The notes below the pieces were generated by a model. It was not told the DNA's origin, made no database searches, and worked only from the letters and a program-made list of their open reading frames with translations. A DNA stretch of 63,930 nucleotides, filler included, from Welwitschia mirabilis (lineage: Eukaryota), in NCBI GenBank assembly GCA_051453625.1. It is 8 parts of one record of this genome, joined end to end, with 100 filler letters (N's around TTAATTAATTAA, not from the genome) between each part and the next. Parts side by side here need not be neighbours in the genome. Positions count along the whole stretch, not along the records: positions 1 to 24,207 come from JBOZIK010000001.1; 7 more parts are not named here. One strand, 5' to 3'. Of this stretch, positions 1-63,930 are shown piece by piece (position 1 is the first letter of the stretch; the number at the start of each line of letters is the position of its first letter). The position numbers and the translations under genes were made by a program.

Positions 1-1805
1 AATAGATTTGATAAATAAAATTTATTCCTTAAAAATTACACCAAAATAACAATACATTTGAAATAAAAACTAACTGTTATCAAATGAATTTGGATGAATG
101 AAAGAGCAAAAAAATAACTGAAATGAAAATATCAAGGGGGAGTACCAGACACAATGATTTATAGTGGTTCAAGAAAATCCCCCTACTTCGCTCTCAGCTA
201 TCAGCTTCAATCCTAAGCTGATTCGGATCCTTATTCCTTTCTTTCCAGGTTTCTGGATCAACCTGCAACCTTTACACATAGACTTTTTAAGGCTAAGTCT
301 CAACCTTTACAGAGCAGAGCTTTTAGTGAGAATAGTGTGCCTAAATGCACTAGCTTAACTAGATTTAAAGTGCAAGCAAAGTGAAAAAACACTGTTTAAA
401 GGGAAAATCACAAGTGCAGGCTCATACAATGCAATATATTACTCTTTGTCCAATGAATATTAATAGTATAAATCTGCTTTCTTCTTTGGAAAAATCAATG
501 CCAAAGATTCCTATTCATTTAGCTTATATAGCAGATAATTTTTGTACCATGAAAGACGAATCTGACACTTCAATGACTGGAAAAAAAACGGTAATGGCTA
601 GAAAATAAACTAAAAAGTTCTATTTTTAGTATGGCCGGTCTACCCCTTGAAACATCCGGTTAACCTGATTGGTTATTGTTACTGAAGTTGGTTAAGCCCA
701 CCTTCTTTTGGTTAACCCGATATCCTTACATCATATAGTCTGGTTGATGACATTTGGTCTAGGTCCAGTCAATCTATTTTGGTCTGATTGGCCCTTTATC
801 AATTTGATTAGACAATTTTTTGTTCAGGTTCGATTGACCCCTTATGGAGTCTGGTCGATCCCTTGTAAACTTTGACAAAAAACTTTAGTTCTAGGTCCTA
901 TCAACCCCTTTGGAATTAGGTTGATCCCTTATTAATTTTATCACTTTTTAGGTTCATGCGGAGCTAGTGAAAAATGTTGGATTACTTCTGATTTGCNNNN
1001 NNNNNNNNNNNNNNNNNNNNNNNNNNNNNNNNNNNNNNNNNNNNNNNNNNNNNNNNNNNNNNNNNNNNNNNNNNNNNNNNNNNNNNNNNNNNNNNNNNNN
1101 NNNNNNNNNNNNNNNNNNNNNNNNNNNNNNNNNNNNNNNNNNNNNNNNNNNNNNNNNNNNNNNNNNNNNNNNNNNNNNNNNNNNNNNNNNNNNNNNNNNN
1201 NNNNNNNNNNNNNNNNNNNNNNNNNNNNNNNNNNNNNNNNNNNNNNNNNNNNNNNNNNNNNNNNNNNNNNNNNNNNNNNNNNNNNNNNNNNNNNNNNNNN
1301 NNNNNNNNNNNNNNNNNNNNNNNNNNNNNNNNNNNNNNNNNNNNNNNNNNNNNNNNNNNNNNNNNNNNNNNNNNNNNNNNNNNNNNNNNNNNNNNNNNNN
1401 NNNNNNNNNNNNNNNNNNNNNNNNNNNNNNNNNNNNNNNNNNNNNNNNNNNNNNNNNNNNNNNNNNNNNNNNNNNNNNNNNNNNNNNNNNNNNNNNNNNN
1501 NNNNNNNNNNNNNNNNNNNNNNNNNNNNNNNNNNNNNNNNNNNNNNNNNNNNNNNNNNNNNNNNNNNNNNNNNNNNNNNNNNNNNNNNNNNNNNNNNNNN
1601 NNNNNNNNGTTCTAGGTCCTATCAACCCCTTTGGAATTAGGTTGATCCCTTATTAATTATATCACTTTTTTGGTTCATGCGGAGCTAGTGAAAAATGTTG
1701 GATTACTTCTGATTTGCAAGGACTTTAACTTACTAAAATGTTTGCACCATATTATAGTACATTCAATATGTCAGTTTCACATCAATTTGGCAATATAACT
1801 TAACA
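1..1805 (-). mobile_element. LTR of a Ty1/copia (SIRE/Maximus-like) family, partial, contains an assembly gap
   Basis: Shares blocks (ATTTATAGTGGTT..CCCCTACT, AACCTTTAC..GACTTTT..AGGCT(T/A)AGTCTCAACCTTT, GGTCGATCCC-type repeats) with the LTRs at 40133-41206, 45602-47143 and, inverted, 25172-25698. Ends ...TAACA at 1805. Confidence 0.7.
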
Positions 1806-1939
1806 TATTTGTCAGAAATCCATTGATGTATGTAAATCTGTTCTCCTTATCAAACTATTTTATATATTGCATATTAAAGGTACACTATTTAGAGAACTTT
1901 GAATTATACAGTACACATTTTTGAAGTTCAAATAGATCC

Positions 1940-4751
1940 TTGTGGGTTATTTTGGAGTCCACTGCCTTTAGGTCAAGGTTTTATTCTATAGCTTGGTATT
2001 AGAGCCATAATCCACAGGTCCCAAGTCTCATATGACAAAGCATGCCAACAAAAAAAAAAAAACGGTGAATCATCATCAAAGCCAAATAAATGTAGAGGAG
2101 GTTATGGTCAAAATGGAAAAAGGTATGATTCCCTCTTTTGATGTTGCTAGTTATGAAGTTTAGAAAATTAGAATGGAATAGTTTTTGAAGGGACAGGGAT
2201 TATGACATCGCACATAAAAAGATACAAATTTCATGATGAAGATTTACAGGCAACAGCATTTAAAAAGGAGGACCTTGCATCCACAAGCGAAGAAGCATTG
2301 ATCTCTTATGGAAGAGGATGAAAATCCCTTCATGGAAGAGGAAGGGGTGTTGGAAGAGGAAGGATGCAAGGGTAACAACATCAAAATCAAGGTAACACCT
2401 CTAATAGATCATATCCTAATAGAGGTAGATTAAGAGGTGTTGACCAAAGAAGAGGAAACCAGTAAAGTAAAGAATCTAGCACCAACCATTATTGCCATTT
2501 ACAAGGTCATTTAATAAGAAATTGTAGGTTCAAGATGAGAGATGAGCAACAACAAGGGTATGTTGTTGAACATGAACAAAAAGAAGATACCCCTGAAACA
2601 ACAAACACTGACTAATTTATTTGGTTGTGTAGCTATCATTGTTCCAAATTTTTCAATGTTTTCCTCATATGAGATGACACAGTTTTTTTGTAGTGGATGT
2701 TCTCATCATATAACAAATTACAAAGATGTTTTCGTGAAATTTTCATAGGTACATTTGGGCATAGTGCCCATTTTGGAGGTAGTGCAAAGGGGCACATAGA
2801 AGGTCATGGGGTAGTTGCATTAAAAGATAAAGATGATAATGATTTTTCAATTAAGGATGTATATTTTATTTTTAATTTACATTACAAATTGATCAGTTTG
2901 AGATAATTGGAACAAAATGGTTTTTGAGGTACTATTCAAAAATTCCAAGTGCATTATTAAGAAAGATAATAAAAGATTGGAAATTCGCAAGTCTTCTAAC
3001 AATTTATACAAAGTTGATTTTTAGAAAGGATTAATTGCTAATGATGAACAATTTTGGGTTTGGCACCATAGGCTTGAGCACATTTCAGGGGATTATATGC
3101 ATTAGATGGTGGACAAGGAACTAGTGAAGGGTATGCCTTCTCTTTCAAAGAGTGATATATATTCTTATAACAAATGCATTAAAGGCAAACATGTTAGAAT
3201 ATCCTTTCCACCTATTGAAAAAAGATGTAGTCAATTGCTTTCATTAGTACATTCAAATATTTATGGTACAATGAAAACAGAAATTCTAAACAGAAGTCTG
3301 TATTACATCATCTTTATTGAGAATCATTCCAGATTTTGCTGTGTTTTTCATGAAACATAAATGGCAGGTCTTGTCATACTTCCAAACATATCAAAACATG
3401 GTGAAAAGACAAACAGGCAATAAGATCAAGACCTTGAGAACAGATAGGGTTAAATTTTATCAGAGAATTTTATATCTCAATAACAAGCATTTTTCAACAG
3501 AGACTTGAGAATGTTGAAGATTGAAACTTCATATAGCTCCGTTCTGTGACTTTTTGCAGCTCCATTCTCAGATGTTTTACAGCTCCACTCTTAGACGTCT
3601 TGGTTTTTCTTGGAAAATGTCAAGAAATTGAGAGATAAAGGAAGAAGCAGACTCCTCTCTCCCAACAAACCAAATTAATGATCTGAAATGCTCTTCGATT
3701 TCTTTACTTCCAAGAATTGAGCCCATGCTAATGCATAGAATTTTGGGTCTTCAAGAAATGAATTTTTGCTCACAACTTATAGATGGCACTGTTCCTTGAG
3801 TTTAAGAACACTGTCTTAATGGATTCAAGATGCAACGCTTGCTGTTAGATTTACGGGCCAAATAAAACTCTTAACAACTAGTTAACTTGAATAAATGAGA
3901 TGGCTTGACATGGATGTGGTTGTGAGAGGGCGCTATTCTGGAAAATATTCTATCTTGAATTGATACTGTGTTGTGGGAAATTGAACGACCAACACAAGTT
4001 GAGAAGAATGACAACCAAGTCAAGACAGTAGGAAGCGAAATCATAGGTATGCCAGGAATATCTGATAGCTTTATGCCACTTCAATATGGCCTATGGTGGT
4101 CCACATAACACATGCCAATTTGAAAATAGCAAGGCACTATTGGAAGCATTACATATAATGGGACCGTTTGGATCCCTTGGTATTTTCTCCTCCATGTTTA
4201 GACCCCTAGAGACCCACGTACATTATGGACCGCAACTTTTATTTTCTTTAAGAATATGGATCCACCTTAGGTTAACATTCCCTGTTTCAACTCCCTTCCC
4301 TTGTTTCAATTCTTTGCCCATCCTTGTATCCCTATGTCAATCCTGCAACCCTATTCGTTCAAACACCTAAGCCTTCTCTTATTTCTGCCTCTCAGCTGTC
4401 AATCCCTATCACTCCTCAAAACATCTTGCTCTTGTTTTAATTTTGGAAACTGCTTTTATATAAAAAGGGTGTGTGAAATAAAAATGACGGCAGCAAGAAC
4501 ATGACTTCATACAGGGAAGAGGGGCAACATGAGAGCACAAAGAGAAGACTAAAGCTTTACAAGAAAGAGGATATGAGAGCGACAAGACATTATGAAAGAA
4601 GTGCATTACCTTACATTTCTCAAGGAGGATTAGATTAATTCAAGCAAGCTTATTTTGATTTCCAAGGGCTTATGATTTCCCTTGATGACATACATGTCCA
4701 AGTTCAATTTTAATGGAGTCCATTGCCTTTAGGTTAAGGTTTTGCCCTACA
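1940..4751 (+). mobile_element. Decayed, internally deleted Ty1/copia retrotransposon
   Basis: tRNA-Met PBS TGGTATTAGAGCC at 1994-2006. Degenerate gag (FDVASYEVxKIRM), zinc knuckle (CHLQGHLIRNC), protease (FCSGCSHHIT), GAG-pre-integrase (WHHRLEHI) and integrase start (LVHSNIYG). The LTR-end block GGAGTCCA(C/T)TGCCTTTAGGT(C/T)AAGGTTTT occurs at ~1954-1982 and ~4715-4743. No RT seen. Confidence 0.8.
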
Positions 4752-5429
4752 GTTTTTATCCACTGAAATGATGTCAAATTCAAAACACTTATTAAACGTA
4801 CATCCTCTTGAAAATACATCCATCATGATCCTTAAACAAATGATTTAATTACACTTAGGATTACATATTACAATAACCAAATAATTTAAATGTTTGAATT
4901 CATGACTTCTTGTATGATGGATGAGTATTCCATTAATTGGATTATGACCTTATTTATTATTCTTATTGAGTAGGGTTTGTTTTCTAGACATTATATAAAT
5001 AACATAATATTTTTTTAGATAGTTTAAATACATAGATAAATGTTTGAGTAAAGTTACTCATGGAAAAATATTTCACTTAAATTTTCTTATTTTTGTTAAA
5101 TTAAATAAAATCGTAACTGAGAAATTAAGATAATCAAAAGATAATATTTTTATTGAAAAGAAAATCTTAAAAAAATGATTCTATTGATGAAAAAATAATT
5201 CTATTGATGCTTGAGAGCACCTTGTTGGAGAATCCAACCAAAATTAAAAGATAATAGTTAAAGGTAACCTTAAATTAAACTTGAAAATTTTAGTGACCAT
5301 ACCTCCTCCTTAGGGGTACAACCACCATAATTGCCCAAATGATTGATTTAATTATCCTTAAGCCTCATAGTATGTCAATTAGGTCGTCCAAAGATTCAAA
5401 ACTTTGACCTTAATACTTGTAAAATCATC

Positions 5430-7338
5430 TTTACTAATGTGAATATCCACTCTAGTTTTGGGATAAAAGAACATCAGTTGCCCATATACCTACAATTCAT
5501 AACATCTTGGTATAAAGCAAAAGAATAAAGATAAATAAAAAAGATCAAGAAGAAGTGAAGAGAGAAATACAAGAGTTGGTAAATAAATAATTAATGTGAC
5601 AATCTCAATTTAATTATTCATATGCATGTTTTATAGTTTGCAGTCACTTTGAAACGAAAAGTAAAAAGCCTAGGACAATCCTTACCTACATTCCTCTAAA
5701 CAATGTTAAGGTTTATATTACATGGTCTCTTGCAAATAAGAAGTAAATAATTTAAAAATTAGTAGAAGAAAAAGATTTATCAAAGTTTGATTATAAATAA
5801 GGATATATCTGCATTGCTAACGAAGATGTTCATAAACTGCATTCTTAACTCCTCAACTACTTTATGAATGCTAGTTATGCCTTTTAGCTTGAAAAATGCT
5901 CCATTCCAATTTTAATGAAGAATGTATATAATCTTTAAATACTATGATCATTTTGGTGCTAATTATGCAAATGAATTTTTAATATTTTCTAATGATATTG
6001 AAAAGCATGTGCTGCATATCATTATTTGCTAATACTTGTAAAAAGCATGGCATTGGTTTATTAGTAGTTGAGAAAAAATTTCAAGTCTATCAAGAAGAAA
6101 TTGAATTTTTAAGTGCTAAACTAGTAAATGGAAATATAATCTACAACCCAAATCTTAGAAAAGATTTCAACATTTCTAGACTATCTAATTAATAAAGAGC
6201 ACTGTTAGTAATTTATAGGTTGCATCAATTCTGTACGTTACCATCTTCTAGATGTATTGAAAAGGACAACTACAATAATGAAAACTATGATAAGCAACCC
6301 TACAAATGGAGTTTAGAGGCTACAAAAGAGAGAAAGAAGCTAAGAAGCTAAAGGCAAAATTTACAAAACTCTTGTCTCTCGAACCAACATTATCAGAACA
6401 CATGTCCTATCCATAGATGCCAATGAGAAATATTGAGCCACTACTTTATTCAAAAAGAAAGATAAACATGATGGGATATGTTCATATGCCTTTGGTACAA
6501 TATGACCAAATGAAGAAAAATGTTGGTTAGTAGAAAAGGAAGTCCTTGCTATCATTAAAGCATGAGCCAAATATCATGAGATCTTAATGGTTTAATAATT
6601 TATTTTACATATAGATTCAATGAACATGATAACATTGTTGAAAAAAAGAATAACAAGTGATCCTAATCTTCAACCTTACATATTGTGCCAATATTATTAG
6701 TACAATATGTATTTCTAGTACACAAAATTCTTAGGAAGTATAGTTTCATACTAAGTTTACTAACAAGGGAGTTTGCACCTACAAGAGTTACAAAAATCAA
6801 GATGATCCTTAGTGAAGATCAACAAGAAAGATTAAATAGCCCTTAGAAGTTTCAGGATGTGAAATTTGCTCATAGCATTATATGTCTTCTGTAGAACCAA
6901 ACAAAGAAATACCAATAGGAACGCCAAAAATTTGAAGAAGAATATCAAGAGGGTTTAAAGATTTATGGAAAGAAGTTACCTAGTGAGTTTATTATTGAAA
7001 GGGAATAGTTTAAAAATAAGCCTTAGAAACCACTTTATGGTCTAATAATCAAGTTAACAGTGCATGGGGGCTTTAGCCTTTTTGGCATTGTGAGCAACTT
7101 TATTTTCTTTTGAAAGTAAATTGGGGCTTTGGCCTTTTTGGCATTGTGAGCAACCTTATTTTCTTTGGAAAGTATATCTAAAAGAAGATCATTGTTTTCA
7201 AATTAGAATCAACTATTGGCCTGTACTACCTGGAAATTATGGAAGCCATATGAAAATTGTGGATGTGAAGAATATTGTGAATACATTCCATACTATATTA
7301 TTGCCATCTTTGATAAGAGAGAAGACCTTGCATTGTAA
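5430..7338 (+). mobile_element. Endogenous caulimovirid (plant pararetrovirus) RT-RNase H region plus downstream coding extension, pseudogenised
   Basis: Frameshifted translation gives DQEEVKREIQELVNK, ACFIVCSHFETKSKKPRTILTYIPLNNV, LSKFDYKxGY, TAFLTPQ..VMPFSLKNAPFQF, CKKHGIGLLVVEKKFQVYQEEIEFL, IDANEKY, ICSYAFG..EKEVLAIIKA and LLTREFA. These match Caulimoviridae RT/RH1 motifs (AFxVxNHxExKRGKPRMVINYKPLN; ICRYASG; LADFLTRE), and no integrase follows. Confidence 0.85.
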
Positions 7339-7340
7339 TT
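7325..7340 (+). repeat. Left target-site duplication of the LINE (ACCTTGCATTGTAATT)
   Basis: 14/16 identical to 14362-14377; both differences are transitions. Abuts the poly(T). Confidence 0.8.
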
Positions 7341-7569
7341 TTTTTTGAAAGAAACAGGATTATATTAAATTAGCAAATTTACATGAGGGAGCAAAAAGGC
7401 CATAACTTGATGGAAAGTAAACCATTTGACAAAAAGAAGATTATTCTACTATAGATGTAGAGATGGACTATAAACAGGGCAAAATTGGGAGTGAAAGTAC
7501 CCTTGGGAATTAGAAGAACTAGTAAAAACTGGAAACTGAACTAGGAAGAAAACCTGAAAGAACTATAGA

Positions 7570-7845
7570 TTAATATCCCTTATAGTGTGGGAAGAGGTTA
7601 CCATGATAATGCTCAAGCAAGAATCGTCCCAGTTCACCTGATAACACCTCGAATGCCTGATTAACGTCCTTGAATTCTGTAGCTCCTACTTTATTCTTTT
7701 CTGGGTGCAGTCTAAGTGCTTTCTTCCGATAGCTAGATTTAATTGCCCACGGTTGAGATCTATGAAAGATCCCTAAGGTCACGAAAGGGCATCTTTTTAA
7801 ACCGTGTATTGTGGCAAGCATAGCCTCTTTTTTTGCAATGTCCAT
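7570..7845 (-). pseudogene. DnaJ/Hsp40 J-domain at the C-terminus of the LINE ORF2 extension
   Basis: CPFVTLGI..SQPWAIKSSYRKKALRLHPEKNKVGATEFKDVNQAFEVLSGELGR follows the J-domain pattern (Y.VLG...IKKAYRKLAL..HPDKN...FK.IN.AYEVLSD..KR), with HPD changed to HPE. No introns. The stop at 7570-7572 is followed by ~220 nt of 3' UTR and poly(A). Confidence 0.85.
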
Positions 7846-8229
7846 GTCTATGTCTTCATGAGTATCATGCTGTCTCTTTTCCGATGAAGAATCCGTGGTG
7901 GAATTCGCCTCCTGGTTGCGACTGGGGCTACTTTCAATTTGAAAGGCCTCTTGAGGATGACCTTGAGGTTGTTCCTTTTGCTCCTAGGGTTTAGTTGGGG
8001 AATTTTCCTAAGATGTCTCTTCTTGCACTAGGGGGCGAATTCACCTTTTCTGTCTAAGATTCTGGGGGCAGAGTCATCACTCTCTGAGAGCGTGAGCTTC
8101 CTGGCTCAACATCCCCCTCAGGATGAAGGGCTTCGTCAGTTATAGATTTCCTTTTTGATTTCCTCTTAGGAAGGGTCTCCTAAGGGTGTTACAAAGGATG
8201 ATGATGAGGAGGGGCCTCTCAAGCTCTAA

Positions 8230-8770
8230 GCTCCTTTGCTGCCCTCCAAAAAGTCATTATTAATCCTAAATGTCATGCTGAGTCTTTGCAGTGTGGTACC
8301 TGGATAAAGAAGTAAGGAAGATTAATCTGTTGTCCTAGGTCCAGAGCTTTGAGAAAAGCAAAGTGCAAGCCTGATAATTTTGAGCAGCAACTAGACTAGA
8401 TGAAAGAACGGTCTATCATTTCGGCTCCTAATCCCCAACGGGGCGGTAACAACTTGTAGTTGATGTGCCCACTAGGCAGTTTTGGGAAACCGCTAGGAAA
8501 AAAAGGGGGTTACTTCCCATTGTCCTTTACTCCTAAGAGGAATTCTTTCACCTATTACTAGGACGTACAAGAGGTGAGAAAGAGAGACTTCTGTGATTTT
8601 GATGAAGATTCTCCTGAAAGTAGTTCTCTTCCCTCTTCATCTTCTGTAGAACAGGGCGATATCGGTCCTTGGTTCTCCTTGGCGCTTATGCAGAAGGGCT
8701 CCTCATCCCAATGCCTACACCTTCTCCCAGAGCTCAAGGCACTCCTTGAACAAACTAGGGTCTGATAGTT
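8230..8770 (-). pseudogene. Domain resembling the plant LTR-retrotransposon extra ORF (Transposase_32/Athila-ORF-like), in frame with LINE ORF2
   Basis: Continues in frame from the zf-RVT WxIxHKxNDMIF motif: WEKVxALGxGALLHK..IALFYRR..IFIKITEVSLSHLL..GE ... LLPPRW..LHFAFLKALDLGQQINLPYFFI..HLGLI. One frameshift in a homopolymer near 8498-8504. Confidence 0.55.
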
Positions 8771-11700
8771 CTATAATAGGAGTTACTCCCATGGCTACTT
8801 TGATTTGTAAGTGATACCGTTTAATTCTCTTTGCTATATTTATTGGAAATGGGAGGTGGGCACTATTGAAAATCATATCATTTCATTTATGCTATATCTA
8901 CCAAAAAGTTAAATGAATCCCATCTTTCTTACATGTTCTATATACATTACAATGCTTGTAATAATTCATCATAATTATCATTAAATCAAAGCTCCACTTG
9001 CATTGATGAAAGAGGTAATTGGTATTTTAATAATAAGGCTGACATATTGTACATGTGGGGTTGACTTGAAAGCCCCTCTTAAGTAACTAATCTCTTGTAA
9101 GGACTCTATCATGTTCCTTCAACTAGTAAAAATCTTAATTTTATTTTGTACTTAATCCTTCTAAAACTTCTAACTAATATGATCTTTCCCATATTTTTTA
9201 ATGATGATCTGCTTGGCCGAATATTCATTACAAATGATCAAATATATCAAGTTTCTTCTAGATTTATAAATATGTTTTCTTAGGTAAGATACCCCCTCTC
9301 TAATGTTCTAATTAGAATACTTGTAATTTATCAAATCACTCCACTACTGCCATCCATTAAAAAGCCTCTCGAGGATTCAATGTGCTCCTATGAGAAGACA
9401 GTCTCTTAGGCTCTAGATACCCTAGNNNNNNNNNNNNNNNNNNNNNNNNNNNNNNNNNNNNNNNNNNNNNNNNNNNNNNNNNNNNNNNNNNNNNNNNNNN
9501 NNNNNNNNNNNNNNNNNNNNNNNNNNNNNNNNNNNNNNNNNNNNNNNNNNNNNNNNNNNNNNNNNNNNNNNNNNNNNNNNNNNNNNNNNNNNNNNNNNNN
9601 NNNNNNNNNNNNNNNNNNNNNNNNNNNNNNNNNNNNNNNNNNNNNNNNNNNNNNNNNNNNNNNNNNNNNNNNNNNNNNNNNNNNNNNNNNNNNNNNNNNN
9701 NNNNNNNNNNNNNNNNNNNNNNNNNNNNNNNNNNNNNNNNNNNNNNNNNNNNNNNNNNNNNNNNNNNNNNNNNNNNNNNNNNNNNNNNNNNNNNNNNNNN
9801 NNNNNNNNNNNNNNNNNNNNNNNNNNNNNNNNNNNNNNNNNNNNNNNNNNNNNNNNNNNNNNNNNNNNNNNNNNNNNNNNNNNNNNNNNNNNNNNNNNNN
9901 NNNNNNNNNNNNNNNNNNNNNNNNNNNNNNNNNNNNNNNNNNNNNNNNNNNNNNNNNNNNNNNNNNNNNNNNNNNNNNNNNNNNNNNNNNNNNNNNNNNN
10001 NNNNNNNNNNNNNNNNNNNNNNNNNNNNNNNNNNNNNNNNNNNNNNNNNNNNNNNNNNNNNNNNNNNACAAGACTGGCAGATCGGACATGCGGAGTCAAC
10101 TTGAAAGCCCCTCTTGAGCAGTTAGTCTCTTGTGAGGATTTTGTTGTATTCCTTCAGCCAGCAAAATATCTTAATTTTTTCCAGTATTTAATCCTTTCAA
10201 AACTTCTTACTAGCGTCACCTTTCCATATTTTTTGATGAGGGTCTGCATCGCCGTGTCTTCATTGTAGATGTTCAAATCTATCAAGTTTTTTCTGGCTTT
10301 GCTGAGATGTTTTCTTAGGTAAGATTCCCCTTCTCCAATGTTCCAATTAGGATACTTGGAGTTTATTAGATCACTCTACAGCTACCTCCCCTCGGAAAGC
10401 CTTTTGAGGACTTGATGTACTCTTGTGGGAAGACAATCTTTTGGCCTTTGGATACCCGAAACTCTGGATTCCTTTAGATGAGCTATAATCTCCCATTTGC
10501 AAAGATGGATGTGGTTTTGGTCTTTATCTTCCAATCAAATAAACTCCTTTAGAAATTTGTTGATTTTTTGGATAATGTTCTTAAGGGGCGCGATAACGAA
10601 AGCGATGTATCTGAAAGAAGAAATTAGGCATGAGTTTGCTATAATGATCTTTGCTTTGGAAGAAAGGAAGTTATTCCACCAGGAATTGCATCATCTCTGG
10701 ATAGATTCTAGAATGTAGTTCCAAGTGAAGGTCTTGTGCTAATTCCATAGGGGGGATTCCGAGGTAGATGTCCTAAAGGTATCCCATTTTGGTGTTTAAT
10801 ATTCCTGTGATTTCTCTCCCTCTGATGATACTTCTATCGATGGTATGAATTTTAGATTTATTCTAATTGATCCGAAGGCTTGTGGCTTCTGCAAAACGAT
10901 TCATGGAGTTCTTAATGACTCTTGCTTGTTGACATGATTCTTTGATCAGATAATTGTATCATCTACATAATGGTTATTAATGAAAGTTTGACCTTCTATC
11001 TTGATGCTAGTTACTTCATTGCTTTTGAGAAATCCCTGTAAGACATGACAAATAGAAAAAGATATGAGAATAAAGGGTCCTCTTGTCTTAATCCTTGACC
11101 TACCAAAAAAGACTTGGATCTATGGCTGTTAACTTCTACTTTAAATTCTGCTGAAGCTTGCATGTCTAACCATAGATTGATGATGTCTTGGTTAAATCCA
11201 ATTTTCATAAGAATACAATCTAAAGCTTGCGAACTAACAAAATGCTATATTTAATTTAACAATAAAAAGGGGAAATTTATGCTTTTTAATAAAATGAATG
11301 ATTTTGTGGGTCATAAGAATTTGGTCCTAAATGTACTTAGAAGCGGAGGAGGAGGGGCAATATGGTCCACCATTATTTTCGCAAAGATCCTATAAAGAAA
11401 GTTGCAAATACCTAACAGTCTAAAGTCATCCGATTTGTTAGCATCCCATTTTTGGGGATGAGTATGTCCCTAGTTTTGTTCATTTCCCTAGGGATGTGTT
11501 TGTTATGTAGAATATCCTACATGATATTATGAAGGTTATTCTCTAATATAGAGAAGTAAGACTTAAAAAAGTTTGACTAGCCAACCGTCTGATCTTGGAG
11601 CTCTATTATTCTTCATTGACCTCACCGCTGACTGAATTTCTTCTCTGCTTAGGGGTTTAGTAAGATGGGCATTTTCTTCATTGGAGATTCTTTTATCTTC

Positions 11701-14361
11701 TAAAATAAGACTAGGGGCGATATCATCCCACTCCCACATTCTCTTAAGGTGAGTCTTCATTTCCTTATTTATTTCCTCTTCGTTTTCAACTAGCTGGTCT
11801 TTAATGATTAGCCTCCTGATCCTGTTATCTACTCTGTGTTGATTGGCTTGCTAGAAGAAAAACTTGATGTGTTTGTGCCCCTCCTTTAGCCACTTAATCC
11901 TTGATCTTTCCCTCTAGTAATTTTCCTTATCTGCATTTATCTCCTGGAGTTCCATGAGACATTGATATTCCTTGTTACGGAGGCTGTCTTGGTCTCTTCC
12001 CTCTTTTTGCTTAGTTTGAATTCTCTGTATCTCTTCCTCTAGGTCCCTTTTTAATTCAAATCTTTCTTTATCCTTCCCCCTCCAATCCTTTAAATGAGCT
12101 TAAAAGTGTTTAAGCCCCTATATTGAAAGGTGAGCAGATAAGTGCTGTTATATTAACTCCATAATTTTTCAATTAGCATTCTGGTTTCTCTCCTTGTTAT
12201 TCGGTAGCATTCCATTCGAAAAGGGGTCCTAAGGGGCATTAACGCCCCTATTCTATATTTGATTGGATGGTGATCCGAGGCTATTCTGTTCATTCCACAA
12301 GCTTCGGTTGGAAGCTTTGCTATATCTTTTCCAACGAGAATTCTGTTGATCCTGGACATAATTTGATTGCTTTCTGTCCTTTTATTCAACCAAGTGTATT
12401 TACACCTTGTAAGTGGGATATCTGAAAGGGCGTTCTGTACCATGAAGTCTTTAAGGATTACAACCCCTCTGCTGTTCTAATTTTCGCCCCCTGTTTTCTC
12501 CCAATGGTGTAGACATTAATTAAAGTCCTCTACTATTAGCCACTTAGACTTGTCTATCAGTATCTGCTGTAAATTCTTTAATGTGGAGGCTTATCTAGGT
12601 TGTTTTGAGGGCTAGAAATGTTTGGTATAGTCCATCTTTCTTCCTTTAGAAAGATGGTTAGGTGGTTCTTACTGCTGTTGACTNNNNNNNNNNNNNNNNN
12701 NNNNNNNNNNNNNNNNNNNNNNNNNNNNNNNNNNNNNNNNNNNNNNNNNNNNNNNNNNNNNNNNNNNNNNNNNNNNNNNNNNNNNNNNNNNNNNNNNNNN
12801 NNNNNNNNNNNNNNNNNNNNNNNNNNNNNNNNNNNNNNNNNNNNNNNNNNNNNNNNNNNNNNNNNNNNNNNNNNNNNNNNNNNNNNNNNNNNNNNNNNNN
12901 NNNNNNNNNNNNNNNNNNNNNNNNNNNNNNNNNNNNNNNNNNNNNNNNNNNNNNNNNNNNNNNNNNNNNNNNNNNNNNNNNNNNNNNNNNNNNNNNNNNN
13001 NNNNNNNNNNNNNNNNNNNNNNNNNNNNNNNNNNNNNNNNNNNNNNNNNNNNNNNNNNNNNNNNNNNNNNNNNNNNNNNNNNNNNNNNNNNNNNNNNNNN
13101 NNNNNNNNNNNNNNNNNNNNNNNNNNNNNNNNNNNNNNNNNNNNNNNNNNNNNNNNNNNNNNNNNNNNNNNNNNNNNNNNNNNNNNNNNNNNNNNNNNNN
13201 NNNNNNNNNNNNNNNNNNNNNNNNNNNNNNNNNNNNNNNNNNNNNNNNNNNNNNNNNNNNNNNNNNNNNNNNNNNNNNNNNNNNNNNNNNNNNNNNNNNN
13301 NNNNNNNNNNNNNNNNNNNNNNNNNNNNNNNNNNNNNNNNNNNNNNNNNNNNNNNNNNNNNNNNNNNNNNNNNNNNNNNNNNNNNNNNNNNNNNNNNNNN
13401 NNNNNNNNNNNNNNNNNNNNNNNNNNNNNNNNNNNNNNNNNNNNNNNNNNTAAAGTGTCTTCGATGGTAGCTTGGGAGTTGTTGGCCACATTTTCTGTAG
13501 TTCCCTTTCTCGAAGGATTTTATTGTTGGGTCTTCCTCTCATCTGAACTTTAAGTCATTTAACTCATCTATGTTTATTGGATTTTGTGGTTGTGAGTGTC
13601 TTTGGACTCTTCTTTATAAGGGCATGGAAGGAGTTGTATTCCCTCTCTTGTTCCTTCTTCTCCTTGTTTTCCTTAGGGAAGACGGTATTATTCTTTACCG
13701 TTTTCTCCTTCTTCTGTTTTTACCGATAATTGCTTTGATTATGCCCAGTCTTTCCATTGAAAGAACATGTTTCTTTTTATTTTTCTTCAATGTTAATAAG
13801 TCCTTTTCTGCATTATTCCCTTACGTGGTCCACTCTCCCATAATGGGAACATCTTTTTTCCGTAGTCATGTTTCTTGACTTCACACACATCTTACATGGA
13901 ATCGGGACGTTCTCGTAGGTAATTTCAAGGTCATATGTGCCCCATTTAGATATCAACTTAACATATTGTGTCTCCTTTGTATCTTTTAAGCTCATCCAGA
14001 TGCGAAATCTTACAAGGACCAACCTCGTTTACTTAATGGTTATTTGATCTAGCTTTATTAGTTTACCGAATTGAGATGCGATTTTCTTCAAGAGATCTTC
14101 GTCCCAAAGCTCTAAGAGGAACTTATGTATGCAAATCCGTATTGGCAGTTTTCTTAACAGGTTCGGGTCCACTTGTGCCCTCGAGGTCCATTTGGCTAGA
14201 GCTACCCCCCTCACTCCAAAAAGCCAAGGTCCTTTCGCAATGACTTTATTCCGATCTTATTCATTATCTAACTGAAAAAGCACTAATCCTTTCTGCATGG
14301 CTATGGCTTCAGCTTTATTAACCCGTGTCTATTTTGTTGCTACCCATTCCCTGATAAAATA

Positions 14362-14377
14362 ACCTTGTATTATAATT
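14362..14377 (+). repeat. Right target-site duplication of the LINE (ACCTTGTATTATAATT)
   Basis: Lies directly beyond the point where ORF1 homology stops; matches 7325-7340. Confidence 0.8.
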
Positions 14378-14784
14378 ACTGGTTAAGTTATGTGAAAATT
14401 ATTACGACGATACCTAAAATACAATATTATTTATGTGCTACAGGCTGCTACCGATATGATAAACATTGTATTTCATACTATGTCTCTGCCACCGGTTGTT
14501 CTTATTATTGGCTTTTTGTAGCCGTGGATTACCGCGAACTTAAAATTAACGATCAGACAATTTTAATGCCAGCAGTGGCTTGATGGACACGTTTCCTCGG
14601 AAAAGAAAACACAACAAACCCCTCTGACTATAATAAGAAATAGCATGTATGAAAATGCGACGTCTGACCACCCGACGGCCAGAAATTAGATTCTCTGGAC
14701 AAAGGCCATCTCTTCCACCTCGGCTGCGTTCTTGATCCCGGATTTCCGGTTGAAGAACAATTTAGACGTTTGCTGTAGCACTCA

Positions 14785-15033
14785 ATGGAGGAAGACGCCA
14801 CGAATGGACAGATTGAGATTTCAGTTGTTTGGAGAGGGAAGACAATCGTTCTCAAGGAAAACGAAGGAACGAAAATTGCAGAACTAGGCGTGAAATTGAA
14901 AGAATTAACTGGAGTTTCACAGGACACCTTGCGCCTCCTTGTTCCTCAAACCAAAAATGCAGCTCCCACGTCATTAACTCCGTTCTCCGATGCGCATGCT
15001 GCGCTCACGCTAGCGGAGGCAGGGATATCAGAG
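14785..15033 (+). CDS. WSS1B: Exon 1 of ubiquitin-like and WLM domain metalloprotease (UBL domain)
   Basis: MEEDATNGQIEISVVWRGK..LGVKLKELTGVSQDTLRLLVP..PFSDAH..L.EAGISE matches, from memory, the At5g35690-type N-terminus. Phase-0 donor GAG|GTTCGT. GC-richer, CpG-retaining sequence. Confidence 0.88.
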
Positions 15034-15957
15034 GTTCGTTACGCGCTATCATGGGAAGGTTATATGTTAATTTTCAATAACACAAATTTCCATGCTTGAT
15101 GACCCTGTTTGATATCTGGTAACCCTCCTTTCCGAAATAATTCGGATTCTGTAAGATTTTGAAACTGCGAATCTGATGTGGCACGCTACTTTACAGTTAT
15201 GCTAACAGGAAGTTACACTTGGTCAATCTACTCGTCGTTTGTCTTACTGACTACCATCTCTCTTGGGACAACCATAGCTAACGTTTTTACAAGGTTACCT
15301 GACACGTTTCTTTTTTCAATTTGCTTAATAAGGATTTGCTGAACAGTCATGACTGCTTAGCAGAGTTTATGTAACCATACCATAAAGTTTTTGCCCCCTT
15401 TCCTGTTCGAAACTTTGGAAATAGCCATGGATTCTATTGGAGTTGGCCCTTCCATACATCATACATACAAATTGTATCCTCCTGTAACACTCCATCAAAT
15501 AGTAATAGTAATGGTTGGTATACCTTAGTGACGTTGGGTAATCTGTAAGAAGGTTAAAATTAAAGTACACAATAAAAAGAAGGAGAAATTATAAAAGGTA
15601 AATTTTAGTGATAACTTGTAATTGGTAAACAGTGCAGTTGGTTTGATTAATGTTGTTTGCTTTTGTTGGAACCTTATGGTCTTTGGATTGGTTTGTTGCT
15701 TTACCCATTTATTCAACTTGCATAAGCTGCAATCTTTAATAAGGCACATATCACATGTGAGCCTTAGACATCTGGTGGCTATTTCCAGGGTCAGCAAGGC
15801 CACCATAGGTTTTGGTCTGGGCAAGCAAACTAATGACATTAGCAAATATGGTATGGTTTCTTGCAAACCTTGTAAAAAAGGAAATATCTCTCAGCTGGGA
15901 AAACACTGATTCACATATGAATATAACTTTTAATAATGAACAATCATGATGACTTCC

Positions 15958-16145
15958 TTTTTTTTTGAAAGAGGTTGATGAAAATTATTGTTTATTCAGT
16001 GGAAGTCCATGGATGTCCCCATTAGTCGGAAAGTGGCCTACCACGTGTGCAACTCTTATGATCAGAGGATTTGAACTCAAGGCATTGAAGCTTTCACTTG
16101 ATGCATCTTAATAGACATAATTCAAATACTATGCTATGCCTAGGG
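15958..16145 (-). mobile_element. Possible tRNA-derived SINE remnant
   Basis: T-run at ~15958-15966. On the minus strand, B-box-like GAGTTCAAATC at ~16068-16078 and A-box-like TAGCATAGT at ~16127-16135. Confidence 0.4.
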
Positions 16146-18405
16146 CTTATATGACCATAATTGCATAATCAATTGCAAAGTGCAATAATGAAGAGTCACA
16201 GCCACCAATTAATTAGAAGGTAGAATTACAATGATAAGAACAATTATGTTATAATACTGCATAGCCAATTATGACAAGTTGACTAACTGACCGCAAAATT
16301 TGTCAGCACGGAGTTATGACATAGAGTCCATAGAGTGCTGCCTCAGGTTATGTCATTTAGGGACTTTTTGTCTTAGGAATCATGACAAATTGAACCATAG
16401 AAGTACATGGTTGATTTCTGTCTGGATTTGAGTTTGAAATTTCTTTTATTATAGATTATCCACAAAATGCATTATGCATCACATTATGTTAGCCTCTTCG
16501 TCATAACCTATATTGTCCACCAATTGATTTGGCCCATGGAATCGTAATTCCATGTTGGAGTTTGTGGGTTATTTGTTCAAACTTTGATGGGGAATTGGAT
16601 CTGTAGAGGGTCCAAGATATCACTTGCAACAGGTAACAATATTTGCCTTGCTCCTGCATCTTGTGTTTTCATTTGCTTTAAAGTAATTGAGCTATAGCCT
16701 GCTCTTTGCGTGGATACTTCCTGTTGCATTAGAGTTTTACAAGTAAATATCTGTGCGCTCTATTTATTGCTAATTTTTTATTTTTTATATTTTACTGGTT
16801 CATTTATTCTGCATCCTTTTTGGTTGTTTTCACAAGAATTGGCATCAAGGCATGAGCTTGGGTTTGTCTGAGGTATTTTTAGTTGCTTTTTCATGACCTA
16901 GTAAGAAGAAGGGTAGCGGCTTTAGAAGCTGTGTAGCCTTTGATAGATGACTTTTGTTTTCTTGTGTTGAAGGAACTTAGGCTCTGTGGAAGATAATTGA
17001 AAAGTTTCTTTTGAAAGATCTTCTATCTCATAAGAAATGTGCTGCTCTGAAGAAGGTCCTAAGCTGTAGAGTTTGTGGAATAATGGTTGGAAATTATAGG
17101 GTGGGAGGCACTATTCTATACTGGGTCTTATATATAGGATGAAGATTTATACAATATCGTGATTCTACAAACAATTTTAGATGTTTCTTTGATATCTGTA
17201 TGGTAGTCCAAATGCCCCCAACAAGGTTGATAAAACACTTGAGATGGAGAAGTTGGAGTACATTTATTGCTGTAGCATGTCACATTGTTGCAACAGTATC
17301 ATACTTCAGTTATACTGATCTGTGGCTCCTTGACTTTAGTGCTTTTTCCCTCTTTCCACATTTGCATGGATCAAGTTTTGCAAATCCACAGATTTTACGT
17401 TTGGTGTTGTATATCATAGTGATGACTCACAATGCAATACCCAAGATATTGACAACTTAGAGATACTGTAAAAAGGTAGGCCTAAATGTTCTAGACTTTC
17501 TTTAAAGTAGCATGTTTGTGAAAACGTAGTCATAAACGTTTCAGGCATTCTTTAAGGTAGCATGTCTGAGATGCTAAAAAGTTGCCTCCATAAGATGTTC
17601 ACTACTAACATTCCTTGAGTAGTCCTTGATGTTCCAGTTTCTGGTTTTACTGCTGCTGAAACCAGAAGGCCTTCAAAGCTGTTCTCTCCCAAGGCCATGT
17701 AGAGATAGTATCAATGGACAATGGTGGGCATCTATTCTTAAAGACCTAGAAATGATATTGTGGGAAATTGCTCCAAAAGGAGTTTTTAAAATGGAAGATC
17801 GGTTCATAAACATTCCTGTTAAATGTTCTGGGGGATTTGGAAGCAAAAAACTGGATGTCATGGAAATAGGATGACGGGAACATGGAGGCTTAATGTAGGT
17901 GACGATAGAAGTGATAGAAGTTATTTGGCTTTTTATTTTCATCATGCTTATGCTGCTATAAAATACATGTCTCTTTTTGCTATTGTTGCATTTGATAATA
18001 CATATTGCACACTACTATTTCAATTTGACATAGTTTTAATCACCATTACAACATAAGAATCTGATACCACCTTCAAGATCATTGGTTTCACTGTATCGTG
18101 TATCAAGTTCTTCTATGCTTCACCTTTTTGGCAGGAGATAATCAGATAGTCAATTCCTGTTTTATTGTGGTTTGAATCACTGGGTTGGACATGAACAACA
18201 ACCATATTGACTTACTACTGTAAGATGTACATGTCCTGCATGTTGTAGGAGAGGAAATTTCTGTTCTTTGTTAGTGCCTTATTTGGTAGATTCCAAAACT
18301 TTCAGATGCTCTTAGAACACTTATTCGTGTGGTCTCAATATGGCTGAAGGAATGATTGTTTCTAGTTGATTATTTGTTTGTGCTGTCTGGCTTGACAACT
18401 TCCTG

Positions 18406-19295
18406 TGTTTGAGTAACAAATGTGAATCAGCCAAGAGAGTAACTAATAAACACCTAAAATGAGACCTATGTGGTATACTAAAAGTGGAAATCAAGTGGGA
18501 ATATGATGACCAGGAGGTGTTTAAAAAGGATTGGAAGCACATGAAAGTGGAGACAGATGATTTTGGAAAAGTTGACAGAATCATTGCTAGTTGTGATAAG
18601 TCTATTGCCTGGTGACATACCGAGCGAACATCTTGCTGTAACATCATCACCGGAGTGACAATGTAGCGACCATAGTTATAAGCCGAATTTGTTGCCATTT
18701 ATTCATTGCCCAACGACGGTATCCATGGATGGAGTTTGTAGGTGCAGACTGAAACCATCACCTTGGATCATCACCTAGCAGTGGTATTTAGCGTTGCCTT
18801 CCATTATTAGAGCCCAAAATTGTTGCTACTTATCCATCGCCTGGTGACACAAGTAGCAATGGAGATAGCTTCAGCATAAGCAACTTTCCAACCTCTTAAC
18901 CAATTCGAAAGCTATAAATACAAGGGGCTTGTTCTTGCTTGGGAAGCCTTTCCATTGCTTGAAGAATATGATGGAAAGTAGCAGGAGTGAGGAGGCCATT
19001 GAGAGAGGCTTGGAACAAGCAAGGCCCTTTGCCTCTTCTTGTGAGGTGGGGTGAGACCCTTATCTGCATAACCTTAATATGAGTTACATATTACAGATAT
19101 TAGACTTAATAAAGATGTTTTTCTTTGATTCTTAAGTTGTGTGTTGAATTACATTAGATCTTTCTTTTGGATAATGTAATTTGATACATGATTTGAGACT
19201 AGTTGGGTGACATCCAACTAGAATAGAGTAGTGACTTTCATTTTTGTTTGCATTGATGCTTGTTTTATATTCGATATGCTAATATCTGTTGAAAC
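18406..19295 (+). mobile_element. Probable solo LTR in intron 1
   Basis: TG...CA termini, CTATAAATA at ~18912 followed by a purine-rich segment and an AATAAA/T-rich segment. Non-coding. Confidence 0.4.
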
Positions 19296-19399
19296 AATTT
19301 GCATCCACTCTTTGGAACATTCTTCTCCTCTCTAACCTCTTGTCTTCATTGGTCATGATACTAGGGGATTGTTGAATGATGAAACGTATGATTGAGCAA

Positions 19400-21030
19400 G
19401 ATTAACAATGAATCCATCACATTTTGGCTCCATTACTAGGGAAGCCAAGCAGCTCTTCTTTAGAGAGAAGAAGAGCCTTGCCCTAGGCTACAAACAAGGT
19501 CAGGTTTTTGGTGCTTTGAATGAATAAAGAAAGGGGATGGTCTACAAACATAGCAAAATATGGGGCACCACCAACAGAAATAGGATTTATCAATCCTATG
19601 ATATTAGAATGAATCAATTCTAAAACAAATGGCGTTTCATGCTAAAAGTTTCTTTTCAAATTCATTCCTTTACTTTGACCACCTACATTGTTAAAACAAA
19701 ATTAAGAGCAATGGAGGTTACCTTGGATTGTAAATTCTTTGACTGAAGAGCTTTTAGACTAGCTTCACTTAGATGTCCTAGTCTGTGATGCCATAAAGTT
19801 GCATTATCTTCTTGTGGCACTACAATGTTTCCAAACATGGGTAACATACATGGATCCCTCTTTCATGCAATGTAATGGCACTATTGCTCCCTTGGCAATC
19901 TTCCAATGGCTGCTTCCAAATGTGACAGTAAAACCAACTTCATCTAATTAACTATCAAATATGAGATTCTGTGTTGGTATTTGCCCATTTACACAACTCA
20001 TGTTCACACATTGAGTGCCTTCGATAAACAACACCATTGGAGACTATCATATAGGACATGAACACTTCTTTGTGTCGATAGACATGATAGGAAGTGGCTG
20101 AATCTAAAACACAAACATGATGAGAGGTACACTAGGAGATTACAACTTCTCCCGAGTGATTTATAAGAGTTATCCCACCCTCTTCATCAACCCTGCATCC
20201 TTCTTTTTGGTCCCTTCGTTCTTCTTTTTCAACTTGTAGCAATTTCTCTTCAAGTGGCCTTGCTTGGTGCGATAAAAACAAATAGCAGCTTGTGTGCTTG
20301 ATTTTACCTCTATTCTTACTCTACCATGAGGTTCTTTAGGTTTAGATTGACCCTTCTCAATAAACAAAGCTTCACGAAAGGTTGTTGTAGCAAACACCTT
20401 CTTACTGAACTCAACATCCAACAAAGTGGCAATAGTATTATCCCAAGTTGGCTTGGGATTTTTCGTGATAAATGTAGTGACTGTAGGTTGCCAACTTTGA
20501 GGCAATGAAGATAGCACTAGAAAGCATCTCAAAATTTCACAAAAATTCAATCATAAATTATCAAGATGCATGAACAGTCTGTGCATCTCATCCAGAAGAG
20601 AGTTCTGGGGAGCATAGTCCTTCAATGTGCAATTGAAAGCCTCATTTAAATTATAGAATGTCTTCCTACCAGACAGTTCATTGTGCTACTTCATTAGTTT
20701 CTCCCACAACCTGTTCACAGTCATCTCTAAAGCATATGCACTAAGTAGATTGTTATTGAGACAATGACAAATTAAGGACAAGGCGGGGTGGTGTGATGCT
20801 TCATCCTATATTACTGAAGGCTTCATCTTTGCCAATGTAGCATTGCACTTCTTCTATGTTAACAAATCCTTCATTAGAATCTTCCAAATCCGCAAATTCT
20901 TAGTAGCAGGCAGACGTGGGGTTGTTTGTAGTCTCTCCATTGTGCTTGCTATGAAGACACAAAATCCATTTGCTTGCTTGTTTGATGCAGTCTTTGCTTG
21001 TTTCATAAGAGGATCTAATGTTATACATAG
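19400..21030 (-). mobile_element. Ty1/copia gag-protease-integrase remnant in intron 1
   Basis: RIWKILMKDLL, LVLSSLPQSWQPTVTT (UBN2 gag), CFYRTKQGHLKRNC (zinc knuckle), VLDSATSYH (protease), LWHHRLGHLS, LELIHSNI. Confidence 0.85.
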
Positions 21031-21554
21031 TAAATGACAGTTGCCTCTCCTAAGATCAGACCGAGGCCTTCAACAATCTGAATTCGAACCCATAGGTCCG
21101 AATGGAGATTTACCTACATGCATCAAATGTATGATGGTGTAGTATTGGAATTGCTTCCTCTTCATGTAATCTAGACTGTCAGTGTAAGAACTCTCGATCC
21201 ATTATTAGTCCGGATGAAGATTTCTTTATACATGTCAGATGTATAATGGTGGCAGTGGAATTGCTCTTCCCGTCCTGTAATCTAGACTGCCAATGGAAGA
21301 ACTTCTGGTCCAATGGCTATGATTGGTTTAGTCAGTCCTATGTTCAAAGGTTAGAAAGCCTTGCTCCTGCATCTTGTATTTTCATTTTTTTGTGAAGTAA
21401 TAGATCTTCAACCTGCTTTTCGAGAGGATATTTTCCTCTGCATTGGATTGCTTTAGCATGTAATCTCTGTGTACTATGTTATTTTTTTTAATTCTTGGAT
21501 TTTACTATCTCTAGCCTATATATAGTCTAACTTTTCATAAAATTAAATGCTATC

Positions 21555-22150
21555 TGTTAGCTGTGCATCTAAAACAAGTCAACAAATTAATTAGTTTAGG
21601 ATTGCTTTGTAAGGGATCTTGCGAGTTTGTTGCAGCACAAGCATAAAAACAACAGCATGATGAACACCAAAGATTTATGTGGAAAACCCCAATGTGGGGA
21701 AAAGCCACATAAACGATATAGTGCTCTCTATTATCTGTTAAAACAATGAATCCCAAGAACACAAACTATCCTTGATGGCTTGAGTAGGTTGTCAAACACA
21801 GCAATGACTGCCAATAGCACGACTTTAATGAGGAAGCCCTAGATTGGACTAGAATACGTTTCCTCCACCCTAACCTGTTCTTACATAAACCTTAATCTCA
21901 CATTGGCATTCTAATAAATAGGAAGTCTCACCTTACATAAGCGTATTGGCTTTTTAAATCATGTCAATACTAAAAATAAAGAATAACACATAGAAGAAGA
22001 TTTGGCTTCTCTATCTAACAAAGAAAACATTCTTCCTATGAGAAACAGTTTTTACTGGAATAATAGTTCTAGTTTTCTATTTTTGTAGCAAAATTGTGAA
22101 ACAAATAGTCATCTTAAGCTAAAAGGGACTTAAACTAAACGTTAGGAACA
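21555..22150 (-). mobile_element. Copia-type LTR/5' leader fragment
   Basis: GATTTATGTGGAAAACCCCAATGTGGGGAAAAGCCAC resembles the motif common near copia LTR ends. Non-coding. Confidence 0.4.
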
Positions 22151-22499
22151 TCTGGGTTTGTCTCGCATTAAATACATACCTTCTGAAGCAAAAATTTTGC
22201 ATCTGCCTAAGAAGGTTTTCATTGTACTCAAGTACTAGTTTTATCCTTCCTTAGTGTGTAAGTTCTGTCTACCCCCATTTTATTTTGACTATACATTGGG
22301 AACATTGTATATTCTTTTGGTATACGATTTTGCCATTTGCTTTGCTATTTAGGCTGCAATAAAACATAGTTTCCGGCAGTGAAATTGTGTTTTTGCACTC
22401 TTGTAGAGCTTGATTTTCATACACCAAGCCAAAGTGCCAAAATGTTCTGGTATTCTGTCAAAGATTAAGAGTTAATTGTTCTTTTCTACGCATGTGCAG

Positions 22500-22712
22500 G
22501 GTCAGCCTATCCGGATGATGGGTGTGTTTTTCTCAGAAATTCAGGAAGTTTCTCAACCTGCCACAAAGATTGAGGAGCGACTTTTGGGATTTGAAGAAGA
22601 AGAAATAAGAGCAAAACAACTTACTGCAAGTGAAACTACTGTCGCTTGGAAATTACCTCAGGGACCTTATATTTTTTGTGACTTTCGTGCTCTTCAGATC
22701 CCAGGAATAGGG
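22500..22712 (+). CDS. WSS1B: Exon 2 of ubiquitin-like and WLM domain metalloprotease
   Basis: Acceptor TGCAG|G, phase 0, compatible with exon 1. Translation GQPIRMMGV..EI.EV..RLLGFEEEE.R..KLPQGPYIFCDFRALQIPGIG. Donor GGG|GTACGT. The WLM-encoding exons are not visible in the window. Confidence 0.9.
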
Positions 22713-23777
22713 GTACGTTATACTTAGATTTGTCAATTTCTGAAATTATAAATTACAGTGGTGGTTTATTTGTTTTTTGGATCAATTATATGTATTGGCA
22801 TAAGGAAATTATCGTTTTTATGTTGAAAGGGATCATAAGCATGGAATTCCATTGGCTTCCACTGCATTTAAAATATTTATCACTGTTAAGACTCTGAAAT
22901 GACGCTAGCACATCTGAACTGTTAAAAAGTTATCTGACCCTTGCAAGGATGATTAATTACAATACTGGTTATTATATCCTTTATAAGTTGGAAGGACATA
23001 GGCTTTGAAATGGGTTAGAGAGTAGAATGATAAACTTCTCATTAGTAGATTAGATTTGATGCCTCGTGCTCTCCTTTTCTTATGGCTTGTTATCTACATT
23101 TAAAGCACCAAAAACATGGTTAGATGAAATGGATAGAACTGTAACAAGTATGAACATATCATTAGAATGTGGCACCTACAGTTCACAATTTAACCTTGCT
23201 TATATCGATCCATAATGAAAAGGAATGAAATCTGCGGTTAGTAAACTCCTGAATGATATTCTTCCACCTTGGAAGTTTAGCTATAATGAAGAGAGAAAGA
23301 TCGGATATGAAAGGCCACCATTTTTTAAATCAATTATCGAATTGAGTCTTTTTCTTCAATGTCGCTTTTTTCATTCCTCCTCCCTCTCTGGTCCCAACCC
23401 AAATATGAGTTGAATTTTTTAAACATTTTTGGTTGTTGCCATTGCTTCCCATTTGGAATCATTCTATGAAAGCTACTAGCACACACTACGATTGTCTTGA
23501 GTATTACAACCAATCTCTCTAGAGTCACTCATTCGCGTTGATTATGATCTTAGGATTATATAAGTTAGAAATAAGTTTGGCAATTTCCAGTTCAAAACTA
23601 ATTCCTGGATTTTGAATTTGAATTACTACCTGAATTGTTATACTAAACATTCTAGTTTGAACCTGCAGCATTGCCTATTATATGTTTAAAACTTAAATAT
23701 TAAAAGTGAGAGCTCCATTTTAACTTTTTAGCATGTCATTGTCGGTCACAATTTTGGTTAACAATTGCCCTTGTAAT

Positions 23778-24040
23778 AATCAGTTTGGATCTGATTTGAA
23801 TGCCATATTTTTCTTCTTCTTTTGTGCTTATCCTTATTCCATTTTGTATGACCTGATAAGGCAAGTTAAAAATCAGTTTTGATCTAATTTGAATGCCATA
23901 TTTTTCTCCTTTTTTTGTGCTTATCCTCATTCCATTTTTGTATGCCTTGATAAGGTAGGTTGAAGATCAGTTTTGATCTAATTTGAATGCCATATTTTTC
24001 TCCTTTCTTTGTGCTTGTCCTCATTCCATTTTGTATGCCC
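23778..24040 (+). repeat. Tandem repeat, ~94-bp unit, about 3 copies
   Basis: ATCAGTTT(G/T)GATCT(G/A)ATTTGAATGCCATATTTT..TTTGTGCTT(A/G)TCCT(T/C)ATTCCATTTTGTATG starts at ~23779, ~23872 and ~23966. Confidence 0.85.
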
Positions 24041-24251
24041 AAAAGTTATCAATTTCTGTTTAGAAAAGGAGGAAGCCATCTATTTAAATTGCATGTAGAG
24101 TGGGCGCAAAAGGACAAGACAAGCAAAAAGGACAGAGACAACACAGAAGTCCCTCAGAGGAGGAGAAAATTGAAAGGGCCATTTCATGTTATTGTGCAGA
24201 AGAGAAANNNNNNNNNNNNNNNNNNNNNNNNNNNNNNNNNNNNNNNNNNNN

Positions 24252-24263
24252 TTAATTAATTAA
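24252..24263. other. Artificial scaffold spacer TTAATTAATTAA inside N runs (also 41251, 53683, 55959, 58340, 61148, 62645)
   Basis: Identical 12-mer with stops in all six frames, always flanked by ~44 Ns on each side. Confidence 0.9.
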
Positions 24264-24307
24264 NNNNNNNNNNNNNNNNNNNNNNNNNNNNNNNNNNNNN
24301 NNNNNNN

Positions 24308-24543
24308 ATACCGAATGCATAAGAAAGGACCAACAAGGAAGCACGAGGGTTAGGAACCATACCGATTTTCAAGAACTCAAGATTTTTTTGCAAGTCTTCA
24401 AGGTTTTCCAAGACTCCAAGACTCCGTAGAAAAAGGTTTTCCAAAATGAAAGTGAGGAAAAAGGAGGAGTAGAGCCTATTTATAATCAAGATTTAGAGGA
24501 ATGCGAAGAGTCACAAGAGTATGGGGACAAACGAAAGTTGGAA
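24308..24543 (-). mobile_element. Fragment of the LTR-like repeat family also at 47150-47760 and 49500-51850
   Basis: GCATAAGAAAGGACCAACAAGGAAGCAC is close to the reverse complement of 49608-49636. Confidence 0.6.
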
Positions 24544-25171
24544 NNNNNNNNNNNNNNNNNNNNNNNNNNNNNNNNNNNNNNNNNNNNNNNNNNNNNNNNN
24601 NNNNNNNNNNNNNNNNNNNNNNNNNNNNNNNNNNNNNNNNNNNNNNNNNNNNNNNNNNNNNNNNNNNNNNNNNNNNNNNNNNNNNNNNNNNNNNNNNNNN
24701 NNNNNNNNNNNNNNNNNNNNNNNNNNNNNNNNNNNNNNNNNNNNNNNNNNNNNNNNNNNNNNNNNNNNNNNNNNNNNNNNNNNNNNNNNNNNNNNNNNNN
24801 NNNNNNNNNNNNNNNNNNNNNNNNNNNNNNNNNNNNNNNNNNNNNNNNNNNNNNNNNNNNNNNNNNNNNNNNNNNNNNNNNNNNNNNNNNNNNNNNNNNN
24901 NNNNNNNNNNNNNNNNNNNNNNNNNNNNNNNNNNNNNNNNNNNNNNNNNNNNNNNNNNNNNNNNNNNNNNNNNNNNNNNNNNNNNNNNNNNNNNNNNNNN
25001 NNNNNNNNNNNNNNNNNNNNNNNNNNNNNNNNNNNNNNNNNNNNNNNNNNNNNNNNNNNNNNNNNNNNNNNNNNNNNNNNNNNNNNNNNNNNNNNNNNNN
25101 NNNNNNNNNNNNNNNNNNNNNNNNNNNNNNNNNNNNNNNNNNNNNNNNNNNNNNNNNNNNNNNNNNNNNNN

Positions 25172-25698
25172 TCTCCCTTTGACATTCATACTTCTTTCTT
25201 AGTCAGATCTAGAGCTAAATTAGTGTATTTCTATAGGTGGAGAGCTCCATCTATTATATTGTTTTCAGAACGAGTAATATCTGTGCTATTGAGCCATTAC
25301 CACATCACTACATTGTTGTTTATGGGTTAAGGCTAATCCTTGAAAACTCCATTTAAAAGGTTGAGATTTAGCCTATAAAAGTCTACTTGTAAAGGTTATA
25401 GGTGGACCTAAAATACCTAGTGGAGTAACAAAAATCCAAGATCTAGCTTGGAAGAAGATGATCATCGAGAGTGGAGTAGGGGAGTTTTCCGAACCATTAT
25501 AAATATAGCTTACATCAAAGTGGTAGTTTGTGCTTTCGTTTCTTGATTCTTTACTTTCAGTAGTTTAACTTACTGTGCACTTAACAGAATAATTTTTTTA
25601 ATTCAAGTTGTTTAGATTGATTAATCTAATATTAATTGTTGAATTTTTTGAAATAACCTATTTACACCCCTTCCCTTCTAGGGTTCTTAATCCTATCA
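25172..25698 (+). mobile_element. 3' part of a SIRE-like copia LTR
   Basis: Ends CCTATTTACACCCCTTCCCTTCTAGGGTTCTTAATCCTATCA, the inverse of the LTR terminus at 40133. Confidence 0.75.
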
Positions 25699-25699
25699 G

Positions 25700-26015
25700 A
25701 TGATACCTTTAATAATTTCTTGTATATTGGGTTAAACCATGTTATTGGCATTCTACATTTCCTTCCATATATTGCTTCAAAAGGTGTGCTTCCTATTGAC
25801 TCTTAATAGCCATTATCATAAGTGAATTTTCCCAATACTAATTATCCATCTACGATTCTTTAAAATCCAAAATTACTGATCTTAATAAGTCTTCTAAAAT
25901 TTGATTTGTTCTTTCTATTTGGCTATTTGTTTAAAAATTAAAATCTATACTCAAGTTTAAGTTAGTTTCCTATTCTTTATGGAATGATGTCCAAAATCTA
26001 GATGTAAACTTACCA
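25700..26015 (-). mobile_element. Ty3/gypsy (Tekay-like chromovirus) integrase core fragment
   Basis: KFTSRFWTSFHKE..TNSQIERTNQILEDLLRSVILDFKE. Colinear continuation of 30400-31100. Confidence 0.75.
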
Positions 26016-26399
26016 TGGAAGATATTTCTCTTTTTCCCTCAAAATCTTATTTGATTCCAATAGCCATTTTACATTTTTTTTCCTTTTGCCTTACACTCAT
26101 TTTATAGCCCCTTCTACATTTAATCACATCCTCCACTCACATTTTATTTGTTACCATTACTTCACATTATTAGCCTATTCTTATCCCATTTATTTTAATA
26201 CACCTCTTCATCATTAGATTGAAATTAATGGTTTGCAAAATTTGAGATAATTTGCACTTATGCTAAATGGCAATTAGAATGTAAATGTTTCATTCATGCT
26301 TATATCTTAGTCAATCATTTTGATCATCCCCTTTTACGGATACTGTTCCATTTGTATGGATTAGTGTACCTCATGAAGCTATTTGATTAAAGCCAAAGC

Positions 26400-28700
26400 T
26401 TTTGAAAAAGAAATAGACTAAAATACATGAGTTTACCATGCTTTGTACACAAGCAAAGGCACTTTCTATATCAGTGGCCCACTCAAAAGAGTTAGTAATA
26501 ATGGAATTATATAGGATAGTGTAAAATTTTGATAAGTTTTGAGAGGCACTAAGCCCATTGCTTTAGAGATACAATTACTATAATGTTTTGTTTTGCACTC
26601 AAGATAAGTTTCTTTCTTCTTCAGAAGGCCATTAAATAATTTAACCAGCTTTTTTAACTTCTCTTAAAGCTTGGGTAGTGTGTTTTTTGGAATAGTCTCT
26701 TTTGTAAAACATGATCCCAGTTTTTGTGCAACAACATAAATTGATTTATTCTTTTCATACATTATAAACTAATTTATGAGCTGGTCTGGTTATTGGATAT
26801 ATTAGAATATTACACAAGCAATATCTACAACCTAGTACAAAATGTTACCAAGTCCTACAAAACTAGATTTCTTGAACCTCCTTCATTTTTTTAAAATTGA
26901 ATCTCCCATTTTAGAGTACTGTAGGTAACATCCTTACTTCTGTTATTGTTGTTTTTCAAAACATTTTACAATCTTAAGTGCATGAAAGAATTTAATGGCA
27001 ATAATTCTTATCATCTCCAACTGGCATTTAAATGTTATTTAAACTTCTAAAAAAAGGGAGTCATGAAATATAGAAGTTAAAGAAAAAAAATCTTGCAAGT
27101 TCCTATTACCCATTGGTGAATCTCCATGACCAATTACTACCATCAGCTAAATACATCAAATAAAAAGAAGAAAAGAAGTTAAATAATTTATTCTAAAAAC
27201 AAGTCGATGTTTTCAAAGAAAGATAATTTCCAGCCAAATGCAAAACCTAGAAATAGCTATATGAAAAATATCCTATATTATGAAGATAACTCTCAAATCT
27301 ATGTCAATAGCTAACCAATGCATTAAAAAGTTTCTACATGTAAGTTATTATAGTGAAATGTATGAAGATCTCTATAATGTCATCACAAATTTTACTGAGA
27401 CATAAATATTTTCATGAATATACTAGAGGATAGTAAGTGATAAATCAGATTCATATTAATCATTATTTAAGTCCACTCCAAGAATTGCTTTAACTTTGTG
27501 TGATCAATGTATATGGATCTAAAATTACTTTTATAAATCATAATTCCTAAGTTCCTACTGAATTAAAGGTGCAAGATTTGGTTACAATTGAATGGTTCGA
27601 TATTAGAAATATGAGGAACTATAAATAAATGTAGAATTTAATAGTTATAAAGAGTGCAGTGATTATGTCACTATACGATAAGACCATCATCTTCATAGGT
27701 ATTTTTTTCCCCTTTGGTTCAAACATGAACATTTCTTCATTAGCGAAAAATGCTTTTGAAATGTCACTCATAGCCATGCCTTTTTCAAAAGTTACTATGT
27801 TACCCCTTTTTGATAATATATATTTAAAAAAAAGGAATACGAAGAATGTCCATGTGAGATAACGATCCTCTGTATTCTTTACACTGATCAGGAATACAAT
27901 CTTTATCAAAAATTCACTTGAGGTAATAGATTGGGTAACTACATGCATCTGTAGTCACTTTATTATAAATTCCTAGAACCTCAATTTATATTGAAATTCA
28001 GAAAACCAACATATAAAGAATGATTTAAGGATAAAACACAGATCATGAGAGACTAATCGTTCCAATTTTCTTTGGAGATGATAAAGTTGTTCATTACCAA
28101 ACATCTGAACTTTCTCATCTAATATTGCAAAATGCTAAATTCCAATTACAAATTAATACTTTTCTCATGCGTGATGTTTCTTTATGCTAAAGCTTAGAAG
28201 AAGCATGTTTTGATAGCTTATCGCTTATAAGAAAATTAATAAGAGCACTTTGTATTAACTCAGTTGATGTGGGATGTTCTATTACTGCCTGCTTTCTTAG
28301 CCTTGACCTACATTAAATATCCCCTTCTGAAGCTGAAAACTTTAGTCCTTTAAAGTAGGGTAGGATATTTCTTTCTTTCCTACAATTTCAAAAACAAATT
28401 CTTGAACATAAATTCCAAGGCATAACTCTTAAAAAACTTGTTGCATGTGGTTCTAATGAAATTCATTCTTCTTTGAAGAAAGCATGTATGATTGCTGAAC
28501 TACCTAAATAAAATGTTAAAGAATTGCATATAGACAAATTGCAAAACTATGCACTTTCTCTTGATGTTCTTTAGAACATAATACTAGAAGGCATTAACTA
28601 TGCTCTTTTTTGATTCTTCCTCTCTACAATGGTTGGGACAATGTTATCATTAGCTATAGATTGATTATCAGAACTATACATGATTTCTATAGTAGCATCA
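26400..28700 (-). mobile_element. Possible highly decayed hAT-type transposase
   Basis: Only faint motifs, in the expected order (FCNL, KMMVLSYSD, IHIHxSHKV, xWKLS..IDLFL, DIESAF). Sits between the two halves of a gypsy integrase. Confidence 0.3.
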
Positions 28701-30399
28701 CACAAGAATTTTGTGGACAATGAAGAACCTTCAACAAGATGATGAAATCTTTAATTGTGTTCATTTTGGTGCAGAGGCTGATTTGTGCTTTGTTTACTAT
28801 GTTGTAGCAATCTGTTATATGTCTTGAAGAGCATTACCTATCTATAAACTTTATTCATGAAAAATCTAAAATCACCATTATAGTTCACTTACAATGTATT
28901 AGATATTAGAGAATGCATGTAGGATTGTAATTATTACTTCATCAAGCCTCAGACATTGAATATTTTCTCATTTATCATTTAACATTAAGAAAAAGAAAAC
29001 TTGAAACAAAATTCTCAATACAAATATTCTAGAAGAAATAAGTTTGACTTAGAATTAGCATAAGTGAATTTAGACTAGAAATTGTCAAAATAGAGAGGAA
29101 AAGCAAGGTTTTGAAAATGGTGGACAAAGACATCATTTGTGTGATAGCCATTTTAGGATTCACATACAATAGCTAGTTCAAAGATGTAAAGCTACTTAAA
29201 GATCTTCTAGTATTCGTCACAAGAAATTGAACTACCAACACATCCATAAAATACACCCCTCACTCATGTAGAACTTGGCAAATATTTTGATGGACCAAGA
29301 TTTACAGGTGAAACTTGAGTGCAAATTTGGATGAAATCATGAAGAAGGCATCTAAAACAAAGTTCAAAGAGAAGACTAAGTAGTATAAAAGGAGCATCCT
29401 AAAAAAAATGAAAAAGAAGATGAGCATCAGATAAATATAATAGCACCATTAAAATAGGGAGAGGGCATCAATAGATAGGAGAATAAATGGAAAAGATAAC
29501 AAATAGGAATCACGACATTAGAAAAAGAGAGAACAAAAACCAGAATGCAAAAGACAAGCTGCTACAATAAAAAGTCAGAAATTGATCGAAAAAGAAAATT
29601 AATGGAATAGCAGCAATAGACAATGTGGATCAGAAGAGGAGAAGATATAGAACAAATGTAGATGATGAAAATTAGAGGAAGAAAAATCATATGACAAATA
29701 CAGAGGCAACAAAAGAGACAAGGATGATGATAGCTTAGAGACAAGCAAAAGGTAGAAGAAAAATGTAATGGAGGAAAAAGGTTTTGGTGTTTAATCTATT
29801 TGATTTATCAATTTCTTTTTGAAATCTATAAAATCATTTTAGAATAAAAGATTTATCTTGAAATTCAGATTCTATATTCTTCAAAAAAAATTTGCATAGA
29901 TCAAAATTATTTTATATGTATTTCAGAGAATTTTATAAAGAATATCATCAACAAATCAAATAATTGCACTTTTTTAATGTATAATGTCTTCTTTAAAAAA
30001 CCTAAAGGTGCTAATTAGAATTGCATTAGAATTCACATCTTATTTTTGTATCAAAAGAGTTAGGGATATTTCATTTTTAGGTTTGAATATTAGTATACTA
30101 AGTGATGAAATGTTAGTTTATGTTAAAGTAATTTAGTGTGTCTCAACTTGAAGTTATTGATAAAAGTTTTTTGTTACTTGATATTATCAAAATATGTTTT
30201 ATTTGGTAATTTAACCAACAAATGACATTTGAATATGGAAAGATAATGATAATGATTTTCTCTAGATTTCTCTTTTGGATCTAATAAACATATTTTAATC
30301 TTGAAACATGCAAGTACTCTGGTTATCGTTAAATCCTTAGTATCATCTCAACTAAATTAATAAAATTAAAAAAATAAATTTGACATTGTGAAAATAGTC

Positions 30400-31100
30400 A
30401 TAACACTTACTATCTATATTTTAAATAATTCTTTTAGGCACTCCATGTGATTTGTTTATATTTATTACATTTTTTTTATAACACTTTTAGCTAAATCTAT
30501 TGTTTTTAGTGGGTAAAAATGTACACTTTTCATTAAGAGATTAATCACTACAAAAATGGAATCATAACCTTCTTTCATCTTGGATAGACCTGTAATAAAA
30601 TCCATACCAAATACTTCCCATTTCCATTCTAGAATGTCATGGGACTAGAAAACTCTAGTTTGATGTTAGTATTTAGCTTTGACCACTTAATAGATCATAT
30701 ATTTTGCCACATGGGTAGTAACTTCAAACTTCATTCCTAGCCACCAAAAATGTTTTTAATGTCTTTATACATCTTATTAACTCCTAGGTGAAGATCATAT
30801 CATGTACTATGAACTCCGTTGAAGATAATGTGCTTCATCTACTCTTCATTAGTTACTATAATTTTATCTTGACAAGTAATAAAGTCATTAATAGAAACTA
30901 CAAATCCTTTAATTACTTCTTATTTTACCTTTTTTTCCATAGATGATAGGTCTGTTGTAAATCAAAAATTAATTTATAAAAATCTTTTCATGTACTTGAG
31001 CAATTAACAAAAGGCCTTCTTTTGCTTAATGCATTAGCTAATGCATCTGCTCTTCCTTCATGGTAGTTTATTATCAAGTCATAATTGTTGATGGCCTAAA
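30400..31100 (-). mobile_element. Ty3/gypsy (Tekay-like) RNase H end and integrase N-terminus
   Basis: YDLIINYHEGRADALANALS and HLGVNKMYKDIK, followed by frameshifted equivalents of EWKWE.FGMDFITGL and GYDSIFVVINLL. Confidence 0.8.
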
Positions 31101-31449
31101 CTNNNNNNNNNNCAACCAATGAATGTTATAAACTAGAAGTGTAGGCTAAACATACTATTCAAGCATTTGAATTAAGAAGATACATCATCATAGTCCATAA
31201 TAGAACTCTTTTTGATCATTTTGTAATTTGTATACAAGAAAGAAAAGAACAATGAAAATAATCTAAGATTAAATGTAAAGTACATAATAAACAATGAATG
31301 GAAGCCTATAGTAACCAAACTATGAGTTGTTGTCACCTCAATTTAGCCATTATAACTTGTATCAAATAAAAAATAATCTATCAAAAGAATTTATCAAACA
31401 AAATACAAGCTATAAGAGACATAACAAAAAATATGAAAAAGTTGACATT

Positions 31450-32100
31450 AATATCATTTCTAAATATCTTTCAAAGAATCCTTGCATGGTAGTGACTCCT
31501 CAATGGGAGGTACATAGCCTAGCACCATGAATTACACCTCCTAAATTTAAAATAAGTCTTGACATTATTAAATGCACTTGTTGCCATTTATTATAAGCTA
31601 AAAGGTGAGAAAATAAAACCAAAAAGGGGTTTTTATAATTGTTAGAATTCCAAAAGGTTGATATAGGAAAAGAATGATTATTACATGAAAACTAGGCTAT
31701 AAATGAATTCATTAAGAAAACGTTATCCTGCTATCATGCTCAATGTCATCATGGGGATAACAATGGATATGACATCTCCCAATCTCAATCCCAAGCTATC
31801 ACATCATGATTTCATTAAAATTTGAATTTAAATGATAACTAATATATCAAAGGGACTATCATAGGGATGATATATGGAACGACAAATTAATTTTATGAAT
31901 TTTTGGCCTCAACTTGTAGTTAAAATATGGCATAATTAAAAGTTATGCTATTGTAAGCTAAGATAGTATTTAAGTTCAAAATTGAATCATTCCACTTATT
32001 CATGATAAAGCTCTAGAAATTAGATGAATTGAACTCCTTTGCCTATAAAAGATCATCAAAATCACTATTAAAACATGATAAATTGGTATTACAACATAGT
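31450..32100 (+). mobile_element. Athila/Tat-like integrase remnant
   Basis: Degenerate integrase core followed by KALELDELNSFAYKRSSK..KHDK. Confidence 0.45.
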
Positions 32101-34199
32101 CCTCCATCTAGCGTTTTATCAATCCCTTGATAAACAAAGTGAAATAATACTTTGTAATGCCAATTCATCTAGAGGAGGAAGGACTAAAAATCTAGAATAC
32201 ATAATAAAATCATTGTGAAAAATAGTATCTAATTATTAATGTCCAATTTTCCTGCTAATACTAAAGGAATTGACTTGGAAAAGACTATTGTTTCAAATGT
32301 TGTTAGGATGTCAAAGGGTCATGGAATTAAAAAACCTATAGTATTTTCATAGTTATTGTGTCCACTGTTGTTGGTATGACATAGGAAAGGACAACCTATT
32401 TAATGGAAGATTAGGCTGAGACTACAGAGGAATTAGATATGAGTGATGTACATCATGATGTTTAAAAGAAATTCCATGAAAACATTTACTATGCTTATGA
32501 ATGTTCAGAGATCTTACTTGAGAGTGATGGATCATTAAAATTATGATCAAGTTGGGATGATTATTAATAAAAAGATTTAAATTCAATATGTATGAGTAGT
32601 TAGGAATATAATGAAAGTGACAGAATCACTAGATTAGTCATAATTCAAATTTGAGGATGTCTAATAATAAGGACTAGTGGATTTTAATGTTTTGGATAAT
32701 AACTTAGGGTATGAGTGTCAAATCTCTAGTGCTTTTATGGATTCATGATGAGTGCAAAGTGGTGATCATAGTCTATCATCTATATTTTGTAAAACATAAA
32801 AAATGCTATTATGTCTTATATCATGGGGACGACATATGGCACAACATTCATTTCAAAAGTAATCATAAAATGAATGATGATCCTTTAGCATAAAACATCA
32901 AAGATGCTAGGAAAACTTAGTAAAATCATGAAAAATAGGAGAAATAAACTGGTAATTACTCAATATCTATGGTAAAGATGCTAAAGAAATATGAAGTGAG
33001 AATTAAGCAGCAAGTTGTGAAGCTAAAAATTCATGCAAGGATTAAAATGATGCAATCTATAAATTGGGCCATAAAACATATTTCCAAGTGCATTTATACA
33101 ATCAAGACTAGCAGTTGAATCATGAAGTGCATAAAGTTCATAAAGGATAACTAAAATTACTAAATAATTAAACCCGATAAAAATCTAAGAAAAATGTAAT
33201 TAGGCTTTGAGAAATTAATCTAATTATTATTAANNNNNNNNNNNNNNNNNNNNNNNNNNNNNNNNNNNNNNNNNNNNNNNNNNNNNNNNNNNNNNNNNNN
33301 NNNNNNNNNNNNNNNNNNNNNNNNNNNNNNNNNTATTATTAAGCTATGTAAGAAATGGACATAGATAACATAAAGAAGGTTGATCCTTTATCCTAGATGC
33401 TAACCTAATAGGACCTATAAAGGATAGCTATTAGACTACTTAATATGAAAAATGCATGATGCAATGCTTAAAATGATCGATTCATAAGGAAGTAAGTAAT
33501 TATGAAGTAGATTATCAACAAGTACCCATGAAGACATTAAGTGCTTTTTTATTAAATAACAATTATGTTTAAATTAGTGAAATTAAATTAATTAGTATCT
33601 AGAGACCCTGTTCTTCATGATGAGGGAGGTGCAACCACTACCATAGAAGAAAGAATCCATAGGCAAGAACCCAATCATAACCAACTATCCCTTATGTGGA
33701 ATCTCCATAGCTATCATATCACATTGCTAGAAGAGAATGGATCTGAAAGCCAACTATACCTCTAGTATACTTGCGAGATTACTACAATTAGATACTTCTT
33801 GAGAATCAAAGGTCCTTAAAAGGTTCGCAGGCTTTTTAATACCTTGAGTTTGGATAAAATCCAAACTCATCACTTGTTAGAGCTCCATGAAACATTAGCC
33901 TTGCTAAGAATGATTAAGTAGCATGAAGAATCAACTAGATGGGTTAAGGTAAGGAGAGATCTAGATAACAATAATAAAGGAAAGATCCTTCTTTTTCAAG
34001 AAGAAGGTCATCGAACTCTACTGCATCTATCATGTTAACTGAATAGGAATAACCATTAGGTGACTGATAATGATTTAATAATTATTAATTTACTTTCATT
34101 TTTACTTTAGTTACTAAGTTAGAAATCTTAACAAAATTACTGGAATGTACTTTTTCAACTAGATAAAGGCCTAACCATCTAGAATTCAGTTTGTTAGGA

Positions 34200-37100
34200 A
34201 TCAGATGTACTTTAGCATTGAAAAGTTGAACATACTAGCTAGGGTAAAATATCTTCACATAAGATTTTTTAACATGGCTAAATTTAGCTTGTGCTTTGAC
34301 AATAAGTTGATGATGAATGGCATGAGTTCTATTCTCATTAAGATGATTCAATTGGATAAGTTGGACTTGAAGGTTATCATCATAAGAAACAAGGTTGAGT
34401 TGATGGATTGTTTTGTAAGAATTATAATACACATTAATTAGAAGCACATATTTTTTTCCATAGACTAGTTCATAAGGAAAAAAATCCAAATAATTATGCC
34501 AATTCATGTGATAAGCTCAAAAAACATCATTAAGATGAAGTTCTAAAGATTTTCTAGATTTGTGATAAATTTTCAAGAGTATTTTCTTGATCAGCATTTT
34601 TAGCTTACCCATTTGTTTGAGGATGGTAAGTATTAGCTATTCTATGTTCAGTTCCAACTAAAATTAAGGGTTTCTTAATAATTTTATGGATAAAGTGAGT
34701 ATCTTGATCAGAAATAAGAATTTGAAGAAATCCAAATCTTTGAAAGATATTCAATCTAAATAAGTGACAAATAGTTTTAGCATCATAAGTTTATAGAGGT
34801 ATGACTTCAAATTTGGATGTGAGGCATGATACTAAATCCTTCTCTACTTTAGGATAGAGACAACTACTAATAATTAAGGGCTTTTTAGGATTAGTATTAT
34901 TAAAAATGTATTTTAATCCCTTTTTAAGATCTTTTAATTTCATCGCAAAGTTGAATCCTTCATGTCCATAAGGTGTTGAATAAACATTCTTATGAAATGT
35001 TGACTTCATAGCTTTTACTTCTTTTATGTATTTGGTTGTAATGTTGTCAAAAGTTTCTTTCATTAGTTATTCCATGGTTTTGTCAAGTGCACAAGGATTG
35101 ATGGAATTAAAACTATCTAATAGAGTTAAGAACTCCTTCATATCATCAAAAAGTGTTGGTTGTTCATGAGTAAGAGCCTTCAATTCAAGTGAATGATGTG
35201 TTACAAACATGGTTGGTCTAAAGTTTTCACTAAGCTTATCACTTAGATCATTGGTATATTTCTCTATCACATTGAAAACTTGAATCTAAATCTTTTTACT
35301 ACTTACATGAAGTTCCATGATCATAGTTATTGTGTCTATAATGCAATGGATAGTGCAACAAAAATATTTACATAATAATAAAGGATATCCTCCATTCTGA
35401 TTGATCTCAATTACTATGACATCTATGGGGTAATAATCTTCCTTTATTTAGACAACTAAATATTTAGTGATTCTAACAAGTATTCTTAAGCTTAAGTTAG
35501 CCCTTTCCAAGATAATTTAAATTGGTTTAATTCACTTTTCTAATCCAAAATTCTTATAAGCATGTAGAGGCATGATGTTCACACTTGTCTTTTTGAGATT
35601 TTTATTATCTTCTAATGTTCCACTAACATTCCTACCCTTGAATCATTAAATTTGGGACATTCTTATAATATTAAGTTGGCCATAAATTGAGCTAAAAATG
35701 CTCTAATTAGTAGTATTTTTTTACTTTCCCCTATAAAGATCCTTCCAAATGGTAGCATGTTTTTCAATTTCATAGAGCCTATAAGTTGGTGAGGATTTTA
35801 GGTCTTCATAGAAGCTACAATTAAAAACACAAAATCTTATGTACTAAAAGGGGGGTGACACTAGTAAAGACAAGCAGTGGCATTGATAAAGTTTGGAATT
35901 AAAGTGTTAGGTTTTGTAGTAAAGTTTACAAGATGCTTATAGAACAATTACAATTAGTAGATCACAACAAATTAAAACTAAAGTGAAAAACATAAATAAA
36001 ATTAGGTTTAATAGTATTAAAATCATGAAAATTTTTTAAAGATTTTTAATGTTTAAGGCACCTAGTAAAAACAAAAAATTAGAAATAGAAAAATGCAAAA
36101 AACCATAACAGGAAAGAAAATCATATGATGTAATATAAAGTTAATTAATTTTTTTAAAAGTTTTTAATTTTTTTAAACTTCAAAACAACCTATAAATGAG
36201 CATTATACCTATACAAAAAAATTAGACAAAATTAAGAGCAAACTTTAAAATAAGATTGACTAGTTTAGGTAACACTATAAGGACTAGTACCAACCACTAA
36301 AAAGAAAACTAAACATACAAAATAAAAGAAAAAGGATCAGTTTAGATATCACTAGATATGGAGGAGCATCCATTCCCAGAGAAATAAAATACTATGTACA
36401 AAACTTGCAAAAAGAAAAACGAGTACTCCTCTAAGCTGTTACCATGCAGTTATCCTCAATAATAGTACCAAAATTTGATTAGTGTAATACAATTAACTAG
36501 ATTTAAAGATATGTTTATAGTTAGTTATTATTCTTCCTTAGGGATAACATGGGTTTACGTTCAGAATTATACTAACTAAATTTTAATGCAAGTTATAAAT
36601 TTTAAAAAAAAATGAAAAAGAGAAAGAGATAATTTTTAGAAGTGGGTTTGAACTTCTTCTTGAGAAAGAAGGAAAGAAAACTAGCTCTAAGGTATTACTG
36701 ACTTATTTTTAAGAAATCATTTACTCTAATATTATCCAATTATCTTCTTGTAAAAAAATTAAAGCAATTAAGTACTTTTGGTCTAAGTCATGAGGAATAG
36801 TTGCATCCACCATATGATAAATGATTAATCCAATTAATACTTTAGTCTTAAAATAATAATAAAAAGTAAGGACTTCCAAAGTACTTAAGATCTATGAAAT
36901 TAAAAAGTTAGATTAAGTGATTAAAAGGAATTTACAAAACTAAAATAAACTTGATAATTAAGTAGTTACCTTAGCATTCCAATTATAATTTTACTCATGA
37001 ATTGAAATCAAAGGAAAACAACTTAATATATTGCAAAAAGGAACAACTTTACAGTAAAGGAAGAAAGAATAGGAAGGACTCCTTACTAATCCTTAAAGAC

Positions 37101-37560
37101 TAGCTTACTCCCTTAAAGAGTATCTTAGAAAGCCATCACAAGTTAATACTCCAATGTTTTATAATTCTCTAAGCTAAAGATAATATAATGAAAGGTTTAA
37201 GGTCCTTTTTATAGGAAGAGATGAGCAAGAAGGGTGGTTACAAATCCTTGACTTGTAGCATTAGGTAAATGGTTATAAATTATAACATTAGGTAGGATGG
37301 TTTATCTTTTTTTACATTTGGTAAAGATGATTATGATGATACTAACACTTGGCTTTACCAATCATTGACTATACCCTATCTCTCCACTGTCATCCTACCC
37401 AACCTTATCAAATGCATGCTATAAGTCCTTATCATCACCACCACATATAATTAGGAATGCAAGTTAATTTTTTATATGGAATTAGATTAAGATTGTAACT
37501 ACATTTTGTGTAATTTTTCATGATAAGCCAAGAACATGAGCTTAAAGGCGGTCTACGCAG
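34200..37560 (-). mobile_element. Deleted Athila-like gypsy element with PBS and 5' LTR
   Basis: Integrase LISDQDTHF..ANTYHPQTNG..FPYELVYGK (34200-34780) and protease VNIMPLH..YPIDVIVI (35300-35700). Deaminated PBS TGGTACTATTATTGAGGA (36453-36470) next to the LTR terminus at 36476. The far LTR boundary is approximate. Confidence 0.7.
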
Positions 37561-38744
37561 AAAGGCTAGTAGTGCCAATGGTTCTAGATGGTAGCATAGT
37601 TAAACATAAGTTACCTGAAAATGTCATGAGAAATAGTTACTTAAAAATATCATGAAAAATAGTTAAGTGCATAATTGATATGAAAATCAATAGAAGACAT
37701 GTTTTTATGGTGAAACTAATTATTTTAATGTCTTTTATTAAGGTTAATTAGTCATTTAAACTTGATCAAAATGTTAATTTTTGCATGTTAATAGGATCCA
37801 TATGAACACATTTCTAAAATAGAACAATTAATGCTCACTTGTAATGGAAAGAAATAAATAATAGATAGAAAGTACATGGTAGTGTTGTCTTATACATTAN
37901 NNNNNNNNNNNNNNNNNNNNNNNNNNNNNNNNNNNNNNNNNNNNNNNNNNNNNNNNNNNNNNNNNNNNNNNNNNNNNNNNNNNNNNNNNNNNNNNNNNNN
38001 NNNNNNNNNNNNNNNNNNNNNNNNNNNNNNNNNNNNNNNNNNNNNNNNNNNNNNNNNNNNNNNNNNNNNNNNNNNNNNNNNNNNNNNNNNNNNNNNNNNN
38101 NNNNNNNNNNNNNNNNNNNNNNNNNNNNNNNNNNNNNNNNNNNNNNNNNNNNNNNNNNNNNNNNNNNNNNNNNNNNNNNNNNNNNNNNNNNNNNNNNNNN
38201 NNNNNNNNNNNNNNNNNNNNNNNNNNNNNNNNNNNNNNNNNNNNNNNNNNNNNNNNNNNNNNNNNNNNNNNNNNNNNNNNNNNNNNNNNNNNNNNNNNNN
38301 NNNNNNNNNNNNNNNNNNNNNNNNNNNNNNNNNNNNNNNNNNNNNNNNNNNNNNNNNNNNNNNNNNNNNNNNNNNNNNNNNNNNNNNNNNNNNNNNNNNN
38401 NNNNNNNNNNNNNNNNNNNNNNNNNNNNNNNNNNNNNNNNNNNNNNNNNNNNNNNNNNNNNNNNNNNNNNNNNNNNNNNNNNNNNNNNNNNNNNNNNNNN
38501 NNNNNNNNNNNNNNNNNNNNNNNNNNNNNNNNNNNNNNNNNNNNNNNNNNNNNNNNNNNNNNNNNNNNNNNNNNNNNNNNNNNNNNNNNNNNNNNNNNNN
38601 NNNNNNNNNNNNNNNNNNNNNNNNNNNNNNNNNNNNNNNNNNNNNNNNNNNNNNNNNNNNNNNNNNNNNNNNNNNNNNNNNNNNNNNNNNNNNNNNNNNN
38701 NNNNNNNNNNNNNNNNNNNNNNNNNNNNNNNNNNNNNNNNNNNN

Positions 38745-39350
38745 AATGCCATAGATGAATTAAAGTAAAGAGTTGATCTACCACTTCTATAATGGCCTTA
38801 CAAGCACAACCAAATAAATGGTAGACCTATCTTGTGGTAAGATTTATTCCAACACATAACTGATGAAGCATGAATAAACTTACATAGCTTAGTGTAACTT
38901 ATCTAATCATGGCCTCAACCAAAGGAAAAGAAGATTTTCAAATAATCATTAAGAGAATTGAAATAAATTATACATAGATAGGATAAGCAAAGCATCCATG
39001 AGGATGAAGCAAGCAGGGACAATAATATCCCACTAGTAAGAAAAGTAGTAAAGGCAATCAAAGAAATCAAATCACCTAAAGCATAAAAAATATACACTTC
39101 CACTTCTGAATTATGTGAAGAAAGTGATCACATTATAAAAAAGTACCCATTTCTACAAACAACAAAAGAAGTAGTAAGGGAAAAAAACATGCTTTACAAA
39201 CCAAGCACAATTCAAATCACTATAAGAAATCCTACAACAATGAGAAGAAGTTCTATCCTCAACAAGTTCCTCAACATAAATCTAACTACAAAGCCTCATA
39301 CCAATGATATACCACCAAAGAAATAGAAACTACAATTAGTCGAATGAATA
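38745..39350 (+). mobile_element. Athila-like gag fragment
   Basis: LIYHFYNGLTSTTKxMVDLSCG and ELCEESDHIIKKYP (degenerate zinc knuckle). Confidence 0.65.
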
Positions 39351-40132
39351 TCAACTTAAAGAAGTATAACGTTCTAGTTTTTAACCCAAAACTACAAATG
39401 TTACTTAATGCAATGTTTTCAATGTTCCTCATCATGACTATGCACTAAATTAAAAATTTATCATGTTTTAATCAAAATATGGATCTAATACCAAAATATA
39501 ATTATAAATAGGTAACTATAGCATGGTAATAACATGATGAAGAATAGTTTTATAACATGCATAGAAAATTTATAATAATAATACTCTTTCACATGTTACA
39601 ACTATAAGTACATAAATCATGAAATAAGTAGTAAAAGTATTTCAAGCCATCAACAACAAGTACTTCTTTCTTAATGAATAGAATCCATGTTAGTATATAA
39701 ACCTACACATATAATATAGTATGAGAATTTCGAAATCATCACAATCCCCAATATGGTCTCTGGTAAGGTATGGAATGACAAAGATTCTCAAGTAAAAAGG
39801 AATATTAAGAATAAAATAGAAAAGACTGAGGCTCCATTTTAATTAATATTTCTTTACTATTACTCCATAATGGATTTCAGTAATCTAGTTGCATACAATC
39901 CAAAGGGGATAAATGATAAATTGATCATATTTTTCCTAGTTATCCTGGTAGTTCGATCCCATGGCCTTAGGACTCCCTTTAAAGAGTATCACTTCCTAAA
40001 GTTTGAACAATTGGTTATCCTAACTAGTTTTAGTTTCCTTATTTAAAATTATTAGCTAAGATTGATAACCAAAATAAGTCAAATTAATAACTCGTTATAA
40101 GACTTAGACAAAATGGAAAGGGTTGTGATACA

Positions 40133-43100
40133 TGATAGAATTGAGAACCCTAGGAGGAGGAGGAATGGGTGAATAGGTTCTTTAAAAAATAATTAATCAA
40201 AATCAACTAAACAAACTCATGATATATCAAATGCTCAAAGTAAAATTACTAATAAATTCATGCATTCAAAGCAAAGATAAAAGTATTTAATGTAATGAAA
40301 CTAACTAAAAGTATAAAATACTAAATAGTTGCATACAAGATTTTATAGTGATTTGTAAACCCCCTACTCCACTCTTAATGATCATCTTATCACCAAGCTT
40401 GATCTAAATCTTCGTTACTCCTCTAGGTACTGTAGGTTCATCTATAACCTTTACAAATGAACTTTTCTAGGCTTAGTCTTAACCTTNNNNNNNNNNNNNN
40501 NNNNNNNNNNNNNNNNNNNNNNNNNNNNNNNNNNNNNNNNNNNNNNNNNNNNNNNNNNNNNNNNNNNNNNNNNNNNNNNNNNNNNNNNNNNNNNNNNNNN
40601 NNNNNNNNNNNNNNNNNNNNNNNNNNNNNNNNNNNNNNNNNNNNNNNNNNNNNNNNNNNNNNNNNNNNNNNNNNNNNNNNNNNNNNNNNNNNNNNNNNNN
40701 NNNNNNNNNNNNNNNNNNNNNNNNNNNNNNNNNNNNNNNNNNNNNNNNNNNNNNNNNNNNNNNNNNNNNNNNNNNNNNNNNNNNNNNNNNNNNNNNNNNN
40801 NNNNNNNNNNNNNNNNNNNNNNNNNNNNNNNNNNNNNNNNNNNNNNNNNNNNNNNNNNNNNNNNNNNNNNNNNNNNNNNNNNNNNNNNNNNNNNNNNNNN
40901 TCTTAATGATCAGCTTATCACCAAGCTTGATCTAAATCTTCGTTACTTCTCTAGGTACTACAGGTTCATCTATAACCTTTACAAATGAACTTTTCTAGGC
41001 TTAGTCTTAACCTTTAAATAGACTTTTTCAGGCTTAGTCTCAATTTTTGAATAGAATTTTTTAGGCTTAGTCTCAACCTTTAAACAAACTTTTGCAGACT
41101 TAGTCTCAATCTTTGAATAGACTTTTGCAAGTTAAGTCTCAATCTTTCACAATGTAAGACAATGATGGAATAATGCCAAGATGCACAGATATCACTCACT
41201 TTTTAGNNNNNNNNNNNNNNNNNNNNNNNNNNNNNNNNNNNNNNNNNNNNTTAATTAATTAANNNNNNNNNNNNNNNNNNNNNNNNNNNNNNNNNNNNNN
41301 NNNNNNAAAACTCTAATAAGATTCCTCCTTTTCTTCTTTTTTCTCTTTAGAATCATCTTTAGAATCTTCTTATTCTTTATATCCTTCTATGCATGCTGAG
41401 CTAGTGGCCTTTACTAAAGCATCAGTAATGTTGTACCCAGCTACTATGAGTGCTTCCTTCATATGTTTGGTATAGGAATCAATCCGTCTTAAGTACAAAA
41501 GAGTTTCATCAGGAAAGGCTTCCTTTGGAGAGGGTGACTTTGAGGACTTATTGTAAGGGACAAATATGTGTATACAAGATAGTATTGCNNNNNNNNNNNN
41601 NNNNNNNNNNNNNNNNNNNNNNNNNNNNNNNNNNNNNNNNNNNNNNNNNNNNNNNNNNNNNNNNNNNNNNNNNNNNNNNNNNNNNNNNNNNNNNNNNNNN
41701 NNNNNNNNNNNNNNNNNNNNNNNNNNNNNNNNNNNNNNNNNNNNNNNNNNNNNNNNNNNNNNNNNNNNNNNNNNNNNNNNNNNNNNNNNNNNNNNNNNNN
41801 NNNNNNNNNNNNNNNNNNNNNNNNNNNNNNNNNNNNNNNNNNNNNNNNNNNNNNNNNNNNNNNNNNNNNNNNNNNNNNNNNNNNNNNNNNNNNNNNNNNN
41901 NNNNNNNNNNNNNNNNNNNNNNNNNNNNNNNNNNNNNNNNNNNNNNNNNNNNNNNNNNNNNNNNNNNNNNNNNNNNNNNNNNNNNNNNNNNNNNNNNNNN
42001 NNNNNNNNNNNNNNNNNNNNNNNNNNNNNNNNNNNNNNNNNNNNNNNNNNNNNNNNNNNNNNNNNNNNNNNNNNNNNNNNNNNNNNNNNNNNNNNNNNNN
42101 NNNNNNNNNNNNNNNNNNNNNNNNNNNNNNNNNNNNNNNNNNNNNNNNNNNNNNNNNNNNNNNNNNNNNNNNNNNNNNNNNNNNNNNNNNNNNNNNNNNN
42201 NNNNNNNNNNNNNNNNNNNNNNNNNNNNNNNNNNNNNNNNNNNNNNNNNNNNNNNNNNNNNNNNNNNNNNNNNNNNNNNNNNNNNNNNNNNNNNNNNNNN
42301 NNNNNNNNNNNNNNNNNNNNNNNNNNNNNNNNNNNNNNNNNNNNNNNNNNNNNNNNNNNNNNNNNNNNNNNNNNNNNNNNNNNNNNNNNNNNNNNNNAAT
42401 AGTACTTTGGTGTAAGTAAGGAAGTGGAAATGATGTGTTTTGAAGTGTAAGTCTTACCACAGATCTCCCTTGTCACTATAGGATTATCTTTTATGGTATT
42501 GTGAAGAGGTTAAAACTTTTCATAGTCACCTTTAGGAATATCAGTTAGATTAGAGATGAGATTTGCTATAAGCTTTAGTCACTTTCCCAAAATAAGCGTT
42601 CCAAAGTTCTTGAATCATGATCATAAGTTGTATTACAATAAAACATATGAGTGAGAAAAGGATAGGCAGAATCAGAAACATCTAGGAAATAATAAATACC
42701 CTAATTTCTTAGGGCATGAATCACTTCCCTGAGCTCTCTAAGCTCTGAGGTTGCCATATATTATTCTTGACAATAGGATCTCTTGCTGAAGTTTTCTTAA
42801 CTCTCTTCCTTAAAGATCTTTTAGTCATTTCTACCTTTTTCAAGATCTTGAAAGTAAGAAAAATGAGAGAAAATTACTAAATCTAAGAGAAAAGCTCTAG
42901 ATCTAAAAGAAAAAGAGGGCTAGAATATAATGAAAACAAATCAGGAGCCTCTTTTTTTTTTTATAGAGATAGTGAAATAGGGTGATTTAAAGAGTGAAAT
43001 TAGGTTCATCAATGGTACTTCTACACTATAATCTATCAGGCTCAGTTAANNNNNNNNNNNNNNNNNNNNNNNNNNNNNNNNNNNNNNNNNNNNNNNNNNN

Positions 43101-46100
43101 NNNNNNNNNNNNNNNNNNNNNNNNNNNNNNNNNNNNNNNNNNNNNNNNNGGGTGATTTAAAGAGTGAAATTAGGTTCATCAATGGTACTTCTGCACTATA
43201 ATCTATCAGGCTTAGTTAACTAGTTGAAGTTTTAGTTGATCTATTGAGATGTAGATATATAGTACATGAAGAGATCTAGGTGATCAGGCTTTTAGGATGG
43301 TTGACCGACCACATCGGGTCGGTTGGATCATGGATCCAGCCAAACACCCTACAATCAGCTAGAGGATGAGGAGTTAACTCATGGTTCACATNNNNNNNNN
43401 NNNNNNNNNNNNNNNNNNNNNNNNNNNNNNNNNNNNNNNNNNNNNNNNNNNNNNNNNNNNNNNNNNNNNNNNNNNNNNNNNNNNNNNNNNNNNNNNNNNN
43501 NNNNNNNNNNNNNNNNNNNNNNNNNNNNNNNNNNNNNNNNNNNNNNNNNNNNNNNNNNNNNNNNNNNNNNTCTCAATAAGAAGAACAACATTTATTTTCA
43601 CATTCATAATTTCACATTTTGATTTTTTAAATACTATTTTATGAACTTTGTCACATAATTGACTGATACTCAATAAGTTATGATTTAAACCATTCACATA
43701 TAATACAATATTAAGTTAAGTAACTTACCTCCTTTAATGCATCCTATACCTTCTATTCTTGCCTTTTTATTATTTTCAAAAATAAGATCTCCTCCATTAA
43801 TACTTTTCAAGTGTTAAAACTTTGATCTTTTTCCCATCATGTGCCTTGAGCATGTACTGTCTAAGTACCAGCTATTTGCACTTGCTCTTTTAAGAACTAT
43901 CTATGTTAAAAGACTTTTAAGATTGTTAGCTCTTACCCACTTAGTCTTGTTATACTTATGTGGTACACTTCTTTTGGGAATAAATCTAAATGATAAAGAA
44001 TTCACTAAACTTAAAAAAAGCATTAACTTTCAAATATTGCAAAATAACTTTGAATGTCCAATTTTATCACAAAAATTATAAGAAACTCTATAAGTAAACT
44101 TACATTACCTATGTACATTACCTATTTACATGTTCTTATGGATTTTGGAAAATGAAGCTGATACTTATTTTGTATCTAGTAGGTTTCTGAACTCCAAGCA
44201 TCTATTCTAACTTAGAAGAATCACTAGAAAAATTATTAACAAAGAAAGATAGATTTTTTACTTATGACAAGAGATTGGTGTTGTCAGATTTTAGCACATT
44301 ATACTTTATTTCTATTTCCTCCTTCTCTTTGATGAGAGACTTCACTACTTTGTTCAAATCATTTATCCTTTTTGCGAGCTTTTCATATTCTTCATATAGC
44401 TCATGACATGTACCCTCTAGTTCATTCTCTTCTTCATTAATTATGTCCAAGTCATCAGGCTTTAATGTGCTAGGTAAGTTTTTGAGAGAAGGCACAATTG
44501 CCATGAAGGATAATCTTATGTCTCTATCTGATTTTTGACTTGAACTACTGTCATCATCATCATCCTCATTATCTCATGTTGTAACAAAAAAAGGATTCTT
44601 TATTTTCTTGTTATCTTTTTTTGTGTTTGGGCACTTATTTTCCATATGACCAAATTCTTTATATGAGTAGCATTAGATTTATTTACTTTTTTCTTGTGTC
44701 TTTCTATATTTTAGATGATTTATTTTTAAGTTTATACTTGACTCACCTTCATTTTTATTTATATGTAAAAACTTTCTAAATCTTTTAGCTAGAAGAGCCA
44801 CTTCATCATCATCCAAGTCCTCATCTGAACTTTAGACCTGTATTCTTCATGCACACATTTTAAGATGATATTTTTCTTCTTAACCTTAATAAATTTAAGT
44901 TCATAGGTTTATATATTACTATTTAGTTCTTATAGTGCCATTGCATTTATGTTCTTAATTTTCTTGATGGCTATGGCCTTTGGTTCAAATATCTTTGGTA
45001 GAGATCTCAATACCTTTCTGACCACCTTTCTTTTGTCCAACCATTCTCTAAGATTTGTCATAGAGTTTATAAGATTAGAGAGTCTCACAAAGAACTCTTA
45101 CAAAGTATCCTCTTCATCCATGTNNNNNNNNNNNNNNNNNNNNNNNNNNNNNNNNNNNNNNNNNNNNNNNNNNNNNNNNNNNNNNNNNNNNNNNNNNNNN
45201 NNNNNNNNNNNNNNNNNNNNNNNNNNNNNNNNNNNNNNNNNNNNNNNNNNNNNNNNNNNNNNNNNNNNNNNNNNNNNNNNNNNNNNNNNNNNNNNNNNNN
45301 NNNNNNNNNNNNNNNNNNNNNNNNNNNNNNNNNNNNNNNNNNNNNNNNNNNNTAAAGTGGTATTACTGTTGGCATCTATTTTTGACAACATAGGCATAGA
45401 ATAACCCTTATAGATAACTTCTTCTATATCGACATCTAAAGATCTAAGAAAAATTTTCATTCTAGCTTTCCAGTATGCATAGTTTGACCTATCAAACATT
45501 AGTGGATAACCGCTAGAAGAACCGTAAGATGGATTACTCATTATAGGGTTCTAAAGTCTGGATCGATTAAAATCTAAAGAAAGACTTAACTTGGCTCTAA
45601 GATTGATAACCCTAGAGGGAGGGGTGAATAGGTTATTTTAAAAATAATTAATCAAAATCAACTAAACAAACTCACGATATACCAAAAGATTGCTCAAAGT
45701 AAATTACTAATAAATTCATACATGCAAAGCAAAGCTAAAAACATTTAAAGTAATGGAACTAACTGAAAGAATAAAATATCGAATAGATGTACACAGGATT
45801 TTATGGTGGTTTGAGAAACCTTCTACTCCACTCTTGACAATCATCTTATTATCAAGCTTGATCTAGATTTTTGTTACTCCTCTAGGTATTGTAAGTTTAC
45901 CTGTAACCTTTACAAATGAACTTTTCTAGGCTTAGTTTCAATCTTTGCATGAACTTTTTTAGGCTTAGTCTTAATCTTTAAATGAACTTTTCTAGCCTTA
46001 GCCTTAACCTTTGAATGAACTTTTGTAGGCTTAGTCTTAACCTTTGAATGGACTTTTGCAGGCTAAGTCTTAATCTTTTACAATGTAAGAGAGTGATGAA

Positions 46101-47143
46101 ATAATGTCAAGATGCTCAAATATCACTCATTCTTTAGTACAATAATTTTAGTGGAGCTCTTCTCCTATAGATAATACAACAAATGAAGCACTAGATCTAA
46201 CCTTGAATGTATAGATGCAATAGGTGATAGATCTTTCTTAGTCAGGAGTACAAAGCTAATATGCTATAGTAAATATCACAATATTCAGTTCTTCGCTTAA
46301 GAGTAAAAATATCTTTTTAGTCATTTCTCTCTTGGATATTTATATTGAAAGGATTTTAGGATTTATTGCATTTGAAAATATGCTTCCAACAGCTATAAAT
46401 AACTGAAAAATGGCTATCTAATAGATACATAATCGATACAAAATGAAAAGAAAATTTTAGTTTCATTTCGACCGATTGACCCCTCAAAAGTCCGGTCGAC
46501 CCCATCTAGTGTCGTGACTTATACATGTCACCTAAGTGAAGTTTTTGATTGCCTAATTTCTTATGGCTCCATATCTGATTAATCCCAAGGTCTGTTTGAT
46601 CCCCTTCTAGTTGCTCACAATTTTGTTTGGTTGCCTGCTAGTCCTGATAAAAGATCATTCCAATTTCCTGCATTAGGTCTGGTCAACTCCTTTAGGTGTC
46701 TGGTCAACCCTATGATGATTGACTCAAGGATATCAGCTACAAAATACTCATGTTTAGTTGACCTCTTTAAAGGTCTAGTTGACCCCTTAACAATCAATTT
46801 TTAGTCGATCCCTTTTCATTTGGTTCATGGATATTATTCTTAAGATCATAGATATGATCGATTCCATTAGAAATCTGATCGACCCCTCTGAATTCAGTTT
46901 AATTATGAGAGTATGCTCCAGGTGTGGTTGACCCCTTGAAAGTCTAATTAACCCTCAAGAGGGTAAGTGAGCTTGATAAGTTTCTAGTGCCCAGAATTCG
47001 ATAATTATGGCTTTAGCATTTAACCTGCAAGTAATTAACATCTTCTACATAAAATACACAAAATTTGCTTCACAGGAAATATAGTTTGACATCAATTGAA
47101 AAAACATAATCTAGTAATACAAGTTCATAAGACAACACTAACA
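40133..47143 (-). mobile_element. SIRE/Maximus-like Ty1/copia element with two LTRs and an extra ORF
   Basis: LTRs at ~45602-47143 and 40133-41206+. Gag PLMFDRSNYAYWKARMKIFL, zinc knuckle KELGHMENKCP, coiled coil, protease WYLDSTCSRHMMG and VNGLNHNLLSISQLCDK. Extra ORF at 42830-41370 (AYPFLTHMFYCN). INT/RT not visible and no matching TSD found. Confidence 0.85.
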
Positions 47144-47979
47144 TGAGATGTATGTAGTCTAAATAGATCATGAAAGCTTCATTGATACACAAGAACAACC
47201 TTTAAAGAATTTTACAAATATCAAGATCATTTAAACATGAAGATTATTCAAGATGTAAAAGATAAGGATCATGAAAGAGAATAAAAGAAAAACCAAAACC
47301 CATATAGGAATGAAATGATGATCATAAAAACCATACAAGAAATAAGCTGAAAGACCATTAACCATACAAGAATGAAATGAAAGAAGATAAAAAACATGCA
47401 ATAATAAAATAAAACAACATAAGAACTATATAAGAAAGAAAATGAAAACCATAAAATAATATCTAATTTAAAAAGAAGATTTAAGAACTTTCAAATATTT
47501 CAAGGCTTGAAGGTTCGAAGGCTTATTCAATCTCTAAAGTTTAGTAGCAAAGGCGTTTTTAGAAACAAAAGTGACAGGAAAGGGAAAGGAGGGGTTTATT
47601 TATAACTAAGGTTTGGTGGAATACAAAGGGGCATAAAAATATGAAGACAAAACATCATAAAGGAGGATGATCAATAAATAACAATGCTCATCATGCAATA
47701 ACAAATAATTTTCAAAACCATATTTAAATTATTTTCTAGATATAAGTGTAATAGCTACAAAATTTTAACCACAAGAATCATAATTAAATCATAAAAATTT
47801 TCAGCAAGGATAATATTATGACTCCTACAAAATGAGAGTGATTATAACATAAAATTATCATGATAAAATTACACCTCTAGAAATCAAAAGATAAATATAT
47901 GCAATAATTAAACTAGCTTGAGGCTCTATAACATTAAAAATTATCTATAATATTGATCCTTGAAATTCTGAATGTGATA

Positions 47980-48200
47980 TTACTTCACCCCTTAAGAGGT
48001 TTTATCCTCAAAATTAGAGCTATAAAACATCTTTTTTATAATCTCAAGTAGCTTCTCTTTCTATCTATCTTAATAATTATACTTACAAAGTTGAATTTAT
48101 CTTTCTTCAATGCCATATAATTTGTTGAATAAGTTAAAATGTTGTCTACAAAACTTACTAATCATGATAAGTAAAATGCTAATCACTTGTTATGTCTAGA
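47980..48200 (-). mobile_element. Tekay-like chromodomain end and PPT
   Basis: EREATxD..NFEDK followed by TAAGGGGTGAAG. Confidence 0.5.
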
Positions 48201-49499
48201 ATGATTAATTGTAATAGGGTAATACTTAAGTAATGTTATTAGTCTTATCATTAACATTAACATCTCTTAGTTTAGTACTACCTCTATTATTCTACCTATT
48301 ACTACTAATGACAGAAGCATAAAAAGACTACTTTCCTCCTTTCTTAACAAGCATTCTTAAATCACATAACATTTATCATTTACTATAAAATACAATAAAA
48401 TTAAATCATAAAGTACACTCACATTCCATGCTATATTTGTTCGTTTAACATTAGGCTAGGTAATCTATTATTATAAATTAACCATGGAATGCATGAAAGT
48501 GAAAATGTTAAATCTTTCATAATGTATAGTAGCTTCTTCCAAACAATCCTAAGCGAGAGCTGACATTTTCTAAGTGATGTATTCATCTCTACATGTCTTA
48601 ATACAATTTGGATAAGATATTTATGCAACTTGTTGAATCCATTTCAAAGAAGAAAAACTCATGTTATATTCCAAACTCATTTCTTGATTGCATTTGCATC
48701 CCAAACTTTCATGTATCAATTATCATCTAAGAGGATTTTCAAATCTTCTCTTGCCAATTCACATGATTTTAGCTTTTCAAGGCTACGTCTTTTACAAATA
48801 ACATGATTTATTACCATCTTAATTGATCATTAGTTATTCTTATAAATCACCTAGAATTCATCAGAAAAAGCTTATTTTGTTATAATGCTTTCTCTAGGTA
48901 AAATAAAATCATTACTCAAGATATTAATTAATAAAGCATTAATTGATAAATCGGTCAGCTTTCTCTACTTCATCAAGATATAGATAAGCAATTGGAATAA
49001 GTGCTCTAATCTTTTTATGATTTCTTGTCATATCCACATTTTTACTTTTCTTATAAAATTTGCAAGTTTGTGTTTAATGAAATATTTCAAAAATATTGAA
49101 TTACTTAAAACCTCTAATTATTGGAAATACTATATTCTTGAAATGTAGTCTTATTAAATTGTAATATGAATACCCTTTTAATTAAATGTTTGTATTCAAT
49201 TTTCATATGCTCTTATGGTGGAAATAATTTCTTTTATTTACTTATGAAATTATGCTGAAATGAATGCATATTGTGGAGACATGTTATTTATCCTTTTTCC
49301 TCATTATTAACTGTGAAGCATTATCTTGATTATATTATTAAAATCACTCAGTGGCCAGATAATCTTTTATGAGACATTATGTAACCCTCTCTTAACCATT
49401 GTCTCATGATGTGTCCTTTCATATTCTTGAGTTTTGTCACCTTACTCATGTTCTCTCACTTTAAATAGAGTCCTTCTTTTCTTGAGTCTAGTTTTATTC

Positions 49500-50115
49500 T
49501 TCCGAAACAATCTTTCCATGAAATCTTGGAAGCTTAGGAGGCTTAGGAGCCCTAAAATACTTGGAAGGTTTTCAAATAGTTAACTTGTGGGTATGGTTCT
49601 TTGCTTTGTGCTTCCTTGTTGGTCCTTCCTTATGCAATTTGTATTGAAATCATCATGTTGTGTTTGGTTTTATTTTTCTTGTATTTTCTTGATGGTCCTC
49701 TCATATTCATTCGTTTATTGAGATCAATGCGTATGTATTTATTGTAAGTTGGTTATGTTGCTTGAATAAGAGAAACTCTGTGTTGAAGCATATTTTATCT
49801 TCATGTATCTTTCCTCAATATCTTGAAGTTATCTTCTTGTATGAGATGAAAACTCATGATTAAATCCATCTTAATCATCTTGTAATATAATTTTGAAGCC
49901 TTGTCAAGGTATTATACCATGATTAATCTTCTCTTAACTTTGTGATATCATCTTATTAGACTTATGGTTATGGATTTTCCATAGATCACCAAATGAGGCA
50001 GTGGACATCACAGATTGTTAAACAATGTAGTAAAGAGAGAATTCCATAGATTTCCAAATAAGGCAGTGGACTTTATAGATTGTTGAATATGGTAGTAAAG
50101 TTAATGATGATTAAG

Positions 50116-50149
<34 letters not shown>

Positions 50150-51850
50150 TACCACAGATTGTCAAATGAGGTAGTAGACTTTACAAATCACCAAATGAGG
50201 CAGTGAAGTTAAACATTATATGGGAACCACAGATTACCAAATGAGGCAATGGGCTTCATAGATCATCGAACAAGGTAGTAAAGTTAATGATGATTGAGAT
50301 TATATAAATTATATTTTATATTCTCATTCATAACCATGAGTTTATTATCTATGTATGTCTTGGATTTCTTGAAAGTTTTGAACTTTTTCTTTCTATATCA
50401 ATCCTTGAATTATCTTGTCAAAATACCTATTCTTGCCTTGGCCATATTGGGAGCTATAAGATTTTCACAGTTCTCATCTCATGTATTTTTGTGATAGTTG
50501 GAAAATTTGATGTCTAATTGCTAATATGGCATGAGTTCATGATAGATCGTTGGATCTAAAATGGTATAAAAGTCCTTTGATTGATTATATCTCTTCGGCT
50601 ATTAGAGTTAAAAGCCTGAATTCATGAACNNNNNNNNNNNNNNNNNNNNNNNNNNNNNNNNNNNNNNNNNNNNNNNNNNNNNNNNNNNNNNNNNNNNNNN
50701 NNNNNNNNNNNNNNNNNNNNNNNNNNNNNCTCTAAAATATGAAGGTCTTTGAATAACAAACTTACAGGTATAATTCGTTACTTTCATGATTCCTTATTGG
50801 TCCTTTCTTATGCATTCTGTATTGAAATTGTCATGTTTATATATGGTTCTATACTTTCGTATTTTTTTGATGGTTCTCTCTTATTCATTTATTTATTAAA
50901 ATTGATGGGATGTAGTCCTATAAGTTGTTTATGTTGCTTGAATTAAAAAAACTCTATGTTGATGCATATTTCATCTTCCTTTACGTTTCCTTAATATTTT
51001 GAAGTTATCTTGTTGTATGAGATAAAACTCGTGATTAAATCCTATCATACACATCTTGTAATCTAGCTTTGAAATCTTGTTAAGGTATTATGTTGTGGTC
51101 AAACCTCTCTTAGCTTCATGATATTGTCTTGTTTGGACTTAGAATTATGGATTTCCATAGATACCCGAATGAGGCAGTGAACTTCACATATCGCCAAATA
51201 ATGCAATGAATAGAGAATCCACAGATCACCGAATGAGGCAATGAACTTCACAGATCATCGAATGAGGTAGTGAAGTTAATGATAATTGAGATTATATATA
51301 TATTTATATATTATTATAAGTACCACATATCGCTGAATGAGGCAGTGGGCTTCATAGATCGCAGAATGAGGCAGTGAAGTTAAATATTATATGAGAACCA
51401 CAGATCACCAAATGAGGCATTAGGCTTTACAGATCGCCAAATGAGGCAGTGAAGTGATTGAAATATTTACTATATTTGATATTCTNNNNNNNNNNNNNNN
51501 NNNNNNNNNNNNNNNNNNNNNNNNNNNNNNNNNNNNNNNNNNNNNNNNNNNNNNNNNNNNNNNNNNNNNNNNNNNNNNNNNNNNNGGGCTTCACAGATCA
51601 TCAAATAAGGCAGTGAAGTGATTGAAATATTTATTATATTTGATATTCTTGTTCATAACCATGAGCTTATTATTTGTGTTATATCTTGGATTTCTTGAAG
51701 TCTTGAATTGTTCTTTTTATCTTAATCCTTGAAGAATCTTGCCAAATAACCTATTCTTTCCTGTGCCATACTAGGAGCTATGAGATTTTCACAGTTCTCA
51801 TCCCATACTTTTGTGTTTTTCAGGTGGAAAATTAGAAGGTATAATCACTG
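49500..51850 (+). repeat. Two diverged ~1-1.2 kb copies of an LTR-like unit, each with an array of 24-bp sub-repeats
   Basis: 49600-50500 aligns with 50780-51820. Motif CACAGATC(A/G)CC(A/G)AATGAGGCAGTG occurs about 8 times per copy. Confidence 0.8.
50118..50146. repeat. (TA)n microsatellite
   Basis: Perfect TA run of about 14 units. Confidence 0.95.
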
Positions 51851-52647
51851 TTATGAGTGTATGATGTAAAGGATTAATGTACCAGTACTGTTGGAAAATT
51901 TGCTAAATAAACTTGTAATCCTTCACAAATTCTAAAATTTAGTAGTGTATGATTATGATTTAAGATATGTTATATTGCTATTGAATAATGTTTCATAGAT
52001 GTTCATTCACAGTTAAACCCTATCTTTATTATTTGTGATTTTTACAATTACGAAATTCCTTAGTTTTATTCAAAGCATTGTAATGTGATTATCTTCCATG
52101 AAAATACTATTGGACATGAAAAGTTTAACCATATATTCTTTATGCCTTTCTTGACAAATTTTATTGAAAGGCTTAAAATCTTGAATTATGTAATTACCTT
52201 GAAATTATATTGAATGTCAATTGTGGATATCTCTTCTTGCATTATTTTCAGTAAAGATTGAAATTGGCATCATATTTATGCATCACTTGCAATAGTTCCT
52301 TGAAAATTTTATAGTCTAATTAAGGGAAATCAATCAAAAGTTTTACCTTAAAAAGGTAGTGTTAATGCCATTTATTAATCATTTAAACAATGAGTTAGGT
52401 ATAACTTTTACATTGTAGTTATATAAAGGACAATATGTTTCTAAATAAATATTAAATTTGTTAAGTGATAAGGATTATATTAAAGACCTCAATGTACTTT
52501 TCTTTCCCCTTTAAAAATAGAATTTTAATGTTATCATAATTAGGCTAGATGTATGGTAATGTTAATTATTTAATATTATTAATTTATCTTTGAGAAGGAC
52601 GTTAAGGAAGAATTAATTAAAATTTATTAAAAGTTTTAGTTGTTTGG

Positions 52648-52716
52648 TGGGCACATTGAGACTTGAACCTCTAACCACTAAGGTCACATTAATAGTTTAT
52701 TACCATTACGCTAATA
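52648..52716 (-). pseudogene. tRNA-derived sequence (SINE head or tRNA pseudogene)
   Basis: Minus strand has A box TAGCGTAATGG and B box GGTTCAAGTC at tRNA-like spacing. Cloverleaf stems are degenerate. Confidence 0.55.
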
Positions 52717-54182
52717 AGTAATTACTAATAATGGGCTATTATGCTACTTATTGAGCCTGTATGCAGTATCCATGCTTGAGGAAAGAAACTATTCCTAAAC
52801 CAGATGCGGTTTCACACGGAGTAGAACCATTAGTGAGTTCTAGAGCATAGCACTTACAATCATGAGGGAAGGATTGAGGTGCATGAGTTGAGTAGAAAAT
52901 TAGCTAGCTAGCATGAGGATTAAGTGTTATTAGAGGTCCAATTCATTTCAGTATTTGGGATGCCATTGTTGAGTCCTCAACATTGCTTTATTCATGCCAT
53001 TCTTCCCTCCAAACCCCATGACCTATTGATTGAGTTACAACGCTTAAAGATCTCAGGAGAAATGTTCTGTCTAGGACTATTGGTTAGGATGCTATGGTTG
53101 AAGTTTAAAAAAAAATAAAAATTAATGCATGTGCAAGTTTTTAAACCACCATCCTAGCATCAATACAATTCCGAGACACTTTTGATCTGTTGTAGGGAAT
53201 GTTTCTTAGATCATTAACCACCATTACTTGTGTTGATCTGAACGATATACAATTCATGCATAATGCAGTTGTGAAATGCCCCCTTTTCAGTTTGGCTCAC
53301 TTAATGCTCACCCACCATTACTCCTTTGGGCAAGCCATTATGCGTTCATCTATCATTAAGTGCCTTAATTAATTGACCATATTATTTGTACTGCCAGCCT
53401 TGCGAATGGTATTCTCTACCTTCATGACGCTCACAACCAATTCCCTCTTCTTCTGGATGCTGCAGACATATTCCTTCCTGCATTGCCTAGTCAACTGTGC
53501 ACTATTAGAAAAGGCATCTGAGACCGATTATAGGAGATCAGAACCTCATAACAAATTTTTTAAGAAAAGTAAAAATGTGGATGTGAAATTTCTATATATG
53601 GCTTTTATAACTAGATAAAAAGGTAAGTACTACATTATNNNNNNNNNNNNNNNNNNNNNNNNNNNNNNNNNNNNNNNNNNNNTTAATTAATTAANNNNNN
53701 NNNNNNNNNNNNNNNNNNNNNNNNNNNNNNNNNNNNNNTATTAACTGTTTAGATTTTTGTTTAGATGTTGACCTGTAGCAACACTTTATTTTTAGTTATT
53801 ATAGTATAGGTCTTCTTTTCGTAATTTCTATTTTTACATTCCAAAATAAATACTTTATCATCTTTTTCATTATCCAGATTATGTGCAGTGATGACAACTC
53901 TGTGCCTTGAGTTTTTCAATTTTTTACTTTTTTCAAAAAATTTAAGGTCTTTCTATCATCCTTTCTATATTCTAGATAACTCAGGAGGATAACATTCTTC
54001 TTTCTATGTTTTCTGTATCTGTTATTTTGCATTTCTATTTTCTATGTTTTTCATTTTTTATGTTTTTTATGGTTTCTATCATCCAAATAATCATCTANNN
54101 NNNNNNNNNNNNNNNNNNNNNNNNNNNNNNNNNNNNNNNNNNNNNNNNNNNNNNNNNNNNNNNNNNNNNNNNNNNNNNNNNN

Positions 54183-55900
54183 AGAGCATCTGTTCATAGA
54201 GGAAAATATCCGAGAAGGTTTGTTTGACTTCAAAATTAACTCAGGTACATACATTCAAGGTATGCAATTTCAAAAATTCTAGAAATTTATACATTTATTT
54301 CTTCAGAATCTAATTTTGCAAAACAAGATTTTTCAAAATATTGTTTTGATAACATTTTAAAATTTTTAAATATCTTTATTTCATCACAAAAGTAAAAGTA
54401 AGCCACTTTGCTTAATTTGCCCTTTGTCTTTGGAACTCCTATGAGTACACCTATAAAACCTAATGCTAATGTCACTCTTAGAGAACTAATTACTCATAAA
54501 AAATGTGAAACAACATATTGTCAACATCAAATAGTTAGTGATCACTTCAAGAAATGGTAACAAAATAATATGTGATAAAACTTACATGGCCAAATTTCCC
54601 ATCACTTTAAAAGATAAAGCTAAACTTTGTTAAGAATGATTTATCATAAACATTTAAAATCATGGAGTTAAGTTCAAGAAGATTTCATTAAGAGCTTCAT
54701 AATTGAAACTACCATTAAAAATATAAGAATGAAATAACCAACTTTTAATAACAACCTAATGAAGATTGTGCCTCTACCTATGAGATATTTTTTGTTGCTT
54801 TAGATTCAAATCCTATAGATGCTTTTTCTGAAAAAGAATTGGTAAACTACTTTTATAGTGGACTTAACAGTTAAACTAAGCAAATAGTTAATTTTTCATA
54901 TGGAGGAAACTTGTTAAACCTTAGTTTAGAAAATACTTAGAAAGTGTTAAAAGAATTAGTAAAAGTAAGTCAAACTTGGCCTAAACCCTTACCTAGAAAA
55001 AATCGAACTGTAGGTTAAATCATTAAAGATCTTAAAGACATTAAGCAAGAAAAAGAAGAAATAAAAACTAAAAATGAACTAATAAATATCATTAAGGATT
55101 TTATCTCAACTTTAGAAAAATACACTTAGATGATTTTAAATGCAAAAATGGCAACAGAGAAGAGTGTAGTTGTAGCTTCAACTTGTGATCTATGTGAAGA
55201 AAACTATCATGTGATAAAAGAGTGCCCTTTACTACCAATATTTAAAAAAAGAATTTATGAAGAAATATGTGCTTTTAACTAAAGTTCCTTAAATTTTAAC
55301 CAAAACCAAAACCAAAACTAAAGAATTCCTTGATTGATATTGGAGCTAGTATCAACATTATGATCTTAATATTTGTCAATGACTTATGTTAGAAAATAGA
55401 ATAGTGCCTACAAGGATTGTTTTAGAATTGGTAAATACATCTATTGAAAACCATTTAGGCATGATTAAGGATTTAGTCATTCAAATTGAATAAGCATTCT
55501 ATTCCATTGATGTGGTTGTGATAGAAGTTGAATATAATAGTGGTTATCCTTTACTTCTAGATAGAGTTTTTGGTGCAATATCCCATTATATTATAAATAC
55601 AAGAATAGGCTTGATGAAATGTCATTTAGAAAATAAAAAGCTTTTAATAAGATTATTTGACATAGCTAAAAAAGATTTAGGTAATGATTTGAGTGTAGAA
55701 GAAGAAATGAAGTCAACTTTATTTTTACAGCATCATCCACTTGAAGAAAAATGGTTAATGCTTCAAGAGCTAAGTTTGTATGATGATCAACTTAAAGTAG
55801 ATAACTTGAATTCTTTTGATAAAAATCAACTTGATTTTGACCATTTAGAAATTGATTATTTTAACATAAAGAGCTGAATCTGTTGACTGTGCAGAAGTCT
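54183..55900 (+). mobile_element. Athila-like gag and partial protease
   Basis: FPITLKDKAK, YFYSGLNSxTKQIV, CDLCEENYHVIKECP, LIDIGAS, YSIDVVVIEV. Confidence 0.8.
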
Positions 55901-56034
55901 AAGATTTGAGCAAANNNNNNNNNNNNNNNNNNNNNNNNNNNNNNNNNNNNNNNNNNNNTTAATTAATTAANNNNNNNNNNNNNNNNNNNNNNNNNNNNNN
56001 NNNNNNNNNNNNNNTTTGATGTTCAACTTCTAAA

Positions 56035-58295
56035 ACAACTACATCTATGGGATAGAAAGCTTCCTTTATCTGAATGACCAAGTCCTGTATTACACCTAAG
56101 GGTCTCTTGACAAATGAATCAGATAACTTCAAGACAATTTCCATAGGTTCTATTCTCTCTTCCAATCCTAAACATTTAAAAATGTGCAAGGGTATAATGT
56201 TAACACTAGTTCCTATATCTATCAAGGCTTTCTTAATTTTTTGGTTTCCTTCTAACGTGACACTAACAGTTGCTGCCCCCAGATCTTTAAATTTTGAACA
56301 CTTCTTGGAAACTAAATTGCTAATAGATTGGGCTAGGAAGACTTTATTGGGGATAGTTTGTTTTTGTTTTTTCCTGATTAGGTATTTCCATAGCTTAGAG
56401 TATTTGGGGTTTTCTTGCAAAAGTTCCTAGAAGGGTAAGTTGATGCTTACATTCTGCATTAAGGCTTTCAAGTGATCATCAAAGACAGGGTTTTCGTTAA
56501 GCCTATGAAGCCATGAGGTTGTAGTTTTCTTTTGCGATAAATTTTTCTTTTTATTACTAAGGGAAGAAGGGAAGGAATGATTTTCTAAGATTTCTATGTC
56601 CTCTTTCTCATCATTCTTATTATTGTAGAAAGTTAGAGCCTCATGATTATTGGGAGTTGTGATAGTTCCACTCATTATTACTACCTTACAATCTTTTTGT
56701 ACTTCATTAAGTTTTGGTAAAGGTTGAGTGGCAAGGGTCCCTTGTGGTCTTTAATTGGCAAGCATAGTTTGTTGTAAGATGTTCATGAGACTTTATATGT
56801 TTGCATTAGTCTTCTCTTGGGTTTTTCTCAACTCCTCAATAGAATTCCTAAGAGGATCACTATAGTTTTAGGAGTTGAAAGGGCTTTCNNNNNNNNNNNN
56901 NNNNNNNNNNNNNNNNNNNNNNNNNNNNNNNNNNNNNNNNNNNNNNNNNNNNNNNNNNNNNNNNNNNNNNNNNNNNNNNNNNNNNNNNTTCTCTTGGGTT
57001 TTTCTCAACTCCTCAATAGAATTCCTAAGAGGATCACTATAGTTTTAGGAGTTGAAAGGGCTTTCCATGTTATTTTGATAGTTGGATTGAAAGTTTTAAT
57101 GTTCAAATCTATTTTGGTAAGGTTAAGAGTTAGGGTAATGTGTTTGAAAATTATTAGGTTGTTCATTCATTCTATGTTGAGAATTATAATTGGGGACTTG
57201 TCTTTAATTATAATTTTGAGTGTAGTTGGAGGGTCCTTTATTGAACTTCTTCATAAATTCTCTCTTTGCATGTAGGAAGTAAAGGATACTCCTTCGTGAT
57301 GTGATAACTATCCTCACATAAATCACAAGTTGAAACAATGAATTAACTTTCTTAGTTACCACTTTAGCATCAAGGATCATCTAAGTGTATTTTTATAAAG
57401 TAGATGTAAAATCCTTAATGACGCTAGTTGGTTCATGTTCTATTTTGGTTTCAGTTTTCTCGTGTTTGACTTCTTTGAGGTCTTTGATGATTTGGCCTAC
57501 TATTCTATTTTCTCTAGATGAGGGTTTTAGCCAAGTTTGACTTACTTCCACTAAGTCTTCTAATATCTTCCAAGCATCTTCTAAAGTTTAGTTTAAGAGG
57601 TTTCCTGCATAAGAGAAATCTACAAGTTGCTTAGTATGACTGTTTAACCCACTATAGAAATAGTATATTAATTCTATCTTAGAAAAGGAATCTACTGGGT
57701 TTGAGTGTAAAGCTACAAATAATCTCTCATAAGCAGAAGCATAGTCTTCATTAGGTAGTTATTAGAAGTTTGTAACTTCTTTCTTACGTTTTTGGATGAT
57801 GGTTTCATTTATAAATCTTTGGATAAAGGCCTCTTGAACTTGGCTCCAAGATTTTAGGCTTTTATGAGAAATCGTTCTAAGCCAAAGTTTAGCCTTATCT
57901 CATAAAGTCATGGGAAAGATGATCATGTAANNNNNNNNNNNNNNNNNNNNNNNNNNNNNNNNNNNNNNNNNNNNNNNNNNNNNNNNNNNNNNNNNNNNNN
58001 NNNNNNNNNNNNNNNNNNNNNNNNNNNNNNAAGCTACGAAGAATCTCTCATAAGTAGAAGCATAGTCTTTGTTAGGAAGTTGTTAAAAGTTTATAACTTA
58101 TTTCTTACATTTTAGAATGTGATTTTATTCATAAATCTTTTGATAAAGGCTTCTTGAACTTAACTCCAAGATTTTAGGCTCTTATGTGGTATCATTCTAA
58201 GCCAAAGTTTAGCCTTATCTTGTAATGTCATGGGAAAAATAACCATATGGGTTCTATTAGTTATGTACTTTTTATCGTTTCTACAAGTAAGAATG
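56035..58295 (-). mobile_element. Athila-like gag-protease, same family as 54183-55900 but inverted
   Basis: FPMTLxDKAKLWL, YFYSGLNSHTKQLVD, CDLCEDSYHITKEYP, KFKDLGAATV..ALIDIGTSVNIIP..FYPIDVVVLE. Confidence 0.85.
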
Positions 58296-58488
58296 NNNNN
58301 NNNNNNNNNNNNNNNNNNNNNNNNNNNNNNNNNNNNNNNTTAATTAATTAANNNNNNNNNNNNNNNNNNNNNNNNNNNNNNNNNNNNNNNNNNNNCGCAC
58401 CCCCCCCCCCCCCCCCAACCCAAAGGTTAACGATTCTACAGATTCCTTAATAGAAAGATGAAGAGAAAAAGTATAAGGGGCTCCTTTT

Positions 58489-59890
58489 TTAAGAAATATA
58501 AGAAAGATGATTAGTAATATAATTATGTTTACATTCTTTATTTATGATGATTAGGTTAAATTCTGGCATTAAGTGTATCCATCGTATAAGTCTAAAGCTT
58601 AAATCTTTCTTTGTCATGAGGTATCTAATGGTGACATGAGTGCAGACATTGGTATGAAATCCAAAAAGGTAATGACAAAGTTTATTAAAACAAAAAATAA
58701 TGGCTAGCATTTCTTTTTGATAGTAGTATAATTTGATTGGTGGTGAAAGGATTTTACTAATATAGAAAATTATTATATATCCTTTATCATGTTTTTGATT
58801 TAAAACTCCACCTACAGTAATATCTCTAGCATCAAATATAAGTTTGAATATTTGCTCCAATAAGGTTCAATGACAATAGGCTTAAAAGTTATCTTGTCCT
58901 TAAGATTTTTTAAAGTAGTTTAACAAGTGTTAATCCACCCAAATTTGGTATTTTTTTTAAGACGTGACTAAAGTGGTTTGTAAATGTTAGCATAATTTTT
59001 AATAAATATTTAATATAATCTAGCATGACCAAGAAAAGATATTACTTGTTTAACATTAGCTAGAGGATTAATATTTTTGATAATGTCAATTTTTGAAGGA
59101 TCCATCCTAATGCCTTGGCTAGAAATATGGTGTCTAAGCACAATCCCAATCCTTACATGAAAATGACTCTTTTCCCAACAAAGATGAAGGCCACTCTTTA
59201 TGCAATGGTCAAGAACTATATCTAATATTTTTAATATTTGTTCAAAGAAATCATCAAAGATAGAAAGTCATCCATGAACATCTCTATAAAGTTTTTAATC
59301 ATATTAGATAAAATACCTATCATGGCTCTTTAAAATGGTTTTAGGAGGAATAAAATAAAGGGCATTATTTTGAATGAAAAGATGTTAAAAAAATAGGTGA
59401 AAGTAGTTTTGACTTAATCCTCATTGGTAATGAAAACTTGGTTATATCCATCAAACCCATCAAGAAAATAATAATAAGCATGGCCTTGGATTATATCAAG
59501 AACTTGATCAAGAAAAGGTAAAGGGTAATGATTCTTTTTGGTGATCTCATTAAGTTTCTTAAAATCAATGGACATTTGCCATTTCCCCCTCTTTTTAGAT
59601 ACAACTACAAGAGGACTTATTCATTCACTATCAAAAATAGCATAAATGATCTTGGCATTCATAAGTTTAATGTTTTAATCTTTGACTACTTACTTAAGGG
59701 CTAGATTAAGCATTCATTAAGGTTTTTAATGTATTTTAATTTTTCTTCTAAGTAGGTCTTGTTTTAAATAATATGAGAGCTATGGAATTTAAACCTTTAT
59801 GATTTCAAGCCAAGGCTTTTATTTTAGAAGTCAAAAGTTTAATTAAGGCTTTATCTTTGAAAGGATAAATACAAGCATTTATGATCAAAG
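58489..59890 (-). mobile_element. Athila-like RT-RNase H
   Basis: IDFKKLNEITKKNHYPLPFLDQVL, FLDGFDGYNQV, FMDD, FLGHA, IFDARDITVGGVLNQ, KEMLAIIF, RLIRWIHLMPEFNL. Confidence 0.88.
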
Positions 59891-59909
59891 GTTTTGAATT
59901 TAATGGTGT

Positions 59910-61000
59910 ATGTTGCGATGCTAATTTGTGAGAATTTGATGATGTATTTTAAGTACTTTTGCAAGACATTCATGCAGGTTTTGATGCAATACTGATGATT
60001 ATGATTATTTAATATGATGATAAGTAAAACATGTGATATTTGGCATTATTAGTAGTTTTCCAGTCTTATTCTGATACTGCAGGTTTGGAGAAAATACTTT
60101 ATAATCCAAAGACTAAGAAAAGAGCAAAAGAAGTGTTTCATCCTTTTCATCGTCCTCATAACAAACAAGATGATCATACTAGTAATGTGGTCAGAACCTG
60201 CGGCACTGATAGCAGCACATGGGGTACATGTTAACAGGGCATCAACTATATAGTCATCTGGATAACAGACAGGACGATAACATCAAAACTACGCATAGAT
60301 AACCCATGGGGCTAATGACAATACATGGCACATTGCTTAAGCTATTAAGTTAATGTCGTCTTCCCAGTCGTATGGATAACATACGAGATGACAACTGTTT
60401 TTACACTACAGTAATAAATTCTATTGTAAATGGGATCAAATGACCCATGTGGGTTATTAGGGTTTTTATTTTCCACATTTAGAATTTGCTTCCAAATCCC
60501 TCCTTGAAAAATTTATAAATACCCTTCTCCTCCTTTTTTTCCCCCCATCTTTTATACCCAATACTTGTGATGGAAGCTTGAAGGGTAAGAGGTCCATCTC
60601 ATGCTATAGAAAGGAGTCTTCTTGATGTTAGGTTGTGTCTCTCTCATTGAGGTGCTATTATTCTGATGTTGTAAGTGGATATTGTTTTGATTTCATTAGA
60701 TTAATACAAATTCTTCTTTCATCTCATTATTATACATCTACCTTATGATTAAGTTGACCTTAGCTAGTGACAAGCTTTAGTTTATTTAGATCTTAAGGGT
60801 AACCTTTATTAAGGTTGATCTTGTTTAGTGGAATAGATTTGCATTGTTTAATTAGGAATCAAGGGGGAGACCCTTATTTATAGACAGAAAAGGAAGGGAA
60901 ACGGACAGAGAAGTATAGGAAAAACCCTAGCTAACATACAAAGGAAAGTCGCAATAAAGTGGTAACAACTCAAGAAAACATTCAGTAAAATTATGAGAGA
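59910..61000 (+). mobile_element. Probable gypsy LTR
   Basis: Starts TGTTGCGATG, interrupts the pol remnant and contains TATAAATA at ~60514. Non-coding; right boundary uncertain. Confidence 0.5.
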
Positions 61001-61268
61001 ATAGTATCATCCTACTGGTCGTCCAGATGCTCACAGCAGAAGATGAAGATTGATAATTAGATATTTGTTCACTTCTAGTTTAACTGCCTGTGAACCACAT
61101 ATGNNNNNNNNNNNNNNNNNNNNNNNNNNNNNNNNNNNNNNNNNNNNTTAATTAATTAANNNNNNNNNNNNNNNNNNNNNNNNNNNNNNNNNNNNNNNNN
61201 NNNATAGAAAACTATTACTAATGATAGGCGAGTTGTCTTTTAATCTAATGATGTCTATCATTAAGCAG

Positions 61269-61373
61269 GGTCCAAACAGAGAAAGAGTTTAGAGTTGAGG
61301 TTGAAGCTATTGGAAGAGTTAAGCACAAAAGTCTAGTAAGGTTACTTGGTTACTGTGCAGAAGGTGCACAAAG
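61269..61373 (+). pseudogene. Isolated exon of a receptor-like cytoplasmic kinase (RLCK-V type), subdomains III-IV
   Basis: CAG acceptor, then [34 protein letters not shown](R). Ends at the expected AG| junction with GC instead of GT. No downstream kinase exons seen. Confidence 0.85.
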
Positions 61374-63930
61374 GCAACTGAGTTAATTCTAATGATGTTA
61401 GCAATGTGAATGATATTGCATTTTTTGAGAATAATTCTAGCATTCAAAGGTTTTCATCACAAGTGGAGATGATTATTTGATTATGATGATTCTAATCTCA
61501 AGCATACTAATATGTATGTACATTAATTTTATATGTTAATTACAATTATAAGAGAGCAAACACTATGTGCCCTAAACTGCCTGCGTACTTGATATTGACA
61601 AAAACCCCAAATAAAAGATATGTGCACCTTAATTTGATTTCATTCATGACATACTAGGCTTTTCACTAACTTAAGCACACTCATTATAACAACTCAACTC
61701 ACAGCTTGATATGGTTTGCCATATCCTCCAACATTTCCAAGATCAACTTGGCCAATAAATGATATGGCTTCATACCTGAGTTACCAAACTAGTTGTAAAG
61801 GTGCTATCATTAATGTTTCCAAACCAAATTACATCCATGTATGTAGCTATGTGAAAATCATTATTTTGTGTATGTAAAACCAAGTTGTGTTATCCCAGAA
61901 TCATGAGGGAATTATAAGGATTGTTTCCTTACCAAGTTGTGTATGTTTAGTCACTTGCCTTTATTTGATCATTTCCTTATCAGTTCCTAGTCTCTCTCTC
62001 CTAGCAAACACTTTCTTAGGACTCTGTCCTCTCATAACATTCTTTACATGTGAAATTTCAAACCCTAAAAAAATTAACACAAGTTCAGTCAACTTTTAGG
62101 TTGTAAAATAATGCTGAAATTCAAACAATCAGAATTTGTATTTTTGTTATTCTTTCTTGGTTAAGNNNNNNNNNNNNNNNNNNNNNNNNNNNNNNNNNNN
62201 NNNNNNNNNNNNNNNNNNNNNNNNNNNNNNNNNNNNNNNNNNNNNNNNNNNNNNNNNNNNNNNNNCAAACAATCAGAATTTGTATTTTTGTTATTCTTTC
62301 TTGGTTGAGTTTAGTTTTGTTTACAATTTTAACTTAGTATGCAATGAGAGGACCTACGTGTGTTGTAGTTCTTCCTAAGCATGTGCTTTGTTTCATTGGT
62401 TTTTGGTTTTTATTCACCCAGGAAAATAGTTTTACTCTTTTATATCCTTCTGAAAGGATTTCTGTCTTAGCCAGGAATGAATGCTTACAAGCAATACCCA
62501 TCAAGAAGAGTGCTACTTTTTCTTCCTCTTCTTCTTTCCTTCCTTCTTTTCTTCTTTTCCTATTTTTTTTTTTTTTGGAAGTTGGTTGTTATTTGTCAGG
62601 NNNNNNNNNNNNNNNNNNNNNNNNNNNNNNNNNNNNNNNNNNNNTTAATTAATTAANNNNNNNNNNNNNNNNNNNNNNNNNNNNNNNNNNNNNNNNNNNN
62701 ACTAAATCATGTAACTTCAGGGGCTGGGCCATCTGAAGGGCTCCTACTGGTCATAGGAGTGGCTGTCAGTGTTTGGGTGGTTATCAGTCTAGCTATTGCA
62801 TAATACATATGACTTCAGGGGGTTATCCCACCTGAGGGGTTCCTATTGGTTATAGGAATGATCTAGTAGACAATGAATAATTAACACCCCTCTGACGAGG
62901 CATACTATTCATACTATTCATACTATTCATCAAACTTTTTCATGAGATCTGGATATTTTACCTCGAATGTTGTATTGATTTGAGACTTGATCATTTGATA
63001 TTTTTATAGATTCCTTCTTAAAACCCCATTATCTTAAGCCTTGCCATGAACCATACTAGGAACTGTGAAGGTATAGTTCTACACCATGCTTACATGTACA
63101 GGATCTAGCATAATGATGACCTTTAGATGGACGAGTTGCTGTTGTTTGGATGGAGTGTTATCTTTATACTTATTACATGTATTTATTTGAAAGACTTTAT
63201 ATGTCTAATAGAATTGTATTATTTTAATAAACATGATTTTTGTGCTCAAATTCGTGTTAAGGATGTGTTGTAATCATATGAATATATTTTCAATATATTA
63301 AAAAGGTTAAAAGCATTTTTTTTAAGTAAATCTTATATGTCTATATGATGTTTTATGGAAATTATGGTATCTTAATTTAAGCCATCATTTTTTTATTCAT
63401 GACTCATATAAATAAGACATATGGTATTGAAATTATAAGTTTATTTTATTATAGCAAAATACTTTTAAGTATTACCTTAATAAAATGGTGAAGTTATTTG
63501 ATGTATAGACAAGTTTAATAAAAGAATAAACTTATGCCATTTATTAAATTTGAAAAATGTAGTATAGCTTAATTCTAAATAAATGATATAAAGGAAAAAA
63601 GGGAGGTTATAAAATCATAATGGTGACCTTTCTGTACATTTATTCTTTTACCGTTACATCAAGATGGTACTTATTAAATAAGAGAAAAAGCTAATTCTCA
63701 TTTAAAATGTAACTGCCATCATATTAAAATGATTTTTAGTAATGCAAGATTGATTTCTTCCAAGATTTCATGTGTCCTTTTCCTCCCTTTCGCGTAGTCA
63801 AATTTCTTCCTAAACTCTATATTTCTCTCAGTCGCTTTTATTGCATTTTTGCTTACGTGCTTTCTATGTAAAATCTCAGATGCAGTTACCTTCTGTAATG
63901 TGATCTTGCTTGCACATTATCTTTCTCTTT

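Follow-up and report, generated by a model that had tools for sequence, protein, structure and literature searches.

A J-domain coding fragment, possibly captured from a host gene, in the 3′ part of a high-copy LINE

A J-domain is encoded near the 3′ end of a LINE copy in the window (the whole stretch of 63,930 nucleotides that was analysed), and the unit that runs from the zinc finger of this LINE to a terminal A-run exists in many copies that share the same 3′ end. Our best explanation, to which we give a probability of about one half, is that positions 7339-9425 hold the 3′ part of a dead LINE belonging to an abundant family of L1-type plant LINEs, and that a fragment of a host J-protein was captured into the 3′ end of this family and carried along with it. 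LINEs seldom gain protein domains, the RNase H of plant elements and the helicase of insect R1 being the textbook cases.

Layout of the element

All parts of the element are on the minus strand. On its 5′ side the copy is interrupted by an N gap (9426-10067), and its RT and EN are in or beyond that gap. Next to the gap, 9117-9425 is further ORF2 sequence of the same copy (depth 96-583 in X1, one of the three DNA runs described below), followed at 8991-9116 by the zf-RVT zinc finger of the LINE ORF2, in a decayed state. The zinc finger that a previous, sequence-only reading of this DNA had put upstream of the J-domain was recovered only weakly: PF13966 matched with an E-value of 1e-4 and 23.3 bits, below the cut-off of 27.5. 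The homologous segment of the neighbouring copy scored 28.7 bits (E 2e-6). This neighbour is found past the gap: 9035-9422 and 10070-10457 are 75.8% identical over 389 nt, and since the same ORF2 segment is repeated at this level of identity, the LINE beyond the N gap is a second copy. It carries a DUF4283 ORF1 (E 8e-20), and no further copy of 7339-9425 was found inside the window.

The proposal that everything lies inside one TSD pair was not confirmed, as the 5′ end meets the N gap and the LINE beyond belongs to a different copy. Among repeats matching the 3′ flank, none exceeded 9 non-T letters, and only 8-9-mers at chance level were seen. The 9-mer that occurs at both 7327-7335 and 8997-9005 might have been the TSD of an insertion inside the element; as the ORF2 frame continues across 8997, and so do diverged contigs, this reading was dismissed.

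Downstream of the zinc finger, 8525-8990 comprises the ORF2 C-terminal tail and a spacer, with the zf-RVT frame continuing to about 8811. The GC content changes sharply at about 8830, from 42-49% below to 31% above. The stretch 8103-8524, read in frame 1 then frame 2, is taken by us for a decayed RNase H, by its motifs and by eye only. For RNase H, no Pfam match was obtained at E≤10 in any frame or sub-piece, phmmer gave no match in the PDB, and a 40-aa stop-free piece searched against the protein atlas yielded nothing usable. Some 20 codons separate the end of the RNase-H-like part, as judged by eye, from a double stop near 8073, which is where an ORF2 with RNase H would be expected to end. 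A spacer broken in all frames (7984-8102) then leads to the J frame.

According to the sequence-only reading, one frame continues from the zinc finger, through a globular domain and a linker, into the J-domain. In this copy every frame is broken over 7984-8990, and the stretch of the supposed globular domain has no match in Pfam or in the PDB. Going from the zinc finger towards the J frame, the best frames contain 6 stops in 105 codons, 3 in 95, 3 in 88 and 6 in 64; the J frame is immediately preceded by 29 codons of which 3 are stops in the same frame, and 2 of 65 codons are stops in the neighbouring frame at the spacer. Base composition would predict 0.057 stops per codon, and these densities are close to that value. 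The stops at 8275, in the RNase-H-like part, and at 9172 are peculiar to the window copy; at 8275 a sense codon is read in most copies. About one fifth of the depth shows a one-base length difference (a base missing) at 8030/8031, which would connect the open upstream frame with the J frame, and about four fifths share the window length.

As for the 3′ side, the stop, short 3′ UTR and poly(A) that had been described after the J-domain are all found. The stop at 7570-7572 is followed by an AT-rich, UTR-like tail of 223 nt (7347-7569; 32% GC, CpG absent, X1 depth 404-675) with five stops among 73 codons in the J frame, and then by an A8 run (7339-7346, T8 on the plus strand), the remnant poly(A), where a step in depth marks the 3′ end of the repeated unit.

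The J-domain frame and its relatives

The J frame occupies 7570-7983, that is 137 stop-free codons (7573-7983) and the stop. It is the longest stop-free frame of the 63.9-kb window (32% GC), and at least 137 open codons were obtained in 35 of 2000 dinucleotide shuffles of 7570-8830. Where LINE coding sequence can be recognised in this copy, it has 0.03-0.06 stops per codon, a density at which about 4 to 6 stops would be expected in the J frame, whereas it has none. Its CpG observed/expected ratio is 0.53-0.60, about twice that of the neighbouring parts.

Search with PF00226 confirmed the J-domain (E 1.1e-10, 41.9 bits for a cut-off of 27.8). The match covers residues 69-117 of the frame (7633-7779) and positions 5-56 of the 63 in the profile. 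This core, with helices I-III and the HPE loop, was also recovered by phmmer against the PDB, where 28 solved J-domain sequences matched the frame at E≤0.001 (best 2och_A, 2.6e-09). Nearly every conserved J-domain position is retained, and the frame ends 20 codons beyond the domain. As noticed earlier, the motif is HPE (CAC CCA GAA, 7699-7707) instead of HPD, of which the Asp is at least 90% conserved among 46 aligned relatives. HPE is found in about 1% of natural J-domains, according to an excerpt of PMC10410713.

An AlphaFold (AF2) model of the frame has confident helices within residues 49-130 (66-70, 78-91, 98-115 and 117-130), with a pLDDT of 87-97 for residues 51-120. Its best Foldseek matches are all J-domains, with E-values of 1.6e-3 and weaker; for 2och, a TM of 0.90 and an rmsd of 1.2 Å were obtained over 64 columns. 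The frame is predicted by this model to adopt the four-helix J fold, in which helices II and III form a hairpin, a prediction that is not independent of the sequence match because it was built with an alignment of J-proteins. The S/P/E/Q-rich linker described previously corresponds to the first 48 residues or so of the frame, and was modelled with low confidence, consistent with disorder. A GT follows the Gly128 codon and is, by eye, a candidate splice donor.

Known relatives of the frame are cellular J-proteins only. Near-identity to a host DnaJ, which the sequence-only reading had named as a ground for refuting its idea, was not observed: the best of 1.84 billion representatives, a set in which coverage of the plant itself is uncertain, are 38-50% identical, over the J-domain only. 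Matches that extend into the linker cover query residues 10-130 approximately, and 8 of the 10 tested were DnaJ+DUF1977 proteins, the DNAJB12/B14 type. These proteins resemble the frame in the ‘KNK..GA.E.FK’ pattern and in the linker match, but their identity to it is 30-38%, and the window contains neither their helical N-terminal part nor their DUF1977. Compared to the 41.9 bits found here, the J-domains of nine full-length relatives scored 72-95 bits. When 117 J-proteins were searched against the window with tblastn, there was no match at E<0.05 outside 7549-8007. A processed pseudogene of a DnaJ+DUF1977 gene was also considered, and fits poorly, since by this search the colinear rest of the mRNA (N-terminal part and DUF1977) is absent, and the frame stops 20 codons past the J-domain.

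Copies of the unit in three DNA runs

Contigs from three DNA runs (X1, X5 and X7), issued from three studies and bearing two organism labels, were aligned to the window (3624, 2584 and 1508 contigs respectively). In X1, the depth was 8-11 in the flank (6900-7324). Between bins 7240-7324 and 7325-7409 it rose from about 8 to about 500, and the step was present in all three runs. Over 7325-9425, depths were 96-1358 (X1), 99-1929 (X5) and 45-487 (X7). In the J-domain bins (7580-7834) they were 525-777, 496-734 and 224-336, not above the depth of the 3′ tail, and the spacer, which is conserved less than any other part, had the lowest depth of the element, with 128-247 over 7920-8259 in X1. In X5, 20 contigs extend beyond 7339, and their T-rich continuations differ from one another (agreement 0.47). 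We conclude that there are many copies, with a common 3′ end at 7339, a poly(A) and unlike flanks.

Contigs with some 80% identity to the window reach across 7431-7834, 7595-8075, 7816-8187, 8095-8400, 8209-8643, 8528-8937 and 8772-9037, and diverged contigs also span 8632-8930 and 8710-8980. Joints from 8034 to 8303 and from 8063 to 8307 were seen in two runs. Other contigs cease to align at 8075, 8187/8188, 8095, 8209 and 8269, and three contigs of other copies have 283-349 unaligned letters on the spacer side. A J-domain limited to one copy, or a one-off transduction, is rejected on these grounds: 7339-9425 is high-copy in the three runs, and diverged contigs connect the tail with the J-domain, the J-domain with the spacer, the spacer with the RNase-H-like part, and this part with the ORF2 tail and zinc finger.

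At 7747/7748 (codon 79 of the J frame, TGG), T makes up 79-100% of the aligned depth per site in all three runs. With the third base taken as in the window, this codon seems to be a stop in most of the aligned copies. For that third base, as for the HPE state of other copies, the deduction is from absence among the 40 of 1032 variable sites listed. It had been suggested that the HPE may be decay after insertion; HPE is not among these listed sites (40 of 1032) where the majority differs from the copy. At 7637 (codon 116), the majority has the Asp that is canonical at this ‘LSD’ position, and the window copy a Gly. Because the majority keeps this Asp, the J-domain of the family is better than that of the window copy.

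In metagenome contigs, in collections that may not include the plant, an exact 24-mer of the J-domain had no match, and none of 81 pattern matches was confirmed as a related locus. A homologue search in collections with the same restriction returned 3 candidates for the J frame and 27 for 95 aa of the RT of the sister LINE, none of which was scored.

Origin and use of the J-domain

In the explanation that we prefer, the captured segment would consist of the J-domain and about 65 codons of the preceding linker, taken from the coding sequence of a host J-protein. The high copy number, the common 3′ end and the bridging contigs speak for a segment carried by a family, and a host origin is favoured because the relatives are all cellular J-proteins, mostly DnaJ+DUF1977 where the linker aligns. 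The segment would have been gained once, downstream of the ORF2 end, either as a 3′ transduction (read-through) or when the RT switched template to a host J-protein mRNA. A poly(A) end is all that L1-type elements require, so that the altered tail would be tolerated and copied with the family. The J-domain would then be a hitch-hiking cargo, perhaps translated for a time, unneeded for spread and now probably decaying. Decay or cargo is favoured by the weak Pfam score of 41.9 bits, the HPE, the upstream stops, the low depth of the spacer and the apparent codon 79 stop in most other copies, and the double stop near 8073 would fit an ORF2 that ended before the J frame. Against cargo stand the longest stop-free frame of the window, without a stop and with a CpG ratio about twice that of its neighbours, and the canonical Asp kept by the majority at 7637. 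The module is moreover kept in copies diverged to about 80% identity, a long retention for something useless.

It might be instead that active masters translated the J-domain, either as the C-terminus of ORF2p after the RNase H or as a 91-residue protein starting at Met47, with a putative recruitment of Hsp70 to the protein or RNP of the element, the stops being decay that followed insertion. We hold this to be the less likely of the two. It is akin to the stable EN-RT-zf-X-J fusion recruiting Hsp70 that the sequence-only reading had put forward, of which the family-wide J part was borne out; the single frame is absent from the window copy, which is counter-evidence. An intact 137-codon frame is rare in shuffles (35/2000) and has 0 stops where about 4-6 were expected; the conserved J positions are nearly all kept, the fold is confidently predicted and the majority has the canonical Asp at codon 116, all of which agrees with translation. 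So do the presence of the module in diverged copies under both organism labels, the base missing at 8030/8031 in about one fifth of the depth, which would join the frames, and the privacy of the LINE-part stops at 8275 and 9172 to the window copy. In addition, the C-terminus of LINE ORF2 accepts domains (plant RNase H, R1 SF1 helicase; excerpts of PMC4686597), and the share of HPE among natural J-domains, about 1% in the excerpt of PMC10410713, is not nil. On the other hand, the window copy lacks a continuous frame, its length at 8030/8031 is that of about four fifths of the depth, and the apparent codon 79 stop in most aligned copies implies that these spread after the J frame broke. HPD is missing from the window copy, and the activity of SILENZIO, for example, depends on HPD (PMC10651127). 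Furthermore, the depth of the J-domain is no greater than that of the 3′ tail, and working relatives reach about twice its Pfam score.

If the element did use its J-domain, folding or remodelling of its own RT/RNP is a possible role; viral reverse transcriptases and replication proteins lean on the Hsp70 system. A bolder possibility is that of a decoy, the HPE variant disturbing the J-domain/Hsp70-dependent route by which SILENZIO-MBD5/6 silences methylated transposons in plants.

It is improbable that the architecture is a local accident of two unrelated repeats, a J-bearing retroposon having landed in the A-rich end of an old LINE. LINE endonucleases prefer A/T-rich targets, and the GC shift at about 8830, the dip in depth over 7920-8259 and the contigs that cease aligning at sites from 8075 to 8269 would fit such an event. 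However, diverged contigs cross every candidate boundary (8528-8937, 8772-9037, 7816-8187, 7595-8075), joints connect 8034 to 8303, and the ORF2 frame extends past 8997. The resemblance of the clipped ends at 8837 and 8856 to the window, offset by a few letters, suggests small insertions or deletions and not boundaries. Finally, a host or exapted gene, whose exon or retrogene under selection would be the 137-codon frame with the LINE merely adjoining, would account for a frame better preserved than its surroundings and for the possible splice donor (by eye) after Gly128, but is very improbable given a stretch that is high-copy rather than single-copy, no N-terminal or DUF1977 part in the window by tblastn with 117 J-proteins, and, from RNA run X18, 6 aligned reads of which none was at least 95% alike.

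L1 3′ transductions and chimeric LINE-mRNA retrocopies are usually single-locus. Both likewise have host sequence downstream of the LINE coding region, a poly(A) end and mobility with the element, but the attached segment is here fixed family-wide, at about 10 to 200 times the single-copy depth. Polyomavirus T antigens carry J-domains. On the plant side, the Hsp70 system is used in silencing methylated transposons (PMC10651127), on which SILENZIO acts as a silencing co-chaperone, according to excerpts of PMC10651127 and PMC8616336. In the viral case as in that of SILENZIO, a selfish element, or the machinery silencing it, engages host Hsp70 via a J-domain; both differ from the present frame by having HPD and a tested function, SILENZIO being compared by description only.

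Plant L1 LINEs with an archaeal-type RNase H at the C-terminus of ORF2 (Smyshlyaev et al. 2013, as cited in excerpts of PMC4686597) share with our element the L1 type (by the DUF4283 ORF1 and zf-RVT of the sister copy), the extra sequence after the zinc finger and an apparently host-derived 3′ domain carried family-wide. They differ in that the J-domain is here beyond the RNase-H-like part, itself recognised by eye, in a copy without a continuous frame. In insect R1 LINEs a spacer longer than 300 aa precedes a C-terminal SF1 helicase (PMC4686597, same excerpts), which is also a foreign domain at the very end of ORF2, and the long spacer has no similarity to anything. As described there, the helicase is within one open ORF2 that has the full set of domains, whereas here stops fill the spacer, and HPE and a score of 41.9 bits make for an imperfect domain. 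In the literature searched (Repbase/Dfam not covered), we found no precedent for a LINE or retrotransposon with a DnaJ/J-domain; the DnaJ passages of PMC9940879 and PMC3753637, considered as such, were unrelated.

A J-domain would tie a retrotransposon directly to the Hsp70 system, and if the element did make its own J-domain protein, this would be the first known case of a non-LTR retrotransposon with a co-chaperone of its own. Even as cargo, the J-domain would be a clear example of the rebuilding of a LINE tail by a host coding fragment. For gene prediction in the plant, this LINE family is a source of stray J-domain matches.

The J-domain frame and the coding remains upstream of it

All features of the LINE copy at 7339-9425 lie on the minus strand. 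Within it, 7573-7983 (minus strand) holds 137 codons without a stop (hereafter the J frame), the longest stop-free frame of the 63.9-kb, 32% GC window (runner-up, 127 codons). The HMMER check proposed with the sequence-only reading, which had described a LINE ORF2 fused in frame to a J-domain, was positive for the latter: residues 69-117 (7633-7779) matched Pfam DnaJ (PF00226) with an E-value of 1.1e-10 and 41.9 bits, for a cut-off of 27.8 bits. Solved J-domain sequences matched as well, 28 distinct ones at E≤0.001, with 2och_A at the top (2.6e-09). The AlphaFold model was confident over residues ~49-130, with helices at 49-61, 66-70, 78-91, 98-115 and 117-130; over 1-48 its confidence was low. 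Because it was built on 46 aligned relatives, the model and the sequence match are not independent lines of evidence. Searching with this model, Foldseek returned J-domains only (top 2och, target TM 0.90, rmsd 1.2 Å, 64 columns), the best E-value being 1.6e-3 and none reaching 0.001. The loop reads His-Pro-Glu (7699-7707, minus strand), the HPE for HPD noticed from the start, at a position where Asp is conserved to at least 90% among aligned relatives. The frame terminates 20 codons past the J-domain, and is followed by a 223-nt 3′ tail (32% GC, no CpG) and an A8 run at 7339-7346. An in-frame ATG (Met47, 7843-7845, minus strand) stands two codons ahead of the first confidently modelled helix; translation from it would give a compact 91-residue J-protein.

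The zinc finger from which the frame was said to continue was found at 8991-9116 as a decayed zf-RVT match, but its score lies under the cut-off (E 1e-4, 23.3 bits). By eye, its frame extends to ~8811 and resembles an ORF2 tail. From 8524 to ~8103 there is, by eye only, the outline of a possible decayed RNase H, for which Pfam, PDB sequences and the protein atlas gave no support. No frame is unbroken in 7984-8990: the best ones contain 6 stops in 105 codons, 3 in 95, 3 in 88 and 6 in 64, base composition alone predicting 0.057 per codon. The 29 codons immediately upstream of the J frame, in the same frame, have 3 stops, and the neighbouring frame has 2 in 65. Because of these stops, this copy shows no ORF2-to-J frame as such, contrary to the continuous frame first reported. 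Within this same copy, the J frame has survived far better than the coding parts of the LINE.

Abundance of the repeated unit

Public contigs from three DNA runs (X1, X5 and X7; three studies, two organism labels) were aligned to 6900-9425 at ≥80% likeness. This gave 3624, 2584 and 1508 contigs respectively, most of them less than 90% alike (in X1, 72 at ≥99%, 191 at 95-99%, 878 at 90-95% and 2483 below 90%). Summed contig depth, which is not copy number, was 8-11, 0-6 and 0-3 over the flank (6900-7324), and 96-1358, 99-1929 and 45-487 from bin 7325-7409 onward, so that in all three runs depth rises by one to two orders of magnitude at the element edge. The J-domain bins (7580-7834) had depths of 525-777, 496-734 and 224-336, comparable to those over the ORF2 tail and over the 3′ tail (X1, 404-675). 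A J-domain present in this copy only, the outcome that would have spoken against a family trait, is therefore not what these runs contain.

Past 7339, 20 X5 contigs continue into T-rich, mutually different sequence (agreement 0.47), which is the signature of many poly(A)-ended insertions. Contigs of ~80% identity bridge 7431-7834, 7426-7702, 7595-8075, 7550-8034, 7816-8187 and 7834-8188, and others 8095-8400, 8209-8643, 8528-8937, 8632-8930, 8710-8980 and 8772-9037. Joints were seen from 8034 to 8303 (3 contigs, two runs) and from 8063 to 8307 (2 contigs). As no contig spans everything, this chain is a tiling, and does not prove that all parts occur together in a single copy. We put at about 85% the probability that the J-domain segment is part of a LINE family's 3′ end.

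Origin of the segment, and cargo versus coding role

A phmmer search of the J frame against 1.84 billion cluster representatives yielded 117 matches at E≤0.001, of which none reached 1e-10 (top 4.2e-08, 38% identity); the segment copies no protein of this library, which may not hold this plant's proteome. The longest match has 762 residues, so that no LINE-sized protein is among them. Sixteen begin aligning before query residue 40, and 8 of the 10 early-aligning matches tested were DnaJ+DUF1977 proteins, with scores of 72-95 bits for their J-domains. With all 117 J-proteins as queries, tblastn found nothing in the window at E<0.05 outside 7549-8007, neither the N-terminal part nor the DUF1977 of the DnaJ+DUF1977 proteins. 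The segment is therefore, judging from these comparisons, a piece of cellular J-protein coding sequence.

Chances are about even that the J-domain is cargo acquired downstream of ORF2 and then carried along. Either 3′ transduction or template switching would have captured it there, and the segment would then have been copied along with the LINE. A translated, Hsp70-recruiting product, either an ORF2-J fusion or an extra ORF, is the next most probable reading, though rather unlikely. For a coding role, the J frame itself offers several arguments: dinucleotide-shuffled versions of 7570-8830 equal or exceed 137 open codons in only 35 of 2000 cases, no stop is present where ~4-6 are predicted from this copy's other coding parts, and CpG observed/expected is 0.53-0.60, versus 0.27-0.34 in adjacent parts. 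Moreover, the J-domain is kept in diverged copies under both organism labels, codon 116 is Asp in the majority of copies (Gly in this one), and the LINE-part stops at 8275 and 9172 are private to this copy. At 8030/8031, a one-base difference in length would bring the open frame upstream into register with the J frame; it concerns ~1/5 of the depth. Against a coding role, ~4/5 of the depth has this copy's length at that point. Depth is lowest over the spacer 7920-8259 (128-247 in X1), and three other-copy contigs carry 283-349 unaligned letters on the spacer side. By eye, the RNase-H-like part ends ~20 codons short of a double stop near 8073, a natural place for ORF2 to stop. Finally, T is found at 7747 and 7748 in 79-100% of aligned depth per site in all three runs, making codon 79 (TGG) a stop unless its third letter differs too. 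Neither that letter nor HPE is among the 40 of 1032 variable sites listed as differing, a soft argument in both cases. If codon 79 is indeed a stop there, the masters from which most copies derive already had a broken J frame.

Gain of a foreign C-terminal domain by LINE ORF2 has precedents: PMC4686597 describes RNase H at the C-terminus of plant LINE ORF2, and an SF1 helicase in insect R1, after a spacer of >300 aa. A full-text literature search, with Repbase and Dfam outside its scope, gave nothing relevant on a LINE or retrotransposon with a DnaJ/J-domain. Among about 280,000 J-proteins surveyed in PMC10410713, ~1% of J-domains have HPE, and 'reverse transcriptase', 'transpos' and 'RVT' are absent from the main text of that survey. 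In plants, according to PMC8616336 and PMC10651127, the J-protein SILENZIO acts in silencing of methylated transposons and requires HPD and Hsp70; a transposon-borne J-domain would be, in this light, an intriguing possibility.

GC content is 42-49% in 7570-8830 (CpG observed/expected 0.27-0.60), and 31-32% with nearly no CpG in 7339-7569 and 8831-9425. Diverged copies cross the border at ~8830 (42-49% GC below, 31% above), and accidental juxtaposition of two repeats is improbable; a host or exapted gene at a locus with such a depth step is scarcely credible.

Neighbouring elements and gaps

On its 5′ side this copy enters an N gap (9426-10067), beyond which lies a second LINE, L1-type and decayed (10068-14298, minus strand), with a DUF4283 ORF1 (13451-14298, E 8e-20) and a zf-RVT above the cut-off (28.7 bits). 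The 642-N gap is flanked by the same ORF2 part in the same orientation (9035-9422 and 10070-10457), only 75.8% identical over 389 nt, so its two sides are not one element: they are either two tandem-oriented copies or two scaffold-joined contigs. With two LINE copies separated by the gap, the TSD pair formerly placed around the element cannot hold as described; flank repeats of this copy were limited to chance-level 8-9-mers. The second LINE is split by a 767-N gap (12684-13450), and its post-zinc-finger part falls in the next gap. Near its 5′ end, a 106-codon open frame (14779-15096, plus strand), gene-like by eye with a ubiquitin-like start, had no Pfam match.

In the single-copy flank, ~175 nt past the A-run, a 56-nt unit occurs twice in tandem (7054-7165, 88% identical). 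Transposon debris largely makes up the window; a 125-codon open frame at 58492-58866 (minus strand) encodes an LTR-retrotransposon RT_RNaseH domain (PF17917, E 7e-17), and 20173-20550 weakly matches copia gag. Two 44-N blocks around 12 called bases recur at 24208-24307, 41207-41306, 53639-53738, 55915-56014, 58296-58395, 61104-61203 and 62601-62700, a pattern suggestive of an artefact of assembly or masking.
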